A stretch of DNA of 64,000 nucleotides, taken from positions 356,919 to 420,918 of the forward strand of contig JAHPZA010000003.1 in NCBI GenBank assembly GCA_019058445.1, read 5' to 3'. A program made the translations under genes and the position numbers. The notes under the pieces were generated by a model that saw only the letters and a list, made by a program, of their open reading frames with translations, was not told where the DNA came from and ran no database searches. Shown here piece after piece: positions 1-64,000 of this stretch. This stretch comes from Promethearchaeota archaeon. Its GTDB lineage: Archaea; Asgardarchaeota; Lokiarchaeia; Sigyniarchaeales; SOKP01. The stretch's first letter is position 1, and each line of letters opens with the position of its first letter.

Positions 1-1
1 G

Positions 2-730
2 AATTATTCTGAAGCGCTAAAACGATATGAAGAAGCGTTAAGAATTGCCGAGCAACTAGAAGATCCTTCTGGTAGAGCCACATATCTTAACAGTATTGGT
101 TTGATTTATGATGTTCAAGGAAACTACGAAGAAGCTTTGATAAAATATGAGGAGGCGTTGAAGATTGCCAAACAAATTGGAGATCTCTCTGGTAAAGCTA
201 TATATCTTAATAATATTGGATTGATTTATGCTGCTCAAGAAAATTATCCCGAAGCGATGAAACGATACGAAGAAGCGCTAACAATCGCAGAACAACTAGA
301 AGATCTCTCTAATAAAGCTAAATTTCTTAATAATATTGGGTCGATTTATCATTACCAAGGGAATTATTCTGAAGCGCTAAAACGATATGAAGAAGCGTTA
401 AGAATTGCCGAGCAAATAGGAGATCTTTCAGAAATTGCAACCTCAATTAATAACATAGGATTGATCTATAAAGAACAAGGTAATTATTCTGAAGCATTAA
501 AGCAATATGAGTTAAAACAGGAGATTGATGAGCAACTGGGAGATCTTTTTAGTAAAGCTACAGGTCTTAATAATATCGCATCGATTCATTTCGCACAGGG
601 GAACTATCCCGAAGCAATTAATTATTTTGAACAAGCCTTACAAATTTTAAATGATCTTGGATTAGCTAATTCTCCAACTGCTCAAACGATCAGAGGAAAC
701 ATTGAATTTGTAGAAGATAGAATAAAATAG
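2..730 (+). CDS. TPR-repeat protein (5'-truncated by window edge)
   Basis: Frame open from base 2; 40-aa repeats NNIGxIYxxQGNYxEALKxYEEALxIAEQ with 120-bp periodicity. Confidence 0.9.
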   Translation, partial: NYSEALKRYEEALRIAEQLEDPSGRATYLNSIGLIYDVQGNYEEALIKYEEALKIAKQIGDLSGKAIYLNNIGLIYAAQENYPEAMKRYEEALTIAEQLEDLSNKAKFLNNIGSIYHYQGNYSEALKRYEEALRIAEQIGDLSEIATSINNIGLIYKEQGNYSEALKQYELKQEIDEQLGDLFSKATGLNNIASIHFAQGNYPEAINYFEQALQILNDLGLANSPTAQTIRGNIEFVEDRIK

Positions 731-854
731 GATTTAGTTATTTTCTCGAAATTATGAATTAACTCTATTTTTACTATTAAATGATCAAGTATATATTATT
801 TCGATAATTGATGTTTCATTGTATTAGACTTTAAAAAACTTTTAGGTGTGAAGT

Positions 855-1277
855 ATGATAAATATAGAAATGCCGGATGATTTGATATCTCTATCCTTAT
901 ATAATATCTTTAACTTCAGAAAAAATGATAGAAAATTCATAAAACACGCGAAAAACTGGAATAAAAAAATCGTCATTCATGTAGAGCCTTTTTATCCAGT
1001 CACTGTAGTATTTGAGGGTACAGATATTAAATTTATACGGAGAGAAGTGGAAGATTTTGATTTAAAAATGAAAATCCACTTAAATACGATGTTAGACATT
1101 GCATACGGGAGGTTGACCCCCACTGCTGCTATTGATGAGAAACGTATGGAAATGGTTGGATTGGAGAAAGATCCTAAAATAATGCCGAAATTTTTCAATA
1201 TTTTTGTTACTTCCATGAATATGGTCGCTTCAGACCCAGAATTACATTATTATGAATTAATAGAAGGAGCTCGTTAG
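855..1277 (+). CDS. SCP2/sterol-carrier-like lipid-binding protein
   Basis: 140 aa; DLKMKIHLNTMLDIAYGRLTPTAAI resembles the SCP2 C-terminal pattern; first gene of the operon. Confidence 0.55.
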   Translation: MINIEMPDDLISLSLYNIFNFRKNDRKFIKHAKNWNKKIVIHVEPFYPVTVVFEGTDIKFIRREVEDFDLKMKIHLNTMLDIAYGRLTPTAAIDEKRMEMVGLEKDPKIMPKFFNIFVTSMNMVASDPELHYYELIEGAR

Positions 1278-1290
1278 AAGGTGAGTTAAA

Positions 1291-2769
1291 ATAACAAGTA
1301 TAAAAGAAAGAAATATATTTGAAAAAGTAAGTCGCGAAGAAGTATATACCAAATTAGTAGAAATCTTCGGCTCTGTTAATGTAACCAATAAACAAGTAGA
1401 TTTATATCCTTACTCTTACGATATGACGGAAAATAGACCACACATGCCAGATTTTATTGTGATTCCGGAAAATGTCGAACAAATCATCGAGCTTGTAAAT
1501 TTTTGTAATAAATATCTTGTACCAATCGTGCCTTACATCTCAGGCAATAATGTAGGGGGTCTTACAATACCTCTCCAAGGAGGAATTATCGTCGATTTTG
1601 GGAAAAAGATGAATAAAATATTGCATGTCGATGAAACAATGATGTACGCTCTATTAGAACCGGGAGTGACTTTTGGCCAATTGAAAAAATACTTAGATGA
1701 GAATCACCCTAACTTAAGATATAGCTACCCGAACGCTCCACCTTATGCAAGTGTAGTAGGAAATGCTCTACTAAGCGGTATGACTAATTTATCGACTAAG
1801 ATCGGTCCTATGTCAGATTCGATTAATGGTTTAGAAGTAATCACTATTGATGGAGATGTCGTAAGGATTGGTTCTTGTTTTTACGGAATAAACGAAGCAG
1901 ATCCCGCCAGTTGGTGGGGTAAAGGTCCAATTCCAGATTTAGTGGGTTTATTTGTCAATTGGCAAGGAATGACGGGTTTAATAACAAAATGCGCAGTCCA
2001 ACTTTGGCCCAATCATCCTTTTAAAAAACCATATTTAGCAGTGTTTTTTGGATTAACAGATATAGCACCATTTTTTCGTGAGATTGGGAAGTTAGACATA
2101 GTTGATGATGTGGTAGGTTTCACTATCGAGGTGGCAAAAATGGAAGTGGGAATCGACGAGCCAAAACGATATCCAGAAGAGCCCGCGTACAGCGCAGTGA
2201 TTCCAATGTCTGCCCCCTCTGAAAAAATGCTTGAAGCAAAAGACGAACTTTTGCATAATCTTATAAATAAATTAAATAAAGAACAAGGCACTAATATTCA
2301 TTTAATTGATTATAATGAGTTTTCAAAACTATATAATCTAAAAGCTAGAACTATATATGAACTCCCTGCTGTAATTTTGTCATTAGTGCCCTATAGTGGA
2401 CTTAGTTGGGTGGGAACTTATTGTTCTTTTGAAAATTTTGAAGAATTAATTGAAAAAACCGATGCCTTATTTCAGAAACACAATGTTCCTTCTTATGTGA
2501 TGATGAAAACTATGAGATCAGGACATTATGGTATATTCAGACCAATATTTAGGTTTAAGAAATTCGAAGATCAAGAAAATATGGTCGAATTAATTGAAGA
2601 AATAACCGATACTTGTATAGACTTAGGATGTATTCCCTACAAAACTCCAGAGTGGATGACTGCGAAAATACGCGAAAAAATTAATCCTGGTTGGATAAAA
2701 CTTTTCGAAAAGGTTAAAAAATGTATGGATCCTAATGGAATTTTTAACCCAGGGAGGTGGAATACATAA
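1291..2769 (+). CDS. FAD-linked oxidase (GlcD/VAO-PCMH family); probable ATA start at 1291 (ORF track starts at 1423)
   Basis: PDFIVIP, GNNVGG, EPGVT, SVVGNAL and DPNGIFNPG motifs; frame open from 1285 encoding family-like LVEIFGSVNV..DLYPYSYD; SD GGTGA at 1280-1284. Confidence 0.85.
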   Translation: MTSIKERNIFEKVSREEVYTKLVEIFGSVNVTNKQVDLYPYSYDMTENRPHMPDFIVIPENVEQIIELVNFCNKYLVPIVPYISGNNVGGLTIPLQGGIIVDFGKKMNKILHVDETMMYALLEPGVTFGQLKKYLDENHPNLRYSYPNAPPYASVVGNALLSGMTNLSTKIGPMSDSINGLEVITIDGDVVRIGSCFYGINEADPASWWGKGPIPDLVGLFVNWQGMTGLITKCAVQLWPNHPFKKPYLAVFFGLTDIAPFFREIGKLDIVDDVVGFTIEVAKMEVGIDEPKRYPEEPAYSAVIPMSAPSEKMLEAKDELLHNLINKLNKEQGTNIHLIDYNEFSKLYNLKARTIYELPAVILSLVPYSGLSWVGTYCSFENFEELIEKTDALFQKHNVPSYVMMKTMRSGHYGIFRPIFRFKKFEDQENMVELIEEITDTCIDLGCIPYKTPEWMTAKIREKINPGWIKLFEKVKKCMDPNGIFNPGRWNT

Positions 2770-3956
2770 TGGTGGCAGTTAAAATAGATGAAGATATAAT
2801 TGGCAAAGAATATCTAGAAATGGCGTTTGATCGTTGCATTAAATGCTCTACGTGTAAATATAGCTATAAAGATTTTGAGCCCATATGTCCTTCTGGTGAG
2901 AAATTCCTTTTTGAGTCTTATTGGCCCTCCGGACGAATTAGGATCATTAGGGGTCTAATTAATGGCGATTTAGAGTGGAATGATGATTTAAAAGATGCTA
3001 TTTTTGCGTGCCCTACGTGTGGGGGGTGTATGGATTCTTGTCAAGCACCTCACGCTGACTACATAGTGGACATGATTGAAGCTTTGAGAGAAATGGCCGT
3101 TAACCATATTGGACCGGGACCAAATCAGAGAAAACTTATTGAGAGAACCTTAGAAAAATTCAATCCGTATGATGAGCCGAACTCGAATAATGAGGAATTG
3201 AAGAAAAAGTGGGATTTACCAGATAAAGCAGAATGGGTTTATTATATTGGATGTACTTCAAATTACCGACAACAAGTAATAAGAGATGCGACTATAAAAT
3301 TTCTTAAAGATGCAAGGATTGATTTTACTTTAGTAGATGAACATTGTTGTACGAGTCCAATGATAAGAACGGGTCAAGTATCAATAGCAAAGGAGTTTAT
3401 GAACTATAATATTACTCAGATAAAGAACGCAGGAGCATCTAAAGTCGTGACTTCATGTGCAGGTTGCTATAGAACAATGCAGAAAGATTTCGAAAAATTT
3501 GGTGCTGAGATGGATCTTGAAGTTTATCATACGGTAGAACTTATAAAACAACTACTCGACGAGAAAAAAATAAAGTTCAAGGGAGAGTACAAAAAAACGG
3601 TCACTTATCACGATCCGTGTCATTTAGGGCGCCACATGAAAATATACGAACTTCCTCGGGAAGTGTACAACAAAATTCCGGGGCTTAAACTCGTTGAGAT
3701 GAAAAGAAATAGAAACCACGCATGGTGCTGCGGTGCAGGCGGTGGAGTGAAGATAGGATACCCTGATTGGGCAGTGGAAATTTCTGGCGAGCGAATCAAT
3801 GAAACTAAAGAAACAGGAGCCAAAATTCTCTCTTCGATCTGTCCCTTTTGTCGCACTAATTTAAGTGACGCCAATGATAAGTACGGTGGGGATTTCGAAG
3901 TACTCGATTTATTAGAGATTATCGATGAAGTAGGGATTGAAAAATCCGAAAATTAA
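2769..3956 (+). CDS. Fe-S oxidoreductase, GlcF/HdrD-like (ferredoxin plus two CCG domains)
   Basis: CIKCSTC, CPTCGGCMDSC, YHDPCHLGR and WCCGAGGG motifs; start overlaps the upstream stop. Confidence 0.9.
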   Translation: MVAVKIDEDIIGKEYLEMAFDRCIKCSTCKYSYKDFEPICPSGEKFLFESYWPSGRIRIIRGLINGDLEWNDDLKDAIFACPTCGGCMDSCQAPHADYIVDMIEALREMAVNHIGPGPNQRKLIERTLEKFNPYDEPNSNNEELKKKWDLPDKAEWVYYIGCTSNYRQQVIRDATIKFLKDARIDFTLVDEHCCTSPMIRTGQVSIAKEFMNYNITQIKNAGASKVVTSCAGCYRTMQKDFEKFGAEMDLEVYHTVELIKQLLDEKKIKFKGEYKKTVTYHDPCHLGRHMKIYELPREVYNKIPGLKLVEMKRNRNHAWCCGAGGGVKIGYPDWAVEISGERINETKETGAKILSSICPFCRTNLSDANDKYGGDFEVLDLLEIIDEVGIEKSEN

Positions 3957-4115
3957 TTGTTCTATTAGTATTAAATTTTAATAATAATTTAATACTTGAT
4001 CCTTCTGATATGGTAAATATTTTAGGTAGGTGGAAGATTTAAACGCTTAAATGAATTCAAATAAGAATAAATATTATTTAAAATTAATAAAATCTAATAT
4101 TTCAATAATACTGAG

Positions 4116-5219
4116 TTGATTGTTAGTTTGGAAAATACATCTGCAGGAATGGATAAACCAACTCTTACCAAATCACAGAAACTCCTCTATATTTTAACAA
4201 TTATTGCACCAATAATGTATATCTTAGTTTTATTGATATTACAGATAAATAAATTAGATGAAATGAATATCCCTGCGAATTTTTTCAGTAATAACTTTCT
4301 TAATTCAATACTATTGCTTTTTATACTTCTAAGCTTTGGAAGCATTATTATTACATATAAATGGAACATTCCTTTAGCGCAATTGGAAGATAATATTGAT
4401 AATCGATTTTTTAAAAATTATTTAGCTCTCAATATGGGTTGTAGTGTAATAGCCGTTTATGGTTTAATGCTTGGAATCCTCTGGTGGGCTGAATATCGTT
4501 TTGTACCATTCTATATTGTAGTTCCCTTTATAGGTGGTGGAATGATTCATGGTTTTTATCTCTATTCAAGATATTTTTTAAATGACAACATCCAAAAATA
4601 TAAATCGAGTGAAAAAGATGTAATTTTTCAAAAATTTATTACTAAATTTGAACCTATTGACCCATCTCAAGAAATTTTCAAGCCTTTTTTATATTATTTA
4701 AATAAGAATGAGAAAATTTTCCTGAATTATAATCCAAATGTTAAAGTAATATTAAAAATGGGAACAGTGGGCATAGTTAGTGTTGCAACATTCTCATTTT
4801 TTATGTATTGGTTATTCTCCAATGTATTCTTCTTTACACTCCTTAGATTTTTGAATCTACTCTTAATTGGCACTGGAATATTTTCTGTTACCATATTACC
4901 GGTTATTCTCTTATTGAATGTTATAAAATTAAAAAAATCTATGTATATTTTTACATCTCATAAAATAATTGCCAAAGATCCAAAAGAAATTAAAATTATC
5001 CCTTATAACAAAATACTCTCATCAAAAATAGATACAGAGAGAATAAAAACGCAAGACATTACAATTCTATTCGAAAAGCAATCGGAAGAAGGTTCGATTT
5101 CTGAAGAAACATTGTATATCCGGTATATTCCAAGAGAATTAAATTTGCTTGAAAACTTAAAGGATTTAATAAAAAGTTACGAAAAAATTAAAAATGTGAA
5201 TGAATTCTCTTTCAATTAG
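4116..5219 (+). CDS. Multi-pass membrane protein with C-terminal bacterial-PH-like domain
   Basis: About 6 hydrophobic segments; YIFTSHKII...IPYNKI pattern. Confidence 0.6.
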   Translation: MIVSLENTSAGMDKPTLTKSQKLLYILTIIAPIMYILVLLILQINKLDEMNIPANFFSNNFLNSILLLFILLSFGSIIITYKWNIPLAQLEDNIDNRFFKNYLALNMGCSVIAVYGLMLGILWWAEYRFVPFYIVVPFIGGGMIHGFYLYSRYFLNDNIQKYKSSEKDVIFQKFITKFEPIDPSQEIFKPFLYYLNKNEKIFLNYNPNVKVILKMGTVGIVSVATFSFFMYWLFSNVFFFTLLRFLNLLLIGTGIFSVTILPVILLLNVIKLKKSMYIFTSHKIIAKDPKEIKIIPYNKILSSKIDTERIKTQDITILFEKQSEEGSISEETLYIRYIPRELNLLENLKDLIKSYEKIKNVNEFSFN

Positions 5220-5480
5220 CTTATTTTCTTTATTAATTTCTTTATTTTACTTTTTTCTTACAACTTATTAATCGATATTTTGAATAATATAATATTAATA
5301 AGAAAGTGTCGATATTAGTTTCCGATATATTTATATCACGAAAATAAAGATATTTAAAAAAATAAATTTACTCTTTGAACTTTTTTTCCGGTAACTTTCT
5401 CAAATATACCTAAAATTTAGAAATCAAAAAAAAGAATAAGAGAAAAAATAAGTTTTTTTTAATTTTCACTGTCTTGGTAT

Positions 5481-6617
5481 TTATTTCTTTGATAATTGAT
5501 AAGTTTTACCCGTTTTAAGAAAAATTTTGAAGTTTTCGGGTCTGCAATTGGGCGGCACTTCGCAACCAGATGATAGGATATGCCCTCCATCAACCCCGAG
5601 TTTGTCAATAAGTTTTTTAACGTAATCCTCGACTTGTTTTTGACTTCCAATAGAAAATAAAGAACCACTCACATCACTCATGAGGCATAAATGATCTTTA
5701 AGGATTTCTTTAGCTCTGAAAATATCTGTAAGGCTGTCAAAGTCAAGTATACATGATGCTCTTGGTAGTTCCTTAAAATAAGGAATATTTAAATCCCAAC
5801 ATTGATCAAGATGAAGCCAAGGTATAATTCCTTCATCGTATAAACTTTCTACTATTCTTTTAGTATATGGCCACCAGAATCGTTCAAAAATTTTCAACGG
5901 ATAAATAGCACCTTCTGCTCTCTCTTCAGGTATAAAAACCACATTTCCTCCATTTCTTTTACAATCTGCTGTAACCCTTTTAATAAGTTCATCTGTCATA
6001 GTATCAAGTGCAGCATCAACCAATTCAGGTCTATAATAGAGATCTTGTGTGAATTTTATCATTGACCGGTTCAACGAAAGAAGGAAAAAAGGGTGTACTC
6101 GATTGGACCCTGCTCTTAAACCAATTTTTCTTTTTATAATCCATTCTTGAAAGGCTTTCACTCCAAGTTTGAAGAATTCTTTTTTAGCCTTATCTATATC
6201 CTCCGGTGTCCAGTCGCTAATACGATAAATATACTCAGTTGCGACAAATTTTGACCAACCAATATCAGCAACAGTTTTATAATCTTCTACTTTCATCCAC
6301 TCTCCTTCATCAAACTGTCCAAAATGATCATCAGGTAAATCTTCTCCTGGAGCTTTAAATTTAAGCCCTGCTAGTATATATCCTGCTTTATGAAGGGGAA
6401 TTGTTGTGTATCCATCCCACCCTCCAAATTCATCAAAAAATTTAAGCAATGCTTCAAGACCCTTCATTGGTTCTCTATGTATTTCTGCTGGACTTAATCC
6501 ATAATATTTTGTAGGTAAATCTGCCCCTACAATAGGACTAATTGGTACTCTATCCGGTTGTTCTAAATTTATTGCAGCGGTCATTCTCTCTTGTGGAGTC
6601 ATATATTCTTCTTTCAT
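5481..6617 (-). CDS. Uroporphyrinogen decarboxylase / MtaA-CmuA family methyltransferase
   Basis: MTPQERM..A....PDRVP N-terminus; HILSSGCEVP...PEN C-terminus. Confidence 0.88.
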   Translation of the reverse strand: MKEEYMTPQERMTAAINLEQPDRVPISPIVGADLPTKYYGLSPAEIHREPMKGLEALLKFFDEFGGWDGYTTIPLHKAGYILAGLKFKAPGEDLPDDHFGQFDEGEWMKVEDYKTVADIGWSKFVATEYIYRISDWTPEDIDKAKKEFFKLGVKAFQEWIIKRKIGLRAGSNRVHPFFLLSLNRSMIKFTQDLYYRPELVDAALDTMTDELIKRVTADCKRNGGNVVFIPEERAEGAIYPLKIFERFWWPYTKRIVESLYDEGIIPWLHLDQCWDLNIPYFKELPRASCILDFDSLTDIFRAKEILKDHLCLMSDVSGSLFSIGSQKQVEDYVKKLIDKLGVDGGHILSSGCEVPPNCRPENFKIFLKTGKTYQLSKK

Positions 6618-6619
6618 TT

Positions 6620-7282
6620 TTAAATTCCTCCCTGTGCTCCAATTTTAACTCTTGCTTTAATTGTCTCCAAACAATATTGAATACCCTCCATGGCATCTAT
6701 CGTTTGAAAATCTGCTCCAATATAATCTTTCACCAATGGGGTTGTGATTCCCCCACCCACCATTATCTTCAATTTATCGCGAATTCCCTCTTTCTCCAAT
6801 TTATCAATTACTTCTTTCATTGGATCAAAGGTTATGGTAAGAAGAGATGAAAATCCGAGAAAATCGGGTTGGATTTCTTTTACTTTCTCAACGACAAAAT
6901 CTGGATTGACATCTACACCTAAATCATAAACCTCAAATCCTTCCAATTTAAGAAGAGAGGCGAGGATGTTTTTGCCTAAATCATGAATATCTCCTTGTAT
7001 TGTAGCAAGTATTATTTTTCCTTTATTATTTCCCTCTGTTTTTTCTTCCCCTAAATAAGGCTCGATAAGTTCCATTATTTCTTTAAAAAGTTCTCCTGAG
7101 AGCATTAACTCTGCAAGAAAATATTCTTTTCTTTGGTATCTCTCCCCTATCAATTCCATGCCCTGCTTACTTTCTTCAAATATTTTCATTGGATCTTCAC
7201 TCTGATTTAGACGTTCCTTTATTTCAGATAAAACCTTATCACGTTCAAGCTCAATTAAATTTTTTGTTAAATTTGATATCAT
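6620..7282 (-). CDS. Corrinoid (B12-binding) methyl-carrier protein
   Basis: GDIHDLGKN, DLGVDV, SSLLT and MVGGG motifs. Confidence 0.93.
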   Translation of the reverse strand: MISNLTKNLIELERDKVLSEIKERLNQSEDPMKIFEESKQGMELIGERYQRKEYFLAELMLSGELFKEIMELIEPYLGEEKTEGNNKGKIILATIQGDIHDLGKNILASLLKLEGFEVYDLGVDVNPDFVVEKVKEIQPDFLGFSSLLTITFDPMKEVIDKLEKEGIRDKLKIMVGGGITTPLVKDYIGADFQTIDAMEGIQYCLETIKARVKIGAQGGI

Positions 7283-7548
7283 AATTGCGAAAATGATTGA
7301 AAATATATAAATATTCTATAAAAAGAAACAATAGCAAAAAGCTTTTTACGGTAGTAAAAACAAAATATAGTAAAAAGTTTTTAATTTTACTACACCAAAG
7401 TATAGAAAAAACAAGAGCTACATTTTGATTACTTTTTTCTTAAAGTTTTATCTATTTAGAGCAGAAGTATTTACTACTAAGCAATATTTGATACTTCATT
7501 AAATTTGACTATCAGTGTTTTTTTGGGAGGAATGATATATTTTTAGTA

Positions 7549-8241
7549 ATGATATTAAAAGATTTAACTGGTTTTTACTATGTTTACGATTATCGTACAA
7601 AATCTCACGGACAAGAATATCTGTTAGAAATCTTGGAAACGGCAAACGATAAAATAGAATTTATTTTTCATAATATAGTAAGCGGAAATCTTGGAAGCTC
7701 TGGAATTATATGGAAAGGTAGTGTTACTTTAAGGGATCATCAACTATTTTTAAAGGCGTTAGAAAAAAAAGATTGGAGATTCACAGCCATACAAGAAGGA
7801 AAAGAAGAAAATATTCAAAAAGTCTCTCATCTATTTAATTTCCACATACTTAAAAATGATAGTAATATTTTTCTCATCTCTGATTTTTATGAGAAACCGA
7901 TAAAATTAGTTAAACTTAATAAAACTATTAATAAAACTCAGTTATATTCAATCGTATATTGGATTGTAAATGAAATAATAAAACTAAATGAACTAAACAG
8001 TGATTCCTTAGAATACGAGCCAAGTCGGTTTTGGAGAATCTCAAATCTTTTTTTAATATCTTATAATGAAATTAAATCTAATGAACAGCTTGTTATTGAA
8101 ATAATCTTCGAATATGATTTAGAATTTGTGAAAGAAGAGAAAAGAGTGATTGAAAATGATGAAATACTTGCGGAACATCGTGTTGATAAGGTATTTTTTA
8201 ATGAAAAATTTAAAATTATCAAGCATGATTCTTTAAAATAA
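7549..8241 (+). CDS. Hypothetical protein
   Basis: 230-aa ORF with upstream GGAGG; no recognised motif. Confidence 0.6.
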   Translation: MILKDLTGFYYVYDYRTKSHGQEYLLEILETANDKIEFIFHNIVSGNLGSSGIIWKGSVTLRDHQLFLKALEKKDWRFTAIQEGKEENIQKVSHLFNFHILKNDSNIFLISDFYEKPIKLVKLNKTINKTQLYSIVYWIVNEIIKLNELNSDSLEYEPSRFWRISNLFLISYNEIKSNEQLVIEIIFEYDLEFVKEEKRVIENDEILAEHRVDKVFFNEKFKIIKHDSLK

Positions 8242-8373
8242 GGTATTTGAATAATTGATTTAATTTTTGTTGAAATCGAATTTATAAAAAATTGAGATAA
8301 CAAGATAAATGATTAATAATATTGATAAATATTATATAATATCCCTTTACTAATATTTTCACAATGATTTTAA

Positions 8374-9063
8374 ATGGCAAACAGAATAAAACCACGCAGC
8401 CCAGAAGAGTATGAAGATATGATATTAGATTATGTAAAACAATACCCCTCTGGTATCACGATTACAGATATTTCCAAAGGGATTAACGTTTCCCGCATTA
8501 CTGTTAATAAATATGTACTAGTTTTAGAAGCAAAAGAAAAATTATTTTCTAAAACAATCGGTGCTTATAAACTATATTTTGCTTCAGAAAGACAATTCAT
8601 ACCGAGAAGAGCCATTATTGCTTTTTATCAAGGATTATTATCTGGTATTGCAACAGAAATCTCAGAAAATAAGGAAAATATTTTCAAGAATATTGGTTTA
8701 AATATGGATAAATTTATCACTTTTCCAGTAGGATCTCGTTTTCCCAAAGAGATAATGCAAGCAAAAAAAGGATCTTATAGAGAATTATTTGAATATTATG
8801 CGGAGATTTATGATTCAATGGATTATGTCATTGAAAAATTTGCTGAAATTGAGGTTACCATTAATGAAAAAGGGAATAAAGCTATTTATACCTTTAAAGA
8901 CGTAGAGCTTCTGGAAAAAGATAACAAATTTATTGTTCATTTTTATATTGTGTCTGGAATGATTCAAAAAACGCTGTCTAAATTGCTAAACAAAAAAGTT
9001 ATTTGTAATGTAGATAAGATATACGGAAATAATGTAGATCTCTCCATTGAAATCCTTAAATAA
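8374..9063 (+). CDS. Winged-HTH transcriptional regulator with C-terminal V4R-like domain
   Basis: GITITDISKGINVSRITVNKYVLVLEA HTH-like segment. Confidence 0.75.
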   Translation: MANRIKPRSPEEYEDMILDYVKQYPSGITITDISKGINVSRITVNKYVLVLEAKEKLFSKTIGAYKLYFASERQFIPRRAIIAFYQGLLSGIATEISENKENIFKNIGLNMDKFITFPVGSRFPKEIMQAKKGSYRELFEYYAEIYDSMDYVIEKFAEIEVTINEKGNKAIYTFKDVELLEKDNKFIVHFYIVSGMIQKTLSKLLNKKVICNVDKIYGNNVDLSIEILK

Positions 9064-9155
9064 AGTTTAAAATTAATAAATCTAAATATTCTTTTAATAT
9101 TTTAATTATGAAAAGAATATGATAAATTAGAGCTAACAATTTAAATTATATTAAG

Positions 9156-10466
9156 ATGGCAAGGGATATTCTTCTAGATATAAAAAATGGCACTATAGGT
9201 AAATCTGAAGCAAGTGAACTTTTAATATCTCTAATTGAAAATAGTGATGATGTTGATTTTAGAGTAAAATGTTTGACACTTTTAGCAGATATTGATATTA
9301 ACACAAAAAAGACATTTAGGATCCTTGAAAATTGTTTAATATCAGATGAAAATTTATCAATACGAACCACTGCCGCTGATATCTTAATAAATAAATTCTT
9401 AAATGAAGCAAGTGTAGCTCTAGATTGGACGATTGAAAATGAAGAATCACTTCTAGTTTTAACATCAATATTTAAAGGACTTAAAGGAAAAAATGATACA
9501 CTTTCCAAGAATTTAAAAGACGAAATCATAAACAAATTCTCTGAAATTTATGGTGTAGTCTTTGAAGAAGCTAATTTCATTTTAGAATTGTATTCTTTAG
9601 CTATTGAAAATGTTGATGAATTAAGAAGATTTGCCAACACACATAAATTTGATGGTGGTCCTTTTCAAATTCCAAAGTTCCATAATTATTTCCTAACTCC
9701 ACGATTAGAAATAAAAGATAAACATATTATTTCTCTGGATCTTTTCTTTTGGAAATTAAGAGAATTACCGGAGTCTATTGGTTCGCTTTCTAAACTAAAA
9801 TATTTAACATTGGGTAGTGAGAATCTTCAAAGAATCCCAGATTCCTTTAATTCTCTTCAAGAACTTAAATGGGTTGAGTTAAGCAGCATTCCTAAATTCG
9901 AATCAATTCCTAAATGGATTTTATATATAGCTAAAAAATGTTATGCTAAAGGATATACTAAAGATGGTGTTATTGAAGAAGAAGCATATATACTAGGGAT
10001 TTTTGAAATATTAATTGGATATGAACTTCTTAGGATTGAAAAATATCAAAAAGCTCAAAAAAATTCCCAAATTTGTTCTTATAAGCTAAATGAAAATGGT
10101 TCTATATCTGAAATTTTTCTTCCAAATCCAACGAAATTTAAATTGCAACTAATACCAGAACAAATTTCAAATCTACAGTCTCTTGAGATACTCGATTTGA
10201 ACAATAATAGTATTATACATATTCCCGATTCGATAGGGGCTCTTAATAATCTTAAATATTTGGATCTAAGCAATAACAATATCATTACTCTTCCAAATCC
10301 AATTGGTTCACTTATATCCCTTGAATATTTGAATTTAAGTGGAAATAAAATTGGAGAGCTTCCTAAATCATTTAATAAATTAAAATCATTAAAATCATTA
10401 AAAATAGACAATAAGCTTATTGAAAATGTACCTCAAAACTTAAAATCAGTTATTAAAAACACATAA
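9156..10466 (+). CDS. Leucine-rich repeat protein with N-terminal HEAT-like region
   Basis: Repeats of LxxLDLSNNxIxxLPxxIGxL. Confidence 0.9.
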   Translation: MARDILLDIKNGTIGKSEASELLISLIENSDDVDFRVKCLTLLADIDINTKKTFRILENCLISDENLSIRTTAADILINKFLNEASVALDWTIENEESLLVLTSIFKGLKGKNDTLSKNLKDEIINKFSEIYGVVFEEANFILELYSLAIENVDELRRFANTHKFDGGPFQIPKFHNYFLTPRLEIKDKHIISLDLFFWKLRELPESIGSLSKLKYLTLGSENLQRIPDSFNSLQELKWVELSSIPKFESIPKWILYIAKKCYAKGYTKDGVIEEEAYILGIFEILIGYELLRIEKYQKAQKNSQICSYKLNENGSISEIFLPNPTKFKLQLIPEQISNLQSLEILDLNNNSIIHIPDSIGALNNLKYLDLSNNNIITLPNPIGSLISLEYLNLSGNKIGELPKSFNKLKSLKSLKIDNKLIENVPQNLKSVIKNT

Positions 10467-10486
10467 TTGCACTTTAGCTTATACAA

Positions 10487-10948
10487 TTATTCCCTTCTCC
10501 GATTTTCGATATATTCGAAATACTCCAGGATTGACTCCTTTATTTCTACAGCAGGATAAATTAAGCGCGATTTAGAAACATATTCAACTGCATCATTCCA
10601 TGTCCAATGCTGATGTTCTTTTAGCAACCATGCAACAATAACACCCCCGCTCCTTGAAACTCCACGAGCACAATGGACTAACACTTTACCTTGTGTAATA
10701 TGATGGTCTATAAACTTAAAAATTTCTGCTAAATACTCATGAGGGATATACCAATCATCAACGAATCCCTTATATAAATAGGCAAATCCATGAGGGCGGG
10801 GATCATATATGTTCTCTTCCATAACATTTACAATTGCAGTAATTCCTTTTGCTTTTAACTTTTGAAAATCTAATTTCGGCCAGTAACCCCCAATAAATAG
10901 GTTTTTATGAACCTCAAATACATAATTCAGCTCCGACATACAAAGCAT
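10487..10948 (-). CDS. Dual-specificity protein phosphatase
   Basis: VLVHCARGVSRS P-loop (HCx5R). Confidence 0.92.
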   Translation of the reverse strand: MLCMSELNYVFEVHKNLFIGGYWPKLDFQKLKAKGITAIVNVMEENIYDPRPHGFAYLYKGFVDDWYIPHEYLAEIFKFIDHHITQGKVLVHCARGVSRSGGVIVAWLLKEHQHWTWNDAVEYVSKSRLIYPAVEIKESILEYFEYIENRRRE

Positions 10949-11056
10949 TTAATCTTAAAAATCAAATTAGTATTTAATTTTGTTTATTAATCATTTTATC
11001 TAAAATTTGGGGAAATGATTCAAGAAAAAAGAATATGAAAAAAAAAATAGAAAAGG

Positions 11057-12445
11057 TTATTTAAGACCTTTTCTTTCTAGCTCTGCGAATAGGTTTTCTT
11101 TCTTCTCACCTTTTAAATCGTACCATTTTATAAGAATAAGAAACCCTATAAAGCATAATATAGCTGGAATTAAAGCTCCGTGAACTCGAATACCCCATAG
11201 AGCTAGTTCTGTTTGAGTAGCTCCAGGTCTATAACCTGTTGAAATATGCACAACAGCAATTATCATTGCTTGAAAAACTATAGATAAACGAAAAATTACT
11301 GTTCTTATACCAGCAAGAGTTGATTCCAATCTTTTTCCCATAGTTAAAGCTACTTCATCATTTACATCCGCAAAAATTGCATAAGCTATAAAAGCTAATG
11401 CTGAGAAACCCATTCCAATGATTATTGAAGCTATAAAGTATTCTTCAAAAGTTGTAATAAATATATAGGGAATCAAACAGATAGCAAAAAATAAAAGTCC
11501 TAAATAAAACGTATTTGCATGTCCGATCTTTTTAGCAATATAAAACCAGACGGGTATGGTTATGATAAAAGAAATTGTACTTGCTAAAACAGTATATACC
11601 GCATAAGAGTAAGGTATTTCAAGGATGTCTTTAAAATAATATAATTCTGAAGCTGTGAATAACGCCCCCCCAAGAGTATATAAAAGAATAGCGATGGTAT
11701 ATACAGTGAAATTTTTATGTTTAAACGATATTTTCGCTGTTTTAATAAAAGAAACTCTTTCTGAAGATTCATAATTTTGGATATATATATTTTTTACTTC
11801 ATCAGTTTCTCGCACACCTGGAATAAGAATAATAGCACAGAATAATAATATGATTACAACAATCAATGCAGCTAAACCATATGATTCAATATCTCCGAAG
11901 ACAATAAACAAAGGAGGTATTATACTTACAAATAAAACACCTATTCCAGGTATTATATTAGTATATGCACTTGCTTTTCTACGTTGCTCGTCTGAACGGA
12001 ACTGCATGGTAAAAGAGCCATAGAAATGTACTGAATATAATGAGAAAAAGAAATCAAATGCACATAGTGTAATCACCATGTATAAAAAGATGGTAAATTC
12101 ATCTGAAGTAAATGGGGGAGTATAGAGAAGGAAATAACATAATAATGTTGGAAAAACCCCTATCATAATCCACGGGAATCGCATTCCGTATTTCTTTGCC
12201 CAACTAAAAGGTTTATCGGTCAAATACCCAAGCAATGGATCGTTTAAAGCATTCCATATGGCAAAAATAATAAGAGCAAAAGCAACATAGGTTACAGCTA
12301 AACCAACTTCTACCTCATAAAAGAATATTATGAATGTTCCATAAGCAGAGCTGAGATAATATCCGATGATATCGCCAAAAGCCCATGATGCCATTTTGCC
12401 ACTCGACGTATCAACTCTTTCGGATTGTCGTGGTTTATTGTTCAT
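11057..12445 (-). CDS. MFS transporter, GPH/MelB family
   Basis: About 12 TM segments; WNALNDPLLGYLTD and GMRFPW motifs. Confidence 0.9.
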   Translation of the reverse strand: MNNKPRQSERVDTSSGKMASWAFGDIIGYYLSSAYGTFIIFFYEVEVGLAVTYVAFALIIFAIWNALNDPLLGYLTDKPFSWAKKYGMRFPWIMIGVFPTLLCYFLLYTPPFTSDEFTIFLYMVITLCAFDFFFSLYSVHFYGSFTMQFRSDEQRRKASAYTNIIPGIGVLFVSIIPPLFIVFGDIESYGLAALIVVIILLFCAIILIPGVRETDEVKNIYIQNYESSERVSFIKTAKISFKHKNFTVYTIAILLYTLGGALFTASELYYFKDILEIPYSYAVYTVLASTISFIITIPVWFYIAKKIGHANTFYLGLLFFAICLIPYIFITTFEEYFIASIIIGMGFSALAFIAYAIFADVNDEVALTMGKRLESTLAGIRTVIFRLSIVFQAMIIAVVHISTGYRPGATQTELALWGIRVHGALIPAILCFIGFLILIKWYDLKGEKKENLFAELERKGLK

Positions 12446-12571
12446 TTTTATATCAGGTTTTTTATTTTAAGTTAAAAAATATATCTGTTTTAATTCTATT
12501 TAAATTTATTGCAATTAATGATAAACATTAATAGTTAGTATTATAAAATAAAAAAAATAGAGATTTATGAA

Positions 12572-13333
12572 TCAATCTTTTATATTTAATAGTTTTTTCA
12601 TAAAATCAGGCATCATAAATCCAATATAGAAAAATATCGTTGAAATAATTAGAATTATTCTTGCAATCACTGCGAACTCTAGACCAAGGAAAATGCTCAT
12701 AAAGTCCATTTCACCAAAAAAGTACAATATGAAACATATGAACAAAAACTTTCCTTTCCACTTAACCGCTGGATTGTCCAATACTTTCATTGATTTGATT
12801 GAAAAATGGAGACCTGTTACAAGTACTGTAATAAGAAGGATTAAAGAAAAAAGGAGCACGATATCTGATGCATCACTCATAAAAGCTGTTATTTCATAAC
12901 CAAGCATTTCTTTCACAGGAGCCCCCGGTGCAATGCGTAGGTAATATATTGCATATATGAAAAAGGCTAGGCATATAATTCCATAAATAATTAAGATTAA
13001 TATCTGAACATTTAGTCTACGGTCTTGTATCACTTTCAAATAAATATAGAGCCAAGCAAGAAACGAAATGATAACACCTATTAAATTAATTTCTGTTAAG
13101 AATCCATAGGGATATAAATTACCTGTGAGAATCCAATAAATGTATTCTGAACCAACTTGCCAATACGAAACACTTGTAAAGAATATAGCCAAAAAAAAAA
13201 CATAGAGTAGGCTCTCCCTCTGCTTAAATGCTTTTTTCATAATGATCATGCTCAAGATAAGATCAATAATAGCTGCTAGTAAAGTCATCATACCATAGGC
13301 TTGGTCTGATATGGATATCGCTACAAATAACAC
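12572..13333 (-). CDS. 7-TM membrane protein of unknown function
   Basis: Seven hydrophobic segments. Confidence 0.65.
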   Translation of the reverse strand: MLFVAISISDQAYGMMTLLAAIIDLILSMIIMKKAFKQRESLLYVFFLAIFFTSVSYWQVGSEYIYWILTGNLYPYGFLTEINLIGVIISFLAWLYIYLKVIQDRRLNVQILILIIYGIICLAFFIYAIYYLRIAPGAPVKEMLGYEITAFMSDASDIVLLFSLILLITVLVTGLHFSIKSMKVLDNPAVKWKGKFLFICFILYFFGEMDFMSIFLGLEFAVIARIILIISTIFFYIGFMMPDFMKKLLNIKD

Positions 13334-13541
13334 GAAATCACTTTTAGATCTATTTAATTTATAATATTTGATTTTAAGTATGAAATTATATATGTTGTCT
13401 TAATATTTAAATATATATAAATTAGTGATAATTAGTAATGATAATTCATTACAAATGAATTTGATTAGAACATCAAAAAAATAAAGGGCATAGAAAGAAC
13501 ATTCCTAAAGAAGAGTTATAAAAATAAAAGTAATTAATTTT

Positions 13542-14654
13542 TTAATCAATCCACTTTATAGTTATTTTTGGCCCAAACTCTTGAAATCTTTGAATAAATT
13601 CTTCAGAAGGGATACATGCTTCGGGGGGTAACAATCCTCTTTCTTTTATTTTGCCTTCGCCAATCATTACTGCTGCTAATGCTGCAGGTAAGCTGGTTAA
13701 TTCATCCATTCCGCCAGCGGCAGAAAATATTATGCTTATAGGGTTTCCATCCTTCTCTCCTAAAGCTTCAACTCTGAATGTGGAGGGAACAGAAGAGATA
13801 AAACCTTCTAGTGATTCATTTTTTGTCAATTTCTTTATTTCGAGAGCAGATTCATGGATTTTCTCTGGACTGCTCGTTTTTCCCGTTTTAATGAAGTTAT
13901 TAATTAACCACATATTATTCGCATGAGGGACCAATCCCCCTTTTAAAGTAACTTCTCTTAAGCCTTTAATGTATTTAGGTAGCGTAACGGGTTCTGGGTG
14001 AGCGACGTCAAATACTCTTGCTCTTCCAACCTCTGGAAACTCATATCTTGTTATTCCTTTCGTAGCAGGCACATGGATTATTTTTCCGTTCTGGAAAGAT
14101 GGCACATCTCCTGTCATAATTTTCAAGGTATGTTCAACCACAGCTAAGCCTTCTGAACTAGGATCTCCTGTCCATGCTATAGAGAGGGTATGTATGGAAT
14201 CTAAAATTTCAGAAGCTCTTTTTGAACAGATATTTGTTAGACCAGGTGTCCACCCGCAGCCGTAGATGTATATAATATCATTGCATCTTGATTCTTTTTC
14301 ATTTAAGTTAAATAAATCCATAGTAGGATCCGAATCATCGCAAATGTCAACACCATTAATATTTGCATCAATAGCCGCATTGGCGATTAGTGTAGCATAT
14401 TTAAAGTTTGGTCCGATACAATTAATTAATACATCATAGCTTTTGAGAATATTAACCAGCTCGTTGTGATTATTAGCATCTATTTTAATAGAATCTATTT
14501 CAGAATCAATTTTTTTAGCTTTTTCTTTTGCAATATCGACGCGATAATCACCTACAGTAATGTTTTTTCCATTATTGCCTAATAATTTATACAGATATCT
14601 CATAGCATTGGAGCCCATATCTCCTGCTCCACCTAAAACAATATATTTTGACAC
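13542..14654 (-). CDS. Saccharopine dehydrogenase-like oxidoreductase (probable GTG start at 14654; ORF track gives 14696)
   Basis: LGGAGDMG, NCIGP, DICDD, GCGWTPG and HPEPVTLP motifs. Confidence 0.88.
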   Translation of the reverse strand: MSKYIVLGGAGDMGSNAMRYLYKLLGNNGKNITVGDYRVDIAKEKAKKIDSEIDSIKIDANNHNELVNILKSYDVLINCIGPNFKYATLIANAAIDANINGVDICDDSDPTMDLFNLNEKESRCNDIIYIYGCGWTPGLTNICSKRASEILDSIHTLSIAWTGDPSSEGLAVVEHTLKIMTGDVPSFQNGKIIHVPATKGITRYEFPEVGRARVFDVAHPEPVTLPKYIKGLREVTLKGGLVPHANNMWLINNFIKTGKTSSPEKIHESALEIKKLTKNESLEGFISSVPSTFRVEALGEKDGNPISIIFSAAGGMDELTSLPAALAAVMIGEGKIKERGLLPPEACIPSEEFIQRFQEFGPKITIKWID

Positions 14655-14839
14655 TTTTCCACCACTTTTTACTAATCTTTGAAGTGTATTTTGCAATTAA
14701 TGATAAACTTTAATATATATTATTAAGAAAATGATGTATTTAAAGTTTATAAATTAGTGATAATTGTTAATTTATAAACCTTTAAATAAAATTAAACCCA
14801 ATTATACTATCATAGCACCTAACTAAAGGAGAGTATAAC

Positions 14840-16471
14840 TTGAGTAATGATGTTTTAATTAGAAATGGATTAGTAATGGATGGGACAGGTACATCTGCAT
14901 TCAAAGCCGATGTCCTGGTTAATGGAGATAAAATTGAAGATATTGGATCATTTAATGAGGTTGATGCTACTAAAATAATCAATGCGGAAGGCTTAGTGGT
15001 TGCTCCGGGATTTATAGACTGCCATACTCATCTTGATTTTTTCTTTCCTAATCCTCGCCATGCTGAAGTTCTGGAAAGCTGGGTACATCAAGGGGTAACA
15101 ACAATTGTAGGAGGAAATTGTGGTTATAGCCCAGCGCCTATAAATCATGACAAAGAAGAACTTATCAATACATTTTGGAATTTCGCACTTCCTCATGATG
15201 GATTAAAATATGAATGGAACACTTTTAAAGAATATTTGGATGTTCTTCAGAGGAATGGACAAGCCTTTAATATAGCTCTCCTTACGGGTTTCAATACACT
15301 TCGTACAAATGTAATGGGTTGGGACGCTCGTCTTGCTAAACCAGAGGAGATATCTGATATGAAAAAGATGCTTAAATCTTCCTTGAAAGAAGGATCTTTT
15401 GGGCTTTCTTTGGGATTATATTATGTCCCAGGGACCTATTCTAATACAAATGAGTTAATGGATGTAGCTTCTGTTTTAACTGAATTTAAAGCACCATTAG
15501 TACCACATACTAGAGGATTAACTAACCATTATGATAAAGCGGTTCAGGAAGTTATCGATATTGCTGAAGTAAATAAAATCCCATTACAATTATCTCATCA
15601 TGCTGGAGGGACTACACAGAGAGTAAGAAGAAAAGCAATAAAAGCAGTTAAATTAGCTAAGGAAAGGGGTTTAGAAATAGGGCACGATAACATGCCCTGG
15701 GCTGGTGGTTGTACAGCAGTACTAGCTCATTTGCCGCCATGGATTTTAGATGGAGGAATTGAAAAGTTGTTTGAGAGACTTCAAGATTCGGATACTCGCA
15801 AACAAGCCATAGACGAAATAAAAAACTATGAACCACAATGGCCCAATTGGGAACATAATTATATGACAGATAAATTTTTTGACAAGCACACTCACATTTG
15901 CGGATTCAAGTTGGAAAGAAACAAAAAATTTGAATATGAGACAATTCAAAAAATTGCAAAAGAACTCAAGACGGATATTTACAATGCACTACTTGATCTA
16001 ATCATAGATGAAAAGGGAAAACTCTTTACCGTAGGATATATGGATCACCCCTTAGCCGAAAAGTACTATAATGAGTTAATTGCGGATCCAGACTGCTCCA
16101 TCGAGACGGACGTTGTAGGAGTAGATTTTAATAATCCCTTTCCAGTCTCTTATGGCAATTTTACTAAAGTTTTAGGGGAAATTGCTCGAGATAGAAAAGT
16201 AATTTCTCAAGAGGAAGCCGTCCGCAAGATGACTTTCCTTCCAGCCCAGCAAATGCAGATCAAAGAGCGTGGAATCTTAAGAAATGGTTATTTTGCAGAT
16301 ATCACTATTTTTAATCCAAGGACCATTAATTCTCGAGTTACATTTAAGAAACATTTCCAAAAGTCTAAAGGAATAGAATATGTGTTGATTAATGGAAAAA
16401 TTGTGCTTGAACAGGGGAACTATAATGCAAATGCTTTTGCTGGAAAAGTTTTGCGAAGAAATGATTCATGA
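14840..16471 (+). CDS. N-acyl-D-amino-acid deacylase (amidohydrolase)
   Basis: APGFIDCHTH and QGVTTIVGGNCG motifs. Confidence 0.9.
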   Translation: MSNDVLIRNGLVMDGTGTSAFKADVLVNGDKIEDIGSFNEVDATKIINAEGLVVAPGFIDCHTHLDFFFPNPRHAEVLESWVHQGVTTIVGGNCGYSPAPINHDKEELINTFWNFALPHDGLKYEWNTFKEYLDVLQRNGQAFNIALLTGFNTLRTNVMGWDARLAKPEEISDMKKMLKSSLKEGSFGLSLGLYYVPGTYSNTNELMDVASVLTEFKAPLVPHTRGLTNHYDKAVQEVIDIAEVNKIPLQLSHHAGGTTQRVRRKAIKAVKLAKERGLEIGHDNMPWAGGCTAVLAHLPPWILDGGIEKLFERLQDSDTRKQAIDEIKNYEPQWPNWEHNYMTDKFFDKHTHICGFKLERNKKFEYETIQKIAKELKTDIYNALLDLIIDEKGKLFTVGYMDHPLAEKYYNELIADPDCSIETDVVGVDFNNPFPVSYGNFTKVLGEIARDRKVISQEEAVRKMTFLPAQQMQIKERGILRNGYFADITIFNPRTINSRVTFKKHFQKSKGIEYVLINGKIVLEQGNYNANAFAGKVLRRNDS

Positions 16472-16519
16472 TATTTAACTAAATAAAAAATAAAATAAAA
16501 TTAAAAATCAAATTAAGAG

Positions 16520-17761
16520 TTGAGAAAATATATGAAAGTTTTAGCATTAGGAGGGGCAGGAGATATGGGCAGAATGGCTGTAGCTGTACTATTAGATTCT
16601 CCCAGTGTTACTTCTGTCACAGTGGCAGATATAAATTCTGAACTGATTAATATTTTTGTTGAAATGGTTGATTCGCCTAAATTAAGTCCTGTTCAAATAG
16701 ATATCACTGATAAAAAGAAATTGATTGATTTGATATCTTCTCACGATGTTGTAATTAATACAGTCGGACCGTTTTTCAAATTTGAGATCCCCATCTTGGA
16801 AGCAGTAATTGAAGCTAAGAAGCCTTTTCTGGACATTTGCGACGATTGGAAACCTACTTTAGATGCGCTTGAATTTGATGAGAAAGCAAAGGAAGCGGGA
16901 ATTACTGCAGTTATAGGAATTGGAGCAAGTCCTGGTATAACAAATATCATGGGAGTTTATGCCTGCTCTAAGCTAGACGAAGTGGATGAATTAATTACTG
17001 CGTGGGGCATGGATATAGATATTAAGGCAGGAAAAAAGCCGAAATATTATATTAAACCGGAAAAATTGAAAAAGAAACTGGGGAAATCTGAGAGAAAGCC
17101 AAACGCAGCTTTGATGCATCTTCTATATGAAACCATCGAAAAAATCCCAATATATAAAGATGGCAAAATGATTGAGATTGAACCACTCACTGAAGTCGAA
17201 CCATTTGATTTACCCGGTTATAAAAGTATGTATGCTTGTATAATTGGTCATCCTGAACCTATAACCCTACCAAGAACTATAAAAGCGAAATCAGTTTCAA
17301 ATGTGATGTATATTGGAGAAACTGCAACAGAGGCTACTCGCAAATATAGCCAAAAAATAAAAGACAAGGAACTTACAATTGAAGAGGCAACTCTTGCTTT
17401 AGCAAAAGAATATGCCGAATTAACCGAGAGCGCTTTCAAAGATAAAAGTATATTGGAACAATATGTGGGCGGTCCACCAACTTTATCCGTACTTGCCATT
17501 GGTAAGAAGGATGGAAAAAGAAAAAAAGTAGGAATTGCTCTTGGTCGTGAACCTTTTGGCGAAATGGCAGGAGTTACAAGTGTTCCACTTGGAATTGCCA
17601 CAATTATGCTTATAGAGGGAAAAATCACTCAAAAAGGAGTATTGACTCCTGAAGAGGCATTCAAAGATAATCCTATGGAATTTTTTGATAAACTTGCTCC
17701 ATATTGTGGGAAAAATTTAACAGGTAAAGATGTTTTGATTGACAGAGAAGAAGATCTTTAA
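16520..17761 (+). CDS. Saccharopine dehydrogenase-like oxidoreductase
   Basis: LGGAGDMG, NTVGPF, DICDD, GIGASPG and GHPEP motifs. Confidence 0.88.
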   Translation: MRKYMKVLALGGAGDMGRMAVAVLLDSPSVTSVTVADINSELINIFVEMVDSPKLSPVQIDITDKKKLIDLISSHDVVINTVGPFFKFEIPILEAVIEAKKPFLDICDDWKPTLDALEFDEKAKEAGITAVIGIGASPGITNIMGVYACSKLDEVDELITAWGMDIDIKAGKKPKYYIKPEKLKKKLGKSERKPNAALMHLLYETIEKIPIYKDGKMIEIEPLTEVEPFDLPGYKSMYACIIGHPEPITLPRTIKAKSVSNVMYIGETATEATRKYSQKIKDKELTIEEATLALAKEYAELTESAFKDKSILEQYVGGPPTLSVLAIGKKDGKRKKVGIALGREPFGEMAGVTSVPLGIATIMLIEGKITQKGVLTPEEAFKDNPMEFFDKLAPYCGKNLTGKDVLIDREEDL

Positions 17762-17912
17762 AGCGATTATAAAATTTTAATTTCTTTTTTTTAATATTTA
17801 CTTTTCTCTTAAAAAGGGAGATAATTTATACTTAAATCTAAAAATTATAAATCCAAGTAAAAACTTTGAAGAATGAACATATTTTTATTAATACTTAAGG
17901 AGGATAGAAATT

Positions 17913-19928
17913 ATGAAATTTGTAAAATTATATGAACCGCTAATGATTAAAGATGTAGAAATCCGCAACCGATTTGTGTTACCTGCGATGGCATTAAATT
18001 TTACCCCAAATGGATCTATAGGAGACAAATTTAGTAATTTTTATGCTGAAAGAGCTAAAGGAGGTGTCGGTTTAATAATAATAGGAGGATGCCAGATCGA
18101 AGCGAGAGGAGCTGCGCCAAGTTTTATTGCGGTTGATGACGATAAATATTTACCAGAATTATCTAAATTTGCTGAAAGAATCCATAGTCATGGCGCAAAA
18201 CTTGTGGCTCAATTGTATCATGCGGGGGCCTATGCTATCTCTCCTGATGCTGTATCTTGCTCGGCAATACGCTCGAATTTAACCAAAATGATGCCCAAAG
18301 AATTAACAATTGAGGATATCAAAATCGTTCAAGAGAGTCATGCTACCGCAGCTGAGCGCGTAAGAAAAGCCGGGTTTGATGGTGTAGAGCTACTTGGAAG
18401 TGCAGGGTATCTTATTAATCAATTCTTAAGCCCAAAAACTAATACAAGAATAGATCAATATGGTGGATCTCTAGAGAATCGGCTACGATATCCGCTTGAA
18501 CTTATAAAATTAGTAAAAGAAAGAGTAGGAAAAGATATATTGGTCGGTATTAGAATAGCCGGAGATGATTTTGTTCCCGGGTCTAATACGTACAAAGAAA
18601 GTGCTATATTTGCCAAATATTATGATGAAGCAGGTGTAGATTATATAAATGTAACTGGAGGCTGGCATGAAACCAGAATTCCACAAATCCCTATGATGGT
18701 ACCACAAGGAGCTTATGCATATTTAGCTGAAAATGTAAGAAATAATGTTAATGTTCCAGTTTTTTCATCCAATCGAATTAACAGTCCAGTTATTGCAGAA
18801 AAGATATTGAGGAATGAGATGGCTGATGCAATATGTATGGGCCGTGCTCTCATCGCCGACCCTTATTTACCTAATAAGACCAAAGAGAATAAACTTTGGG
18901 ACATCCGAAAGTGTGTGGGATGTAATCAAGGATGCTTTGATCATATTTTCGGGGGGAAAGGTGTGGAGTGCATGAGAAATTTTGAAGTATCCCGGGAAGG
19001 AAAATTCGATCTTGATAAAAAAACAGACAATCCAATGAAGGTTCTAATTATCGGTAGCGGTCCTGGAGGTTTAGAGGCTGCTCGAGTGGCAAAAATATTA
19101 GGGCACAATGTAACTATTCTAGAGAAAAAAGATAAAATAGGTGGACAAGCTAATTCATCATGGGCTCCCCCTGGACGCCATGACATTAAAGAAATCATTG
19201 ATTACTATCATGCTCAAATTGAACATCTTAATATTGATTTGCAGCTCGGAAAAGAAGCAACACCTGAAATAATCAATAAACATAATCCCGATGCAGTTAT
19301 ATTTGCGACAGGTGTAAAATATACTATTCCAAATATTCCAGGTATCGATGGAAGTCTTGAGAGTAATATTTATTCAGCTGAAGATGTACTTTCAGGAGAT
19401 ATACCTGTTGGAAAGAATATTGTTATAGTTGGTGGATCGGGAACGGGTATGGAAACAGCAATATGGGCTGCGGAATTAGGGACTTTAGATTCAGAAGTCG
19501 CTCGTTTTATAAGCCTTTATGAACTAATGCCACGAGAAGAAATTTTTGATAGATGGCTAAAAGGTAATAGAAACGTCACATTAATAGAAATGCTCCCCAA
19601 ATTAGGATTAAATGTCGGAAGGACAACACGAGGCTTTTTAATAGGGCATATCATGAAATTGGGTATAAATGTAATTACTAATGCAAATATCACGAAATTT
19701 GAAGGAAATAAAATAGAATTTGACCATGCTGGTGAACAGAAGATATTAGAGAACATAGACACGTTTATATTAGCTACTGGAGTAACCCCAAATACTGATC
19801 TCCATGATAAATTGAAAGCTTCCAATCCATCATTCAAAATCTATAAAATAGGTGACTGTAAAAAAGCGAGAACTATGATGGAAGCAATTCATGAGGGATT
19901 TAAAACAGCTTATAAACTCGATAAATAA
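17913..19928 (+). CDS. fadH: NADPH-dependent 2,4-dienoyl-CoA reductase (OYE plus FAD domain)
   Basis: ERAKGGVGL, GSAGYLINQFLS, CVGCNQGC and IIGSGPGG motifs. Confidence 0.85.
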   Translation: MKFVKLYEPLMIKDVEIRNRFVLPAMALNFTPNGSIGDKFSNFYAERAKGGVGLIIIGGCQIEARGAAPSFIAVDDDKYLPELSKFAERIHSHGAKLVAQLYHAGAYAISPDAVSCSAIRSNLTKMMPKELTIEDIKIVQESHATAAERVRKAGFDGVELLGSAGYLINQFLSPKTNTRIDQYGGSLENRLRYPLELIKLVKERVGKDILVGIRIAGDDFVPGSNTYKESAIFAKYYDEAGVDYINVTGGWHETRIPQIPMMVPQGAYAYLAENVRNNVNVPVFSSNRINSPVIAEKILRNEMADAICMGRALIADPYLPNKTKENKLWDIRKCVGCNQGCFDHIFGGKGVECMRNFEVSREGKFDLDKKTDNPMKVLIIGSGPGGLEAARVAKILGHNVTILEKKDKIGGQANSSWAPPGRHDIKEIIDYYHAQIEHLNIDLQLGKEATPEIINKHNPDAVIFATGVKYTIPNIPGIDGSLESNIYSAEDVLSGDIPVGKNIVIVGGSGTGMETAIWAAELGTLDSEVARFISLYELMPREEIFDRWLKGNRNVTLIEMLPKLGLNVGRTTRGFLIGHIMKLGINVITNANITKFEGNKIEFDHAGEQKILENIDTFILATGVTPNTDLHDKLKASNPSFKIYKIGDCKKARTMMEAIHEGFKTAYKLDK

Positions 19929-20060
19929 CTTTTAAACTTTTAAATCCATTTTTTAATTTTCTTAATTCTTTCTATCTTTATTATTTAATCAAAGTACTTT
20001 TAGCAAAGAAAATATTCAAATAAATAATATCAACAAATAATATTTTAGGGGAACTTAAAT

Positions 20061-20891
20061 ATGACTAAGGTTAAAATATCTGCTGTTCAATATAAGTATA
20101 AAGAACTTGATAACTTTGATGAATTTGCTACTAATGTAGAAGATCTTGTAAATCAAGCGAAAGGTTCGGATTTTGTGGTTTTTCCCGAAGCTTTTACTCT
20201 TGAATTACAGTATATAATTCCCAACCATGAAATAAATAAGATCCCTGGATACGAGGGACAATATATTGAATTATTTACGAATTTAGCGAAAGAAAAAAAT
20301 CAGTATATTATCGGAGGGTCCCATATGACAATGGTTAACAATAAATTGTTTAATATTGGACATTTATTCTGCCCAGATGGGGGAATTTTTAAGCATAGCA
20401 AGACTCACTTAATGCCAGCAGAAGTTAGAATGGGATTTACCCATGGTACTAAACTAGAAATTTTTGAAACCGAAAAAGCAAAAATAGCATTGGGCATTTG
20501 TTATGAAATGGAATTTCCCGAAGTTGCAAGAACTTTAACTTTAAAAGGAGCAGAAATTATCTTTACTCCCTCATATACTTTGGGAGAGCATGGTTTCTGG
20601 CGAGTAAGACATAGCTGCCAAGCAAGAGCGATTGAAAACCAAATATATGTTGTTCACTCTTGTATGGTTGGGACTCCATTAGGTATGGACATGATGGCGG
20701 GATATGGAAGAGCATCAATTCTTAGCCCTTGTGAGGAGCCTTGGCCACCGAATGGAGTAATCGCCGAAGCAAATACAAATGAAGAGATGGTAATTACTGG
20801 AGAAGTAGACCTAAGATTGCTTCATAAAAAGAGAAAACATGGTGTAGCTACAACATTAAGCGGACGACGTCCAGAAATATATGAAATCTAG
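20061..20891 (+). CDS. Carbon-nitrogen hydrolase (nitrilase family)
   Basis: VFPE, K and ICYE catalytic triad; RAIENQ. Confidence 0.9.
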   Translation: MTKVKISAVQYKYKELDNFDEFATNVEDLVNQAKGSDFVVFPEAFTLELQYIIPNHEINKIPGYEGQYIELFTNLAKEKNQYIIGGSHMTMVNNKLFNIGHLFCPDGGIFKHSKTHLMPAEVRMGFTHGTKLEIFETEKAKIALGICYEMEFPEVARTLTLKGAEIIFTPSYTLGEHGFWRVRHSCQARAIENQIYVVHSCMVGTPLGMDMMAGYGRASILSPCEEPWPPNGVIAEANTNEEMVITGEVDLRLLHKKRKHGVATTLSGRRPEIYEI

Positions 20892-20979
20892 ATTGTATCT
20901 TTTGAAAATAAAGGAAATAAAAATATAAAGTATTGTTAAATTTACTATTTAAACATTAAAACACTTTAAGGTTTAAATA

Positions 20980-21609
20980 TTGGGAGAATTTGATATTTAT
21001 TTGAAACCAACTTTTTTTGTTGATTCTGATTCAGAAGTAATAGTTCAATTGGCTGATAAGTTAACAGAAAATATTAATCATGTAAGAGAAAACGCAAAAT
21101 CGATTTTTTATTGGACCCGAGATGAAATTCTTTATAATCCTTATGAGACTTTTACATTTGAGAGAGAAGATTATAAAGCTTCACATATTATTAAGCAGAT
21201 GAAAGGATGGTGTGTACAAAAAGCCTGTGTTTTAGCAGCACTGGCAAGGGCAATACATATCCCATCAAGATTTCATTTTGCGGATATAATCAATCATATA
21301 GTCCCTGAAAAGCTTAAGAAAGCGATGAAAACCAATTTATTCGTCTATCATGGATATACTGAATTGTATATTGATGGATCTTGGTTAAAGGCAACACCCG
21401 CGTTTAATATTAGCTTATGTGAAAAATTTAATTTAAAAACGGTTGAGTTTGATGGATTTAATGATGGAATGCTTCCCGAAATTAACTTAGATGGTCAAAA
21501 ATACATCGAATATGTAAAAGATCGAGGCATAGCTTCTGATTTTCCATTTGATCTCCTTATGAAGACAATAAGAGAGTATTATAAAACCTTAGATTGGGCA
21601 AATTATTAA
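20980..21609 (+). CDS. Transglutaminase-like protein
   Basis: GWCVQKA, HGYTE and W.KATP motifs. Confidence 0.85.
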   Translation: MGEFDIYLKPTFFVDSDSEVIVQLADKLTENINHVRENAKSIFYWTRDEILYNPYETFTFEREDYKASHIIKQMKGWCVQKACVLAALARAIHIPSRFHFADIINHIVPEKLKKAMKTNLFVYHGYTELYIDGSWLKATPAFNISLCEKFNLKTVEFDGFNDGMLPEINLDGQKYIEYVKDRGIASDFPFDLLMKTIREYYKTLDWANY

Positions 21610-21641
21610 GGAATTTAAAAATACATGAAATAATGAATTTT

Positions 21642-22448
21642 TTACCTCTTCCCTCTAAACTTAAATTCGGCTAATTGATATATTTCTAATAAACCTTCAT
21701 GTAGTAATTTCACTCTTTTTCTCCATTCATTTGCAGACTGGAATTCTGTTAACCATTTTTTATAACCAATTTTTTCTATTTTATCTCTGAATTGATCTGG
21801 AGTTTCCCACTCAAGTCCCTCTACTTCTCTATATTCCTTCGACTCTGCGAGATTCCAAAAGATAATAGGCCAAGAGCTATAAAATCCGGTAATAGTACTA
21901 TTTTTCATGTTTATAATGTGCTCACCCAATTTTTTAGAAATTAAGAAACACACAGAAATGATATCTCTTTTCTCTGAAAAACCTAAAATCTTGGATGCAA
22001 TTTCATTAATAATACCCTCCGTTTCTTTCTGTGTAGGTGGATGCGTTTCAAATGCTCTTGATGTTCTTCCTAAATGTAAATAATCGATTTCTGTATTATT
22101 ACTTAAAACCTTGGAGAGTTCTTCAGGATTTAAGTATATCCAATGAATTAATCTATCAAAATCAATATATAAGATTTTTTGAGCTTTTGAATCAGAAATA
22201 TATTCTAAGGAGGCTTGAATGGCTAATTTATAATTTCCTACTTGATCCATAGAATTTCCTACTATGACTCTAAAGCCATCATCCTTAAGGAAATTGAGAA
22301 CACTTTCTTGAGTGGAAGGAGTACAGCACACAATCCTATCTTTGAATAAAGCTTTAATCGTAGGAAGAATTGGATTCATTAATTTCATCAACTTTAATTC
22401 GGGATCATGTAACGTAGATGCTAATATAACACTGCTACTTTTATTCAT
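21642..22448 (-). CDS. Conserved hypothetical protein, GT-A fold-like
   Basis: HDP N-terminal motif; DxD-like YIDFDR. Confidence 0.55.
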   Translation of the reverse strand: MNKSSSVILASTLHDPELKLMKLMNPILPTIKALFKDRIVCCTPSTQESVLNFLKDDGFRVIVGNSMDQVGNYKLAIQASLEYISDSKAQKILYIDFDRLIHWIYLNPEELSKVLSNNTEIDYLHLGRTSRAFETHPPTQKETEGIINEIASKILGFSEKRDIISVCFLISKKLGEHIINMKNSTITGFYSSWPIIFWNLAESKEYREVEGLEWETPDQFRDKIEKIGYKKWLTEFQSANEWRKRVKLLHEGLLEIYQLAEFKFRGKR

Positions 22449-22504
22449 GCTTAATTTCTAACCTATTATGGGATTTAATTAAAAAAAGTGCTAAATTAGT
22501 AGTT

Positions 22505-23599
22505 TCACTTCATATAATCGACTTTCGCATTGTCAATAGGTTGTCTGTAGAAAACCAATTTATTGACAACTAATTTTGCATTTAGATTCTTGTTTTGAAT
22601 CGTTTCAAAAATATTAAATTTAATTTCGTCATCAGTAAAGATTAAATCAGGCGTTTTATACCGGATATAATCGATTATGTCAGTCAATGATACGGTGGTA
22701 GAAATTGAAGAAAATAAGTTCAATGCTTGTTCTATTTTCTCCAACAATAAAGGACTCATGTCAAATTTTTGTTTGACTTTTAATATTTTATCATGGAGCT
22801 CCTTGGCATTATTATCTTCAGAATTTATCTCCAACATATGATTTGATGCATCTAAGGCCCTTTTATAGGCTCTTGCTACTAAAAATGCGTTTGCCAATCT
22901 CTTCCATAATTTAAAGTCAACAATATTTTGATCAGTCATTTCTTTATATACTTTATTGAGATTGGAATATGGTAAATCATAAAGCCAATCGATTTTCAAT
23001 GATTCTGTAAATGACTTTATTGCTTTCCCATATTCTTTAGTTACAAAATACACATAACCAATATTATTATACACGATCTTGTTGCTTGGAACTAGTTTTA
23101 ACGCTTTTGAATATGCTGTAATGGCCTTATCATATTTTTCCATAAAGCGATAAGCCCTTCCCAGATCAATCCAATTTGCTGTATTAATTGGGTCAATTTC
23201 TAAAGCTTTTTTATAGACGCTGATCGCCGCCTTATAATCCTTTCTGTCAATATATATCTTGGTAATATTTACTAGTGGCATATCATAATTCGGGTCGATC
23301 TCTAAGGATTTTTTATACATTTCTATTGCATCTTCAATCTGATCTTTCATCTCCAAGGCATAACCTTTATTATTCAATGCGGTCTTATTATCTGGCTCGA
23401 TTTCAAGGGCAGTATTATAAAATTCAATCGCTTTATCATAATCCTCTAAATTTCTATAACACAGTCCAATGCAGATAAGAGCATCAATATTTTTTGGTTC
23501 AATTGTTAACGCTTTATTATAAGTATCAAGTGCTTTTTGATATCTCCCTTCATCAAAATAGAGATCTCCTTTTTCAATTAATTCTTTTGTAGATGCCAT
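22505..23599 (-). CDS. TPR-repeat protein
   Basis: Multiple 34-aa TPR repeats (AIEFYNTALEIEP, YKKSLEIDP). Confidence 0.92.
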   Translation of the reverse strand: MASTKELIEKGDLYFDEGRYQKALDTYNKALTIEPKNIDALICIGLCYRNLEDYDKAIEFYNTALEIEPDNKTALNNKGYALEMKDQIEDAIEMYKKSLEIDPNYDMPLVNITKIYIDRKDYKAAISVYKKALEIDPINTANWIDLGRAYRFMEKYDKAITAYSKALKLVPSNKIVYNNIGYVYFVTKEYGKAIKSFTESLKIDWLYDLPYSNLNKVYKEMTDQNIVDFKLWKRLANAFLVARAYKRALDASNHMLEINSEDNNAKELHDKILKVKQKFDMSPLLLEKIEQALNLFSSISTTVSLTDIIDYIRYKTPDLIFTDDEIKFNIFETIQNKNLNAKLVVNKLVFYRQPIDNAKVDYMK

Positions 23600-23913
23600 C
23601 TTATTTAGGATAATTAATCTTTTGATAAAAAATTTTTTATAAAGTTTATAAAATATTGTCTTTGAATCGCTGATATAATATTTCTACTAGATATTTATTA
23701 AAATATAGAAATAAATTGAAAAAGCCCTAGAAATTGTTGAAAAATACAAAATATAGGTTGACGCCAAACTTTTTCTGATACTACGTCGAAAAAGCATATT
23801 CTTTCATAACATAACACAACGTTTTACATATGTTTTCCTACACAAAACATAAGTTTCGAATACTGTTTGGCTCAATCATCGCTATTAAATTATTAAAAAA
23901 AAAACATAAATTT

Positions 23914-24693
23914 TTAGTCCCCATACATCTTTTTTATGGCTTCTAAAAACTTTAATTGAGTATTTAGTACATGTTTTCCATCTAAACCAGCATTATCATA
24001 GTACTTTATTAATCGGTCTGCTGTTTCTTCAACATTTTTCATAGCTGTAAAATAACTTGCAGATTTCTTATAATAAAATTTATTCTTTTGCTCAGAAAAT
24101 TCAATATTGCTACTAAACGAATATTTCTTTCTGCCTTTTACCATATAAATTGTTGGTGAACTTTTCAATAAATCCATTACCGCATATGGTTTTGCACCGT
24201 ATCCGAGAACATTAGTTAAATGGATATCATTTCTTATTTTAGATAACCATAGTTTACCCATGTGCCATCTATCTTCCCAAATACGCTTAAATCTATGATA
24301 AACCAATCCACGATAACCATTCCAATTAATAAGCAAATGAAAATGAGGTCTATTATGTTTTCTTCCTTCTTCATACTTCCAAAAATATTTCAATTTATAA
24401 CTAAAACCCCTATTTTTGAAACTATCATTTATTTGAGAACACATTTGTCCAATCCATTTTCCAGAAATGCCAATTTCACCGATTCGATCCAATTCCTTTA
24501 AAGACTTTAAGGTTGTTTCTTCAAAAGTACATGTTATATGATAAGTCCATTTCACATTAGACCTTAAAAGCTTTTGTCTTAACTTAGAATATCCTTTATC
24601 ATGCTTAAGATTTGTAACAACCATATAGAAGCCATAAGGATTCCATAACAATCGTACTGGTTTATAAGTTTTTAAATCTTTCATATGATTCAC
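23914..24693 (-). CDS. rep: HUH-superfamily rolling-circle replication initiator
   Basis: Motif I HITCTF, motif II YFWKYEEG..RPHFHLLIN, motif III GYGAK (YxxK); no helicase domain. Confidence 0.85.
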   Translation of the reverse strand: MNHMKDLKTYKPVRLLWNPYGFYMVVTNLKHDKGYSKLRQKLLRSNVKWTYHITCTFEETTLKSLKELDRIGEIGISGKWIGQMCSQINDSFKNRGFSYKLKYFWKYEEGRKHNRPHFHLLINWNGYRGLVYHRFKRIWEDRWHMGKLWLSKIRNDIHLTNVLGYGAKPYAVMDLLKSSPTIYMVKGRKKYSFSSNIEFSEQKNKFYYKKSASYFTAMKNVEETADRLIKYYDNAGLDGKHVLNTQLKFLEAIKKMYGD

Positions 24694-24813
24694 TTTAGAG
24701 TATCAAAAATACATATTCTATTAACAAAATTGAAAGAATCTTACAAATCTGCTAATAGTGTTAAGGTATAAAAAAAAAATTTGAATTTTTATTTATAAAT
24801 TACTCCAGAAATT

Positions 24814-25017
24814 TCATACCCATACTTCAATTACTTTCATAAGTGCACTGACTGCTGGAATCATAGATGCTACTATACTCGTAATTTTTAAAGCAGTTTT
24901 AGTTAATATTTGCAACCTATATGCTTTATATCTATAGTCATCATTTTGAAATATACTTATTTCGCTTGTAAGCAATTCAGATTTTAATTCACGTGTACTT
25001 TTCTTATCAGTCATCAT
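24814..25017 (-). CDS. Small element protein with hydrophobic C-terminus
   Basis: SD GAGGTG; ITSIVASMIPAVSALMKVIEVWV tail; overlaps the upstream stop. Confidence 0.6.
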   Translation of the reverse strand: MMTDKKSTRELKSELLTSEISIFQNDDYRYKAYRLQILTKTALKITSIVASMIPAVSALMKVIEVWV

Positions 25018-25174
25018 TTAGCACCTCGTATTCACAATACATATTACAAATAGGACACCGAGAATTTCTAATTACTTTACCATTTAAAATTATAGGTACA
25101 TCAATAGTTAAATAACGACTTTTACAATTTAAGCATTCAACAGTGCGTAAAACCCTATTTTCTTTTGAATCCAA
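25007..25174 (-). CDS. Zinc-ribbon microprotein (55 aa, TTG start)
   Basis: MDSKENRVLRTVECLNC...RCPIC; C-terminal part of the track's 167-aa ORF. Confidence 0.6.
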   Translation of the reverse strand: MDSKENRVLRTVECLNCKSRYLTIDVPIILNGKVIRNSRCPICNMYCEYEVLNDD

Positions 25175-25424
25175 TCCAGAGCCTTTTAGACCCACATTTA
25201 GGGCACTTAACATCAAGATAACCATTAGCGCCGCAATCATGACATTCAATTTTATAACCTTCACCAGATTTAGGAATTGATTGTTTAATAGCATTAATTT
25301 TAGGGTAAATCCATTTTTGGCAATAATAATTCTTAAGATGCCAAGATTTGAACAGATTGCAATAAATACTGTCACCATCACGTTTGTTACCGTAACTACA
25401 AGTTTCGCATTCTTTTTTAGCAAT
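25155..25424 (-). CDS. Double zinc-finger protein (89 aa, ATT start; absent from ORF track)
   Basis: Manual translation IAKKECETC..YCNLF..YYCQKW..IECHDC..KCPKCGSKRLWIGFKRK; SD GGGTGA 6 nt upstream. Confidence 0.7.
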   Translation of the reverse strand: MAKKECETCSYGNKRDGDSIYCNLFKSWHLKNYYCQKWIYPKINAIKQSIPKSGEGYKIECHDCGANGYLDVKCPKCGSKRLWIGFKRK

Positions 25425-25430
25425 AGTAAA

Positions 25431-25673
25431 TCACCCTTTTTTTCCCTTATTGGAATCGAGTTTGCCAACTGTATATTTTCTATGTGCCCATTGTAGCATT
25501 CTAAAAACAATCATTTCTTTATTACGGTTATCAGTAATTACATTATAATCTCTTTCCCATACTGCACTATAAGGTATAGCAAATTTAAATTTTTTACCGA
25601 ATTTAATATAAAAAGCATTTCCGCTTTCAGTATCACCGAGAAATTCATAAACGTAGTAATTTAAAACAGCCAT
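25431..25673 (-). CDS. Hypothetical element protein (80 aa, beta-rich, basic tail)
   Basis: SD AAGGTGA 7 nt before ATG. Confidence 0.7.
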   Translation of the reverse strand: MAVLNYYVYEFLGDTESGNAFYIKFGKKFKFAIPYSAVWERDYNVITDNRNKEMIVFRMLQWAHRKYTVGKLDSNKGKKG

Positions 25674-25689
25674 TTTTATATCACCTTAA

Positions 25690-25878
25690 CTACGTTGGAA
25701 CATTGATAATATTTAGCTTATTGCTACAATTATTACATTCAAAAGTAGAATTTGATACTTTAGTTATAGTAGTAATTTTACCGCATACGCAACATTTCCA
25801 ATCAAAAGGTTCTTTATTTTCATTTGGAGTCCACTTATAAGTTTGAACTAAAGTTTCCGCATTAAATTTAAAAGGCAT
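25690..25878 (-). CDS. Zinc-ribbon microprotein (62 aa)
   Basis: WKCCVCG...FECNNC; SD GGTGA 8 nt before ATG at 25878. Confidence 0.7.
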   Translation of the reverse strand: MPFKFNAETLVQTYKWTPNENKEPFDWKCCVCGKITTITKVSNSTFECNNCSNKLNIINVPT

Positions 25879-25882
25879 TTGA

Positions 25883-26503
25883 TTAATCACCTTGTTTTGC
25901 ATATATATGTTCCACTATAAAATCCATAAGTTCAGGTTTATTAATTTGTTTCCAATCAATTTCAATTTCTGCTAAAGCTTTTACGTTAGTAGTAAATCCC
26001 GTTGTTGATACATTAGTATTAGCATCGCTAAATATTAATAATGTAATTTTGTCGTATAATATAACAGCACCTTCGAAATCCCAATGTCCAGTTTGTACTT
26101 CAATGTTAACGCCATATTCTGGAGCTGTGCCAACAAATAATTGAAAATCCGCATGAGACCATAGTAACATATCATCTTTTGCATTATCATCTGCTAATAA
26201 AGTTGCCAAATTAGCAAAAGCATTACCAGTATATTCGCCATTCATTAATATAGCATCTACTCCTACACCACTTAAACCTGAAGCTAACATATTTGTTAAT
26301 ATATTTGCATCCCACCAAAAGCCAACTTTGCCACCAAGTAAATAAGGTAAACGCTTAATATCAGATGTTAAAACAAGAGATTTTTCAAAAAGTTCTTCTT
26401 GTTCCTCAGATGCTTCATAAGCAGAGCCTACAGTAATAGTACCTTGAGAAACATTTATATGATAAATATGAGTAAGTTCCTTATTAACTTTCATACGCAT
26501 CAC
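25883..26503 (-). CDS. Candidate major capsid/structural protein of the element
   Basis: About 205 aa, amphipathic beta-strand pattern, G/A/T/N-rich, largest non-Rep gene, first in the operon; function inferred from context only. Confidence 0.5.
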   Translation of the reverse strand: MMRMKVNKELTHIYHINVSQGTITVGSAYEASEEQEELFEKSLVLTSDIKRLPYLLGGKVGFWWDANILTNMLASGLSGVGVDAILMNGEYTGNAFANLATLLADDNAKDDMLLWSHADFQLFVGTAPEYGVNIEVQTGHWDFEGAVILYDKITLLIFSDANTNVSTTGFTTNVKALAEIEIDWKQINKPELMDFIVEHIYAKQGD

Positions 26504-26611
26504 CCGAACATTAATAACGCCGCCACCCTCTTAACCCACCTTTTACGTATAATTTTTATTTTACGAAAAATGAGTTATCGAAGTTGATAATTTTATGCTT
26601 AACGTAGTTTA

Positions 26612-26651
26612 GAAAGCTCCAGCGATTCTTTCTCGCTGATAAAGAGCTTTC
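26612..26651. other. Two-stem hairpin, candidate rolling-circle origin
   Basis: GAAAGCTC/GAGCTTTC outer stem and CAGCGA/TCGCTG inner stem with loop TTCTTTC. Confidence 0.5.
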
Positions 26652-26714
26652 GATGGTAGAAAAGTTTATATGTGAAAATATTTGTATCATAATTAACTTA
26701 AATTTTTTATAAAA

Positions 26715-26738
26715 TTCGTGAAATAAAAATTTCACGAA
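26715..26738. repeat. Perfect 10-bp inverted repeat
   Basis: TTCGTGAAAT-AAAA-ATTTCACGAA. Confidence 0.8.
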
Positions 26739-26977
26739 CTAAGTTAAACATTTTTTTTTTTTTTCATTCATTTAAATTACGAAATTCATATAAATTTAGG
26801 ACATGTACCCAAATATATAACATTAATAATGTATTACATAAGTTGCAGTACTATACATATATAATGATAAAATATTGAGGTTCTTCTTTATTATTCTAGA
26901 ATTTTTAAACATTAATTATAAAAAAGTAATTAAAGTCTATATTTAATGAATAACTGAATAATTAGAAAGGGATCATA

Positions 26978-27367
26978 ATGAAACAAAACACCCATCTTGA
27001 AATCAATAATCGTCTTAGTGGAGAAATTCTTAACCTTAATCAGAATTACAGTAAGGTTCAACTTCACACTCTTTCTGAGATGAGAGTTGATAAAAAGGGA
27101 TTAATTCACGGAGGATTTATTTTTAGCTTGGCAGATTTCGCCGCGATGGTTGCCATTAATCATCCGAACGTAGTATTGGGTGGTGCAAACGTAAGATTTC
27201 TGAAACCTGTGAGAGAGGGAGATATTTTAATAGCGGAAGCCCAACTCTCCAAAAAGGAAGGTAAAAAGTCAATTGTAGATGTAGAAATTAAATGTTCCAA
27301 TGAAATTGTCTTTAATGGAGAATTCATTTGCTTCACTCCAGATACTTATATTTTAGGAGATGATTAA
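26978..27367 (+). CDS. PaaI-family hotdog thioesterase
   Basis: IHGGFIFSLAD and VRFLKPV motifs. Confidence 0.9.
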   Translation: MKQNTHLEINNRLSGEILNLNQNYSKVQLHTLSEMRVDKKGLIHGGFIFSLADFAAMVAINHPNVVLGGANVRFLKPVREGDILIAEAQLSKKEGKKSIVDVEIKCSNEIVFNGEFICFTPDTYILGDD

Positions 27368-27370
27368 AAA

Positions 27371-29104
27371 ATGGACGGTGGAGAGATAACTGCTCAGGTT
27401 TTAAAAAAACAAGGAGTTAATTTTATTTTTACGTTAAGTGGTGGTCATATATCCCCAATTTTAGTTGGGGCTAAGAAACAAGGAATTCGAGTTATCGATG
27501 TCAGGCAAGAGTCGACTGCAGTATATGCAGCAGATGCTATTGGGCGGTTAACGGGAATTCCCGGAGTTGCAGCAGTGACAGCGGGTCCAGGAATCACAAA
27601 CTCTATCACTGCGATAAAAAATGCTCAAATGGCAAATTCACCACTTATTCTTCTAGGGGGCGCCGCAGCAACTATTCTTAAAGGGAGAGGAGCTCTTCAA
27701 GATATTGAACAAATAAAACTGTTTAAAACATTAGTAAAATGGGCAACGACAATTAAAAGATATTGCGACATTATTCCTACAATCGAGGAGGCATTTGATG
27801 TTGCAAAATCGGGTATACCTGGTCCTGTGTTTGTAGAATGTCCAATTGATTTACTTTATGATGAGGCTCTTGTCCGAAAATGGTATGGCGAATATATGGG
27901 AGATGCTAAAACTAAAGAGGACAAAGCAATTAGTTTATACCTCCGTACACATGTCGATAAACTCTTTGCTTGTTCCAATGAAAATATGAGTTTTTCGGAT
28001 CCAAAGGCGACAGTCCCCTATTCAATAGATCAGAAGCAACTTTCCCAGACTATTTCATATTTACAATCATCAAAAACACCTATTTTAGTATTAGGAAGCC
28101 AGGTGATGTTTCGAACTATAGAAGTAAATAACTTAGCAGAAGCGATTGAAAAGCTGAAAATTCCAGTTTATTTGAGCGGGATGGCAAGAGGGTTACTTGG
28201 TGATGTTAATCCATTAAATCTGAGGCATAAACGAAGTGCTGCTCTTAAAAAAGCTGATCTAATCATTTTAGCAGGTATTGAATTAGATTTTCGTCTGAAT
28301 TATGGAAGAGCACTGAATCCTGAAGCAATCTATATATCTATAAATCGCAGTGCTGAGTCTTTAAAAAAAAATTTAAAACCTTCTTTAGGGATCCAAGCAG
28401 ATCCATCTGGTTTTCTCATTGAGTTATCTAGAAAATTTGAGAGTGAAAAACTGACTTGGGATGAATGGATGAATGAATTATATGATCGAGAAAAACTAAG
28501 AGAACGCGAAATTCAGCAATTTGCAGATTTAAAGACAGAGCATATTAATCCCTTATTATTATGCAGGGAAATAAACAAGGCACTTGATGAAGATAGCATT
28601 ATCATTGGTGATGGAGGTGACTTCGTAGCCACAGCATCTTATTTAGTCAAACCAAAGGAACCTTTATCTTGGCTAGACCCTGGGCCTTTTGGTACTCTTG
28701 GAGTCGGTGCGGGATTTGCTCTCGCAGCTAAGCTTGTTCGTCCCGAGAGTGAAGTATGGTTAATATATGGCGATGGTGCTGCGGGGTATAGCATCGTTGA
28801 GTTCGATACTTTCGTCCGTCATGATGTCCCAATTATTGCTGTCATAGGGAATGATGCGGGGTGGACACAAATTAGTCGTGAACAGGTCGAATATTTAAAG
28901 GATGATGTGGGAACGGTCTTGACTTACAATGATTACCATCTTGTCGCAGAAGGCTATGGAGGCAAAGGTCTCTTTTTAGATAGCAAGAAAAAGATTGAGG
29001 AAACCTTACATAATGCTAAAAAAATAGCGAAGTGTGGCAGTCCAGTGCTCATTAACGCATTAATAGGAAAAACTGACTTCAGAAAAGGATCCATATCTAT
29101 GTAG
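27371..29104 (+). CDS. TPP-dependent enzyme (acetolactate synthase-like / 2-hydroxyacyl-CoA lyase family)
   Basis: [24 protein letters not shown] and GDGAAG..GND motifs. Confidence 0.9.
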
Positions 29105-29132
29105 TGGCATTTATTTGTGAGAATGATTCTAT

Positions 29133-29261
29133 ATGACTGATGAAGAGTTAAAAAAAGAAGTTGAACAAATTAAGCAAATGAAACAAGAAATTCCTCATGA
29201 TTACAACAAGCTAGATAAATCATATTCACGCAATATGATTAGGAATCAATCTTTTTTCTAA
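29133..29261 (+). CDS. Small hypothetical protein (42 aa)
   Basis: MTDEELKKEVEQIKQMKQEIPHDY...; fills the intergenic gap downstream of the TPP gene. Confidence 0.4.
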   Translation: MTDEELKKEVEQIKQMKQEIPHDYNKLDKSYSRNMIRNQSFF

Positions 29262-29305
29262 TTGTAATAGTTTTTTTACTTCTTTTTATGTTTGGACTCT
29301 AGATT

Positions 29306-30211
29306 TCATTCGATTTGTAGACTAAAAAAATTTATTGCATTTTCAATAGTTTTTACGCTCACAACTTTTTGAGAGATATTGTGTGTATATGCTATAGCGG
29401 CTATGGCATATCTTACATTTGAAGGCACATTAATAGGGCCTCTTTTATAAGGGTGTTGATAATAAGAATCTGTTTCAGTTACTAATGAGCTTAAAGGGGA
29501 ATGCTTTGAAACTTTCTGCCATCTGTCAAAACCATAAGCAGAACTAGGTACCGAGAGTAAAAAACCTTGATTTGATAAGATTCTTCCATATTCCTCAGGA
29601 CCAGAAAAACAATGCCACATAACTTTTTTTGTATTTATCTTATATTCATTGAGAATTTTAAGTATCTCCTTATTTACACCATCTCTATTATTAAACCTAT
29701 GTTTTGGATATTGTATATCTATTTCATGTTTTGCTGCATTTCTCACATGTAGAACATAAGGTTTATCTAAATCTTTTGTTGACTCCAGAATTTTCTTAAA
29801 GATTTCAATTTGTCGATTTCGTTTTTCTAATGTTTTAGCATGGTGAAAGTCCAGACCTATTTCGCCAATAGCCAGGTATTTTTCTGAATTATTTTTGAGA
29901 TAATCAATCCATTTTTTCCATTCTTCATCGTGTTTCTTTTGTGGAGTATAGGTAACAGTTTGAGGAGCCCATCCACAACTCAAACCGAAATTCTGTTTGA
30001 CTTCTTCCATAAATTTAAGAGTTAATTTTAAAGTCATCATATCAATAGTGCTTGTGATTATATATTTACCTCCCCTTTTAAAAAAATTTGAATATTGTTC
30101 TATATCTGATGGGAGTTTATCATTTTTAGGACGGGGAAATGGTAAATGACAATGAACATCAATAAACTTAAGTCCATTCTCAGGTTCTGGAATTTTAATC
30201 TTTTTCGACAT
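29306..30211 (-). CDS. tatD: TatD-family hydrolase/DNase
   Basis: IDVHCHL, AIGEIGLD, LHVR, WHCFSG and TETD motifs. Confidence 0.9.
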   Translation of the reverse strand: MSKKIKIPEPENGLKFIDVHCHLPFPRPKNDKLPSDIEQYSNFFKRGGKYIITSTIDMMTLKLTLKFMEEVKQNFGLSCGWAPQTVTYTPQKKHDEEWKKWIDYLKNNSEKYLAIGEIGLDFHHAKTLEKRNRQIEIFKKILESTKDLDKPYVLHVRNAAKHEIDIQYPKHRFNNRDGVNKEILKILNEYKINTKKVMWHCFSGPEEYGRILSNQGFLLSVPSSAYGFDRWQKVSKHSPLSSLVTETDSYYQHPYKRGPINVPSNVRYAIAAIAYTHNISQKVVSVKTIENAINFFSLQIE

Positions 30212-30265
30212 GCTATATCACAAAATTATTTCTATGATATAATTTTTATTTAACTTAGAGTAATA

Positions 30266-30925
30266 ATGGAAAAAATTGAGGAAGAATATAAAAAAATTAT
30301 TGAGACTTTTCCAAACGCTTCGATCGTCAATAATCTTATTTATTGCATTCAGATTCCCCTAATTAACGATGTATATTTAAATATAGATTTCAAAAAATAT
30401 CCTAAGAAACCCAAGGTTATTTTAACAAAATCTAATGGGGAAATCTATAAAAATTTAATAATAGGTACATTAAAGAATTGGAAAAAAAAGAACGCAATTT
30501 CGATTGTCGATCTAATTAAGGAAATACAAAATTTTGCCGTAAGGATGCAAACAAATAAAGTTTTAATAAAAAAAGGATTATTAGAAGGTCTTTTAGCATT
30601 AAGCAGAGATCAACATCCAAAAGAGATTTTATGTCTTTTGAGAATTCATGAGGGAATAGTAAATGAATTTATTTTACCTCCTGGTGCAGTGACTTCTGTT
30701 AGTTCTGGAATATTCTTCTCCAGTCGTATTCCATTTGATTCATCAATCGAAGGAACTGCTCATTCTCATCCATCAGGAAATTTATATCCCTCTATGGGTG
30801 ATTTAAGAGGGGTATTTCAAAAAAAAAAAATCCATTTTATTATTGGATATCCATATAGTAACTTTTCTAATGTAAAATGTTTTGATAGGCACGGAAATGA
30901 AATTCCATTCCAGATTGTTAAATAA
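30266..30925 (+). CDS. UBC/RWD-like domain fused to JAB/MPN+ isopeptidase
   Basis: N-terminal IDFKKYPKKPKV; C-terminal HPKE...HSHPSGNLYPSMGD JAMM motif. Confidence 0.75.
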   Translation: MEKIEEEYKKIIETFPNASIVNNLIYCIQIPLINDVYLNIDFKKYPKKPKVILTKSNGEIYKNLIIGTLKNWKKKNAISIVDLIKEIQNFAVRMQTNKVLIKKGLLEGLLALSRDQHPKEILCLLRIHEGIVNEFILPPGAVTSVSSGIFFSSRIPFDSSIEGTAHSHPSGNLYPSMGDLRGVFQKKKIHFIIGYPYSNFSNVKCFDRHGNEIPFQIVK

Positions 30926-31051
30926 ATGACAATATATCATAAATTCTTCGATAATTTATTCTAATGTTTAATATGTGGATATTACTGCATTAAATATTTA
31001 GTTTTATGTGATTTGAGTTTATCTTTATGAGAACTTTTACTTTCGTAGAAA

Positions 31052-31192
31052 ATGGAATTAATAGAAGAAGAGACTGAAATTTATAATTCTAAAATGCGCC
31101 TTTTAATGTGGCTCTATGATGAATTAAAGCTAAATCCTGAAATGAAAGATGAGTTAAATATTAAAGGTCAGATGTTACCTCTCAATGCTTAA
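31052..31192 (+). CDS. Small hypothetical protein (46 aa)
   Basis: MELIEEETEIYNSKMRLLMWLYDELKLNPE... Confidence 0.35.
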   Translation: MELIEEETEIYNSKMRLLMWLYDELKLNPEMKDELNIKGQMLPLNA

Positions 31193-31279
31193 CATATTTG
31201 TACTTAATGAGTAGGATATACTTCTTTCTATGAGGTTTTAAAAAAGATTTATCTGCATTAAAATAAATAAGGGTAAATT

Positions 31280-31858
31280 TTATATTTCCAAAGGAGTCGT
31301 TTTTTCTAATACAGCTAACTCTTTCTCTAGTGCTTTAATTTCACCTTGAATTTTTTTAATATCAGGTTTTTTTTCAGATGCAATTTCTTTTAATTTACCT
31401 CTTAGTGCTTTATTTTTTTCTTTATTTATATTTTTGACCTGTTTAGTAAGAGATTTTACTGCTTTTTTTAATTCTTTATACTTAAGTTTCCATTCCTCGA
31501 AATTAGCGGTAGCTTCACCTATTCTGGATTTTTCTGATTCTAACATAGCTTCAAGATCTTCAATTTTTTGAGTATCAACATTCTCAGCTTCTTTTTCTGC
31601 TTTAATCTCTTTTATCAGAGTCTTGATTGACTTTTTAATTTTCTTCTCAACTATTTTTGAATCCTCATACTGTTCCGCAATGCTATCTAAATTCTTTTGT
31701 TCTTCTGTTAATTTGGATTCTAATTCCGAAATTTGGGGACCATACTCTTCCTCTAATTCATTTTCAACCTTAGACTTTTCAATTGTAGCCTCATTTTCTA
31801 ACTTCTTTATTTGTTCTTCCTTTTCTTTAATTTGGTTTCTAATCTCATTTTCTGCCAT
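31280..31858 (-). CDS. Coiled-coil protein
   Basis: E/K-rich heptads; paralog of the adjacent gene. Confidence 0.75.
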   Translation of the reverse strand: MAENEIRNQIKEKEEQIKKLENEATIEKSKVENELEEEYGPQISELESKLTEEQKNLDSIAEQYEDSKIVEKKIKKSIKTLIKEIKAEKEAENVDTQKIEDLEAMLESEKSRIGEATANFEEWKLKYKELKKAVKSLTKQVKNINKEKNKALRGKLKEIASEKKPDIKKIQGEIKALEKELAVLEKTTPLEI

Positions 31859-32066
31859 AACTAAAATTCGCCTATTATACGTTCAATTAACTTTTCTTTA
31901 ATAATTTGTAATAAATTAAGAATTATTTTTAATGTTTTTAAAAATTCTTGTTTACCCCTATTATTCGCACTCAGATTGAAGGAAAAAAGATTAAAATTCT
32001 TATAAAATAAAATCAGAAAAAATTATGAAAATAATAAGAAATAAAAAAAATACGTTGAAAATAAAA

Positions 32067-32474
32067 TTATTCCTCTCTTGCTGCCTTCTCTAATGCTGCC
32101 AATTGTTTTTCTAAGGCTTTAATTTGTTTCCTTAGTGGTGAAATTTGAGATTTTTTATCAGTCTCAATTTGCTTGAGCTTTGATTTAAAAGCATTAGATT
32201 TATCTTTCGTTAACACTTTATGTTCTTTTGTGAGAGTTTTGACTGTTTGAGTTAACTCTTTCTTTTTAGTAGCCCATTCTGCCGCTTTTTCAATAGCTTC
32301 ATCTAACTTAGATTGCTCACTTTCTAAACTTGATTTCACTTCGGAGATTTTAGAATCATATTCATCATCAACTTCTTTTTCTGCGGAAGCATCTTTTTTG
32401 GCAGCTTCTTCTTCTATTTTTGTAATTTCATCTTCTTTTGCCGAGATTTGGCTTCTTAAGTCACTTTCAGACAT
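32067..32474 (-). CDS. Coiled-coil protein (probable start MSESDL at 32474)
   Basis: Aligns with 31280-31858 (R.QI..KE..I.K.E.EA; EY...ISE..S.L..EQ..LD). Confidence 0.7.
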   Translation of the reverse strand: MSESDLRSQISAKEDEITKIEEEAAKKDASAEKEVDDEYDSKISEVKSSLESEQSKLDEAIEKAAEWATKKKELTQTVKTLTKEHKVLTKDKSNAFKSKLKQIETDKKSQISPLRKQIKALEKQLAALEKAAREE

Positions 32475-32661
32475 CATTATCATTCTCTTTGAATTTACTT
32501 TTTTATCGTCGAAATATCTTTTCGGATAATGTGTAACTTTCATCTTCATTATTTTTAATTATTAGCTTTTTAGCTCATTCTTGGATTCTAATATAATAAG
32601 AATTTCTAAATGAAAATAAAGCCATATAAAAAATTTAAAAAAAAAATATGTTGTAAAAGAG

Positions 32662-33681
32662 TTAATAATCTAATTCTTCTCCAAGAGAGAGGCGACAAAG
32701 ATCACTTAGCAAATAATTTTTTAAACCCTTTCGTCTGGTTTTACCACCAAGAGCTTCCTTACACATTGAACAAGTGTAAACAACTACTTCAGCTCCATGG
32801 TCTATCATATCTTTAACGTTTTCAGTTTGAGATTTCCGCATTAAAGCTGTCTTGCCAAAAACTGGAAAAATTCCTCCACAACATAACGCATCTTCTCTAT
32901 CAAATTTTCTAGGTACTCTTTCAACGCCAATGAGATCGCATATTTTATCTACAAATTTATCCACTTCTGGGATAAACCTATTGGAACAACTACGTTGATA
33001 AGCCATTTTTAGGTTCAATTTTTTCAGTTCTGATTCATGGTCCTTTAAATAATTATACAAGTACTCATAAATATGAATCGGTTTGAAATCACTCGGAAGC
33101 TCTATATTATTTCGAGGGCAGTATGAAGCCCAAAATCCATAGCATTCATCATGAAAGCAAAGTAACTCTTTAATACCCTGTTTTTTCACGTTATCTATTA
33201 TAATGGGAGCTCTTTCTTTTATGATAGAATCGCGCATATAATGGTGATACACTAAATTACAAAAGAAATCGGTCCCTTTTACAAACTGTAAATTATCAAA
33301 CAACTGTCCTTGTAGATTTTCCGCATTTAGTTTTGCTAAACCACATTTATTTAAAACCGGTTTGCTTGGATCTATTGGCTTAAGGTTGACTTCATCATGT
33401 GGCGCAAAATTCTTAATTGTGGCATCAATTATTTTAGGATTAATATTAAGCGAATTAAATTTTTCTTGCAGTTCTATTTTTAAATCAAATGGATGAGAAT
33501 TATAAGGGCAATATTCGTCGCAAGCAAAACATGTTACACAATTTTTTAACACAAAAGAATCCTCACCATTTATCATTTTTTCCATTTCTATCCTTGCCGT
33601 TTCTTTATCAATATCCATCCACTGACATCTGGTCAAGCAATCTATATTTTCACATTCTGCGCAATTAGTGTTATCAAACAT
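32662..33681 (-). CDS. Fe-S oxidoreductase (CCG-domain) paralog 1
   Basis: CVTCFACDEYCP, CFHDEC, YQRSC and LCCGG motifs. Confidence 0.85.
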   Translation of the reverse strand: MFDNTNCAECENIDCLTRCQWMDIDKETARIEMEKMINGEDSFVLKNCVTCFACDEYCPYNSHPFDLKIELQEKFNSLNINPKIIDATIKNFAPHDEVNLKPIDPSKPVLNKCGLAKLNAENLQGQLFDNLQFVKGTDFFCNLVYHHYMRDSIIKERAPIIIDNVKKQGIKELLCFHDECYGFWASYCPRNNIELPSDFKPIHIYEYLYNYLKDHESELKKLNLKMAYQRSCSNRFIPEVDKFVDKICDLIGVERVPRKFDREDALCCGGIFPVFGKTALMRKSQTENVKDMIDHGAEVVVYTCSMCKEALGGKTRRKGLKNYLLSDLCRLSLGEELDY

Positions 33682-33750
33682 CTACCACATTTTCTCCAAT
33701 TGTAAGATTTTGCTTAATATATTGATTTATTACTTTATGTTTAATCATTG

Positions 33751-34779
33751 TTAATAATCTAATGTTTCTCCTAAAGCAAGTCTCGCTAAATCGCTAATAA
33801 AATAAGATTTCAAACCCTTACCGGTTACTTTTCGATCCAAGGTGTCCATACACATAGGACAATTAAAAATGCAAACTTCTGCGCCATGGTCTATCATATC
33901 TTGAACATTTTCATTTTGTGTTTTCCGAACCAGTTTTGGATGACCTCTCATTCCAAAGGGGGCAGCACAGCAAATACCATTTTCTCTATCAAATTTCCTT
34001 GCGACACGTTCTACTCCAATTAGTTCACATATATCATCGAGCATCTTATCAGTTTCGGGGACATATCTATTAGAACAATTTCGCTGATATGCTGCTTTTA
34101 AATTAAGTTTAATAATCTCAGATTCATGGTCTTTAAGATAATTATAGACATATTCGTAAATATGTACGGGTTTAAAAGGTACTTCAATGTTATTTCTTTG
34201 ACAATAGGAAGTATATAATCCATAACACTCGTCATGCCAACAAATCACTTCAGTATCTTTTAAAACTCCTGCTTTTCTAAAATTATCAAGGATAGTTGGA
34301 ACACGTTCTTTAATGATAGAAGGTTTTGCCACATGCTGGTATACTAATTGACAGAAATAATGCAATCCACCTACAGATTGCAGTTCATCAAACATTGGTC
34401 CGGTCATTTGTTTCGCATTCACTTTAGGAAATGCACATTTGTTTAAAACTGGCTTAATTGGATCAATCGGTCTTGCTTTAAATTCACCCTTAGCTGCATA
34501 CATATTAACTGAGTTCTGGGCAATTGTAGGTGAAATATTTTGAGACTGATATCTTTCCTGCAATTCATTGATCAAATCGAAAGGATGGGAATGATATGGA
34601 CAATATTCATCGCAAGCAAAGCAAAGCATGCAATCTTTTAATATGCGACAATCTTCATCCTCATTAATCAATTTGTTAATTTCTGCTCTTGCCGCTTCAA
34701 TATTTTCAAATTCAATCCATTGACATTTCATCATGCAGTCAACGCCTTCACATTCGGAACAATGAGATTTATCAAATAT
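33751..34779 (-). CDS. Fe-S oxidoreductase (CCG-domain) paralog 2; probable ATA start at 34779
   Basis: Upstream in-frame IFDKSHCSECEGVDC matches MFDKSNCANCEGIDC of paralog 3. Confidence 0.85.
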   Translation of the reverse strand: MFDKSHCSECEGVDCMMKCQWIEFENIEAARAEINKLINEDEDCRILKDCMLCFACDEYCPYHSHPFDLINELQERYQSQNISPTIAQNSVNMYAAKGEFKARPIDPIKPVLNKCAFPKVNAKQMTGPMFDELQSVGGLHYFCQLVYQHVAKPSIIKERVPTILDNFRKAGVLKDTEVICWHDECYGLYTSYCQRNNIEVPFKPVHIYEYVYNYLKDHESEIIKLNLKAAYQRNCSNRYVPETDKMLDDICELIGVERVARKFDRENGICCAAPFGMRGHPKLVRKTQNENVQDMIDHGAEVCIFNCPMCMDTLDRKVTGKGLKSYFISDLARLALGETLDY

Positions 34780-34961
34780 TTTAATACACCCTATACTTTT
34801 TTTATTATTTTTGAATAATTATTAGTTATAATTTTAATTATATGGGAGTAATTATTAATTTTGTTTTGTAATAAAAATTTGGTTCCAAATGCAACTTATT
34901 CTTTTACAAAATAGTAGAGATTTTCATTAATAGGAAATTTAAAGAAAAAAATTAAGTGGTT

Positions 34962-35984
34962 TTAATAATCCAACTTTTCACCTAAAGCAAGCCGACAAAG
35001 ATCACTAAGTAAATAATTTTTTAGACCTTTCCTCTCTACCTTTGAACCCATTGTCTCTTTACAAAAAGGACAATTATAAACGCATAATTCTGCTTCGTAT
35101 TCAATCATGTCATTAACATTTTTATTTTGGGTCTCTCTGATTAGATTTCTTTTCCCTAACAAAGCAAAGGGAGCTGTACAGCACAAAGCATTTTCTCTAT
35201 CATATTTTCTTTTAACTCTCTCAACACCTATCAATTCACAGATTTTATCAACCCATTTATCTGTTTCTGGATGAAATCGATTAGAACAACTTCTTTGATA
35301 TGCTATTTTCACATTTAGCTTTTTTATTTCTGATTCATGTTCTTTCAAATTGTTATATAAATATTCAAATAAGTGAATTGGACGAAAATTTGAAGGAAGT
35401 GTAATATTATTTCGAGAACAATAAGAAGCCCAAAATCCATAGCATTCGTCGTGAAAACAAATTAAATCTTGAACATTTTGTTTCTCGATATTATTAATTA
35501 GAATTGGTGCTCGTTCTTTTATTAAAGAATCTTTAGCTACATGAAGATACATAAGATTACAAAAAAAATCCGTTCCACTAACATATTGAAGATTTTCAAA
35601 TAATGGACCTTTCATATTCTCACCACACATTTTACTAAGAGCACATTTACTTAAAACTGGTTCATCCGATTTAATTGCTTTAAGCTTTAATTTCTCGTGA
35701 GGTTCAAACATATCAATTGTTCTTTGCACTAGTTGAGGATTTATATTATAAGAATTGAATTTTTCCTGTAATTGAACTATCAAATCAAATGGATGAGACC
35801 CATAGGGACAATATTCGTCACACGCTAAACAGGTAACACATTCATTTAAAACTCGAGATTCTTCACCGTTGATCATTTTAGTCATTTCTGCTTTAGCAGC
35901 ATCCTTGTTGTCAAATTCAATCCATTGACAACGGATCATACAGTCTATGCCTTCACAATTTGCACAATTCGATTTATCAAACAT
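34962..35984 (-). CDS. Fe-S oxidoreductase (CCG-domain) paralog 3
   Basis: Same Cys motifs as its neighbours. Confidence 0.85.
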   Translation of the reverse strand: MFDKSNCANCEGIDCMIRCQWIEFDNKDAAKAEMTKMINGEESRVLNECVTCLACDEYCPYGSHPFDLIVQLQEKFNSYNINPQLVQRTIDMFEPHEKLKLKAIKSDEPVLSKCALSKMCGENMKGPLFENLQYVSGTDFFCNLMYLHVAKDSLIKERAPILINNIEKQNVQDLICFHDECYGFWASYCSRNNITLPSNFRPIHLFEYLYNNLKEHESEIKKLNVKIAYQRSCSNRFHPETDKWVDKICELIGVERVKRKYDRENALCCTAPFALLGKRNLIRETQNKNVNDMIEYEAELCVYNCPFCKETMGSKVERKGLKNYLLSDLCRLALGEKLDY

Positions 35985-36108
35985 GTTTAATAGTACTTTT
36001 TATAATTAATTTTGAATAATTATTATCTATATTTATTATTACATCTTACTTGATAAAAAGGTTTAATTTCAAATTTCTTTTCTTTTATCTAAAAGTTCGT
36101 AATTTCCT

Positions 36109-36624
36109 TCATTCTTTTACGACAAATTCCCATGCGCAGTAATAATCGTCCGGGTGTGAGTCTGGCGGGCAACATATACAGTTGGTTTCTATTCGAGGAT
36201 CGATAGTTGTTGCAAAATCGCCGTATTCAACTAATCCAACACCTTTACATGGAAAATCAGGCAACCCCCTACTTTTTCTGGCATATTGTACTCGGCAATT
36301 ATTCATCCGAAAAATGCAGCGATTCTCAGATATTTCGACAATTTCTTGTTCATTTATATTAGCATAAACTCTGAATTTTAATGCGCTGATTAATGCGGGA
36401 ATTCCCCCATTATCGGGAAGTTTGAATCTCTGTTTTATTCTTTTAGCTTCTATTACAGTAAATCGTTTCCATTGCTTAATATCAATATCGATAGCTTTTT
36501 CTATACCGAATTCTTTCTCAACAACTTGAAACCAAGTACCATCAATAGCAAGCCAATTCTTAGAGATATCTTCGATATAGTTGATTAGTTCGTCCTTTGA
36601 GAGATTTAAAAGTTCCTCGTTCAT
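36109..36624 (-). CDS. DUF6125-like (V4R/ATC-hydrolase-like) protein
   Basis: WLAIDGTWF, CRVQYAR, FPCK and CICCPPD.HP...C.W motifs. Confidence 0.7.
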   Translation of the reverse strand: MNEELLNLSKDELINYIEDISKNWLAIDGTWFQVVEKEFGIEKAIDIDIKQWKRFTVIEAKRIKQRFKLPDNGGIPALISALKFRVYANINEQEIVEISENRCIFRMNNCRVQYARKSRGLPDFPCKGVGLVEYGDFATTIDPRIETNCICCPPDSHPDDYYCAWEFVVKE

Positions 36625-36687
36625 AACAACTCAATTTTAAAAAGTCAATAATCCGTGATTTGGATAAAGAGAAATAATTTATATAGT

Positions 36688-38421
36688 TTATTTCCAAGTA
36701 TTTTTCTTACTTTCAGATTCATTCCACAATTTTCTAAGCATATATGCTGCCATTTTTGGCCTACGATCTCTCGTAAATACGCCTTTATAATTATAGGCTC
36801 CTACTCTATGGATACCTTGAGGAGTTTTGAAATCACACATGTTCCATATATGTTGCCCAATGACATAGGGCTTACTATTTATAACTTCGATGTATTTTTT
36901 CAAAAACTCTACTTGATACTCTTCGCTGAACATTTCGGGCGGTTGGGAATGCCATCCTGGAATAGTATCTGCTCCAAATTCCGCTAATATTATTGGTTTA
37001 GAATATTTTTGATAAAATTTATCAATCTCTTTTGACAAATCTTCACATCCTTCATCAATCAGTCCTGGTCCAATATACCACGCATAGTAACGATTCATAC
37101 ATACTATGTCTAAAAATTCAAAGGCTCTATCTCTTACAGCTTGCATATTAATTATGGTAACCAGTCTTGTTGGATCAATTTCCTTACTTAAATCATATAA
37201 CTCCCTGAAAAAATCTTTAGATTTTGTGCTAGAATGAGGTTCATTTGCTAAACTCCACACGATTACGCTTGGATGGTTCTTGTCGCGAGCAATAAGCTCT
37301 CTTGTATATTGTTTACAAAGCTCTAGATGGCGTTCAATATGGCGCTTGTGAAACGTTAGCCCAACTGCCGGAGTTTCATCTATAACCAAAAAGCCGAGTT
37401 GGTCTGCAAGATCCATCATCTGTTCGGAATAAGGATAATGGGAAGTGCGAAAGGAATTGGCCCCAATCCATTTCATTAATGAATAATCTTTAATAATAAC
37501 TGCTGGATTATATCCCCTTCCTGTTATAGGAAAGTCAATATGTTTGGCAAATCCAATTAATTCGATTGTGTTACCATTTAGGAGCAATTGATCTCCGGAA
37601 ACTTCAATCGTTCTTATTCCTATTCTTAGTTGATATGAATCGAAGATAGAATCATTTTTTAAGAGCTCGACTGTGAGATCGTATAGATTAGGATGGTCGG
37701 GATCCCATAGTGCAGCATTTGGTACTTCGATTATAAGTTCTGCCGTTTTATCTTCTATTATTGCTGTTTTTGATAAATCTATTCCATGACCTTTTAGATT
37801 AATATTCGCTGTTAAGGAACTTTTTTCAGCACATTCGAGAATTATCTGGACTTTTCCCATATCACCTTCAATGGAAGTGCGAACAGTGATATCTTCGATG
37901 CCATCATTTGGAATTGAATAGAGTAAGACTGGACGATGAATACCACAATAGGGAAAAAAATCAAAATTAGTTGCTGGATAAAACATAGGACGCCCTCCGG
38001 GGGGAACTCGATCATCGGCTAAATTACCATCTACTCTTACGATTAAATGATTATTTTGAGCTTTTAGTTTAGAAGTAACGTTAAACTCGAAGGGAATATG
38101 TCCTCCCTCATGTTGTCCAAGTTGATCCCCGTTCAGCCAAACCTCTGCTATATAGTTCACAGAGCCAAATCGTAGAGTTACTTTTTGATCCGTCCAACCC
38201 CATGGAAGATCGAAATACGTTTGATACCATGCGGGACCTAAAAAATCTCGATTATCGGCAAATTGGTCGTTCCAGCTTGCCGGTACGGCAATTGGCTGGC
38301 TTTTATCAAATCCAGACTGCCAATTCTCTTTCAATCCTTCGTTATTAGTATCAAAACGGAAATCCCAAAAGCCAGATAAATCAATATATTGACGATACTT
38401 ATTTCTTTGTGGATAAAGCAT
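36688..38421 (-). CDS. uidA: Beta-glucuronidase (GH2)
   Basis: DFFPYCGIHRPV, NSFRTSHYPY, WSLANEP, EFGAD and NYKG (NxKG) motifs. Confidence 0.92.
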   Translation of the reverse strand: MLYPQRNKYRQYIDLSGFWDFRFDTNNEGLKENWQSGFDKSQPIAVPASWNDQFADNRDFLGPAWYQTYFDLPWGWTDQKVTLRFGSVNYIAEVWLNGDQLGQHEGGHIPFEFNVTSKLKAQNNHLIVRVDGNLADDRVPPGGRPMFYPATNFDFFPYCGIHRPVLLYSIPNDGIEDITVRTSIEGDMGKVQIILECAEKSSLTANINLKGHGIDLSKTAIIEDKTAELIIEVPNAALWDPDHPNLYDLTVELLKNDSIFDSYQLRIGIRTIEVSGDQLLLNGNTIELIGFAKHIDFPITGRGYNPAVIIKDYSLMKWIGANSFRTSHYPYSEQMMDLADQLGFLVIDETPAVGLTFHKRHIERHLELCKQYTRELIARDKNHPSVIVWSLANEPHSSTKSKDFFRELYDLSKEIDPTRLVTIINMQAVRDRAFEFLDIVCMNRYYAWYIGPGLIDEGCEDLSKEIDKFYQKYSKPIILAEFGADTIPGWHSQPPEMFSEEYQVEFLKKYIEVINSKPYVIGQHIWNMCDFKTPQGIHRVGAYNYKGVFTRDRRPKMAAYMLRKLWNESESKKNTWK

Positions 38422-38575
38422 ATTCTATTCTCTTTTCGTTTTTTCTATTTCTTTTTTTATAATAAGAAATAAAGAATAATTAATAAAGATCTTAATCCTT
38501 TGAAAAGGAGTTAGTTAAAAATAAAGCTTAATTTTATCAAAATAATCACAATTTAATCCATATGATGAAATTAAA

Positions 38576-39517
38576 ATGAATATAAATGAAATTAAACAAG
38601 TTATGGTAGTTGGAGCAGGAACTATGGGTCATTCCATTGCCCAAGTGTACGCTCAATCAGGATTTGATGTAGATATAGTTGATTTAAAGCAAGAATTACT
38701 TAATAAAGCATTAAATAAAATTAGACTCAACTTAAACCTTTTAGCTGATTATCAACGCGTTCCATCTGATGAAATTGATTCTATTTTAAGTCGTATACAT
38801 CTTTCAACTAATCTTAAAGTCGCAGCTAAAAGAGCTGATTATGTTGTTGAAGTTGTTAGTGAAAACCGAGAAATAAAAAGAGAAGTTTATTCTCAGTTGG
38901 ATGAATATTGCTCAAGTAAGATAATATTCGCCAGTAATACGTCGGAATTAAATATTTTCAAATTAGTAGATATTAATAATCCCGAAAGATTAGTAATTCA
39001 GCATTGGTTTAGACCTGCTCATATAATTCCTTTAGTTGAAATAGTGGCAGGAAGAAAAACAACTCCAGAAGTAGTCGATTTATCATATAATATGCTAAAG
39101 AAACTTGGTAAAACTCCAATTATCTTAAAGAAATTCACAAATGCATTTATCGTAAATAAAATCCAGCAGGCAATGAATTCTGCTATATTCGGACTTTTAT
39201 TAAAAGGGATTGCAACACCCGAGGAAATTGATTTAGCAGTGAAAACAAGTTTCAGCTTAAGGTTGCCTGTTGTAGGCGTGGTCCAGAATTTAGATTTTGT
39301 TGGACTTGATGTCATATCTGATGTTCTTAAAAATATGGGCCTAGAGCTTTCGATAATTAAAGAAAGAGTTGATCAAGGACACTATGGTGTAAAAACTTCT
39401 AAAGGTTTATTTGATTATAGTGGGCGTAGTGAAGAGGAAATTCTTAGAAAAAAGGATGAAAAATACCTTAAAATACTCAAGTTTCTTGAAGAATTAGATA
39501 TATTTGAACCAGTATAA
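38576..39517 (+). CDS. 3-hydroxyacyl-CoA dehydrogenase family protein
   Basis: VVGAGTMGHSIA, ASNTS and HWF.PAHIIPLVE motifs. Confidence 0.88.
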   Translation: MNINEIKQVMVVGAGTMGHSIAQVYAQSGFDVDIVDLKQELLNKALNKIRLNLNLLADYQRVPSDEIDSILSRIHLSTNLKVAAKRADYVVEVVSENREIKREVYSQLDEYCSSKIIFASNTSELNIFKLVDINNPERLVIQHWFRPAHIIPLVEIVAGRKTTPEVVDLSYNMLKKLGKTPIILKKFTNAFIVNKIQQAMNSAIFGLLLKGIATPEEIDLAVKTSFSLRLPVVGVVQNLDFVGLDVISDVLKNMGLELSIIKERVDQGHYGVKTSKGLFDYSGRSEEEILRKKDEKYLKILKFLEELDIFEPV

Positions 39518-39681
39518 ATATGGAAGAGGGCAAACGCTTTAAGTTTTTTAATACTCATAAAAGAAACAATAATCAAATTAGATCCTCACAATAAAAAGAG
39601 ATAATTTACAATAATTTTTATTTAAAAATATCTAATTTTAATTAAAAGAAATCAAATTAAGAATTAAGAGGTTATTAAAAA

Positions 39682-40642
39682 TTGAAACCAAATTTACTTA
39701 CAGATAAGAGTGTTATTATAACAGCTGCAATTACTGGGGGAGCCCATGGGAAAAAAGTTTAGATTTTTTTGAATTTTACCAAAATGGACAAATCCCAATT
39801 TACCTATAACTCCAGAAGAACAAGCGCAAGATGCTCTAGAGTGCTATGAAGCAGGTGCAACTGTATGCCATATCCATGTTCGAGGCGAAGATGGATGGGC
39901 AACACCCGATCTAAAATATTATAACAAAACTGTGAAATTAATTAAAGAAAAATGCCCAATTATTACTCAAATTGGTAATGGAATCGGAGTTCGGCTCGAA
40001 CAAGGAGTTAAAGTAAGTAAAACAGGTAAAAGATATGGTCAAGCTTTTAGATTCGCTACATTGGATCAAAGACTTAATTTATTGAATATTGATCCTCAAC
40101 CGGACATGTTTACTATAAATGCTGGTACATTTGAATTTAGAACGGTTACTAGAGGTATGAAAACGGCATTTATTTTCGATAATCCCCTCGATTTTAATCA
40201 AAAGTATATCAAACAATGTAAAAAACTGGGAGCTGGGATAGAAATTGAAGCGTATGATACAGCTCATATCGCTAATATCATGGATTTAGTCGATATGGGT
40301 GTATTTGATCAGGACGAAAAACTTCATTTCAGTCTGGTTCTAGGCATTCAAGGGGGCGCACCGGCCACGGTTAATAATTTAATTCATATGGTAGATTTAC
40401 TCCCCGAAGGATCCACTTGGCAAGTAGTAACTATTAGCAAATTTCATCTTAGAACGACAGTAATAGCGATGTGCATGGGTGGCAATATCAGAACGGGTCT
40501 CGAAGACACAATTTATTATCAAAAAGGTGAACCTGTAAAAAGTAATGCTCAACTGGTAAAACGGATGGCAAGAATTGCCCGTGAACTTGGTAGAGAACCT
40601 GCAAATATTGATGAAGCAAAAGAATTATTAGAATTAAAATAA
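39682..40642 (+). CDS. kce: Beta-keto acid cleavage enzyme (Kce/DUF849); join(39682..39752,39784..40642), 309 aa after splicing
   Basis: Exon 1 MKPNLLTDKSVIITAAITGGAHG; exon 2 (K)WTNPNLPITPEEQA...CHIHVR...RTGLED; SD GAGG before TTG. Confidence 0.85.
39753..39783 (+). other. Bulge-helix-bulge (archaeal splicing-endonuclease type) intron in a protein-coding gene
   Basis: CCA-UGGG-AA^A-[AAAGUUUAGA UUUU UUUGAAUUUU]-ACCA-AA^A-UGG; removing 31 nt restores the frame. Confidence 0.8.
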
Positions 40643-40677
40643 CCTTTTTTTTTATTCTTTATTTATTTAATTTGTTC

Positions 40678-41262
40678 TTAATCAAAACTTAAAGATAACA
40701 ATTTTTCTAATGTTAGCGATAATCCCATTTCATCAACTTTTTTTTTTAAGAATTCAAGATTAATATTCTTCTTATTAGCATGATATAAAGTCAAAAAATC
40801 AATTATATCTTGATATTCAAACAACTCAGAATCTGGAATATCATTGATTATACCCAGAAATATGATTTTTCCAAGTAAGACATATTCTAAGGGAGCCATA
40901 TACAAGCTAAAACCAAAAATCTTATTTAAGACAGCATTGTTTAAGACATCTTTCTCTCTTTTTCTATCTGCAACCTTTATATCTAACCTCATATATCCTT
41001 TTTTATCGAAAACAGATATATTTGTTTTTTCTTGATAACCCTTATTAAATTGTTCTTCCATTACATCGAAATCATAAGCCTTTAATAAGCCTATAAATTG
41101 AGTAATTTTTGAAAGATCATCCTCAATTATTATATCGATATCTTGCGTTGCTCTTACATGGCCGTAATGAATAAGTGCGATTCCACCAATTATTACATAT
41201 TTAATTTTAACTGCAGAAAAAATCTTATCAAGACGAGATAAGATGTCTTCTAATTCTGCCAT
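40678..41262 (-). CDS. Nucleotidyltransferase (DUF6036/AbiEii-like)
   Basis: IIGGIAL..YG..RATQDID motif. Confidence 0.75.
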   Translation of the reverse strand: MAELEDILSRLDKIFSAVKIKYVIIGGIALIHYGHVRATQDIDIIIEDDLSKITQFIGLLKAYDFDVMEEQFNKGYQEKTNISVFDKKGYMRLDIKVADRKREKDVLNNAVLNKIFGFSLYMAPLEYVLLGKIIFLGIINDIPDSELFEYQDIIDFLTLYHANKKNINLEFLKKKVDEMGLSLTLEKLLSLSFD

Positions 41263-41546
41263 TAATCTTCACGTTTTTTTTTAAATGATTTAATTTTTTC
41301 TTTCAAAGCTAGATTTTTTTTGATTATATTCTTGATCTCTTCAGTATTGGCTTCAGGATTTCTTTTAATTATTCCATCTTCCATTAATTTGAAGGAATTA
41401 TGTATAAATTGATCAGCAATCTTTAACGGTTCTATACCACACTCTAAAATTCTTTTCGCGGATTCAATTTCTAACTTTACTTTTTCTTTTCTTATGAAGA
41501 GGAGCTCTTCTCGAGATAAATTTTTGTTTGAATTTTCAGAATTCAT
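41262..41546 (-). CDS. Small helical protein coupled to the nucleotidyltransferase (possible antitoxin)
   Basis: TAATG stop/start overlap at 41262. Confidence 0.55.
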   Translation of the reverse strand: MNSENSNKNLSREELLFIRKEKVKLEIESAKRILECGIEPLKIADQFIHNSFKLMEDGIIKRNPEANTEEIKNIIKKNLALKEKIKSFKKKRED

Positions 41547-41603
41547 TTCCTTAATTAATTTAGTATTAAATTATATATATTTGATGGTATAAATAATACA
41601 ATT

Positions 41604-41653
41604 TTTCTTCCATATTTGAATTATAATAACATTTGAGCAAATAGTCTAATTTT
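41604..41653. repeat. Degenerate direct repeat of 42817-42866 (dehydratase gene 3' end)
   Basis: 44/50 identical; minus strand reads KIRLFAQMLL* versus KIKIFAQTLL*. Confidence 0.8.
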
Positions 41654-41700
41654 GAGCAAAAAGTTTTAAATTTATTTAAATTTAAATTTCTGATATATAT

Positions 41701-42711
41701 CTACATTCTAGAAAAAATAATAAGCACTTCAAAAAAATCCAAAGTTATCAATAAAAATAAAAGAATAAAAATAATAATAAAAACGATTCTCTCTGATTTA
41801 GATGATGTAAAACTCTTGAGATGCTGTTCTTTACTAAAATGAAAAATAAGAATTAAAATTATTATAAAAAGTGGGATGAAAACAAAGAAATATACGATTA
41901 ATTTACCATAAAAAATTGGCAAAGAAATAGAGGAAATTATTGTTACTGGAATACTAATGATTATCCAGAAAATGAGAACTATTACCCATTTAAAAGCCTT
42001 CCCTCGTTGTTCTTTAATCATTTCTGAATCAGATGGTATTTCTTTCCAATTATAATTGTTTAAATGTCTGAATTCACTCGCCCAATCAGAATTTTTTATT
42101 CGAATCATGAATGAATCCTTTGAAAATCCTAATCTGACATGATCATAAATCTGACCAAGATATCGATTATATAAGGAATTTTCAATGATTTTTCTTAGAA
42201 GATATACGAAAAGAGGGATTCCATTCATTATAAGAATTATAGTGAAAACATTTAAATTTTGAGTCAAAATATAAATGAAAATTCCAATTATGGAATTTAT
42301 TATAAGACCAAGGATTAGGATAAGATCAATTCTGTCACTAATAAAACGCGGTTTCTTTCTTAAATTCCTATAATGTTTTTCACATAAAGAAATCTCAATA
42401 TCTTCTTTATTCTTTATTTTATATTTAAAAAAACCTTCAATATTTAGACCACAAATGGGACATATTGTAGGGATATTAATTGGTATATGCTTTGTATTTT
42501 GTTCACTTTTAGTTTTTAATTCAAATAATCGATATTCTTTAGCTTGATGTACCAAATCATCAAACTTAGTGTTTTTCCTCTTATCCTTGCTGAATTCCGC
42601 TCCCGTTGTTTTTAAAAACCAAAATAAAAGTTTATAGACTATAATAAATATAATAATACTTGTTATGGTGATATAAAATATAAAAGTCATTAAATTCGGG
42701 AAGAGAGCCAT
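41701..42711 (-). CDS. Membrane protein with zinc-finger-like segment
   Basis: Several TM segments; CPICG...LCEKH. Confidence 0.65.
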   Translation of the reverse strand: MALFPNLMTFIFYITITSIIIFIIVYKLLFWFLKTTGAEFSKDKRKNTKFDDLVHQAKEYRLFELKTKSEQNTKHIPINIPTICPICGLNIEGFFKYKIKNKEDIEISLCEKHYRNLRKKPRFISDRIDLILILGLIINSIIGIFIYILTQNLNVFTIILIMNGIPLFVYLLRKIIENSLYNRYLGQIYDHVRLGFSKDSFMIRIKNSDWASEFRHLNNYNWKEIPSDSEMIKEQRGKAFKWVIVLIFWIIISIPVTIISSISLPIFYGKLIVYFFVFIPLFIIILILIFHFSKEQHLKSFTSSKSERIVFIIIFILLFLLITLDFFEVLIIFSRM

Positions 42712-42833
42712 AGGAATCCTTTAAATTGCTAATTAATCTTTATCAATATTATAATATAAAAAAAATCTGAATCATAAATACTCTCAGGATTCATCATACC
42801 AAATTTTCAATCTATATTTCTTCCATGTTTGAA

Positions 42834-44120
42834 TTATAATAATGTTTGTGCAAATATTTTAATTTTTTCTCTTATCACTTTATCAGAAGCAAAGCGCGCA
42901 TCTCCTACATCCACATCAATCAACAGCATTGGAATCCCGACTTCATCTCTTAATGCTTCTCTTAGGATTTGAGGGATACTCCCAAATTGTTTACACCCTA
43001 TATGAGAGGTGAATATAAAGCAATCAGCGCTAAATTCTTTTGCTAATCTCACACATTCATCTATAAATGGATAATAAAATTCAGCTGATTGTTTAACCAT
43101 AGGGGCCTCCATACTTTTCTTTGCCATTCCATAAAACATAGTTTCCAAATTGGATGTATCGATAGGGTCTGCAAAGTTATAGTTAAATATATCGAAAAGA
43201 ATACTCATGCCTAATTCTCGGTCTAACCATTCTGAAATTGCCAAGTCAAAGAAAATAATCATATAAGGCCAAATTGACCTAATCCGTTCTTCTCCACCAT
43301 GATGCTCTTTGTTCTTATATCTTTTTTGAGCAAGGGCCAACATATCATCATAGAAATATTCTTTTTCAGGACGACCAGATAAAAAAATGGATGCCGCTGC
43401 CGCCATTGCATTAAACATGTTTTCAACTGGACAAGGGATTGCTTTTTTTAATTCAAAAATGTCCATTTGCGTTTTATAGATTCGATTTTCAATCTCTATA
43501 TGGTTCTTCAATTTCTCATAATTCGGTTCTTGTTTAATTATCTTACCTAAATCATTTAAGGAAAGCTGAATTTGCTTGGCATAATAATCATAACTTTTCT
43601 CTTCTTTTAAGAAAGGTAAATCGGGCGTAATTAAAGGAATACCTTCCTTATACTGGAAATATGGATAGGACGCATAAGTATTATCACAGGGAGCAGTAGG
43701 AGTAACAATGGCATCGAACTGAAATAAACCATCCAAAGTCATACCCATCGTACCTTTCTGAGAAGAACAAGTATGAAAAGGATGTCCCCAATGTGTGATT
43801 AGATCATAATATGGTTCTGAACCTTCTGGTAATAAAGCGGCCATTAAATATGAAACTGCTTCAATGCATATAGGAACACAATCAAAAGCATAGAGGTACT
43901 CAGTTTGAAATGAGAAATGATGACCAATAACAGGTAATCCTTCACCAGCTTTATCAATCTGATCTTGTAAAGCATCTGTCAAATATTTTAATCCATATTT
44001 TAAAGAAGGAATGCCTTGTTCAGGTAAGATTCTTTCAATTAACTCATGAGTAGTAGTAATAGCTTCTAAAAGCATTTTGTAGGGTATTATTTTGTTTTCC
44101 AGTTCTAAGCGATTTACCAT
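42834..44120 (-). CDS. 2-hydroxyacyl-CoA dehydratase subunit (HgdA-like)
   Basis: HTCSSQKG, PCD, GCKQ and GIPML.IDVD motifs. Confidence 0.85.
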   Translation of the reverse strand: MVNRLELENKIIPYKMLLEAITTTHELIERILPEQGIPSLKYGLKYLTDALQDQIDKAGEGLPVIGHHFSFQTEYLYAFDCVPICIEAVSYLMAALLPEGSEPYYDLITHWGHPFHTCSSQKGTMGMTLDGLFQFDAIVTPTAPCDNTYASYPYFQYKEGIPLITPDLPFLKEEKSYDYYAKQIQLSLNDLGKIIKQEPNYEKLKNHIEIENRIYKTQMDIFELKKAIPCPVENMFNAMAAAASIFLSGRPEKEYFYDDMLALAQKRYKNKEHHGGEERIRSIWPYMIIFFDLAISEWLDRELGMSILFDIFNYNFADPIDTSNLETMFYGMAKKSMEAPMVKQSAEFYYPFIDECVRLAKEFSADCFIFTSHIGCKQFGSIPQILREALRDEVGIPMLLIDVDVGDARFASDKVIREKIKIFAQTLL

Positions 44121-44156
44121 AATATCACATTTTTTTTATCCTTTTTACTAAAAAAT

Positions 44157-45425
44157 TCATAAAAGTGTCTGAGAAAACATTTTAATTTTTTCTTTCATAG
44201 TAGCTAATGAGGTCATTCTGGCATCGCCCACGTCAAATTCAATAATTAACATAGGAACGCCAATTTCTTTTAAAGCCTCTTTTAAAAGTTGCGGCACAGT
44301 ACCAAATTGCTTACATGCTAAACTCTGAGTAAAAATAAAACAGTCTGCGCTAAATTCTTTCGCAAATCTTACACAATCATTAATAAATGGATAATAAAAT
44401 TCTATAGACTGCTTTACCATTGGCCAACCCATCCCTTTTTTTGCCATATCATAGAACATGGTATTCAGATCAGAGCGAGTGTTAATCGGATCTGAGAAAT
44501 TATAATTAAAGATGTCAAAAAGGATACTCATTCCTAATTCTCTATCTAAATATTCACAGAGAGAAATATCAAAAAAAGTTAACATATAGGGCCATATCGA
44601 CCTTATATGTTCTTCGCCTCCATGATGTACTTTTTTTCTATATCTGTATTTCGCAATCTCCAACATTTCCTTATAAAACTCATATTTTTCAATTGTCCCT
44701 GGTATTAATATAGCGGTTGCAGCAGATACAGCATTATACATGTTCTCTATAGGGCTAGGAATAGTTTTAGCTAATTCAAATATTTCTAGTTGTAATTTGT
44801 TTGTCTTATTTTCTAGTTCTAATGCCATTTTTAATTTTTTATAATCTGGTTCTTGTCCTATTTCTTTGCCCAATTTGGTAAGACTAAGTTTTAATTGATT
44901 ACCATAATATTCATATCCTTTTTCATCGAACCGAAAGGGTAAATCAGCGATAATTAATGGAAATTTACCCTCGTATCGAAAAAACGGATATGAAGCACAT
45001 GTTGAATCGCATGGAGCAGTGGGAGTAATGATAGCATCAAATCTAAATAAATCATCCAATGTAAAAGCCATTGAAGCCTTCTGTGCGGAACAAGTATGAT
45101 ATGGATGCCCAAAATTTGCAATTAGATCATAATATTTTTCTACTCCGTGTAATAATAAAGTTGCTAAAAAATAACCAGAAGCTTCTAAACACACGGGTAC
45201 ACAATCATAGCATTGAAGATATTCGCCTGGAAATGCAAAATGATATCCTACTATAGGGAACCCTTCTTGTGCCTTTTGCAGATAATCATCTAAAACCGAA
45301 TTTATTTTTTCTAACCCAATCCTTAAAGACGGCATCCCATACTCTGGCAGTATTCTTTCAATTAATTCCTGAGTTGAATTCAAAGCTTCTGATAACATTG
45401 TATATGGTATGATTTTATTTTCCAT
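44157..45425 (-). CDS. 2-hydroxyacyl-CoA dehydratase subunit (HgdA-like paralog)
   Basis: HTCSAQK, PCD and ACKQ motifs; closely similar to its neighbour. Confidence 0.85.
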   Translation of the reverse strand: MENKIIPYTMLSEALNSTQELIERILPEYGMPSLRIGLEKINSVLDDYLQKAQEGFPIVGYHFAFPGEYLQCYDCVPVCLEASGYFLATLLLHGVEKYYDLIANFGHPYHTCSAQKASMAFTLDDLFRFDAIITPTAPCDSTCASYPFFRYEGKFPLIIADLPFRFDEKGYEYYGNQLKLSLTKLGKEIGQEPDYKKLKMALELENKTNKLQLEIFELAKTIPSPIENMYNAVSAATAILIPGTIEKYEFYKEMLEIAKYRYRKKVHHGGEEHIRSIWPYMLTFFDISLCEYLDRELGMSILFDIFNYNFSDPINTRSDLNTMFYDMAKKGMGWPMVKQSIEFYYPFINDCVRFAKEFSADCFIFTQSLACKQFGTVPQLLKEALKEIGVPMLIIEFDVGDARMTSLATMKEKIKMFSQTLL

Positions 45426-45452
45426 AGCATTCCTCTTTTTCTCAGAAATTGG

Positions 45453-46595
45453 TTATGTAATCATCTCTAAAAAGGCCTCAATTCTGGTTTGTAATCTCGT
45501 TGTATCTGCTTGAAAAGACTCTCGATCAATATTAAACACAGGAATATCCAAATCTTTTAGTTCATGTTCGTAAAGCATATTGTCACATCCATGGAGATCA
45601 CAGTTATTTATTCTCTGTAGAAGCACTCCATCGATATTTGCTCTTTTAATCTCATTCTTTAAGAATTCTAATCTTCTTTCGTGATCATCCATCATCCTCG
45701 GGCATGACATTCTATAATATAAGCGCTTAGTTATATCTTCGAGAGGATTATTTTCGGATGTTATTTTTACGTCATCTTGAAAGTTGCGGGTTCCAAAACA
45801 TAAGAAATCAGACACAATTATTGCTCCAGAACTTTCAACTAATTGAGTGAAGTTTATATTGTCTACTATACTACCAACAAGGAGTATTCTTTTGTTACTG
45901 GTTTTAATTCCTTCACTATCCTTTAAAATTTGTAATATTCTCTCTAATTCTTTATTTGCAATTTCTTTGGGTACAGAGGAATTTGCCATCGATATCTGTA
46001 AGGCCTCACTGCCCGAAATTTTTGGATTATCTAAGATTCTTAAATTATGTATTTCTCTTAGTAATCTTCTGTTTTCATTATAGACGTTTATTGAGTCTAT
46101 TAGATCTCTATTGGTAATCTCGTTAATATTATAGGACTTTTCAAGTTCCTCTTTGAATTCTTCTACTTCCTTTTTATACCATCCGAATCCTTCTTCAGTT
46201 ATGATATGAGGAAGAGCTAGATAAAATCTTGGTACTTTTTTAGTAAAACTCTCCCTATTAAAAACCTTTAGATCAAATAACTCGAACATTCTACGGCTAT
46301 GGTCACAGCTATTACAAACAACAAATCCATCTAAGAAGTCATAGACACCTTGGAGTGCTAAATGCAATGTAGATCGAACATAGCTACATGTAAATCTAAC
46401 CATATAGATGTCAGCCAAATCAGTGTCCTTATTTCCAGTAGATCTAATCCGATATGGGAACAATTTCGCAGCATGAAATAACTCTTCTGGTATATATGTA
46501 CAATAATAGCCCATAACCTTTTTTTGAGTGGTTTCTAGATAGGAATTGGATATAGTATCAGAAATATTTAGGAATTTATCATTCTGTAAGCTCAT
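45453..46595 (-). CDS. 2-hydroxyacyl-CoA dehydratase subunit (HgdB-like)
   Basis: GYYCTYIPEEL, TCSYVRS, NSCD, CDLH and TRIEAFLEM motifs. Confidence 0.88.
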   Translation of the reverse strand: MSLQNDKFLNISDTISNSYLETTQKKVMGYYCTYIPEELFHAAKLFPYRIRSTGNKDTDLADIYMVRFTCSYVRSTLHLALQGVYDFLDGFVVCNSCDHSRRMFELFDLKVFNRESFTKKVPRFYLALPHIITEEGFGWYKKEVEEFKEELEKSYNINEITNRDLIDSINVYNENRRLLREIHNLRILDNPKISGSEALQISMANSSVPKEIANKELERILQILKDSEGIKTSNKRILLVGSIVDNINFTQLVESSGAIIVSDFLCFGTRNFQDDVKITSENNPLEDITKRLYYRMSCPRMMDDHERRLEFLKNEIKRANIDGVLLQRINNCDLHGCDNMLYEHELKDLDIPVFNIDRESFQADTTRLQTRIEAFLEMIT

Positions 46596-46606
46596 TTATT
46601 CTCTCC

Positions 46607-47083
46607 TCAATATTTATATTTATACACTCTATCTTTTCCAATCATCAAACTCCTCACTAATAAAATAGCTGCAATCATTGAGCCTTTTAATTTAACTTTT
46701 CCTAAAATATATAATTTTGCGACTTTAAGCAATCCGAAAATATTATCTTTTGAGCGGATAATCTTACTCAATACTTTTAGGATATCTTTTTCTTTTACCT
46801 TGACTTCAATAGTAGAAACGGGATCCTTTGCCTTTTCAACTCTTACATCAAATTTATTCTTATCTGAGGTAAGTAATAAGGTAATATATCCCTCTAATGC
46901 AGGTAAGGACAATTCTACTTCTTGACCTTCCCATTTTTTCAACCTTTTGAATTGATTATCTAAGCCATATAAATCAACCAACATTTTTGCTAATCGAGCA
47001 ATATTAAGTAATTTGGTTTCTTTAACTAAGTTGGAAGCTCTTAGATTTCTCTTTAGTATTTCTGGATCTACAATTTGATTAAT
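46607..47083 (-). CDS. SCP2-like lipid-binding protein; possible ATT start at 47083 (ORF track starts at 46984)
   Basis: LYILGKVKLKGS SCP2-like motif; frame open to 47086 with SD GGTGTGA just upstream. Confidence 0.55.
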   Translation of the reverse strand: MNQIVDPEILKRNLRASNLVKETKLLNIARLAKMLVDLYGLDNQFKRLKKWEGQEVELSLPALEGYITLLLTSDKNKFDVRVEKAKDPVSTIEVKVKEKDILKVLSKIIRSKDNIFGLLKVAKLYILGKVKLKGSMIAAILLVRSLMIGKDRVYKYKY

Positions 47084-47215
47084 AGATCACACCAGTTAAA
47101 TTTAGTTTGCTATAATAATTATTATTTTAGCATTATTAGTATTTAAGAATGCTCATTAATCTAAGTTTGTATTCTTCTCTTTAACATATTTATCGAAAAT
47201 CTAAACAAAAAGCTT

Positions 47216-48127
47216 TTAATTAAGTTGATTAATAAAATCCTCAAGGGATTCTTTTACTGTAAATCCCAGCTTTTTAATTTTGCTAAGATCAGCGATATTT
47301 CGTGTTAATTCGTTTACATCAGATTCTTTGTAAACAATTCTGGGCTCCTTATTTAACTTGTTAGAGATTATTTTAACTAAATCATTTATCGAATATTCCC
47401 TAAGTCCTGATAAGTTGTAATCCTCACTGTAACATTCTTTATTATTTAATATAAGCCCAATTGCGCTGCATATATCATTGACGTGCAAAAACGCTCGACT
47501 CTGAGTTCCATCTCCATAAATTGTAAGAATATCATTATGGTTTATTTTATCCATGATAATTGAAATAATATTATAGTGCCCTTCACCATATATAGAAAAA
47601 GGTCTTACAATAGTATAATTTAGGCCTAATATTCCTAAAGACTTAACGACGTATTCCCCGATTAGTTTTGTAGTTCCATAAAGATTTATAGGATTTTTTG
47701 GTGTGTCCTCTTTAATTGGAAATGAACCGGGAATCCCAAAAACTTGACCGGTTGAAAGATGAACGAAATGAGATACTGCATTTTCAATGGCTTTTTTAGC
47801 AATTTTCTTGGTAGCTTGGACATTAAGTGAAAAATATCTATCATAATTTTCAATGATCCCTTCCCTTACTTTTGTAGCAGCAGCGCAATGGATTACGTTT
47901 TTAATTTGTGAAAAGTCTGGAAATATCCATTCTTGCTCAAGGAAATTTTGCCTCCAAAATTCAAGTTTTTCGAAACTTAAGTTCTCATTTTCAAGATTTT
48001 TTTTAAAATTGTTGATAGACTCGTCTGAACTACCATGGGCTATGATGTGCTCACCATTCTTTATTAAATTTTTTACTAACCAACTCCCTATAAATCCTGT
48101 GGCGCCAGTTATTAATATTTTTGCCAT
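47216..48127 (-). CDS. NAD-dependent epimerase/dehydratase
   Basis: ITGATGFIG, YGTTK and YGDG.Q.R.F motifs. Confidence 0.9.
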   Translation of the reverse strand: MAKILITGATGFIGSWLVKNLIKNGEHIIAHGSSDESINNFKKNLENENLSFEKLEFWRQNFLEQEWIFPDFSQIKNVIHCAAATKVREGIIENYDRYFSLNVQATKKIAKKAIENAVSHFVHLSTGQVFGIPGSFPIKEDTPKNPINLYGTTKLIGEYVVKSLGILGLNYTIVRPFSIYGEGHYNIISIIMDKINHNDILTIYGDGTQSRAFLHVNDICSAIGLILNNKECYSEDYNLSGLREYSINDLVKIISNKLNKEPRIVYKESDVNELTRNIADLSKIKKLGFTVKESLEDFINQLN

Positions 48128-48449
48128 CGTTTAAAATAAACCTTGGTATAGCAGATAAGTATTATTGCAGTAATGAAACAATAATTATATAATGCTACTA
48201 AGACAATTTTCAAAATTCTTTCAACTTTAGTATTTTGATTGAAATTATTATGAATTTGATGAAATTAATATTAGATTCTTTCACATTTTATTAAGAATGT
48301 TCAGATTTTTACGATATCCCTAGAAGAATGTTCAGTCTCAGCTAAACATTTATTATGAAAATTAATGATTTGTTCAACTTTTTAGATAATTTTAAATAGA
48401 TCTTTTGATATTATTTACTAGACAACAAGAATTAAAGAATGGATTAACG

Positions 48450-48665
48450 ATGAAGTTCACGATTGTTGAAGAATATTGTAAAGGTTGTGGTTATTGTATT
48501 ACAATATGTCCAAAAAATGTTTTGAAAGAATCTAGTCATTTAAATAGTAAAGGATATGTAATCCCTGAAATTTTAAATAAGGAAGAATGTATTAATTGTA
48601 AAAAATGCGAATTAATTTGCCCTGAGATGGCTATAACAATACAAAAGGAGGAAATTGAGGCATGA
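48450..48665 (+). CDS. korD: 2-oxoacid:ferredoxin oxidoreductase delta (ferredoxin) subunit
   Basis: CKGCGYCITICP and CINCKKCELICP. Confidence 0.85.
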   Translation: MKFTIVEEYCKGCGYCITICPKNVLKESSHLNSKGYVIPEILNKEECINCKKCELICPEMAITIQKEEIEA

Positions 48666-49834
48666 GTATTATAACTGTTGATGAGATTTTGGAGCCAAAA
48701 TTACAATTTGCCACAGGAAATGATGCAATAGCATATGGGGCACTTTTAGCCAATTGTCGTTTTTTTGCGGGATATCCTATAACTCCTGCAACTGAAATCT
48801 TAGAATTAATGGCTAGATACTTACCTTTATTAGATGGAGGGTATTGTTTACAAATGGAAGATGAGATAGCATCCATGGCAGCAATAATCGGAGCAAGTTG
48901 GAATAATTATCGTACCATGACTGCAACATCAGGTCCCGGTTTTTCTCTTATGCAAGAAAACATAGGTTATGCCTGCATGACAGAGACTCCCTGTGTTATA
49001 GTTAATGTTCAAAGATCTGGACCATCAACGGGACAACCAACCAAACCTGCTCAAGGAGATGTAATGGAAGCAAGATGGGGCACTCATGGAGATCATTACG
49101 TAATAGTACTTTATCCTAATAGCGTTCAAGAGAGTTTATGGATTACTATTAGAGCATTTAATCTAGCAGATAAATATCGCGTTCCTGTCATCTTATTATC
49201 CGATGCTGCTCTTGCTCATACCAGAGAAAAACTTACAATTCCCCTCCAAAATAATATTGACATTATAAATAGAATGCCAGTTACCATTGAGAAATCAAAA
49301 TATCATCCATTTCGCACAGGCTTTATTCATCCTTCAAAAGTACCAGAGATGGATATATTTGGTCAGAAATATCATACTTATTTAACCGGCTTAACTCATG
49401 ATTGGAAGGCATACCCTGCAACAGACAGTGCTAAAGTACATGAACAATTAGTAAGGAGGTTTTATGAAAAAATCGTAGATAATCATTCAGATATAGTATC
49501 GATGGAATTAAAATACATGGATGATGCAGATATTGTAGTGGTATCCTATGGCATTGCTTCAAGACCAGCTCTTGCAGCAGTTGAGCGGGCTCGAGCTGAG
49601 GGCTATAAAGTGGGATATTTACGACTAATTACTTTATGGCCTTTTCCCCATGATGAGATATATGAAATTTCCCTAGACACTAAGAAGTTTGTAGTTGTTG
49701 AGATGAATCTTGGGCAAATTTATCATAAAATAGTTGAGCATTCTAGAGGGAATAGTGAAGTGATAAAGTGCTTCAAAATCGGAGGAGAATTACACACTCC
49801 AAAAGAAATTCTAAAAAAAATTAAATCCAGGTGA
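48662..49834 (+). CDS. korA: 2-oxoacid:ferredoxin oxidoreductase alpha subunit
   Basis: YPITPA, QMEDE, TATSGPG and QRSGPSTG motifs. Confidence 0.9.
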   Translation: MSIITVDEILEPKLQFATGNDAIAYGALLANCRFFAGYPITPATEILELMARYLPLLDGGYCLQMEDEIASMAAIIGASWNNYRTMTATSGPGFSLMQENIGYACMTETPCVIVNVQRSGPSTGQPTKPAQGDVMEARWGTHGDHYVIVLYPNSVQESLWITIRAFNLADKYRVPVILLSDAALAHTREKLTIPLQNNIDIINRMPVTIEKSKYHPFRTGFIHPSKVPEMDIFGQKYHTYLTGLTHDWKAYPATDSAKVHEQLVRRFYEKIVDNHSDIVSMELKYMDDADIVVVSYGIASRPALAAVERARAEGYKVGYLRLITLWPFPHDEIYEISLDTKKFVVVEMNLGQIYHKIVEHSRGNSEVIKCFKIGGELHTPKEILKKIKSR

Positions 49835-50712
49835 TTAAAATAGCAAATTCGACAAAGGATTTAAGAGAGAAATATTTGAGAAAAGATTTATTGCCTACGA
49901 TATTTTGCCCTGGATGTGGAAATGGTCAAGTTTTAAATTATGTGATAAGAGCTATTGATGCATTAAACATTTCTCAAGATAATTTAGTATTTGTTTCGGG
50001 TATTGGTTGCTCATCAAGATTACCAGCTTATTTAGAAGCTTATGGGGTTCATACCACTCATGGTCGGGCTATAGCGTATGCAACTGGAATAAAATTAACA
50101 AACCCAGAGTTAACAGTTATAGTATTTACGGGAGATGGGGATATCTCTGCCATTGGATTGAATCATTTTCTACAGGCGATTAGAAGAAATATTTCCATAA
50201 CAGTAATATGCATTAACAACGAGAACTATGGGATGACTGGAGGGCAAGTCTCCCCCACTACTCCTATGGGACATTTTTCAACAACAACACCTTACCAAAA
50301 CATTGAACATTCTTTCAATTTATCATTTCTGGCAAAAGCAGCAGGGGCTTCATATGTAGCAAGGTGGACTACAGCTCATTCCTTACAAGCAATTAAATCA
50401 ATTAAAAAAGGACTCCAAAAACAAGGATTAGCATTTATCGAGATGCTATCACCTTGTCCAGTAAGTAAGAAGACTTTCAAAAATACAACAGAATATTTAC
50501 AATACTATTTAAATGAATCCATTAGTTATTCTCCTAATCAGAATAATAATACTTCAGCTCATGTTTTTAAAGATTTACATGAATGCTTTACCGCCCAATA
50601 TGAGGGTAAAATTATTGTTGGTGAAATAATTGATAAAGAGAAACCAAATTATCATCAATTATATGAAGATTTAAGAGTGAGAGCTAGAAATGAGTTCCGA
50701 AAAAACAAATAA
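49831..50712 (+). CDS. korB: 2-oxoacid:ferredoxin oxidoreductase beta subunit
   Basis: FCPGCG, SGIGCS, GDGD and YGMTGGQ motifs. Confidence 0.9.
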   Translation: MIKIANSTKDLREKYLRKDLLPTIFCPGCGNGQVLNYVIRAIDALNISQDNLVFVSGIGCSSRLPAYLEAYGVHTTHGRAIAYATGIKLTNPELTVIVFTGDGDISAIGLNHFLQAIRRNISITVICINNENYGMTGGQVSPTTPMGHFSTTTPYQNIEHSFNLSFLAKAAGASYVARWTTAHSLQAIKSIKKGLQKQGLAFIEMLSPCPVSKKTFKNTTEYLQYYLNESISYSPNQNNNTSAHVFKDLHECFTAQYEGKIIVGEIIDKEKPNYHQLYEDLRVRARNEFRKNK

Positions 50713-51238
50713 TGATATTGGTATACGAATATGTGGTATAGGTGGTATGGGAGTAATCCTCTCAAGCATAATTTTAGGTAAAGCAGCAATTTATGATCAT
50801 AAAAATGCCATTCAAACTCAATCATATGGTGCGGAACAGCGCGGATCAAAAGTAAGGAGTGATGTGATTATTTCGAAAAAAGAATCCATTAATTATCCCG
50901 TTATAGACAATGCGGATATTTTAATTGCTCTATCTCAAGATGCGTTCAATAAATTTTCTCCCAGTATAAAAAAAGATGGGATTATAATAATAAATTCTGA
51001 TCTTGTTCAAGTTACTGAAGAAGTTAATAATTTATATCAACTACCAGCAACAACAATGGCTAAAGAGTTAAATCTTAAGAAAGTCGCTAATATAGTAATG
51101 CTTGGAGCATTTGTCAAAATTTCTGGGATTGTATCTGAAGAATCAGTAATAAAATCTATTTCTGAAACTTTTCGAGAGAATCATGTTGCCATAAACATTG
51201 ATGCTTTTAAAATAGGATTCAATTACTTTAAAGAATAA
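50690..51238 (+). CDS. korC: 2-oxoacid:ferredoxin oxidoreductase gamma subunit
   Basis: GIGGMG, QSYGAEQRG and NIVMLGA motifs. Confidence 0.88.
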   Translation: MSSEKTNNDIGIRICGIGGMGVILSSIILGKAAIYDHKNAIQTQSYGAEQRGSKVRSDVIISKKESINYPVIDNADILIALSQDAFNKFSPSIKKDGIIIINSDLVQVTEEVNNLYQLPATTMAKELNLKKVANIVMLGAFVKISGIVSEESVIKSISETFRENHVAINIDAFKIGFNYFKE

Positions 51239-51317
51239 TTCAAATTCAAAACGTTTTTAGGATTTATAAAATATTTATAAATCTATAAAAAATCACATTT
51301 CTCTTATAATTGTTTCT

Positions 51318-52640
51318 ATGCATAATAAGTACATCATCCATCTAATTATTGCTAGTATTCTGTGGGGTCTTGTACCTATCTTAGTTTATGGTCTTTTTGC
51401 AGAAATCTCAATATTAATGATTATTTTCTTAAGATTTTTTATTTCAGGAGTAGTGTTTCTATGTCTATCTTTAATTTATATTTATTTTAATAATAAATCT
51501 GCTACTGATGAAAAGTCTAAAATAAAATTGAAGGATTTAATGAAAAGCACCCTAAATAAAAATAAAAATTTTAATAATATGTATAATCTGTTGTATTATT
51601 CATTTCTGGGCTTTTTTGGAATCATTTTACAAATCATTGGCTATTTTTTAGCTCTGAAAACTACTTCTATTGCATTTACAATGATTGGTTTTCAATTAAG
51701 TATAATACTAATAGCCTTTTATGAACATGGGGTAAATTCAGAAAAGTTGGACTTCTTCAAGTTTCTCTATCTCTTAATTTTAATTTTTTCGATTGGAATT
51801 ATAATTTATGTGAAACTCCAAGAATCAAATACCATTCAAAATCCTATTATGGGCATATTTTATGTTATCTTATTTACCGCAAGTTTAACTTTTTTGCAAA
51901 TAGGTTTAGGGAAAGAATCGTACACTAAAAGTGAAATAAAATTAATAAATATCAATCAAAACTATAAAATGGCCCGAATGATGTTTAGAATTGCCCTAAT
52001 TTTTCTTACTGGTATTGGAATTATGTTTCCATTTCTTATAATAGTTGATTCTGTTCCAGTTAAAGGAGATTTAACTAATGAAACTACCTTATTTTTTAAT
52101 GAATTCACCTATCTTTTTCAGATTTTAATGAGATGGGAAGTCCTATTTCTAATAGTATTTTCAACAATCGTTCCCTACGTTTTATTTTTTATGGCGGAAG
52201 CAAATTGGAGTCCTTATGAACTGACGTATAATCAATGGATCGCAATTATCGCTGTCATAGAGCCTATATGTGGCATATTCTTAGGTGTATTAATTATTAA
52301 TGAATATTTTCCCACAGAATATCTGATTATTGTAATATTTTTACTTATTATCTCTATTTTATTTCGATATGCTCATGAGTCAAAAAATAAAGTTAATGCA
52401 TTTCTATTAATAAAGCATAAATTTGGTATACTAAAAGATTTACCGCTTAAATTGTTGAAATTCAACGGGATTTGTTGTGTAAGCCCGTTAATTGGTAAAT
52501 TCGACCTCCTTTTAAATGTCAAAACTAATTCCATAAAGGATTTTTATTACTTAATTGATACTCAATTAAGAAGTATAGAAGGGATAACCAATATAGAGAT
52601 ACTTTTTATTAAAAATATAAATAAATTAGATATAACTTGA
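51318..52640 (+). CDS. EamA/DMT transporter fused to C-terminal Lrp/AsnC ligand-binding (RAM) domain
   Basis: ILWG...FLRF, about 10 TM segments, IEP; C-terminal IGKFDLLL...LRSIEGI. Confidence 0.75.
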   Translation: MHNKYIIHLIIASILWGLVPILVYGLFAEISILMIIFLRFFISGVVFLCLSLIYIYFNNKSATDEKSKIKLKDLMKSTLNKNKNFNNMYNLLYYSFLGFFGIILQIIGYFLALKTTSIAFTMIGFQLSIILIAFYEHGVNSEKLDFFKFLYLLILIFSIGIIIYVKLQESNTIQNPIMGIFYVILFTASLTFLQIGLGKESYTKSEIKLININQNYKMARMMFRIALIFLTGIGIMFPFLIIVDSVPVKGDLTNETTLFFNEFTYLFQILMRWEVLFLIVFSTIVPYVLFFMAEANWSPYELTYNQWIAIIAVIEPICGIFLGVLIINEYFPTEYLIIVIFLLIISILFRYAHESKNKVNAFLLIKHKFGILKDLPLKLLKFNGICCVSPLIGKFDLLLNVKTNSIKDFYYLIDTQLRSIEGITNIEILFIKNINKLDIT

Positions 52641-52671
52641 AAATTTTTACAAACCTATAAGGTGATTTAGA

Positions 52672-52917
52672 ATGACTATTAAAGCTCTTATATTTTGCCA
52701 AGTGGAACATAAAGCCATGAGAAAAGTAATTGAAGATTTTAAAAATATACCAGAAATCAAAAGAGTTTTTTCTTTAACGGGAGATTATGATATTTTAGCT
52801 GAAATTGAAGTGGATTCATCTGAGGAGTTATTTGATTCATTTGCTAAAAAAATTGATCTTATTGAAGGAATTATCAATACAAATACTCATGTCATTATGA
52901 AAGAATTCATTAAATAA
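52672..52917 (+). CDS. Stand-alone Lrp/AsnC ligand-binding (RAM) domain protein
   Basis: LTGDYDILAE...IEGIINTNT. Confidence 0.88.
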   Translation: MTIKALIFCQVEHKAMRKVIEDFKNIPEIKRVFSLTGDYDILAEIEVDSSEELFDSFAKKIDLIEGIINTNTHVIMKEFIK

Positions 52918-53020
52918 AGGGGATTTAAGCTATCAGAAATTTTGCTTTAAATCTTTTCCTAAGAAGTTTTTATAAGTGAAAGAAACTAAATAGATATTAT
53001 TAAAATATAAGGGGGAAAAA

Positions 53021-54106
53021 ATGAATACAAAAAATACTAAGTATGATCCATTTATGAGGGGTCCTTTTCCAGTAGGAGTTAAAAGCCAAGATTTAATCGA
53101 TTCCAAAAGAGGTAGAAAAATTCCCATCGAAATTTGGTATCCTGCTACTGATGAGTATTTAGGAATGGATCTAGATGAGAAAACAAAGGATAAATACCGG
53201 CTTTTTTCCCGTGTAAAACAAGAAGCTGTGCGTGATGCTCCTATTAGGAAAGGTATATTTCCTTTAGTTATGTTCTCCCATGGTTATAGTGGTCATCGTC
53301 GACAATCAACCCATTTTTGTTGCCACTTAGCAAGCCATGGATATATAGTCTCATCCCCAGATCATTTAGGAAATACGATATTTGAGATGTTAGAGAATTA
53401 TACTTTTAATAAAAAAGTTGCTACACCTGAAGATATGATTAAAATTACTAAAAGCTCAATGATTGATAGACCTTTAGACATCAGTTTTGTTATCGACAGT
53501 TTATTAGCTGGAGGAACATCAATATCAAAAACAAGTATTAATGTAAAGAAAATTGGTATGACAGGACATAGCTTTGGTGGTTGGACCACGCTAAAAGTCT
53601 GTGAAAAGGAGGATAGAATATGTGCAGCATTACCTCTCGCTCCAGCGGGGGGAAAGCCCTGGTCAGATGATATTGGCCAATTACTTTATAAAAATCTCAA
53701 TTTAAATTGGACTCACAGTATTCCAACGCTCTACCTCGTTGCAGAAAGAGATAGTGAATTGTCTCTGGAATCAATGCATGATCTTTTACGTCGAACTCAA
53801 GAACCTAAATGCATGGTTGTTTTACAAAACGCAGATCATTTCCATTTTTGTGATATGGCAGATCAAATTCATGAATACTTTCGTAGAACAAGAGAAACAG
53901 TAAGCCATGATGTTTCTGCTGCATCTGAGAAAATGAGCCCATTTTCAGAGCTCTGCCCTGCTATTGAAGGATATAACTATTTACGCGGTCTTGGTCTTGC
54001 TCACATGGATGCTCATCTTAAATTAAAACAAGAAGCTACTAATTTACTAATTAATGATGTCAAATTAGCATTGGAAAAACATGGAATTTCAGTCAAAGTT
54101 TTCTAG
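53021..54106 (+). CDS. Alpha/beta hydrolase (PAF-acetylhydrolase/dienelactone hydrolase-like)
   Basis: IWYP, FSHG, GHSFGG and DH motifs. Confidence 0.85.
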   Translation: MNTKNTKYDPFMRGPFPVGVKSQDLIDSKRGRKIPIEIWYPATDEYLGMDLDEKTKDKYRLFSRVKQEAVRDAPIRKGIFPLVMFSHGYSGHRRQSTHFCCHLASHGYIVSSPDHLGNTIFEMLENYTFNKKVATPEDMIKITKSSMIDRPLDISFVIDSLLAGGTSISKTSINVKKIGMTGHSFGGWTTLKVCEKEDRICAALPLAPAGGKPWSDDIGQLLYKNLNLNWTHSIPTLYLVAERDSELSLESMHDLLRRTQEPKCMVVLQNADHFHFCDMADQIHEYFRRTRETVSHDVSAASEKMSPFSELCPAIEGYNYLRGLGLAHMDAHLKLKQEATNLLINDVKLALEKHGISVKVF

Positions 54107-54284
54107 TATTTTTTCTTTACTTTATGTAGTTATGAAAGAATTTATTAAATAATAAGATTCAATTAATTCTGCTTATATTCTGAAAAGCCTCTCCTTATGA
54201 ATATTATAGAATATAATGAGAGTATTTTTGTTCAATTCTTTTTACTTTTCAATTGATAGAGGTTTTAGAAAGGTGATTAAAAAA

Positions 54285-54452
54285 ATGGCTAAATTAATCT
54301 GTAATGTATGTGGATCTGAAAAAGATGTGCCAAAATGCTGTGATAAATCGATGATTTTAAAGGATAATTATTTAATGTGCTGTTGCTCAGATAATTGCGG
54401 TCATCAACACATTCCAGAATGTTGTGGTCAACCAATGAATTATATTGATTAA
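54285..54452 (+). CDS. Cys-rich metal-binding microprotein (55 aa, tandem desulforedoxin-like motifs)
   Basis: SD AGGTGA; CNVCG..PKCCDKSM and CSDNCG..PECCGQPM; 10 Cys. Confidence 0.75.
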   Translation: MAKLICNVCGSEKDVPKCCDKSMILKDNYLMCCCSDNCGHQHIPECCGQPMNYID

Positions 54453-54498
54453 AATTCCAAAAAAGATATAAAAAAAATAAAATATAAAAAAATCTGAT

Positions 54499-56091
54499 TT
54501 ACCAAACTATATTATTAATAACATCTTTAGCCTGATCTGCTTCTTTCTTACTTAAGATCTTCTGTATTCGTAAATCGTTAATAGCATCTTCCAACTGCAT
54601 ATCTACATTTTTGATAGATTCCATAAGGTTGTTATTTTCTCCCTCAGTCTCAACCAAATCAACCATTGGGGTGTATTTATTCATAAGATTATGAAGCTCT
54701 TTTCTAAAACTTTCTGTAACTTTTGTTCTTTGAACTTTTCCCCTGTCAATCATCAATGGCAACACCGGGGCTCTTTCTGCTGTTCGGTTGGTATTTGGGT
54801 CAACAAAATAAAAAATAAAGATTGGAATTCCTACGACGATATTTTGCGTGTTAATTTCGATTGTATAATTATTGAAGAAATTTTGAAGATCTGTTAATTC
54901 TCCATTCTTAATGCCTTCAATATTATCCAAACAACTCTGTTTTTCATTTTTTATTTGAACATTAATAACCTCTGCAGACGCTAAGTCCGAGCTTAAGCCC
55001 TTATGTTTTGAATCTATGTCCCTTTGGACTTCAGAAATCCTACGCTCAAGTTCGGAAACTTTAGTATTATGAGAATTTTCAATATCTCTTGCCTCACGGT
55101 TTAAGTTTTTCTTTAACTGAGCGATTTCTGTATTATACCTACTAATTAAATTTCCCATATCGTTATATCTCAATTCTACTTCATTCATACCTTCATCAAG
55201 AAGAGAAAGATCTTTTTGATTAACGGCATTCTTTACGCGTTCAACTCCGTTCCTTAATGCATTTATATGGTTATTGAATTCACCTGTTTTATCGCTAATT
55301 CTATAATTACCAGACTTTAATAATTCATCGGGTTTGTTTTTTAGATCTCTTTCTTTTTCTTGTTTCAATTCACTATTGAGTCTAGCGAGTTGTTTCTCTT
55401 CTTCTCTTGTATCTACAGTAGTGCCTTTAATCTTTTCCACTTCTTGAGAACTTTTTTGAAGCCACTTGTCGCATAATTTTATTATTTGTTGAGCATAATT
55501 ATCCAGAGTATTTACATCCTTTAAATCTACAAAATCATAGACATCTTGGACGATTTTGACTTGATTAACACTTTTAGCAATTGGGTCCCCCTCTAATAAA
55601 AAGTATGGTTCTCCAAAAGAGCTTAAATTATATTGATTTAAGAAAAAATTCTTAAAATAGCCTATTTCATTAGTATTAAATACAGCTTCTTGGACTATCG
55701 TCGCTCGTTTATAATTCTTACTTTTTTTCAAATAAGCAGAGTTATATGAACGTAGAGAATCTAAAAATGTAGAAGGATCAGCTCCCTTTATGATGTTGTT
55801 AGGCGGAGGAGGTAATTGATTGAAAGGACCCACTTTCAAAATTTCTTGTTTATTTAGAAAATATGAACAAACAGATGCTCTCGTATCGCTTAAAGGAATT
55901 AATCTAACAGGCCAAAAACAGGTAGCAATTTTACTAATTTTTCCCTTTTTACTAATTTTTTTAGCTCCATAGATGTTTATACATTCTATAAGAGCCATAG
56001 CAATTTCATTTAAAAGAGTCGCTTTAGACCGTGTAGGGATAACCTCTCCGAGATTAATAAGATAAGGGATTATTTTATCCATTTTATTCAT
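54499..56091 (-). CDS. Hypothetical protein with long central coiled coil
   Basis: Globular ends flanking a heptad-rich region. Confidence 0.7.
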   Translation of the reverse strand: MNKMDKIIPYLINLGEVIPTRSKATLLNEIAMALIECINIYGAKKISKKGKISKIATCFWPVRLIPLSDTRASVCSYFLNKQEILKVGPFNQLPPPPNNIIKGADPSTFLDSLRSYNSAYLKKSKNYKRATIVQEAVFNTNEIGYFKNFFLNQYNLSSFGEPYFLLEGDPIAKSVNQVKIVQDVYDFVDLKDVNTLDNYAQQIIKLCDKWLQKSSQEVEKIKGTTVDTREEEKQLARLNSELKQEKERDLKNKPDELLKSGNYRISDKTGEFNNHINALRNGVERVKNAVNQKDLSLLDEGMNEVELRYNDMGNLISRYNTEIAQLKKNLNREARDIENSHNTKVSELERRISEVQRDIDSKHKGLSSDLASAEVINVQIKNEKQSCLDNIEGIKNGELTDLQNFFNNYTIEINTQNIVVGIPIFIFYFVDPNTNRTAERAPVLPLMIDRGKVQRTKVTESFRKELHNLMNKYTPMVDLVETEGENNNLMESIKNVDMQLEDAINDLRIQKILSKKEADQAKDVINNIVW

Positions 56092-56234
56092 TCACCATTT
56101 TATAGTTATCTTTATTACTTTTTAAAAATAGTTTTATAATTAAAGTTTTGGATTTGATTATTCATTAAATCAATAAAATTCATTAAAAGATTTGAATTTC
56201 ATTATATTAGTAACGATTAACAAAAACACTGAAT

Positions 56235-56966
56235 ATGAAAAAAAAAACCTATTTTCAAGTGGCACTCCTCTTTATACTTATTAACTCCTTTATTGTAATA
56301 AATGCTACTGCTGTGGAATATACTCTGGATATCGATGAAAACACTAATTGGATATGGAGGGTTGATGAATTTGATGAGGACACATACGATGATATTTTTG
56401 AGGGTTATTCTGCAGAGGAGAAACCTGACAAACTTAATGAAGATGACCAACAAAAGATAAGTATAACAGACATCGATACCAGGGATGAAAAATGGGTCAT
56501 ATCTTATGAGAGATGGGACTATACAGATGACACTAATGACTTTAGCGACCAACCTGATGATGAAAAAATTAAAACTGTATATAAGGATCCTGAAGATGAA
56601 GGTGATGATATTTTAGTTTTAGAGGATATAGCAAGTATGTGGATTGTTCCCTCACCTCATATTAATTATATAGAAGAATTTCATGATGAATTTGACAATC
56701 CAAGCATTGATGTTTCTGTAGAAGACGATAAATTAGTAGCAAAAAATGCTATCGAAATGGCTAAATATGAGATTGAGATTGAATATGGGGATGATGGATT
56801 GGCAGAGGAGATAGAATATATAGATGAGAATGGAGATACTTTTATAAAAATTACACTTATTAGAGAAACAGTTCCAGGTTTCAATGTCGGGCTTATTTTA
56901 TTACTCATCTTTGGAGTAATTGCTATTATTATATGGAGAAAAAGGAGTATTTTTTCTAGTAATTAA
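56235..56966 (+). CDS. Secreted acidic surface protein with PGF-CTERM-like sorting signal
   Basis: Signal peptide; VPGF followed by TM helix and WRKR. Confidence 0.8.
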   Translation: MKKKTYFQVALLFILINSFIVINATAVEYTLDIDENTNWIWRVDEFDEDTYDDIFEGYSAEEKPDKLNEDDQQKISITDIDTRDEKWVISYERWDYTDDTNDFSDQPDDEKIKTVYKDPEDEGDDILVLEDIASMWIVPSPHINYIEEFHDEFDNPSIDVSVEDDKLVAKNAIEMAKYEIEIEYGDDGLAEEIEYIDENGDTFIKITLIRETVPGFNVGLILLLIFGVIAIIIWRKRSIFSSN

Positions 56967-57109
56967 GGAGATTTGATTCCATTTTTATCCCCCTATTAAA
57001 AATTGTTGAATATACTTTATATTAGCCATAATTTTGTAAAATTCTTATTAATGTAATTATCATAGTATTAATTGATAAATCCTAAAAAAAAATAAATTGG
57101 TGGTATATA

Positions 57110-57885
57110 TGGTTGATAAGTTTTTAGAGGGAAAAGGCGCTCTCATTACAGGGGGCGCTTCTGGTTTTGGGAGAGGAACTGCTTATGCTTTTGCCGAGAG
57201 AGGTGCAGATATTATTTTAGTTGACATAAACGAAGAACAATTAGAGGAAACATCAAAAGATATTGCTCAAAAAACAGGACGGAAAGTCATTCCAATTGTA
57301 TGTGATGTTTCCAAATCTGATCAAGTAGATGCTATGGCAAAGCAAGCATATCAAGAACTAGATAATGTATATATATTATTCAATAACGCAGGGATAGGTG
57401 TTGCCTATGGAAAAAATATTTGTAGAGTGAGAGAAGAACAATGGGATCATATTATGTCTGTTAACCTTAAAGGTCAATGGTTGGTGGCAAAATCAATATG
57501 GAGAAAGATGAAAGCACAAAAATTTGAGCCACTTTCTGGTAAAATTATATGTAACGCATCTGCTGCAGGTCTTCTTTTAATTCCTGAACTTCCTGCATAC
57601 AGCATTACAAAAGTCGGAGTAATGGCATTAACAAAATTATTAGCAAAAAGCTTAGCCCCTCAGATTACGGCAAATGCAGTATTACCTGGATTCCATATAA
57701 CTGGTATTTACATGAATAGTGAAGAGGCAGTACAAACAGTACTTGATGATCAAAATATAAAGATCCCATTAGGTCGAATTGGAACTGTGGATGATGTTGT
57801 TGATCTTTTAGTATATTTAGCATCTCCTGCTTCAAATTATATTACAGGCCAATGTATTCCTGTAGGTGGAGGAGTTTGTATTTGA
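57110..57885 (+). CDS. SDR oxidoreductase paralog 1 (start approximate, MVDKFL)
   Basis: TGGASGFG, NNAG and YSITK motifs. Confidence 0.9.
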
Positions 57886-58011
57886 ATTTTATCTAATTGA
57901 AGTAATTTAATTCATATTTTTTTTTCTTTATCTAGGATTTTTGAGATTTAAAACTTTAAATTAAATAACATCTCGATTATAACTATACTATCCACTAAAA
58001 AATTGAGAAAA

Positions 58012-58797
58012 ATGGTTGAAAAATTTTTAGAAGGAAGAGGTACACTCATCACCGGAGGAGCCTCGGGTTTTGGTAGAGGGGCTGCTTATGCTTTTGCCGA
58101 GAGAGGTGCTGATGTGGTGATCATAGATAATAACGAAGAACTTTTAGAAGAAACAGCAAAAAAAGTTGCGGATAAAACAGGTCAAAAAACAATTCCTATT
58201 GTATGCGATGTGTCAAAATCAGATCAGGTAGAAGCGATGGCTAAACAAGCGTTTAGAGAATTAGATAATATCTATGTGTTATTTAATAATGCTGGCATTG
58301 GGATTGCTTATGGTAAAAATATATGTAGAGTAAGGGAAGAGCAATGGGACAAGATCATGTCGGTTAACCTTAAAGGTCAATGGTTAGTCGCCAAATCTTT
58401 ATGGAGAAAGATGAAAGCTCAAAAGTTTGATGGTGAGATGCTTTCAGGAAGAATTATATGTAATGCTTCTTTAGCAGGTCTTAAAATGAATCCTAAACTC
58501 CCTACGTATAGTATCACTAAAGTGGGAGTTATTGCTTTAGCAAAATTATTAGCAAAGACGTTAGCACCATATATCACTGTTAACTCAATAGCGCCGGGCT
58601 TTCACGTTACAGGAATTTATCTAGATAGTGTGGAAGTTGTAGAAACCGTATTAAGAGAGGAACGAATACAAATTCCGTTGAATAGAATTGGAACAGTTGA
58701 AGATGTAGTTGAACTTGTCGTGTTTCTGGCATCACCTGCTTCTACATATATAACAGGTCAATGTATCCCTGTGGGCGGAGGATTAGCTAATTTTTAG
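58012..58797 (+). CDS. SDR oxidoreductase paralog 2
   Basis: TGGASGFG, NNAG and YSITK motifs. Confidence 0.9.
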   Translation: MVEKFLEGRGTLITGGASGFGRGAAYAFAERGADVVIIDNNEELLEETAKKVADKTGQKTIPIVCDVSKSDQVEAMAKQAFRELDNIYVLFNNAGIGIAYGKNICRVREEQWDKIMSVNLKGQWLVAKSLWRKMKAQKFDGEMLSGRIICNASLAGLKMNPKLPTYSITKVGVIALAKLLAKTLAPYITVNSIAPGFHVTGIYLDSVEVVETVLREERIQIPLNRIGTVEDVVELVVFLASPASTYITGQCIPVGGGLANF

Positions 58798-58981
58798 ATT
58801 TCACATAATTTCTTAAAATTTTAAAATACATTTTTTTTTTCTCAGTTTTTATCTATTAATCTTCAGTTTTAACATTAATACATACTTTTAATAGTATATT
58901 TAGAGAACTTAAAACCTTTAAAGCAAATAAAGACAAATATAATTTAGAACATCTAAAAAAAATAAGGGTGTTAATAGAAGA

Positions 58982-59794
58982 ATGGTAGAGAAATTTCTTG
59001 AGGGAAAAGGAGCTCTCATTACTGGTGGAGCTTCAGGTTTTGGAAGAGGTTTTGCTTTTGCTTATGCATCGAGAGGCGCAGATTTAGTATTAGTTGATAT
59101 TAATGAACAATTACTCGAAGAAACCTCAAAAAAAATAACACAAGAAACCGGAAAAAAAGTTATTCCAATTGTATGTGATGTTTCAAAATCAGATCAAGTG
59201 GAAGCAATGGCAAAACAAGCGTTCAATGAATTAGATAATATTTATATTTTGAATAATAATGCTGGGGTTGGAGATCCTTATGGACCAGATCTATTAAGAT
59301 TAAAGGAAAAATATTGGGATAGACTATTTGATATTAATCTTAAGGGTCAATGGCTTGTATCCAAATCTATATGTAAACGAATGAAAAAGCAAGCATTTAA
59401 ACCAATTGCCGGTAAGGTCATACATACCGCTTCAATAGCTGGGATGATAGTAGATAATAAAATACCTGCTTATTCAATGTGTAAAGCGGGAGTTATCGCT
59501 ATGACAAAATTACTTGCCCAAAGTTTGGCTCCAAATATAACGGTAAATGCTATTTCACCGGGATATCACGTAACTGGTGTTTATAACAATTCTGAAGAAG
59601 CAATGGTAATGACTATGAATGATGGAAATGTTAAAACTCCTTTAAATAGATTAGGAACTGTAGAAGATGTTGTAAAGGTTTCGGTGTTTCTAGCTTCTCC
59701 AGATTCAGATTTTATAACGGGTCATAATTTCCCCGTAGATGGTGGTATCGCAGAAGTCGGTGTTCCAGCTTATTATTTTAAATCAGATGTCTAA
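58982..59794 (+). CDS. SDR oxidoreductase paralog 3
   Basis: TGGASGFG, NNAG, YSMCK and VDGG motifs. Confidence 0.9.
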   Translation: MVEKFLEGKGALITGGASGFGRGFAFAYASRGADLVLVDINEQLLEETSKKITQETGKKVIPIVCDVSKSDQVEAMAKQAFNELDNIYILNNNAGVGDPYGPDLLRLKEKYWDRLFDINLKGQWLVSKSICKRMKKQAFKPIAGKVIHTASIAGMIVDNKIPAYSMCKAGVIAMTKLLAQSLAPNITVNAISPGYHVTGVYNNSEEAMVMTMNDGNVKTPLNRLGTVEDVVKVSVFLASPDSDFITGHNFPVDGGIAEVGVPAYYFKSDV

Positions 59795-59878
59795 TTTTTT
59801 TATTTTTTTTAATATTTAAATATGAGTTACACTCCTAAGTTAATCAAAGATGTTAACAAAATAAAAGTGAATAAATAA

Positions 59879-60283
59879 ATGTTAGATTTAATAATAGCAG
59901 GTTTAGAAATTTTTGTAGGAATTGCAATTATTGTATTTTGGATATATTTTTTTGCGGTAGAATACAAGGATCCTGAGAATGAACAATGGTATATAATATA
60001 TGAACGAACGTTTCCTCTCCCAGATATCGGTTGGATTACACCATGCTTATTTATAGGAGCATATGGTCTAATAACAGGACATAACTTCGGTATCTTTTTT
60101 ACAATCGCTGCAGGTAGTGGAATGATGTTTTTGGGCTTCATTGACACTGCTTTTTCTATACAAAATGGTATTTACAAAAAAAAGGATTTTGGATCAAGAT
60201 TGAGTGTAATTGTCGTAATATGTAGCTTAATCTTTGCTGTCATTTTCACGGTATATGGTTGGATGAAATTTAGCGCCTTATGA
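59879..60283 (+). CDS. 4-TM membrane protein
   Basis: E.TFPLPD.GW motif shared with the next gene. Confidence 0.75.
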   Translation: MLDLIIAGLEIFVGIAIIVFWIYFFAVEYKDPENEQWYIIYERTFPLPDIGWITPCLFIGAYGLITGHNFGIFFTIAAGSGMMFLGFIDTAFSIQNGIYKKKDFGSRLSVIVVICSLIFAVIFTVYGWMKFSAL

Positions 60284-60300
60284 ATGAAACTAGTTAAAGG

Positions 60301-60708
60301 GTGAAAAAAAGTATGATAGATACCATAATGGCATTACTTCAAATTTTACTAGGAGTTGGATTTGCAGGTTTCTGGATTATCTTCTATATTACAGAATATA
60401 AAAATCCGAAAATGGGAGAATGTGATTTCAACCATGAAAAATCTTTTCCCCTTCCAGATTTGGGATGGATTATGCCCTGTTTGTTTATCGCTGGAATTGG
60501 TATTTTATTGGGGCAAAAATTCGGATATTTTTTTTCAGCCCTGGCTGGAAGCGGAATGATGTTCCTGGGATTAATCGATTTAGCTTATGACATTCAAAAT
60601 GAAATTTTTAATAAAAAGGAATTTAGCACGTATATGGGAATATTAATTATATTGATAATGTTAATTTTTGGTCCTATATGTATCATTTATGCTTGGACTA
60701 GCCTCTAA
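60301..60708 (+). CDS. 4-TM membrane protein (paralog)
   Basis: EKSFPLPDLGW; AGSGMMFLG.ID shared with the previous gene. Confidence 0.75.
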   Translation: MKKSMIDTIMALLQILLGVGFAGFWIIFYITEYKNPKMGECDFNHEKSFPLPDLGWIMPCLFIAGIGILLGQKFGYFFSALAGSGMMFLGLIDLAYDIQNEIFNKKEFSTYMGILIILIMLIFGPICIIYAWTSL

Positions 60709-60833
60709 TAAATGTAAAAAATAAATGAATTTCTTTCTTTTCATCCTCTAAATACTTCTTTTTTTTTTGTAATTCTAAATATTTTACCTTAAGAATAACG
60801 AAATATTTAAATACAAAAATATCGAAAATAAAT

Positions 60834-60860
60834 TTAACATCGTTTAATAAACAGCGTTCA
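60834..60860. promoter_or_regulatory. Tandem palindromic operator boxes upstream of the TetR gene
   Basis: TTAACATCGTTTA and TAAACAGCGTTCA (AACANCGTT core) downstream of TATA-like TTTAAATA. Confidence 0.45.
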
Positions 60861-60895
60861 ATTTATTTTATGAACCTTAGAAATCTCCAAGGAAT

Positions 60896-61567
60896 ATGCC
60901 TAAATCAGCGAGAAAAACACAAGAAGTCAGAAAGGTAAAGAAAGAGATATTAGAAAATGCTTTAAAAATCATTAATAAGGAAGGAATTGATAACCTTTCA
61001 ATGAGAAAACTTGCCAGGGAATCTAATATGTCCGCAGCAAACCTTTATAACTATTATGGAAGTAAAGAAAGCATTATCATTGAATTGGACAATAGTGGAT
61101 TTAAGACTTTATATCGGATGGTTAAAAATGCTGTAAACTCCGCAAAAAGCCCAATTGAAAAAATAAAAAGACTAATTCAAGAATATATTGAATTTGGGAC
61201 GAATCCAGAACGTGTTCATCAATATAATATTATGTTTAATAGTGCAAGAGTTTCTGATTATATTGGTACGGGATTTGAAGCATTAGTGGAGTATCAAACG
61301 AGAAAAGCGTTTAGAATTTTAGATATATGTTATAAAATTATTTCGGAATACGTTAAGCATAATCCTAAATTAAATAGGAAAAATCCAAAACTGCTCACAT
61401 TAAGGCTCTGGATTGAACTTCATGGAATTGTTGCGTTCTTCAATACTCGTTTATTTAATGAGCTATATATAAGTGAAGATTTCAAAGAATATGCTCAAGA
61501 TTCGAGAAAAACAGTTCAGATATTAACAAATGAACTGATTAATTCCATTGTCAATGGAGATTTTTAA
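60896..61567 (+). CDS. TetR/AcrR family regulator
   Basis: ILENA...LSMRKLA...LYNYYGSKE; WIELHG. Confidence 0.9.
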   Translation: MPKSARKTQEVRKVKKEILENALKIINKEGIDNLSMRKLARESNMSAANLYNYYGSKESIIIELDNSGFKTLYRMVKNAVNSAKSPIEKIKRLIQEYIEFGTNPERVHQYNIMFNSARVSDYIGTGFEALVEYQTRKAFRILDICYKIISEYVKHNPKLNRKNPKLLTLRLWIELHGIVAFFNTRLFNELYISEDFKEYAQDSRKTVQILTNELINSIVNGDF

Positions 61568-61627
61568 TAATTTAAAATATTAAACGAATGTTGATAAATA
61601 AAAAATGAAAAAAAAAAAGAAAAAAAA

Positions 61628-63427
61628 TTGGTGGAAAAAATGGTTAAAGTAAACGGAGCGCAATTAATAGTGCGCGCTTTAAGTAACCAAGGAGTTGAAG
61701 CTATTTGGACGTTATGCGGAGATAATGATATGATCTATAATTACTGCCATGATAAAGAATGTACTGAAGGTATTGATCTGATTGATTTTCGCCATGAACA
61801 AGCTACTGGACACGCTGCTATAGGTTATTATTTAGCAACGGGTAAAGTTGGAGTATGTTCTGTTCAATCGGGTCCTGGAATTACTGACTTATTTCCTTCA
61901 ATACCAATTGCTTGGGATGCTAGTATTCCCTTAGTTGCATTATGTACAGCTACACCATTGATGGAATTTGAAAAATTGGCAGCAAATGAAATTGATGTGG
62001 TTCCCGCATTTCGTCCTGTTACGAAATGGGCTGGATACTGTTATGAAACGGAAAGATTGCCTGAATACATCAATATGGCTTTTAGAATTGCTTCTACAGG
62101 GCGTCCTGGACCAGTTCTCTTGTTAGTCCCTTTTGATGTAATGGTTAAGGAATGTGATGATGAACTGGATATAGTAAAACAAGCTTTCAGACCAGTAGAA
62201 ATGCTTCGGGCATTCGATGGTCCATATGGAAATGAACGACAAGTTAAAAAAGCACTTGAATTATTATTAAAAGCTGAACGGCCTCTAGTGTTTGCTGGTA
62301 CAGGAGTTGGTTTATCAGATGCATCTGATGAATTATTAAAATTTGCGGAATTGACTCAAATCCCAGTAGGATTATGGGGTTTTGGTAATGGCTGTTTTCC
62401 TCCTGATAATCCTTTATATTTCGGATTAGCAAGTCCATTGGATGGGCCTGGAACAAAATTACTCAGTAAAGTTGACGTGGTTCTAATATTGGGTGCAAGA
62501 ATTACTGGAATGATGAATTTTGGTTACATGCCATGTTTTGGAGATAATGCAAAACTTATCCAAGTTGATATTAAAGCAGAAGAAATTGGTAGAAATAGAG
62601 GCATTGATGTGCCGATTGTTGGAGATGTTAAAGGAGTGCTTACTCAATTAGCTCAATTTGCGGCAGAAAAATTAAACAATACACCAAGAACTCAAAGTGT
62701 TTGGGTTAAAGAAGTTCAAGAAGCATTGGCAAAATTTAATGAACGAATTGAGAGAGATGGTTCGTCCGATAAAATACCAATTCATCCTCTACGCTTAGTA
62801 AAAGAAATTAGTGACTTTATGCCTCGAGATGGATATATCCTCCTTGATGGTGGTGATACAACAGTATGGGGACTCACTTCATTGAAAGCTTATTTCCCAA
62901 TGGCCATCTATTTTTCCGGAAGTCTGGGAATTCAACATCTTGGTGGGGGAGTACCTGGTGCAATCGCAACTAAATATGCACATCCTGATAAGAAAGTTCT
63001 TGTATTAACAGGGGATGGATCATTTCTATTCAATGGGAAAGAGCTTGATACCGCAAGAAGACATGATTTACCTTTTGTTGTGGTAATCTGTAATGATCGG
63101 TTATGGGGTATGGTTGCTAGAGGACAGAAGCTTGCATTTGGGAAGAAAGCTTTTGGATTATCGTCGAGTCTTAGTGATGAGACGCGTTATGATAAATATG
63201 CTGAAGCCTTTAATTGTCATGGTGAATTAGTAACTGATCCAAATGAACTAAAGGCAGCACTTCAAAGAGCATTCGATTCTGGGATTCCCGCGGTCATAGA
63301 TGTGCGTGTTAATCCAAAAGTAAACACTGTGATGGACTATTTATCAAAAGAAGCCTATAATCCAGCAACATGGAAACGGGAAGTTAAAGAAAAAGTCGAA
63401 GAATTAGTTATAGAAGTAAAAAAATAA
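61628..63427 (+). CDS. TPP-dependent enzyme (acetolactate synthase-like)
   Basis: FRHEQ, QSGPG, GRPGPV and GDGS..ND motifs. Confidence 0.9.
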   Translation: MVEKMVKVNGAQLIVRALSNQGVEAIWTLCGDNDMIYNYCHDKECTEGIDLIDFRHEQATGHAAIGYYLATGKVGVCSVQSGPGITDLFPSIPIAWDASIPLVALCTATPLMEFEKLAANEIDVVPAFRPVTKWAGYCYETERLPEYINMAFRIASTGRPGPVLLLVPFDVMVKECDDELDIVKQAFRPVEMLRAFDGPYGNERQVKKALELLLKAERPLVFAGTGVGLSDASDELLKFAELTQIPVGLWGFGNGCFPPDNPLYFGLASPLDGPGTKLLSKVDVVLILGARITGMMNFGYMPCFGDNAKLIQVDIKAEEIGRNRGIDVPIVGDVKGVLTQLAQFAAEKLNNTPRTQSVWVKEVQEALAKFNERIERDGSSDKIPIHPLRLVKEISDFMPRDGYILLDGGDTTVWGLTSLKAYFPMAIYFSGSLGIQHLGGGVPGAIATKYAHPDKKVLVLTGDGSFLFNGKELDTARRHDLPFVVVICNDRLWGMVARGQKLAFGKKAFGLSSSLSDETRYDKYAEAFNCHGELVTDPNELKAALQRAFDSGIPAVIDVRVNPKVNTVMDYLSKEAYNPATWKREVKEKVEELVIEVKK

Positions 63428-63444
63428 AATAGAAAGGGATTTCA

Positions 63445-64000
63445 ATGTTAGGTGCCCAATATCAAGGTAAAAAGAAAATCGAACTAATAGAACTTCCTAA
63501 ACCTGTTCCAAAAGAAAATGAAGTGTTAATTAAGGTGAAATATGCTGGAATATGTGGATCAGATTTAGAGGCATATAAAACTGGACTATATCCTGCACAT
63601 GTCGTCTTGGGACATGAATTTTGTGGGACTATTGCTGAAATGGGTCAAAATGTTAAGAAATGGAAGATAGGAGATCGAGTGACAGTTTTTCCCTCTTTAC
63701 ACTGTGGAAAATGTTATTATTGTAAGCAAGGTTTAACAAATCTGTGTGTTTATGAGGACTCGATAGGTATAGGTGCTAATGGAGGTTTTGCAGATTATGT
63801 TCTTGTAAAAGATCATCACCTTGTAGCTTTACCTGATTCAATACCAGATAAACATGGAACCGTATTCGATCAAATTGCCACAGGTCTATTGGCTTTAAGA
63901 GAATCAAATTTCATAGCAGGTAGTTCTGCCGTTGTTTTAGGTTTGGGAACAATGGGACAATTTGTGCTTCAATGTTTAAAGATAGCAGGAGCTAGAACGA
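63445..64000 (+). CDS. Zinc-dependent (MDR) alcohol dehydrogenase, 3'-truncated by window edge
   Basis: GICGSD, GHE, CGKCYYC..G..NLC and GLGTMG motifs. Confidence 0.9.
   Translation, partial: MLGAQYQGKKKIELIELPKPVPKENEVLIKVKYAGICGSDLEAYKTGLYPAHVVLGHEFCGTIAEMGQNVKKWKIGDRVTVFPSLHCGKCYYCKQGLTNLCVYEDSIGIGANGGFADYVLVKDHHLVALPDSIPDKHGTVFDQIATGLLALRESNFIAGSSAVVLGLGTMGQFVLQCLKIAGART

What the first reader, a model, noticed from the sequence alone, without database searches (positions are those of the whole stretch)
39741..39795. tRNA-type bulge-helix-bulge intron inside a metabolic protein-coding gene (kce)
Seen: the family N-terminus IITAAITGGAHG (from TTG 39682) runs into TAG at 39760, and NPNLPITPEE...HIHVR continues in another frame. 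The interruption folds as a BHB motif: exon stem CCA/UGG (extended by GGGA/UCCC), central helix UGGG 39747-50 with ACCA 39778-81 (3 pairs plus a G-A mismatch), two AAA bulges (39751-53, 39782-84) and a 10-bp intron stem with a U4 loop. Cutting after the second nucleotide of each bulge excises exactly 31 nt (AAAAGTTTAGATTTTTTTGAATTTTACCAAA) and yields CAT GGG AAA TGG ACA AAT = HGKWTN, in frame, 309 aa. Known: EndA cuts BHB motifs at those positions and RtcB ligates; the classic archaeal mRNA example is cbf5 of Crenarchaeota. Inference: pre-mRNA splicing of a metabolic gene in a probable Asgard archaeon, which automated annotation would miss as a truncated ORF.
Basis: partly seen in the sequence, partly recalled or inferred. 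Interest (0 to 1): 0.93.

Follow-up and report, generated by a model that had tools for sequence, protein, structure and literature searches.

The report
tRNA-type intron splitting an enzyme gene

Summary
No RNA evidence was available.

- **The break.** A BKACE-family gene (TTG 39682 to TAA 40642) is interrupted at 39753-39783 by 31 nt that add a TAG and shift the frame. No single frameshift can bridge it.
- **The fold.** The insert forms a relaxed bulge-helix-bulge: a 5-position exon helix (4 pairs in this genome, with a C.A mismatch), a central helix of 3 pairs plus an invariant G.A, two AAA bulges, and a 10-bp hairpin.
- **Other assemblies.** Seven independent assemblies carry the insert. 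Their only variable insert positions are three loop bases and one G.U to G-C change.
- **Intronless alleles.** About 100 orthologues lack it, with exactly the predicted junction. One of these is nested inside the intron-bearing clade, which indicates a precise loss.
- **Selection.** The exons of intron-bearing alleles are under purifying selection (dN/dS about 0.1).
- **A second site.** Two other lineages carry different inserts (31 and 29 nt) 15 nt upstream. Both fold as canonical BHB motifs.
- **Same genome.** Four more genes (aEF-2-like, CODH, OYE-like, HdrD-like) are split by 30-32-nt BHB inserts.
- **Caveats.** RtcB and archease are present, but the catalytic EndA subunit is missing from this 92.6%-complete assembly. 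"kce" is too specific a name.
- **Prior notes.** This scan has already noted such introns elsewhere in this genome.

The parts
39668..39671 (+). Shine-Dalgarno-like GAGG, 10 nt upstream of the TTG start
   Evidence: Read from the sequence. Orthologues have ATG, GTG or TTG at the aligned start position.
39682..39752 (+). Exon 1 (71 nt). It encodes residues 1-23 and the first two bases of Lys24, and supplies the first beta-strand motif VIITAAITGG.
   Evidence: In intronless orthologues residues 10-25 match BKACE profile positions 1-16. Exon 2 alone starts at profile position 17.
39753..39783 (+). 31-nt BHB intron. It contains TAG 39760-62 in the exon-1 frame and TGA 39770-72 in the exon-2 frame.
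   Evidence: It is absent, exactly, from intronless orthologues. It is present in 7 assemblies. It occurs only once in the genome.
39742..39746 (+). Exon helix h, 5' strand (GCCCA). It pairs with 39785-39789.
   Evidence: C43.A88 is a mismatch in this genome and in ABR15, and a C-G pair in the other five alleles.
39747..39750 (+). Central helix H, 5' strand (UGGG, exon 1). It pairs with 39778-39781 (ACCA, intron): 3 pairs plus G50.A78.
   Evidence: The G.A mismatch is invariant in all 7 alleles.
39751..39753 (+). 5' bulge AAA. The inferred cut lies within it.
   Evidence: Any symmetric pair of cuts in the two AAA bulges gives the same mRNA.
39754..39777 (+). Intron hairpin h': a 10-bp stem (39754-63 with 39768-77) and the loop 39764-67.
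   Evidence: Three of the four variable intron positions lie in the loop. The fourth turns G57.U74 into G-C.
39782..39784 (+). 3' bulge AAA. The inferred cut lies within it.
39785..39789 (+). Exon helix h, 3' strand (UGGAC; UGGGC in most alleles).
39784..40642 (+). Exon 2, including the TAA stop. It encodes the rest of the BKACE TIM-barrel enzyme with the HIHVR motif.
38576..39517 (+). Upstream 3-hydroxyacyl-CoA dehydrogenase-family gene, the likely functional partner of the BKACE gene.
   Evidence: Pfam 3HCDH_N and 3HCDH. It is adjacent to the BKACE gene throughout the intron-bearing clade, and lies on the other side of it in the sister clade.

Best explanation
Positions 39753-39783 are an archaeal bulge-helix-bulge (tRNA-type) intron inside the coding region of a BKACE-family beta-keto-acid cleavage enzyme gene of a Promethearchaeota (Loki-type Asgard) archaeon.

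The proposed mechanism has four steps.
1. The gene is transcribed with the insert.
2. Exon 1 (GCCCA-UGGG) pairs with exon 2 (UGGAC) and with the 3' end of the insert (ACCA). This presents two AAA bulges four positions apart, next to a 10-bp intron hairpin.
3. The splicing endonuclease EndA cuts once in each bulge.
4. RtcB, helped by archease, joins the exons to give ...CAU GGG AAA UGG... and a 309-aa enzyme. The 31-nt intron is released, probably as a circle.

Unspliced mRNA can give only a 26-residue peptide.

What is shown: the interruption, the fold, the exact presence/absence polymorphism, conservation compatible with the structure, purifying selection on the exons, and sister cases.

What is inferred: cleavage by EndA, ligation by RtcB, and any regulatory use.
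For: 1. **Exact junction.** Intronless orthologues read CATGGGAAATGG, precisely the predicted splice product. About 100 distinct orthologues are uninterrupted.
2. **Independent assemblies.** Seven assemblies from several projects carry the insert: G000, ABR15, DZ2S.378, DZ1M.447, WOR8, SMTZ1 and Ga0209636.
3. **Purifying selection on exons.** Among intron-bearing alleles dS is 0.32-0.39 and dN/dS is 0.09-0.11, the same as among intronless alleles.
4. **Conserved insert.** At that divergence about 9 differences per pair would be expected in 31 neutral sites (my estimate). Observed differences are 0-3. They fall in the 4-nt loop (3 positions) or convert G.U to G-C (1 position).
5. **Rare motif.** A motif this good at this spacing occurs at 1.2e-6 of genome positions.
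6. **One gain, one loss.** The gene tree places the intronless allele of DZG_bin1.240 inside the intron clade (bootstrap 100), with the same gene order. This indicates one gain and one precise loss.
7. **A second site.** In two other lineages a different insert lies 15 nt upstream. The two inserts are 31 and 29 nt long and have unrelated hairpin sequences. Both fold as canonical hBHBh' motifs whose excision restores the frame. Unconstrained MFE folding gives the same motif for the 31-nt insert (L055) and a two-bulge fold in a slightly different register for the 29-nt one (L127).
8. **Other split genes in the same genome.** Four more genes carry 30-32-nt BHB inserts, and their two halves hit successive parts of one Pfam profile. 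For example, Prismane positions 3-457 and 458-512.
9. **Splicing machinery.** RtcB and an adjacent archease are encoded. ARAGORN reports introns in 19 of the 23 tRNA genes it detects, which suggests the organism splices BHB introns routinely. Asgard EndAs are reported to be the broad-specificity (alpha-beta)2 type (PMC5829648).
Against: - No transcript data could be consulted, so splicing is not observed.
- The central helix has a G.A mismatch, so the motif is relaxed rather than canonical. The unconstrained MFE fold prefers a register that would remove 30 nt.
- The only EndA homologue in this assembly lacks the catalytic Tyr and His and so looks like a beta subunit. The catalytic alpha subunit was found in the 8 congeners searched, but not here.
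- There are no double compensatory changes at site A, because the clade is too shallow.
- An intact 69%-identical paralogue exists 70 kb away, so the gene might be dispensable.
- My motif-plus-ORF-fusion census did not show a genome-wide excess over controls.
Confidence: 0.87

Rival explanations
1. The gene is an inactivated pseudogene. The 31 nt would be an insertion scar, for example from a tiny mobile element with an AAA target duplication, that is never removed.
For: - The insert adds a stop codon and a frameshift.
- It is flanked by AAA direct repeats.
- A 69%-identical intact paralogue could cover the function.
Against: - dN/dS stays at about 0.1 over dS 0.3-0.4 among intron-bearing alleles, and no second lesion appears in any of the 7 alleles.
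- The insert itself is far more conserved than synonymous sites, and it varies only where the BHB fold allows.
- The insert has no other copy in the genome.
- Independent BHB inserts occur at another site of the same gene and in four other genes.
Confidence: 0.04
2. Translational bypassing, as in phage T4 gene 60. Peptidyl-tRNA-Lys would take off from AAA 39751-53 and land on AAA 39782-84. The ribosome would skip the gap and make the same protein without any RNA cutting.
For: - Matched take-off and landing codons (AAA and AAA) lie 31 nt apart.
- A stop codon lies two codons after the take-off site.
- A hairpin lies in the gap.
- The protein product would be identical.
Against: - The site-B inserts and the four other split genes of this genome have no matched take-off and landing codons, yet all have BHB geometry.
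- Conservation covers the H and h pairings with the exons, which bypassing does not need.
- The clean, exact loss in one lineage gives the junction expected for an intron.
Confidence: 0.04
3. Two successive -1 frameshifts, or transcriptional slippage on the A6 and A4/T7 runs, carry the ribosome through the insert in the third frame.
For: The third frame is open across the insert, and homopolymer runs lie at both ends.
Against: - It needs two independent recoding events.
- It would add about 10 residues between Lys24 and Trp25, where none of about 100 orthologues has any.
- The T7 run is not conserved: it is T5 in WOR8 and T3CT3 in DZ2S.378.
- It cannot explain the other BHB-split genes.
Confidence: 0.01
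4. The 31 nt are an assembly or sequencing artefact.
For: The region is homopolymer-rich and AT-rich, and the genome is a draft of 10 contigs.
Against: The same 31 nt, with 0-3 substitutions, occur in seven assemblies from different samples and projects.
Confidence: 0.01

Closest known systems
cbf5 pre-mRNA intron of Crenarchaeota (Watanabe et al. 2002; Yokobori et al. 2009, PMC2738675)
   Same: - A short BHB-type intron inside the coding region of an archaeal protein gene.
- Removed by the tRNA-splicing endonuclease of the hetero-oligomeric type.
- Patchy distribution, with lineage-specific loss.
   Different: - A different gene: a metabolic BKACE enzyme rather than an RNA pseudouridine synthase.
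- A different phylum: Promethearchaeota (Asgard) rather than Crenarchaeota.
- Here the same gene has two distinct intron sites in different lineages.
- The host genome carries at least four further CDS introns of the same 30-32-nt size.
- cbf5 splicing was shown experimentally. This case is inferred.
BHB intron in the 5' UTR of Haloferax volcanii HVO_1309 mRNA (PMC7714728)
   Same: An mRNA substrate of the archaeal splicing endonuclease outside tRNA and rRNA.
   Different: That intron lies in the untranslated leader and does not interrupt the reading frame. It was confirmed in vitro and in vivo.
Non-canonical tRNA introns of Asgard archaea (bioRxiv 10.64898/2026.10.13.758758; EndA typing in PMC5829648)
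   Same: - The same host group.
[quoted passage not shown]
- Repeated gains and losses.
- A broad-specificity (alpha-beta)2 EndA.
   Different: Those introns interrupt tRNA genes. Neither paper reports introns in protein-coding genes.
IRE1/RtcB splicing of HAC1/XBP1 mRNA in eukaryotes
   Same: Spliceosome-independent removal of a short, frame-shifting mRNA intron by an endonuclease that cuts at two stem-loops, followed by ligation (by RtcB in metazoa). Splicing is needed to make the functional protein.
   Different: The endonuclease and its recognition motif are different. That system is a regulated stress response. No regulation is shown here.

Membership tests
Archaeal BHB (EndA-dependent) intron | [quoted passage not shown] | tested here: met
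   The bulges are 39751-53 and 39782-84. They are separated by 39747-50 paired with 39778-81. The spacing of 31 nt equals the insertion length defined from the intronless alleles.
Archaeal BHB (EndA-dependent) intron | Canonical form: all four central pairs are Watson-Crick or wobble | tested here: not met
   G50.A78 is a mismatch in all 7 alleles. The motif is therefore a relaxed BHB, of the kind reported to be cut only by the (alpha-beta)2 and epsilon2 EndA types (PMC5829648). The site-B inserts of other lineages do meet this feature.
Archaeal BHB (EndA-dependent) intron | Flanking helices h (exon-exon) and h' (intron) | tested here: met
   h has 5 positions, with 4 pairs here and 5 in most alleles. 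h' has 10 pairs.
Archaeal BHB (EndA-dependent) intron | Excision at the bulges restores the functional sequence | tested here: met
   Excision gives a 309-codon ORF that is collinear, without a gap, with about 100 intronless orthologues.
Archaeal BHB (EndA-dependent) intron | The host encodes the splicing endonuclease and the RtcB ligase | tested here: inconclusive
   RtcB and archease are present. Only a beta-like EndA subunit was found, with Tyr replaced by Phe and His by Ser. The catalytic alpha subunit is present in the 8 congeners searched. The assembly is 92.6% complete.
Archaeal BHB (EndA-dependent) intron | Spliced RNA and excised (circular) intron observed | not testable with these tools
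BKACE (PF05853) beta-keto acid cleavage enzymes | Full-length match to the family profile | tested here: met
   Exon 2 matches profile positions 17-274 at E 2e-77. In intronless orthologues positions 1-16 align to the residues that exon 1 encodes here.
Kce (3-keto-5-aminohexanoate cleavage enzyme, lysine fermentation) | Score above the NCBIfam equivalog cut-off | tested here: not met
   NF052387 scores 222 bits against a cut-off of 382. The neighbouring gene is a 3-hydroxyacyl-CoA dehydrogenase-family gene, not a lysine-fermentation gene.

The most novel reading that the evidence does not exclude
Loki-type Asgard archaea carry a genome-wide population of uniform mini-introns, about 30 nt long, in protein-coding genes, including translation and central-metabolism genes. 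These introns would be removed by the tRNA-splicing machinery (EndA, RtcB). They would be gained and precisely lost on short evolutionary time scales, and would recur at sites where the exon sequence can supply half of the BHB motif. That would make interrupted protein genes and obligatory mRNA splicing a normal feature of the closest prokaryotic relatives of eukaryotes.
Probability: 0.55. Interest if true: 0.92.

Novelty: new member of a known kind. Interest (0 to 1): 0.8.

Why it matters
In the papers I could search, BHB introns in archaeal mRNAs are described for one coding region (cbf5, Crenarchaeota) and one 5' UTR (Haloferax). PMC7714728 says so explicitly. I found nothing on protein-gene introns in Asgard archaea.

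This case matters in three ways.

1. **New group and new gene class.** It adds a well-supported intron in a metabolic gene of the archaeal group closest to eukaryotes.
2. **Not a one-off.** The same gene has two intron sites in different lineages. Four other genes of this genome are split in the same way, and a relative carries a similar 31-nt insert in a gene that is intact here.
3. **Gene calling.** Automated annotation gives a 236-aa truncated ORF here and would call such genes pseudogenes. This biases metabolic reconstructions of Asgard MAGs.

It also makes several questions testable: how such introns arise, how they are lost exactly, and whether dependence on splicing is used for regulation.

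Tried and rejected
1. **Genome-wide census by motif plus ORF fusion.** I scanned both strands for BHB motifs, strict and relaxed, with intron lengths of 11-160 nt. I then asked whether excision fuses two open frames. Counts never exceeded controls in which 1-2 nt more or fewer were excised: 541 against about 520, 519 against 543, and 2211 against about 2170. This held even after adding a Shine-Dalgarno/start filter and a codon-usage score. Adjacent gene boundaries swamp the signal, so I give no estimate of intron number. Four candidates picked by eye from these lists were then confirmed with Pfam.
2. **Thermodynamic significance.** The z-score is -0.74, which is uninformative in AT-rich sequence.
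3. **Covariation test at site A.** There are no double compensatory changes, because the clade is too shallow.
4. **Mobile-element origin.** The insert has no second copy in the genome.
5. **Reverse-transcriptase route for the precise loss.** No RVT_1 hit was found in this genome. The AAA/AAA direct repeat could also give the same deletion by slippage, so the mechanism of loss stays open.
6. **Catalytic EndA subunit.** A Pfam search at a loose threshold, a search with a congener's alpha protein, and an offline tblastn all failed to find it.
7. **aEF-2 as proof of essentiality.** The genome also has a 36%-identical EF-2 paralogue and a 97%-identical fragment. The split copy therefore cannot be called essential.
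8. **The U7 tract as a conserved terminator or switch.** The run is not conserved among alleles.

Full report
**What is in the sequence**

The window is G000:C3:356919-420918 of a 4.6-Mb archaeal draft genome with 10 contigs, about 31% GC and 92.6% completeness. Its closest public relatives are MAGs labelled Promethearchaeota or Promethearchaeia, that is, Loki-type Asgard archaea.

From TTG 39682, which is preceded by GAGG 10 nt upstream, frame 1 reads LKPNLLTDKSVIITAAITGGAHGKKV and ends at TAG 39760-62. The frame that carries the rest of the gene opens only at 39773, after TGA 39770-72, and runs to TAA 40640-42. That piece matches Pfam BKACE (PF05853) at E 2e-77, but only from profile position 17.

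In intronless orthologues, profile positions 1-16 align to the residues that exon 1 encodes here. The two frames do not overlap, so no single frameshift can join them. The ORF finder sees only a 236-aa remnant starting at GTG 39932, which lacks the HIHVR motif.

**The fold**

Checked base by base, the region forms the following elements:
- an exon-exon helix h, 39742-46 with 39785-89, with one C.A mismatch in this genome;
- a central helix H, 39747-50 with 39778-81, made of U-A, G-C, G-C and a G.A mismatch;
- two AAA bulges, 39751-53 and 39782-84;
- a 10-bp intron hairpin h', 39754-63 with 39768-77, with a 4-nt loop.

On each strand the 5'-to-3' order is helix, H, bulge, helix, which is the BHB topology. 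Because both bulges are AAA, any symmetric pair of cuts removes 31 nt and gives CAU GGG AAA UGG.

Folding energy alone is not significant (z = -0.74). The unconstrained MFE also prefers a register shifted by one base. However, a motif at least this good at spacing 31 occurs at only 1.2e-6 of positions in the genome.

**Comparative evidence, site A**

I collected about 130 orthologous loci from species-representative genomes and metagenomes.

Seven independent assemblies carry the same 31 nt at the same place: G000, ABR15, DZ2S.378, DZ1M.447, WOR8, SMTZ1 and Ga0209636. All other full-length orthologues, about 100 distinct sequences, are uninterrupted. The closest of them read CATGGGAAATGGGC, exactly the predicted junction.

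The five variable columns in the 48-nt motif are as follows:
- three loop positions (39764, 39765, 39767);
- 39774 T to C, which turns G57.U74 into G-C;
- exon position 39788 A/G, which turns C43.A88 into C-G.

Exons of intron-bearing alleles differ at dS 0.32-0.39 with dN/dS 0.09-0.11. This is the same as among intronless alleles (0.07), and no allele has a second lesion. At that divergence I estimate about 9 differences per pair in 31 unconstrained sites. The observed number is 0-3.

The insert is therefore under stronger constraint than synonymous sites, in the pattern the BHB fold predicts. The gene is not decaying.

**Gain and loss**

A nucleotide ML tree and a 107-sequence protein tree both put all site-A alleles in one clade. 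The split from the intronless sister clade has 97% support.

The intronless allele of DZG_bin1.240 is nested inside that clade as sister of DZ1M.447 (bootstrap 100, dS 0.17). It shares the clade-specific gene order, dehydrogenase upstream of BKACE, which is reversed in the sister clade.

The simplest history is one gain and one exact loss. The exact loss could come from recombination with a cDNA of spliced mRNA, although no RVT_1 gene was found in G000. It could also come from slippage between the AAA repeats. I cannot decide between these.

**A second intron site in the same gene**

Two other lineages carry an insert 15 nt upstream, between codons 17 and 18 (ATA A|CC): DZ1B.201 (which is G022) and the metagenome contig Ga0315289.

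The two inserts are 31 and 29 nt long, and their hairpin sequences are unrelated. Both form canonical hBHBh' motifs in the base-by-base check. Both use the same exon-derived strands: H is CGAU, pairing with AUCG or GUCG, and h has 6-8 pairs. Unconstrained MFE folding reproduces the motif for the 31-nt insert. For the 29-nt insert it gives a two-bulge fold in a slightly different register. Excision restores A-I-T-G-G in both.

In the tree the two are not sisters. The cause is therefore either an old intron with several losses or repeated gain at a permissive site.

**The same genome has more such genes**

My motif-plus-ORF-fusion scan gave no statistical excess over controls (see Tried and rejected). 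Four candidates from it were nevertheless confirmed with Pfam:
- an aEF-2-like gene, 30-nt insert, GTP_EFTU profile 2-33 and 48-187;
- a CODH/prismane gene, 32-nt insert, profile 3-457 and 458-512;
- an Oxidored_FMN gene, 30-nt insert, profile 1-105 and 119-338;
- an HdrD-like Fer4/CCG gene, 31-nt insert.

All four have a 4-bp H. Where the splice junction falls on a codon boundary, none has matched codons at the two ends of the insert, which argues against ribosomal bypassing.

In the window itself, the HGD-D gene at 42834-44120 is intact. Its orthologue in congener G008 carries a 31-nt hairpin-containing insert at the position corresponding to about 43759, and removing that insert restores the frame.

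**Machinery**

RtcB (C1:114713-116020) and an adjacent archease are present. ARAGORN finds only 23 tRNA genes and reports introns in 19 of them. This fits the heavily interrupted tRNA genes described for Asgard archaea (bioRxiv 10.64898/2026.10.13.758758).

The single EndA homologue in the assembly (C9, 202 aa) aligns to M. jannaschii EndA with Phe and Ser at the catalytic Tyr and His positions. It therefore looks like the structural beta subunit. The catalytic alpha subunit, with Tyr, His and Lys intact, is present in the 8 congeners searched but was not found in G000. Since pre-tRNA splicing is thought to be essential, an assembly gap seems the most likely reason, but this is a caveat.

Asgard EndAs are reported to be (alpha-beta)2 enzymes with the L1 loop that confers broad specificity (PMC5829648). 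That is the type needed for a relaxed motif like this one.

**What the gene is**

It belongs to the BKACE family. The NCBIfam Kce equivalog scores 222 bits against a cut-off of 382, so the substrate is unknown.

The conserved neighbour is a 3-hydroxyacyl-CoA dehydrogenase-family enzyme. From general knowledge of BKACE gene contexts, this suggests a module in which a beta-hydroxy acid is oxidised to a beta-keto acid and then cleaved with acetyl-CoA.

**Rivals**

- *Pseudogene or insertion scar.* This is contradicted by purifying selection, the hyper-conserved insert and the sister cases.
- *Translational bypassing from AAA to AAA.* This would give the same protein and cannot be excluded for this site alone. 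It does not explain the conserved exon-intron pairings or the other BHB-split genes.
- *Double frameshifting.* This would add about 10 residues that no orthologue has.
- *Assembly artefact.* This is excluded by seven independent assemblies.

**Comparison with what is known, and novelty**

The mechanism proposed is that of the cbf5 pre-mRNA intron of Crenarchaeota, which also shows lineage-specific loss (PMC2738675). In 2020 that was stated to be the only BHB intron in an archaeal coding region, alongside one 5'-UTR intron in Haloferax (PMC7714728). I found no report of protein-gene introns in Asgard archaea in the searchable library. That library does not cover all journals.

This is therefore a new member of a known kind, in a new phylum and a new gene class, and it belongs to what looks like a wider population.

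This scan had already noted BHB introns in other genes of this genome. I re-tested one of those leads independently (CODH) and probably a second (the Fe-S enzyme).

Noticed in passing
G000 other contigs: C10 near 684145 (-), C6 near 396833 (-), C6 near 165902 (-), C6 near 752444 (+); loci L103-L106: Four more genes are split by 30-32-nt BHB inserts: an aEF-2-like gene, a CODH/prismane gene, an Oxidored_FMN+Pyr_redox_2 gene and an HdrD-like Fer4/CCG gene. In three of them the two halves hit successive parts of one Pfam profile; exon 1 of the HdrD-like gene (28 aa) gave no hit.
   Followed up: partly
window 42834-44120 (-), around 43759; L192/L200 (G008:C464): The HGD-D (2-hydroxyglutaryl-CoA dehydratase D-component) gene is intact here. 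Its orthologue in congener G008 has a 31-nt hairpin-containing insert. Removing it restores Q-K-G-A-L-G-M. Its central helix has an A.G mismatch at the same position as the G.A in the BKACE intron.
   Followed up: partly
G000:C9:770313-770921 (L001 1219-1827): The only EndA homologue in the assembly has Phe and Ser at the catalytic Tyr and His positions, so it looks like a beta subunit. The catalytic alpha subunit, found in the 8 congeners searched, was not found in G000.
   Followed up: yes
whole genome G000: ARAGORN detects only 23 tRNA genes in 4.6 Mb, and 19 of them have predicted introns. Several calls are odd (tRNA-Stop, SeC, Pyl). Many tRNA genes are probably too interrupted to be detected.
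   Followed up: no
window 40678-41546 (-): A DUF6036 nucleotidyltransferase (194 aa) and an overlapping 94-aa ORF lie just downstream of the BKACE gene. This cassette was not found next to the gene in any relative locus, so it looks like a mobile toxin-antitoxin-like pair. Earlier notes of this scan call similar pairs MenT-like.
   Followed up: partly
window 38576-40642 versus L036-L038: The order of the dehydrogenase and BKACE genes is reversed between the intron-bearing clade (dehydrogenase upstream) and its intronless sister clade (dehydrogenase downstream).
   Followed up: partly
G000:C10:652107-652778 and C9:663790-665787: There is a 97%-identical fragment of the C-terminal third of the intron-bearing aEF-2-like gene 30 kb away from it. 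A second, 36%-identical full-length EF-2 paralogue lies on another contig.
   Followed up: no
window 32662-38421 (-): Three tandem paralogues (about 330 aa each) with a C-terminal CCG cysteine-rich domain are followed by a DUF6125 protein and a GH2 glycosidase.
   Followed up: no
G000:C1:114713-116452: The RtcB and archease genes are adjacent and convergent.
   Followed up: no
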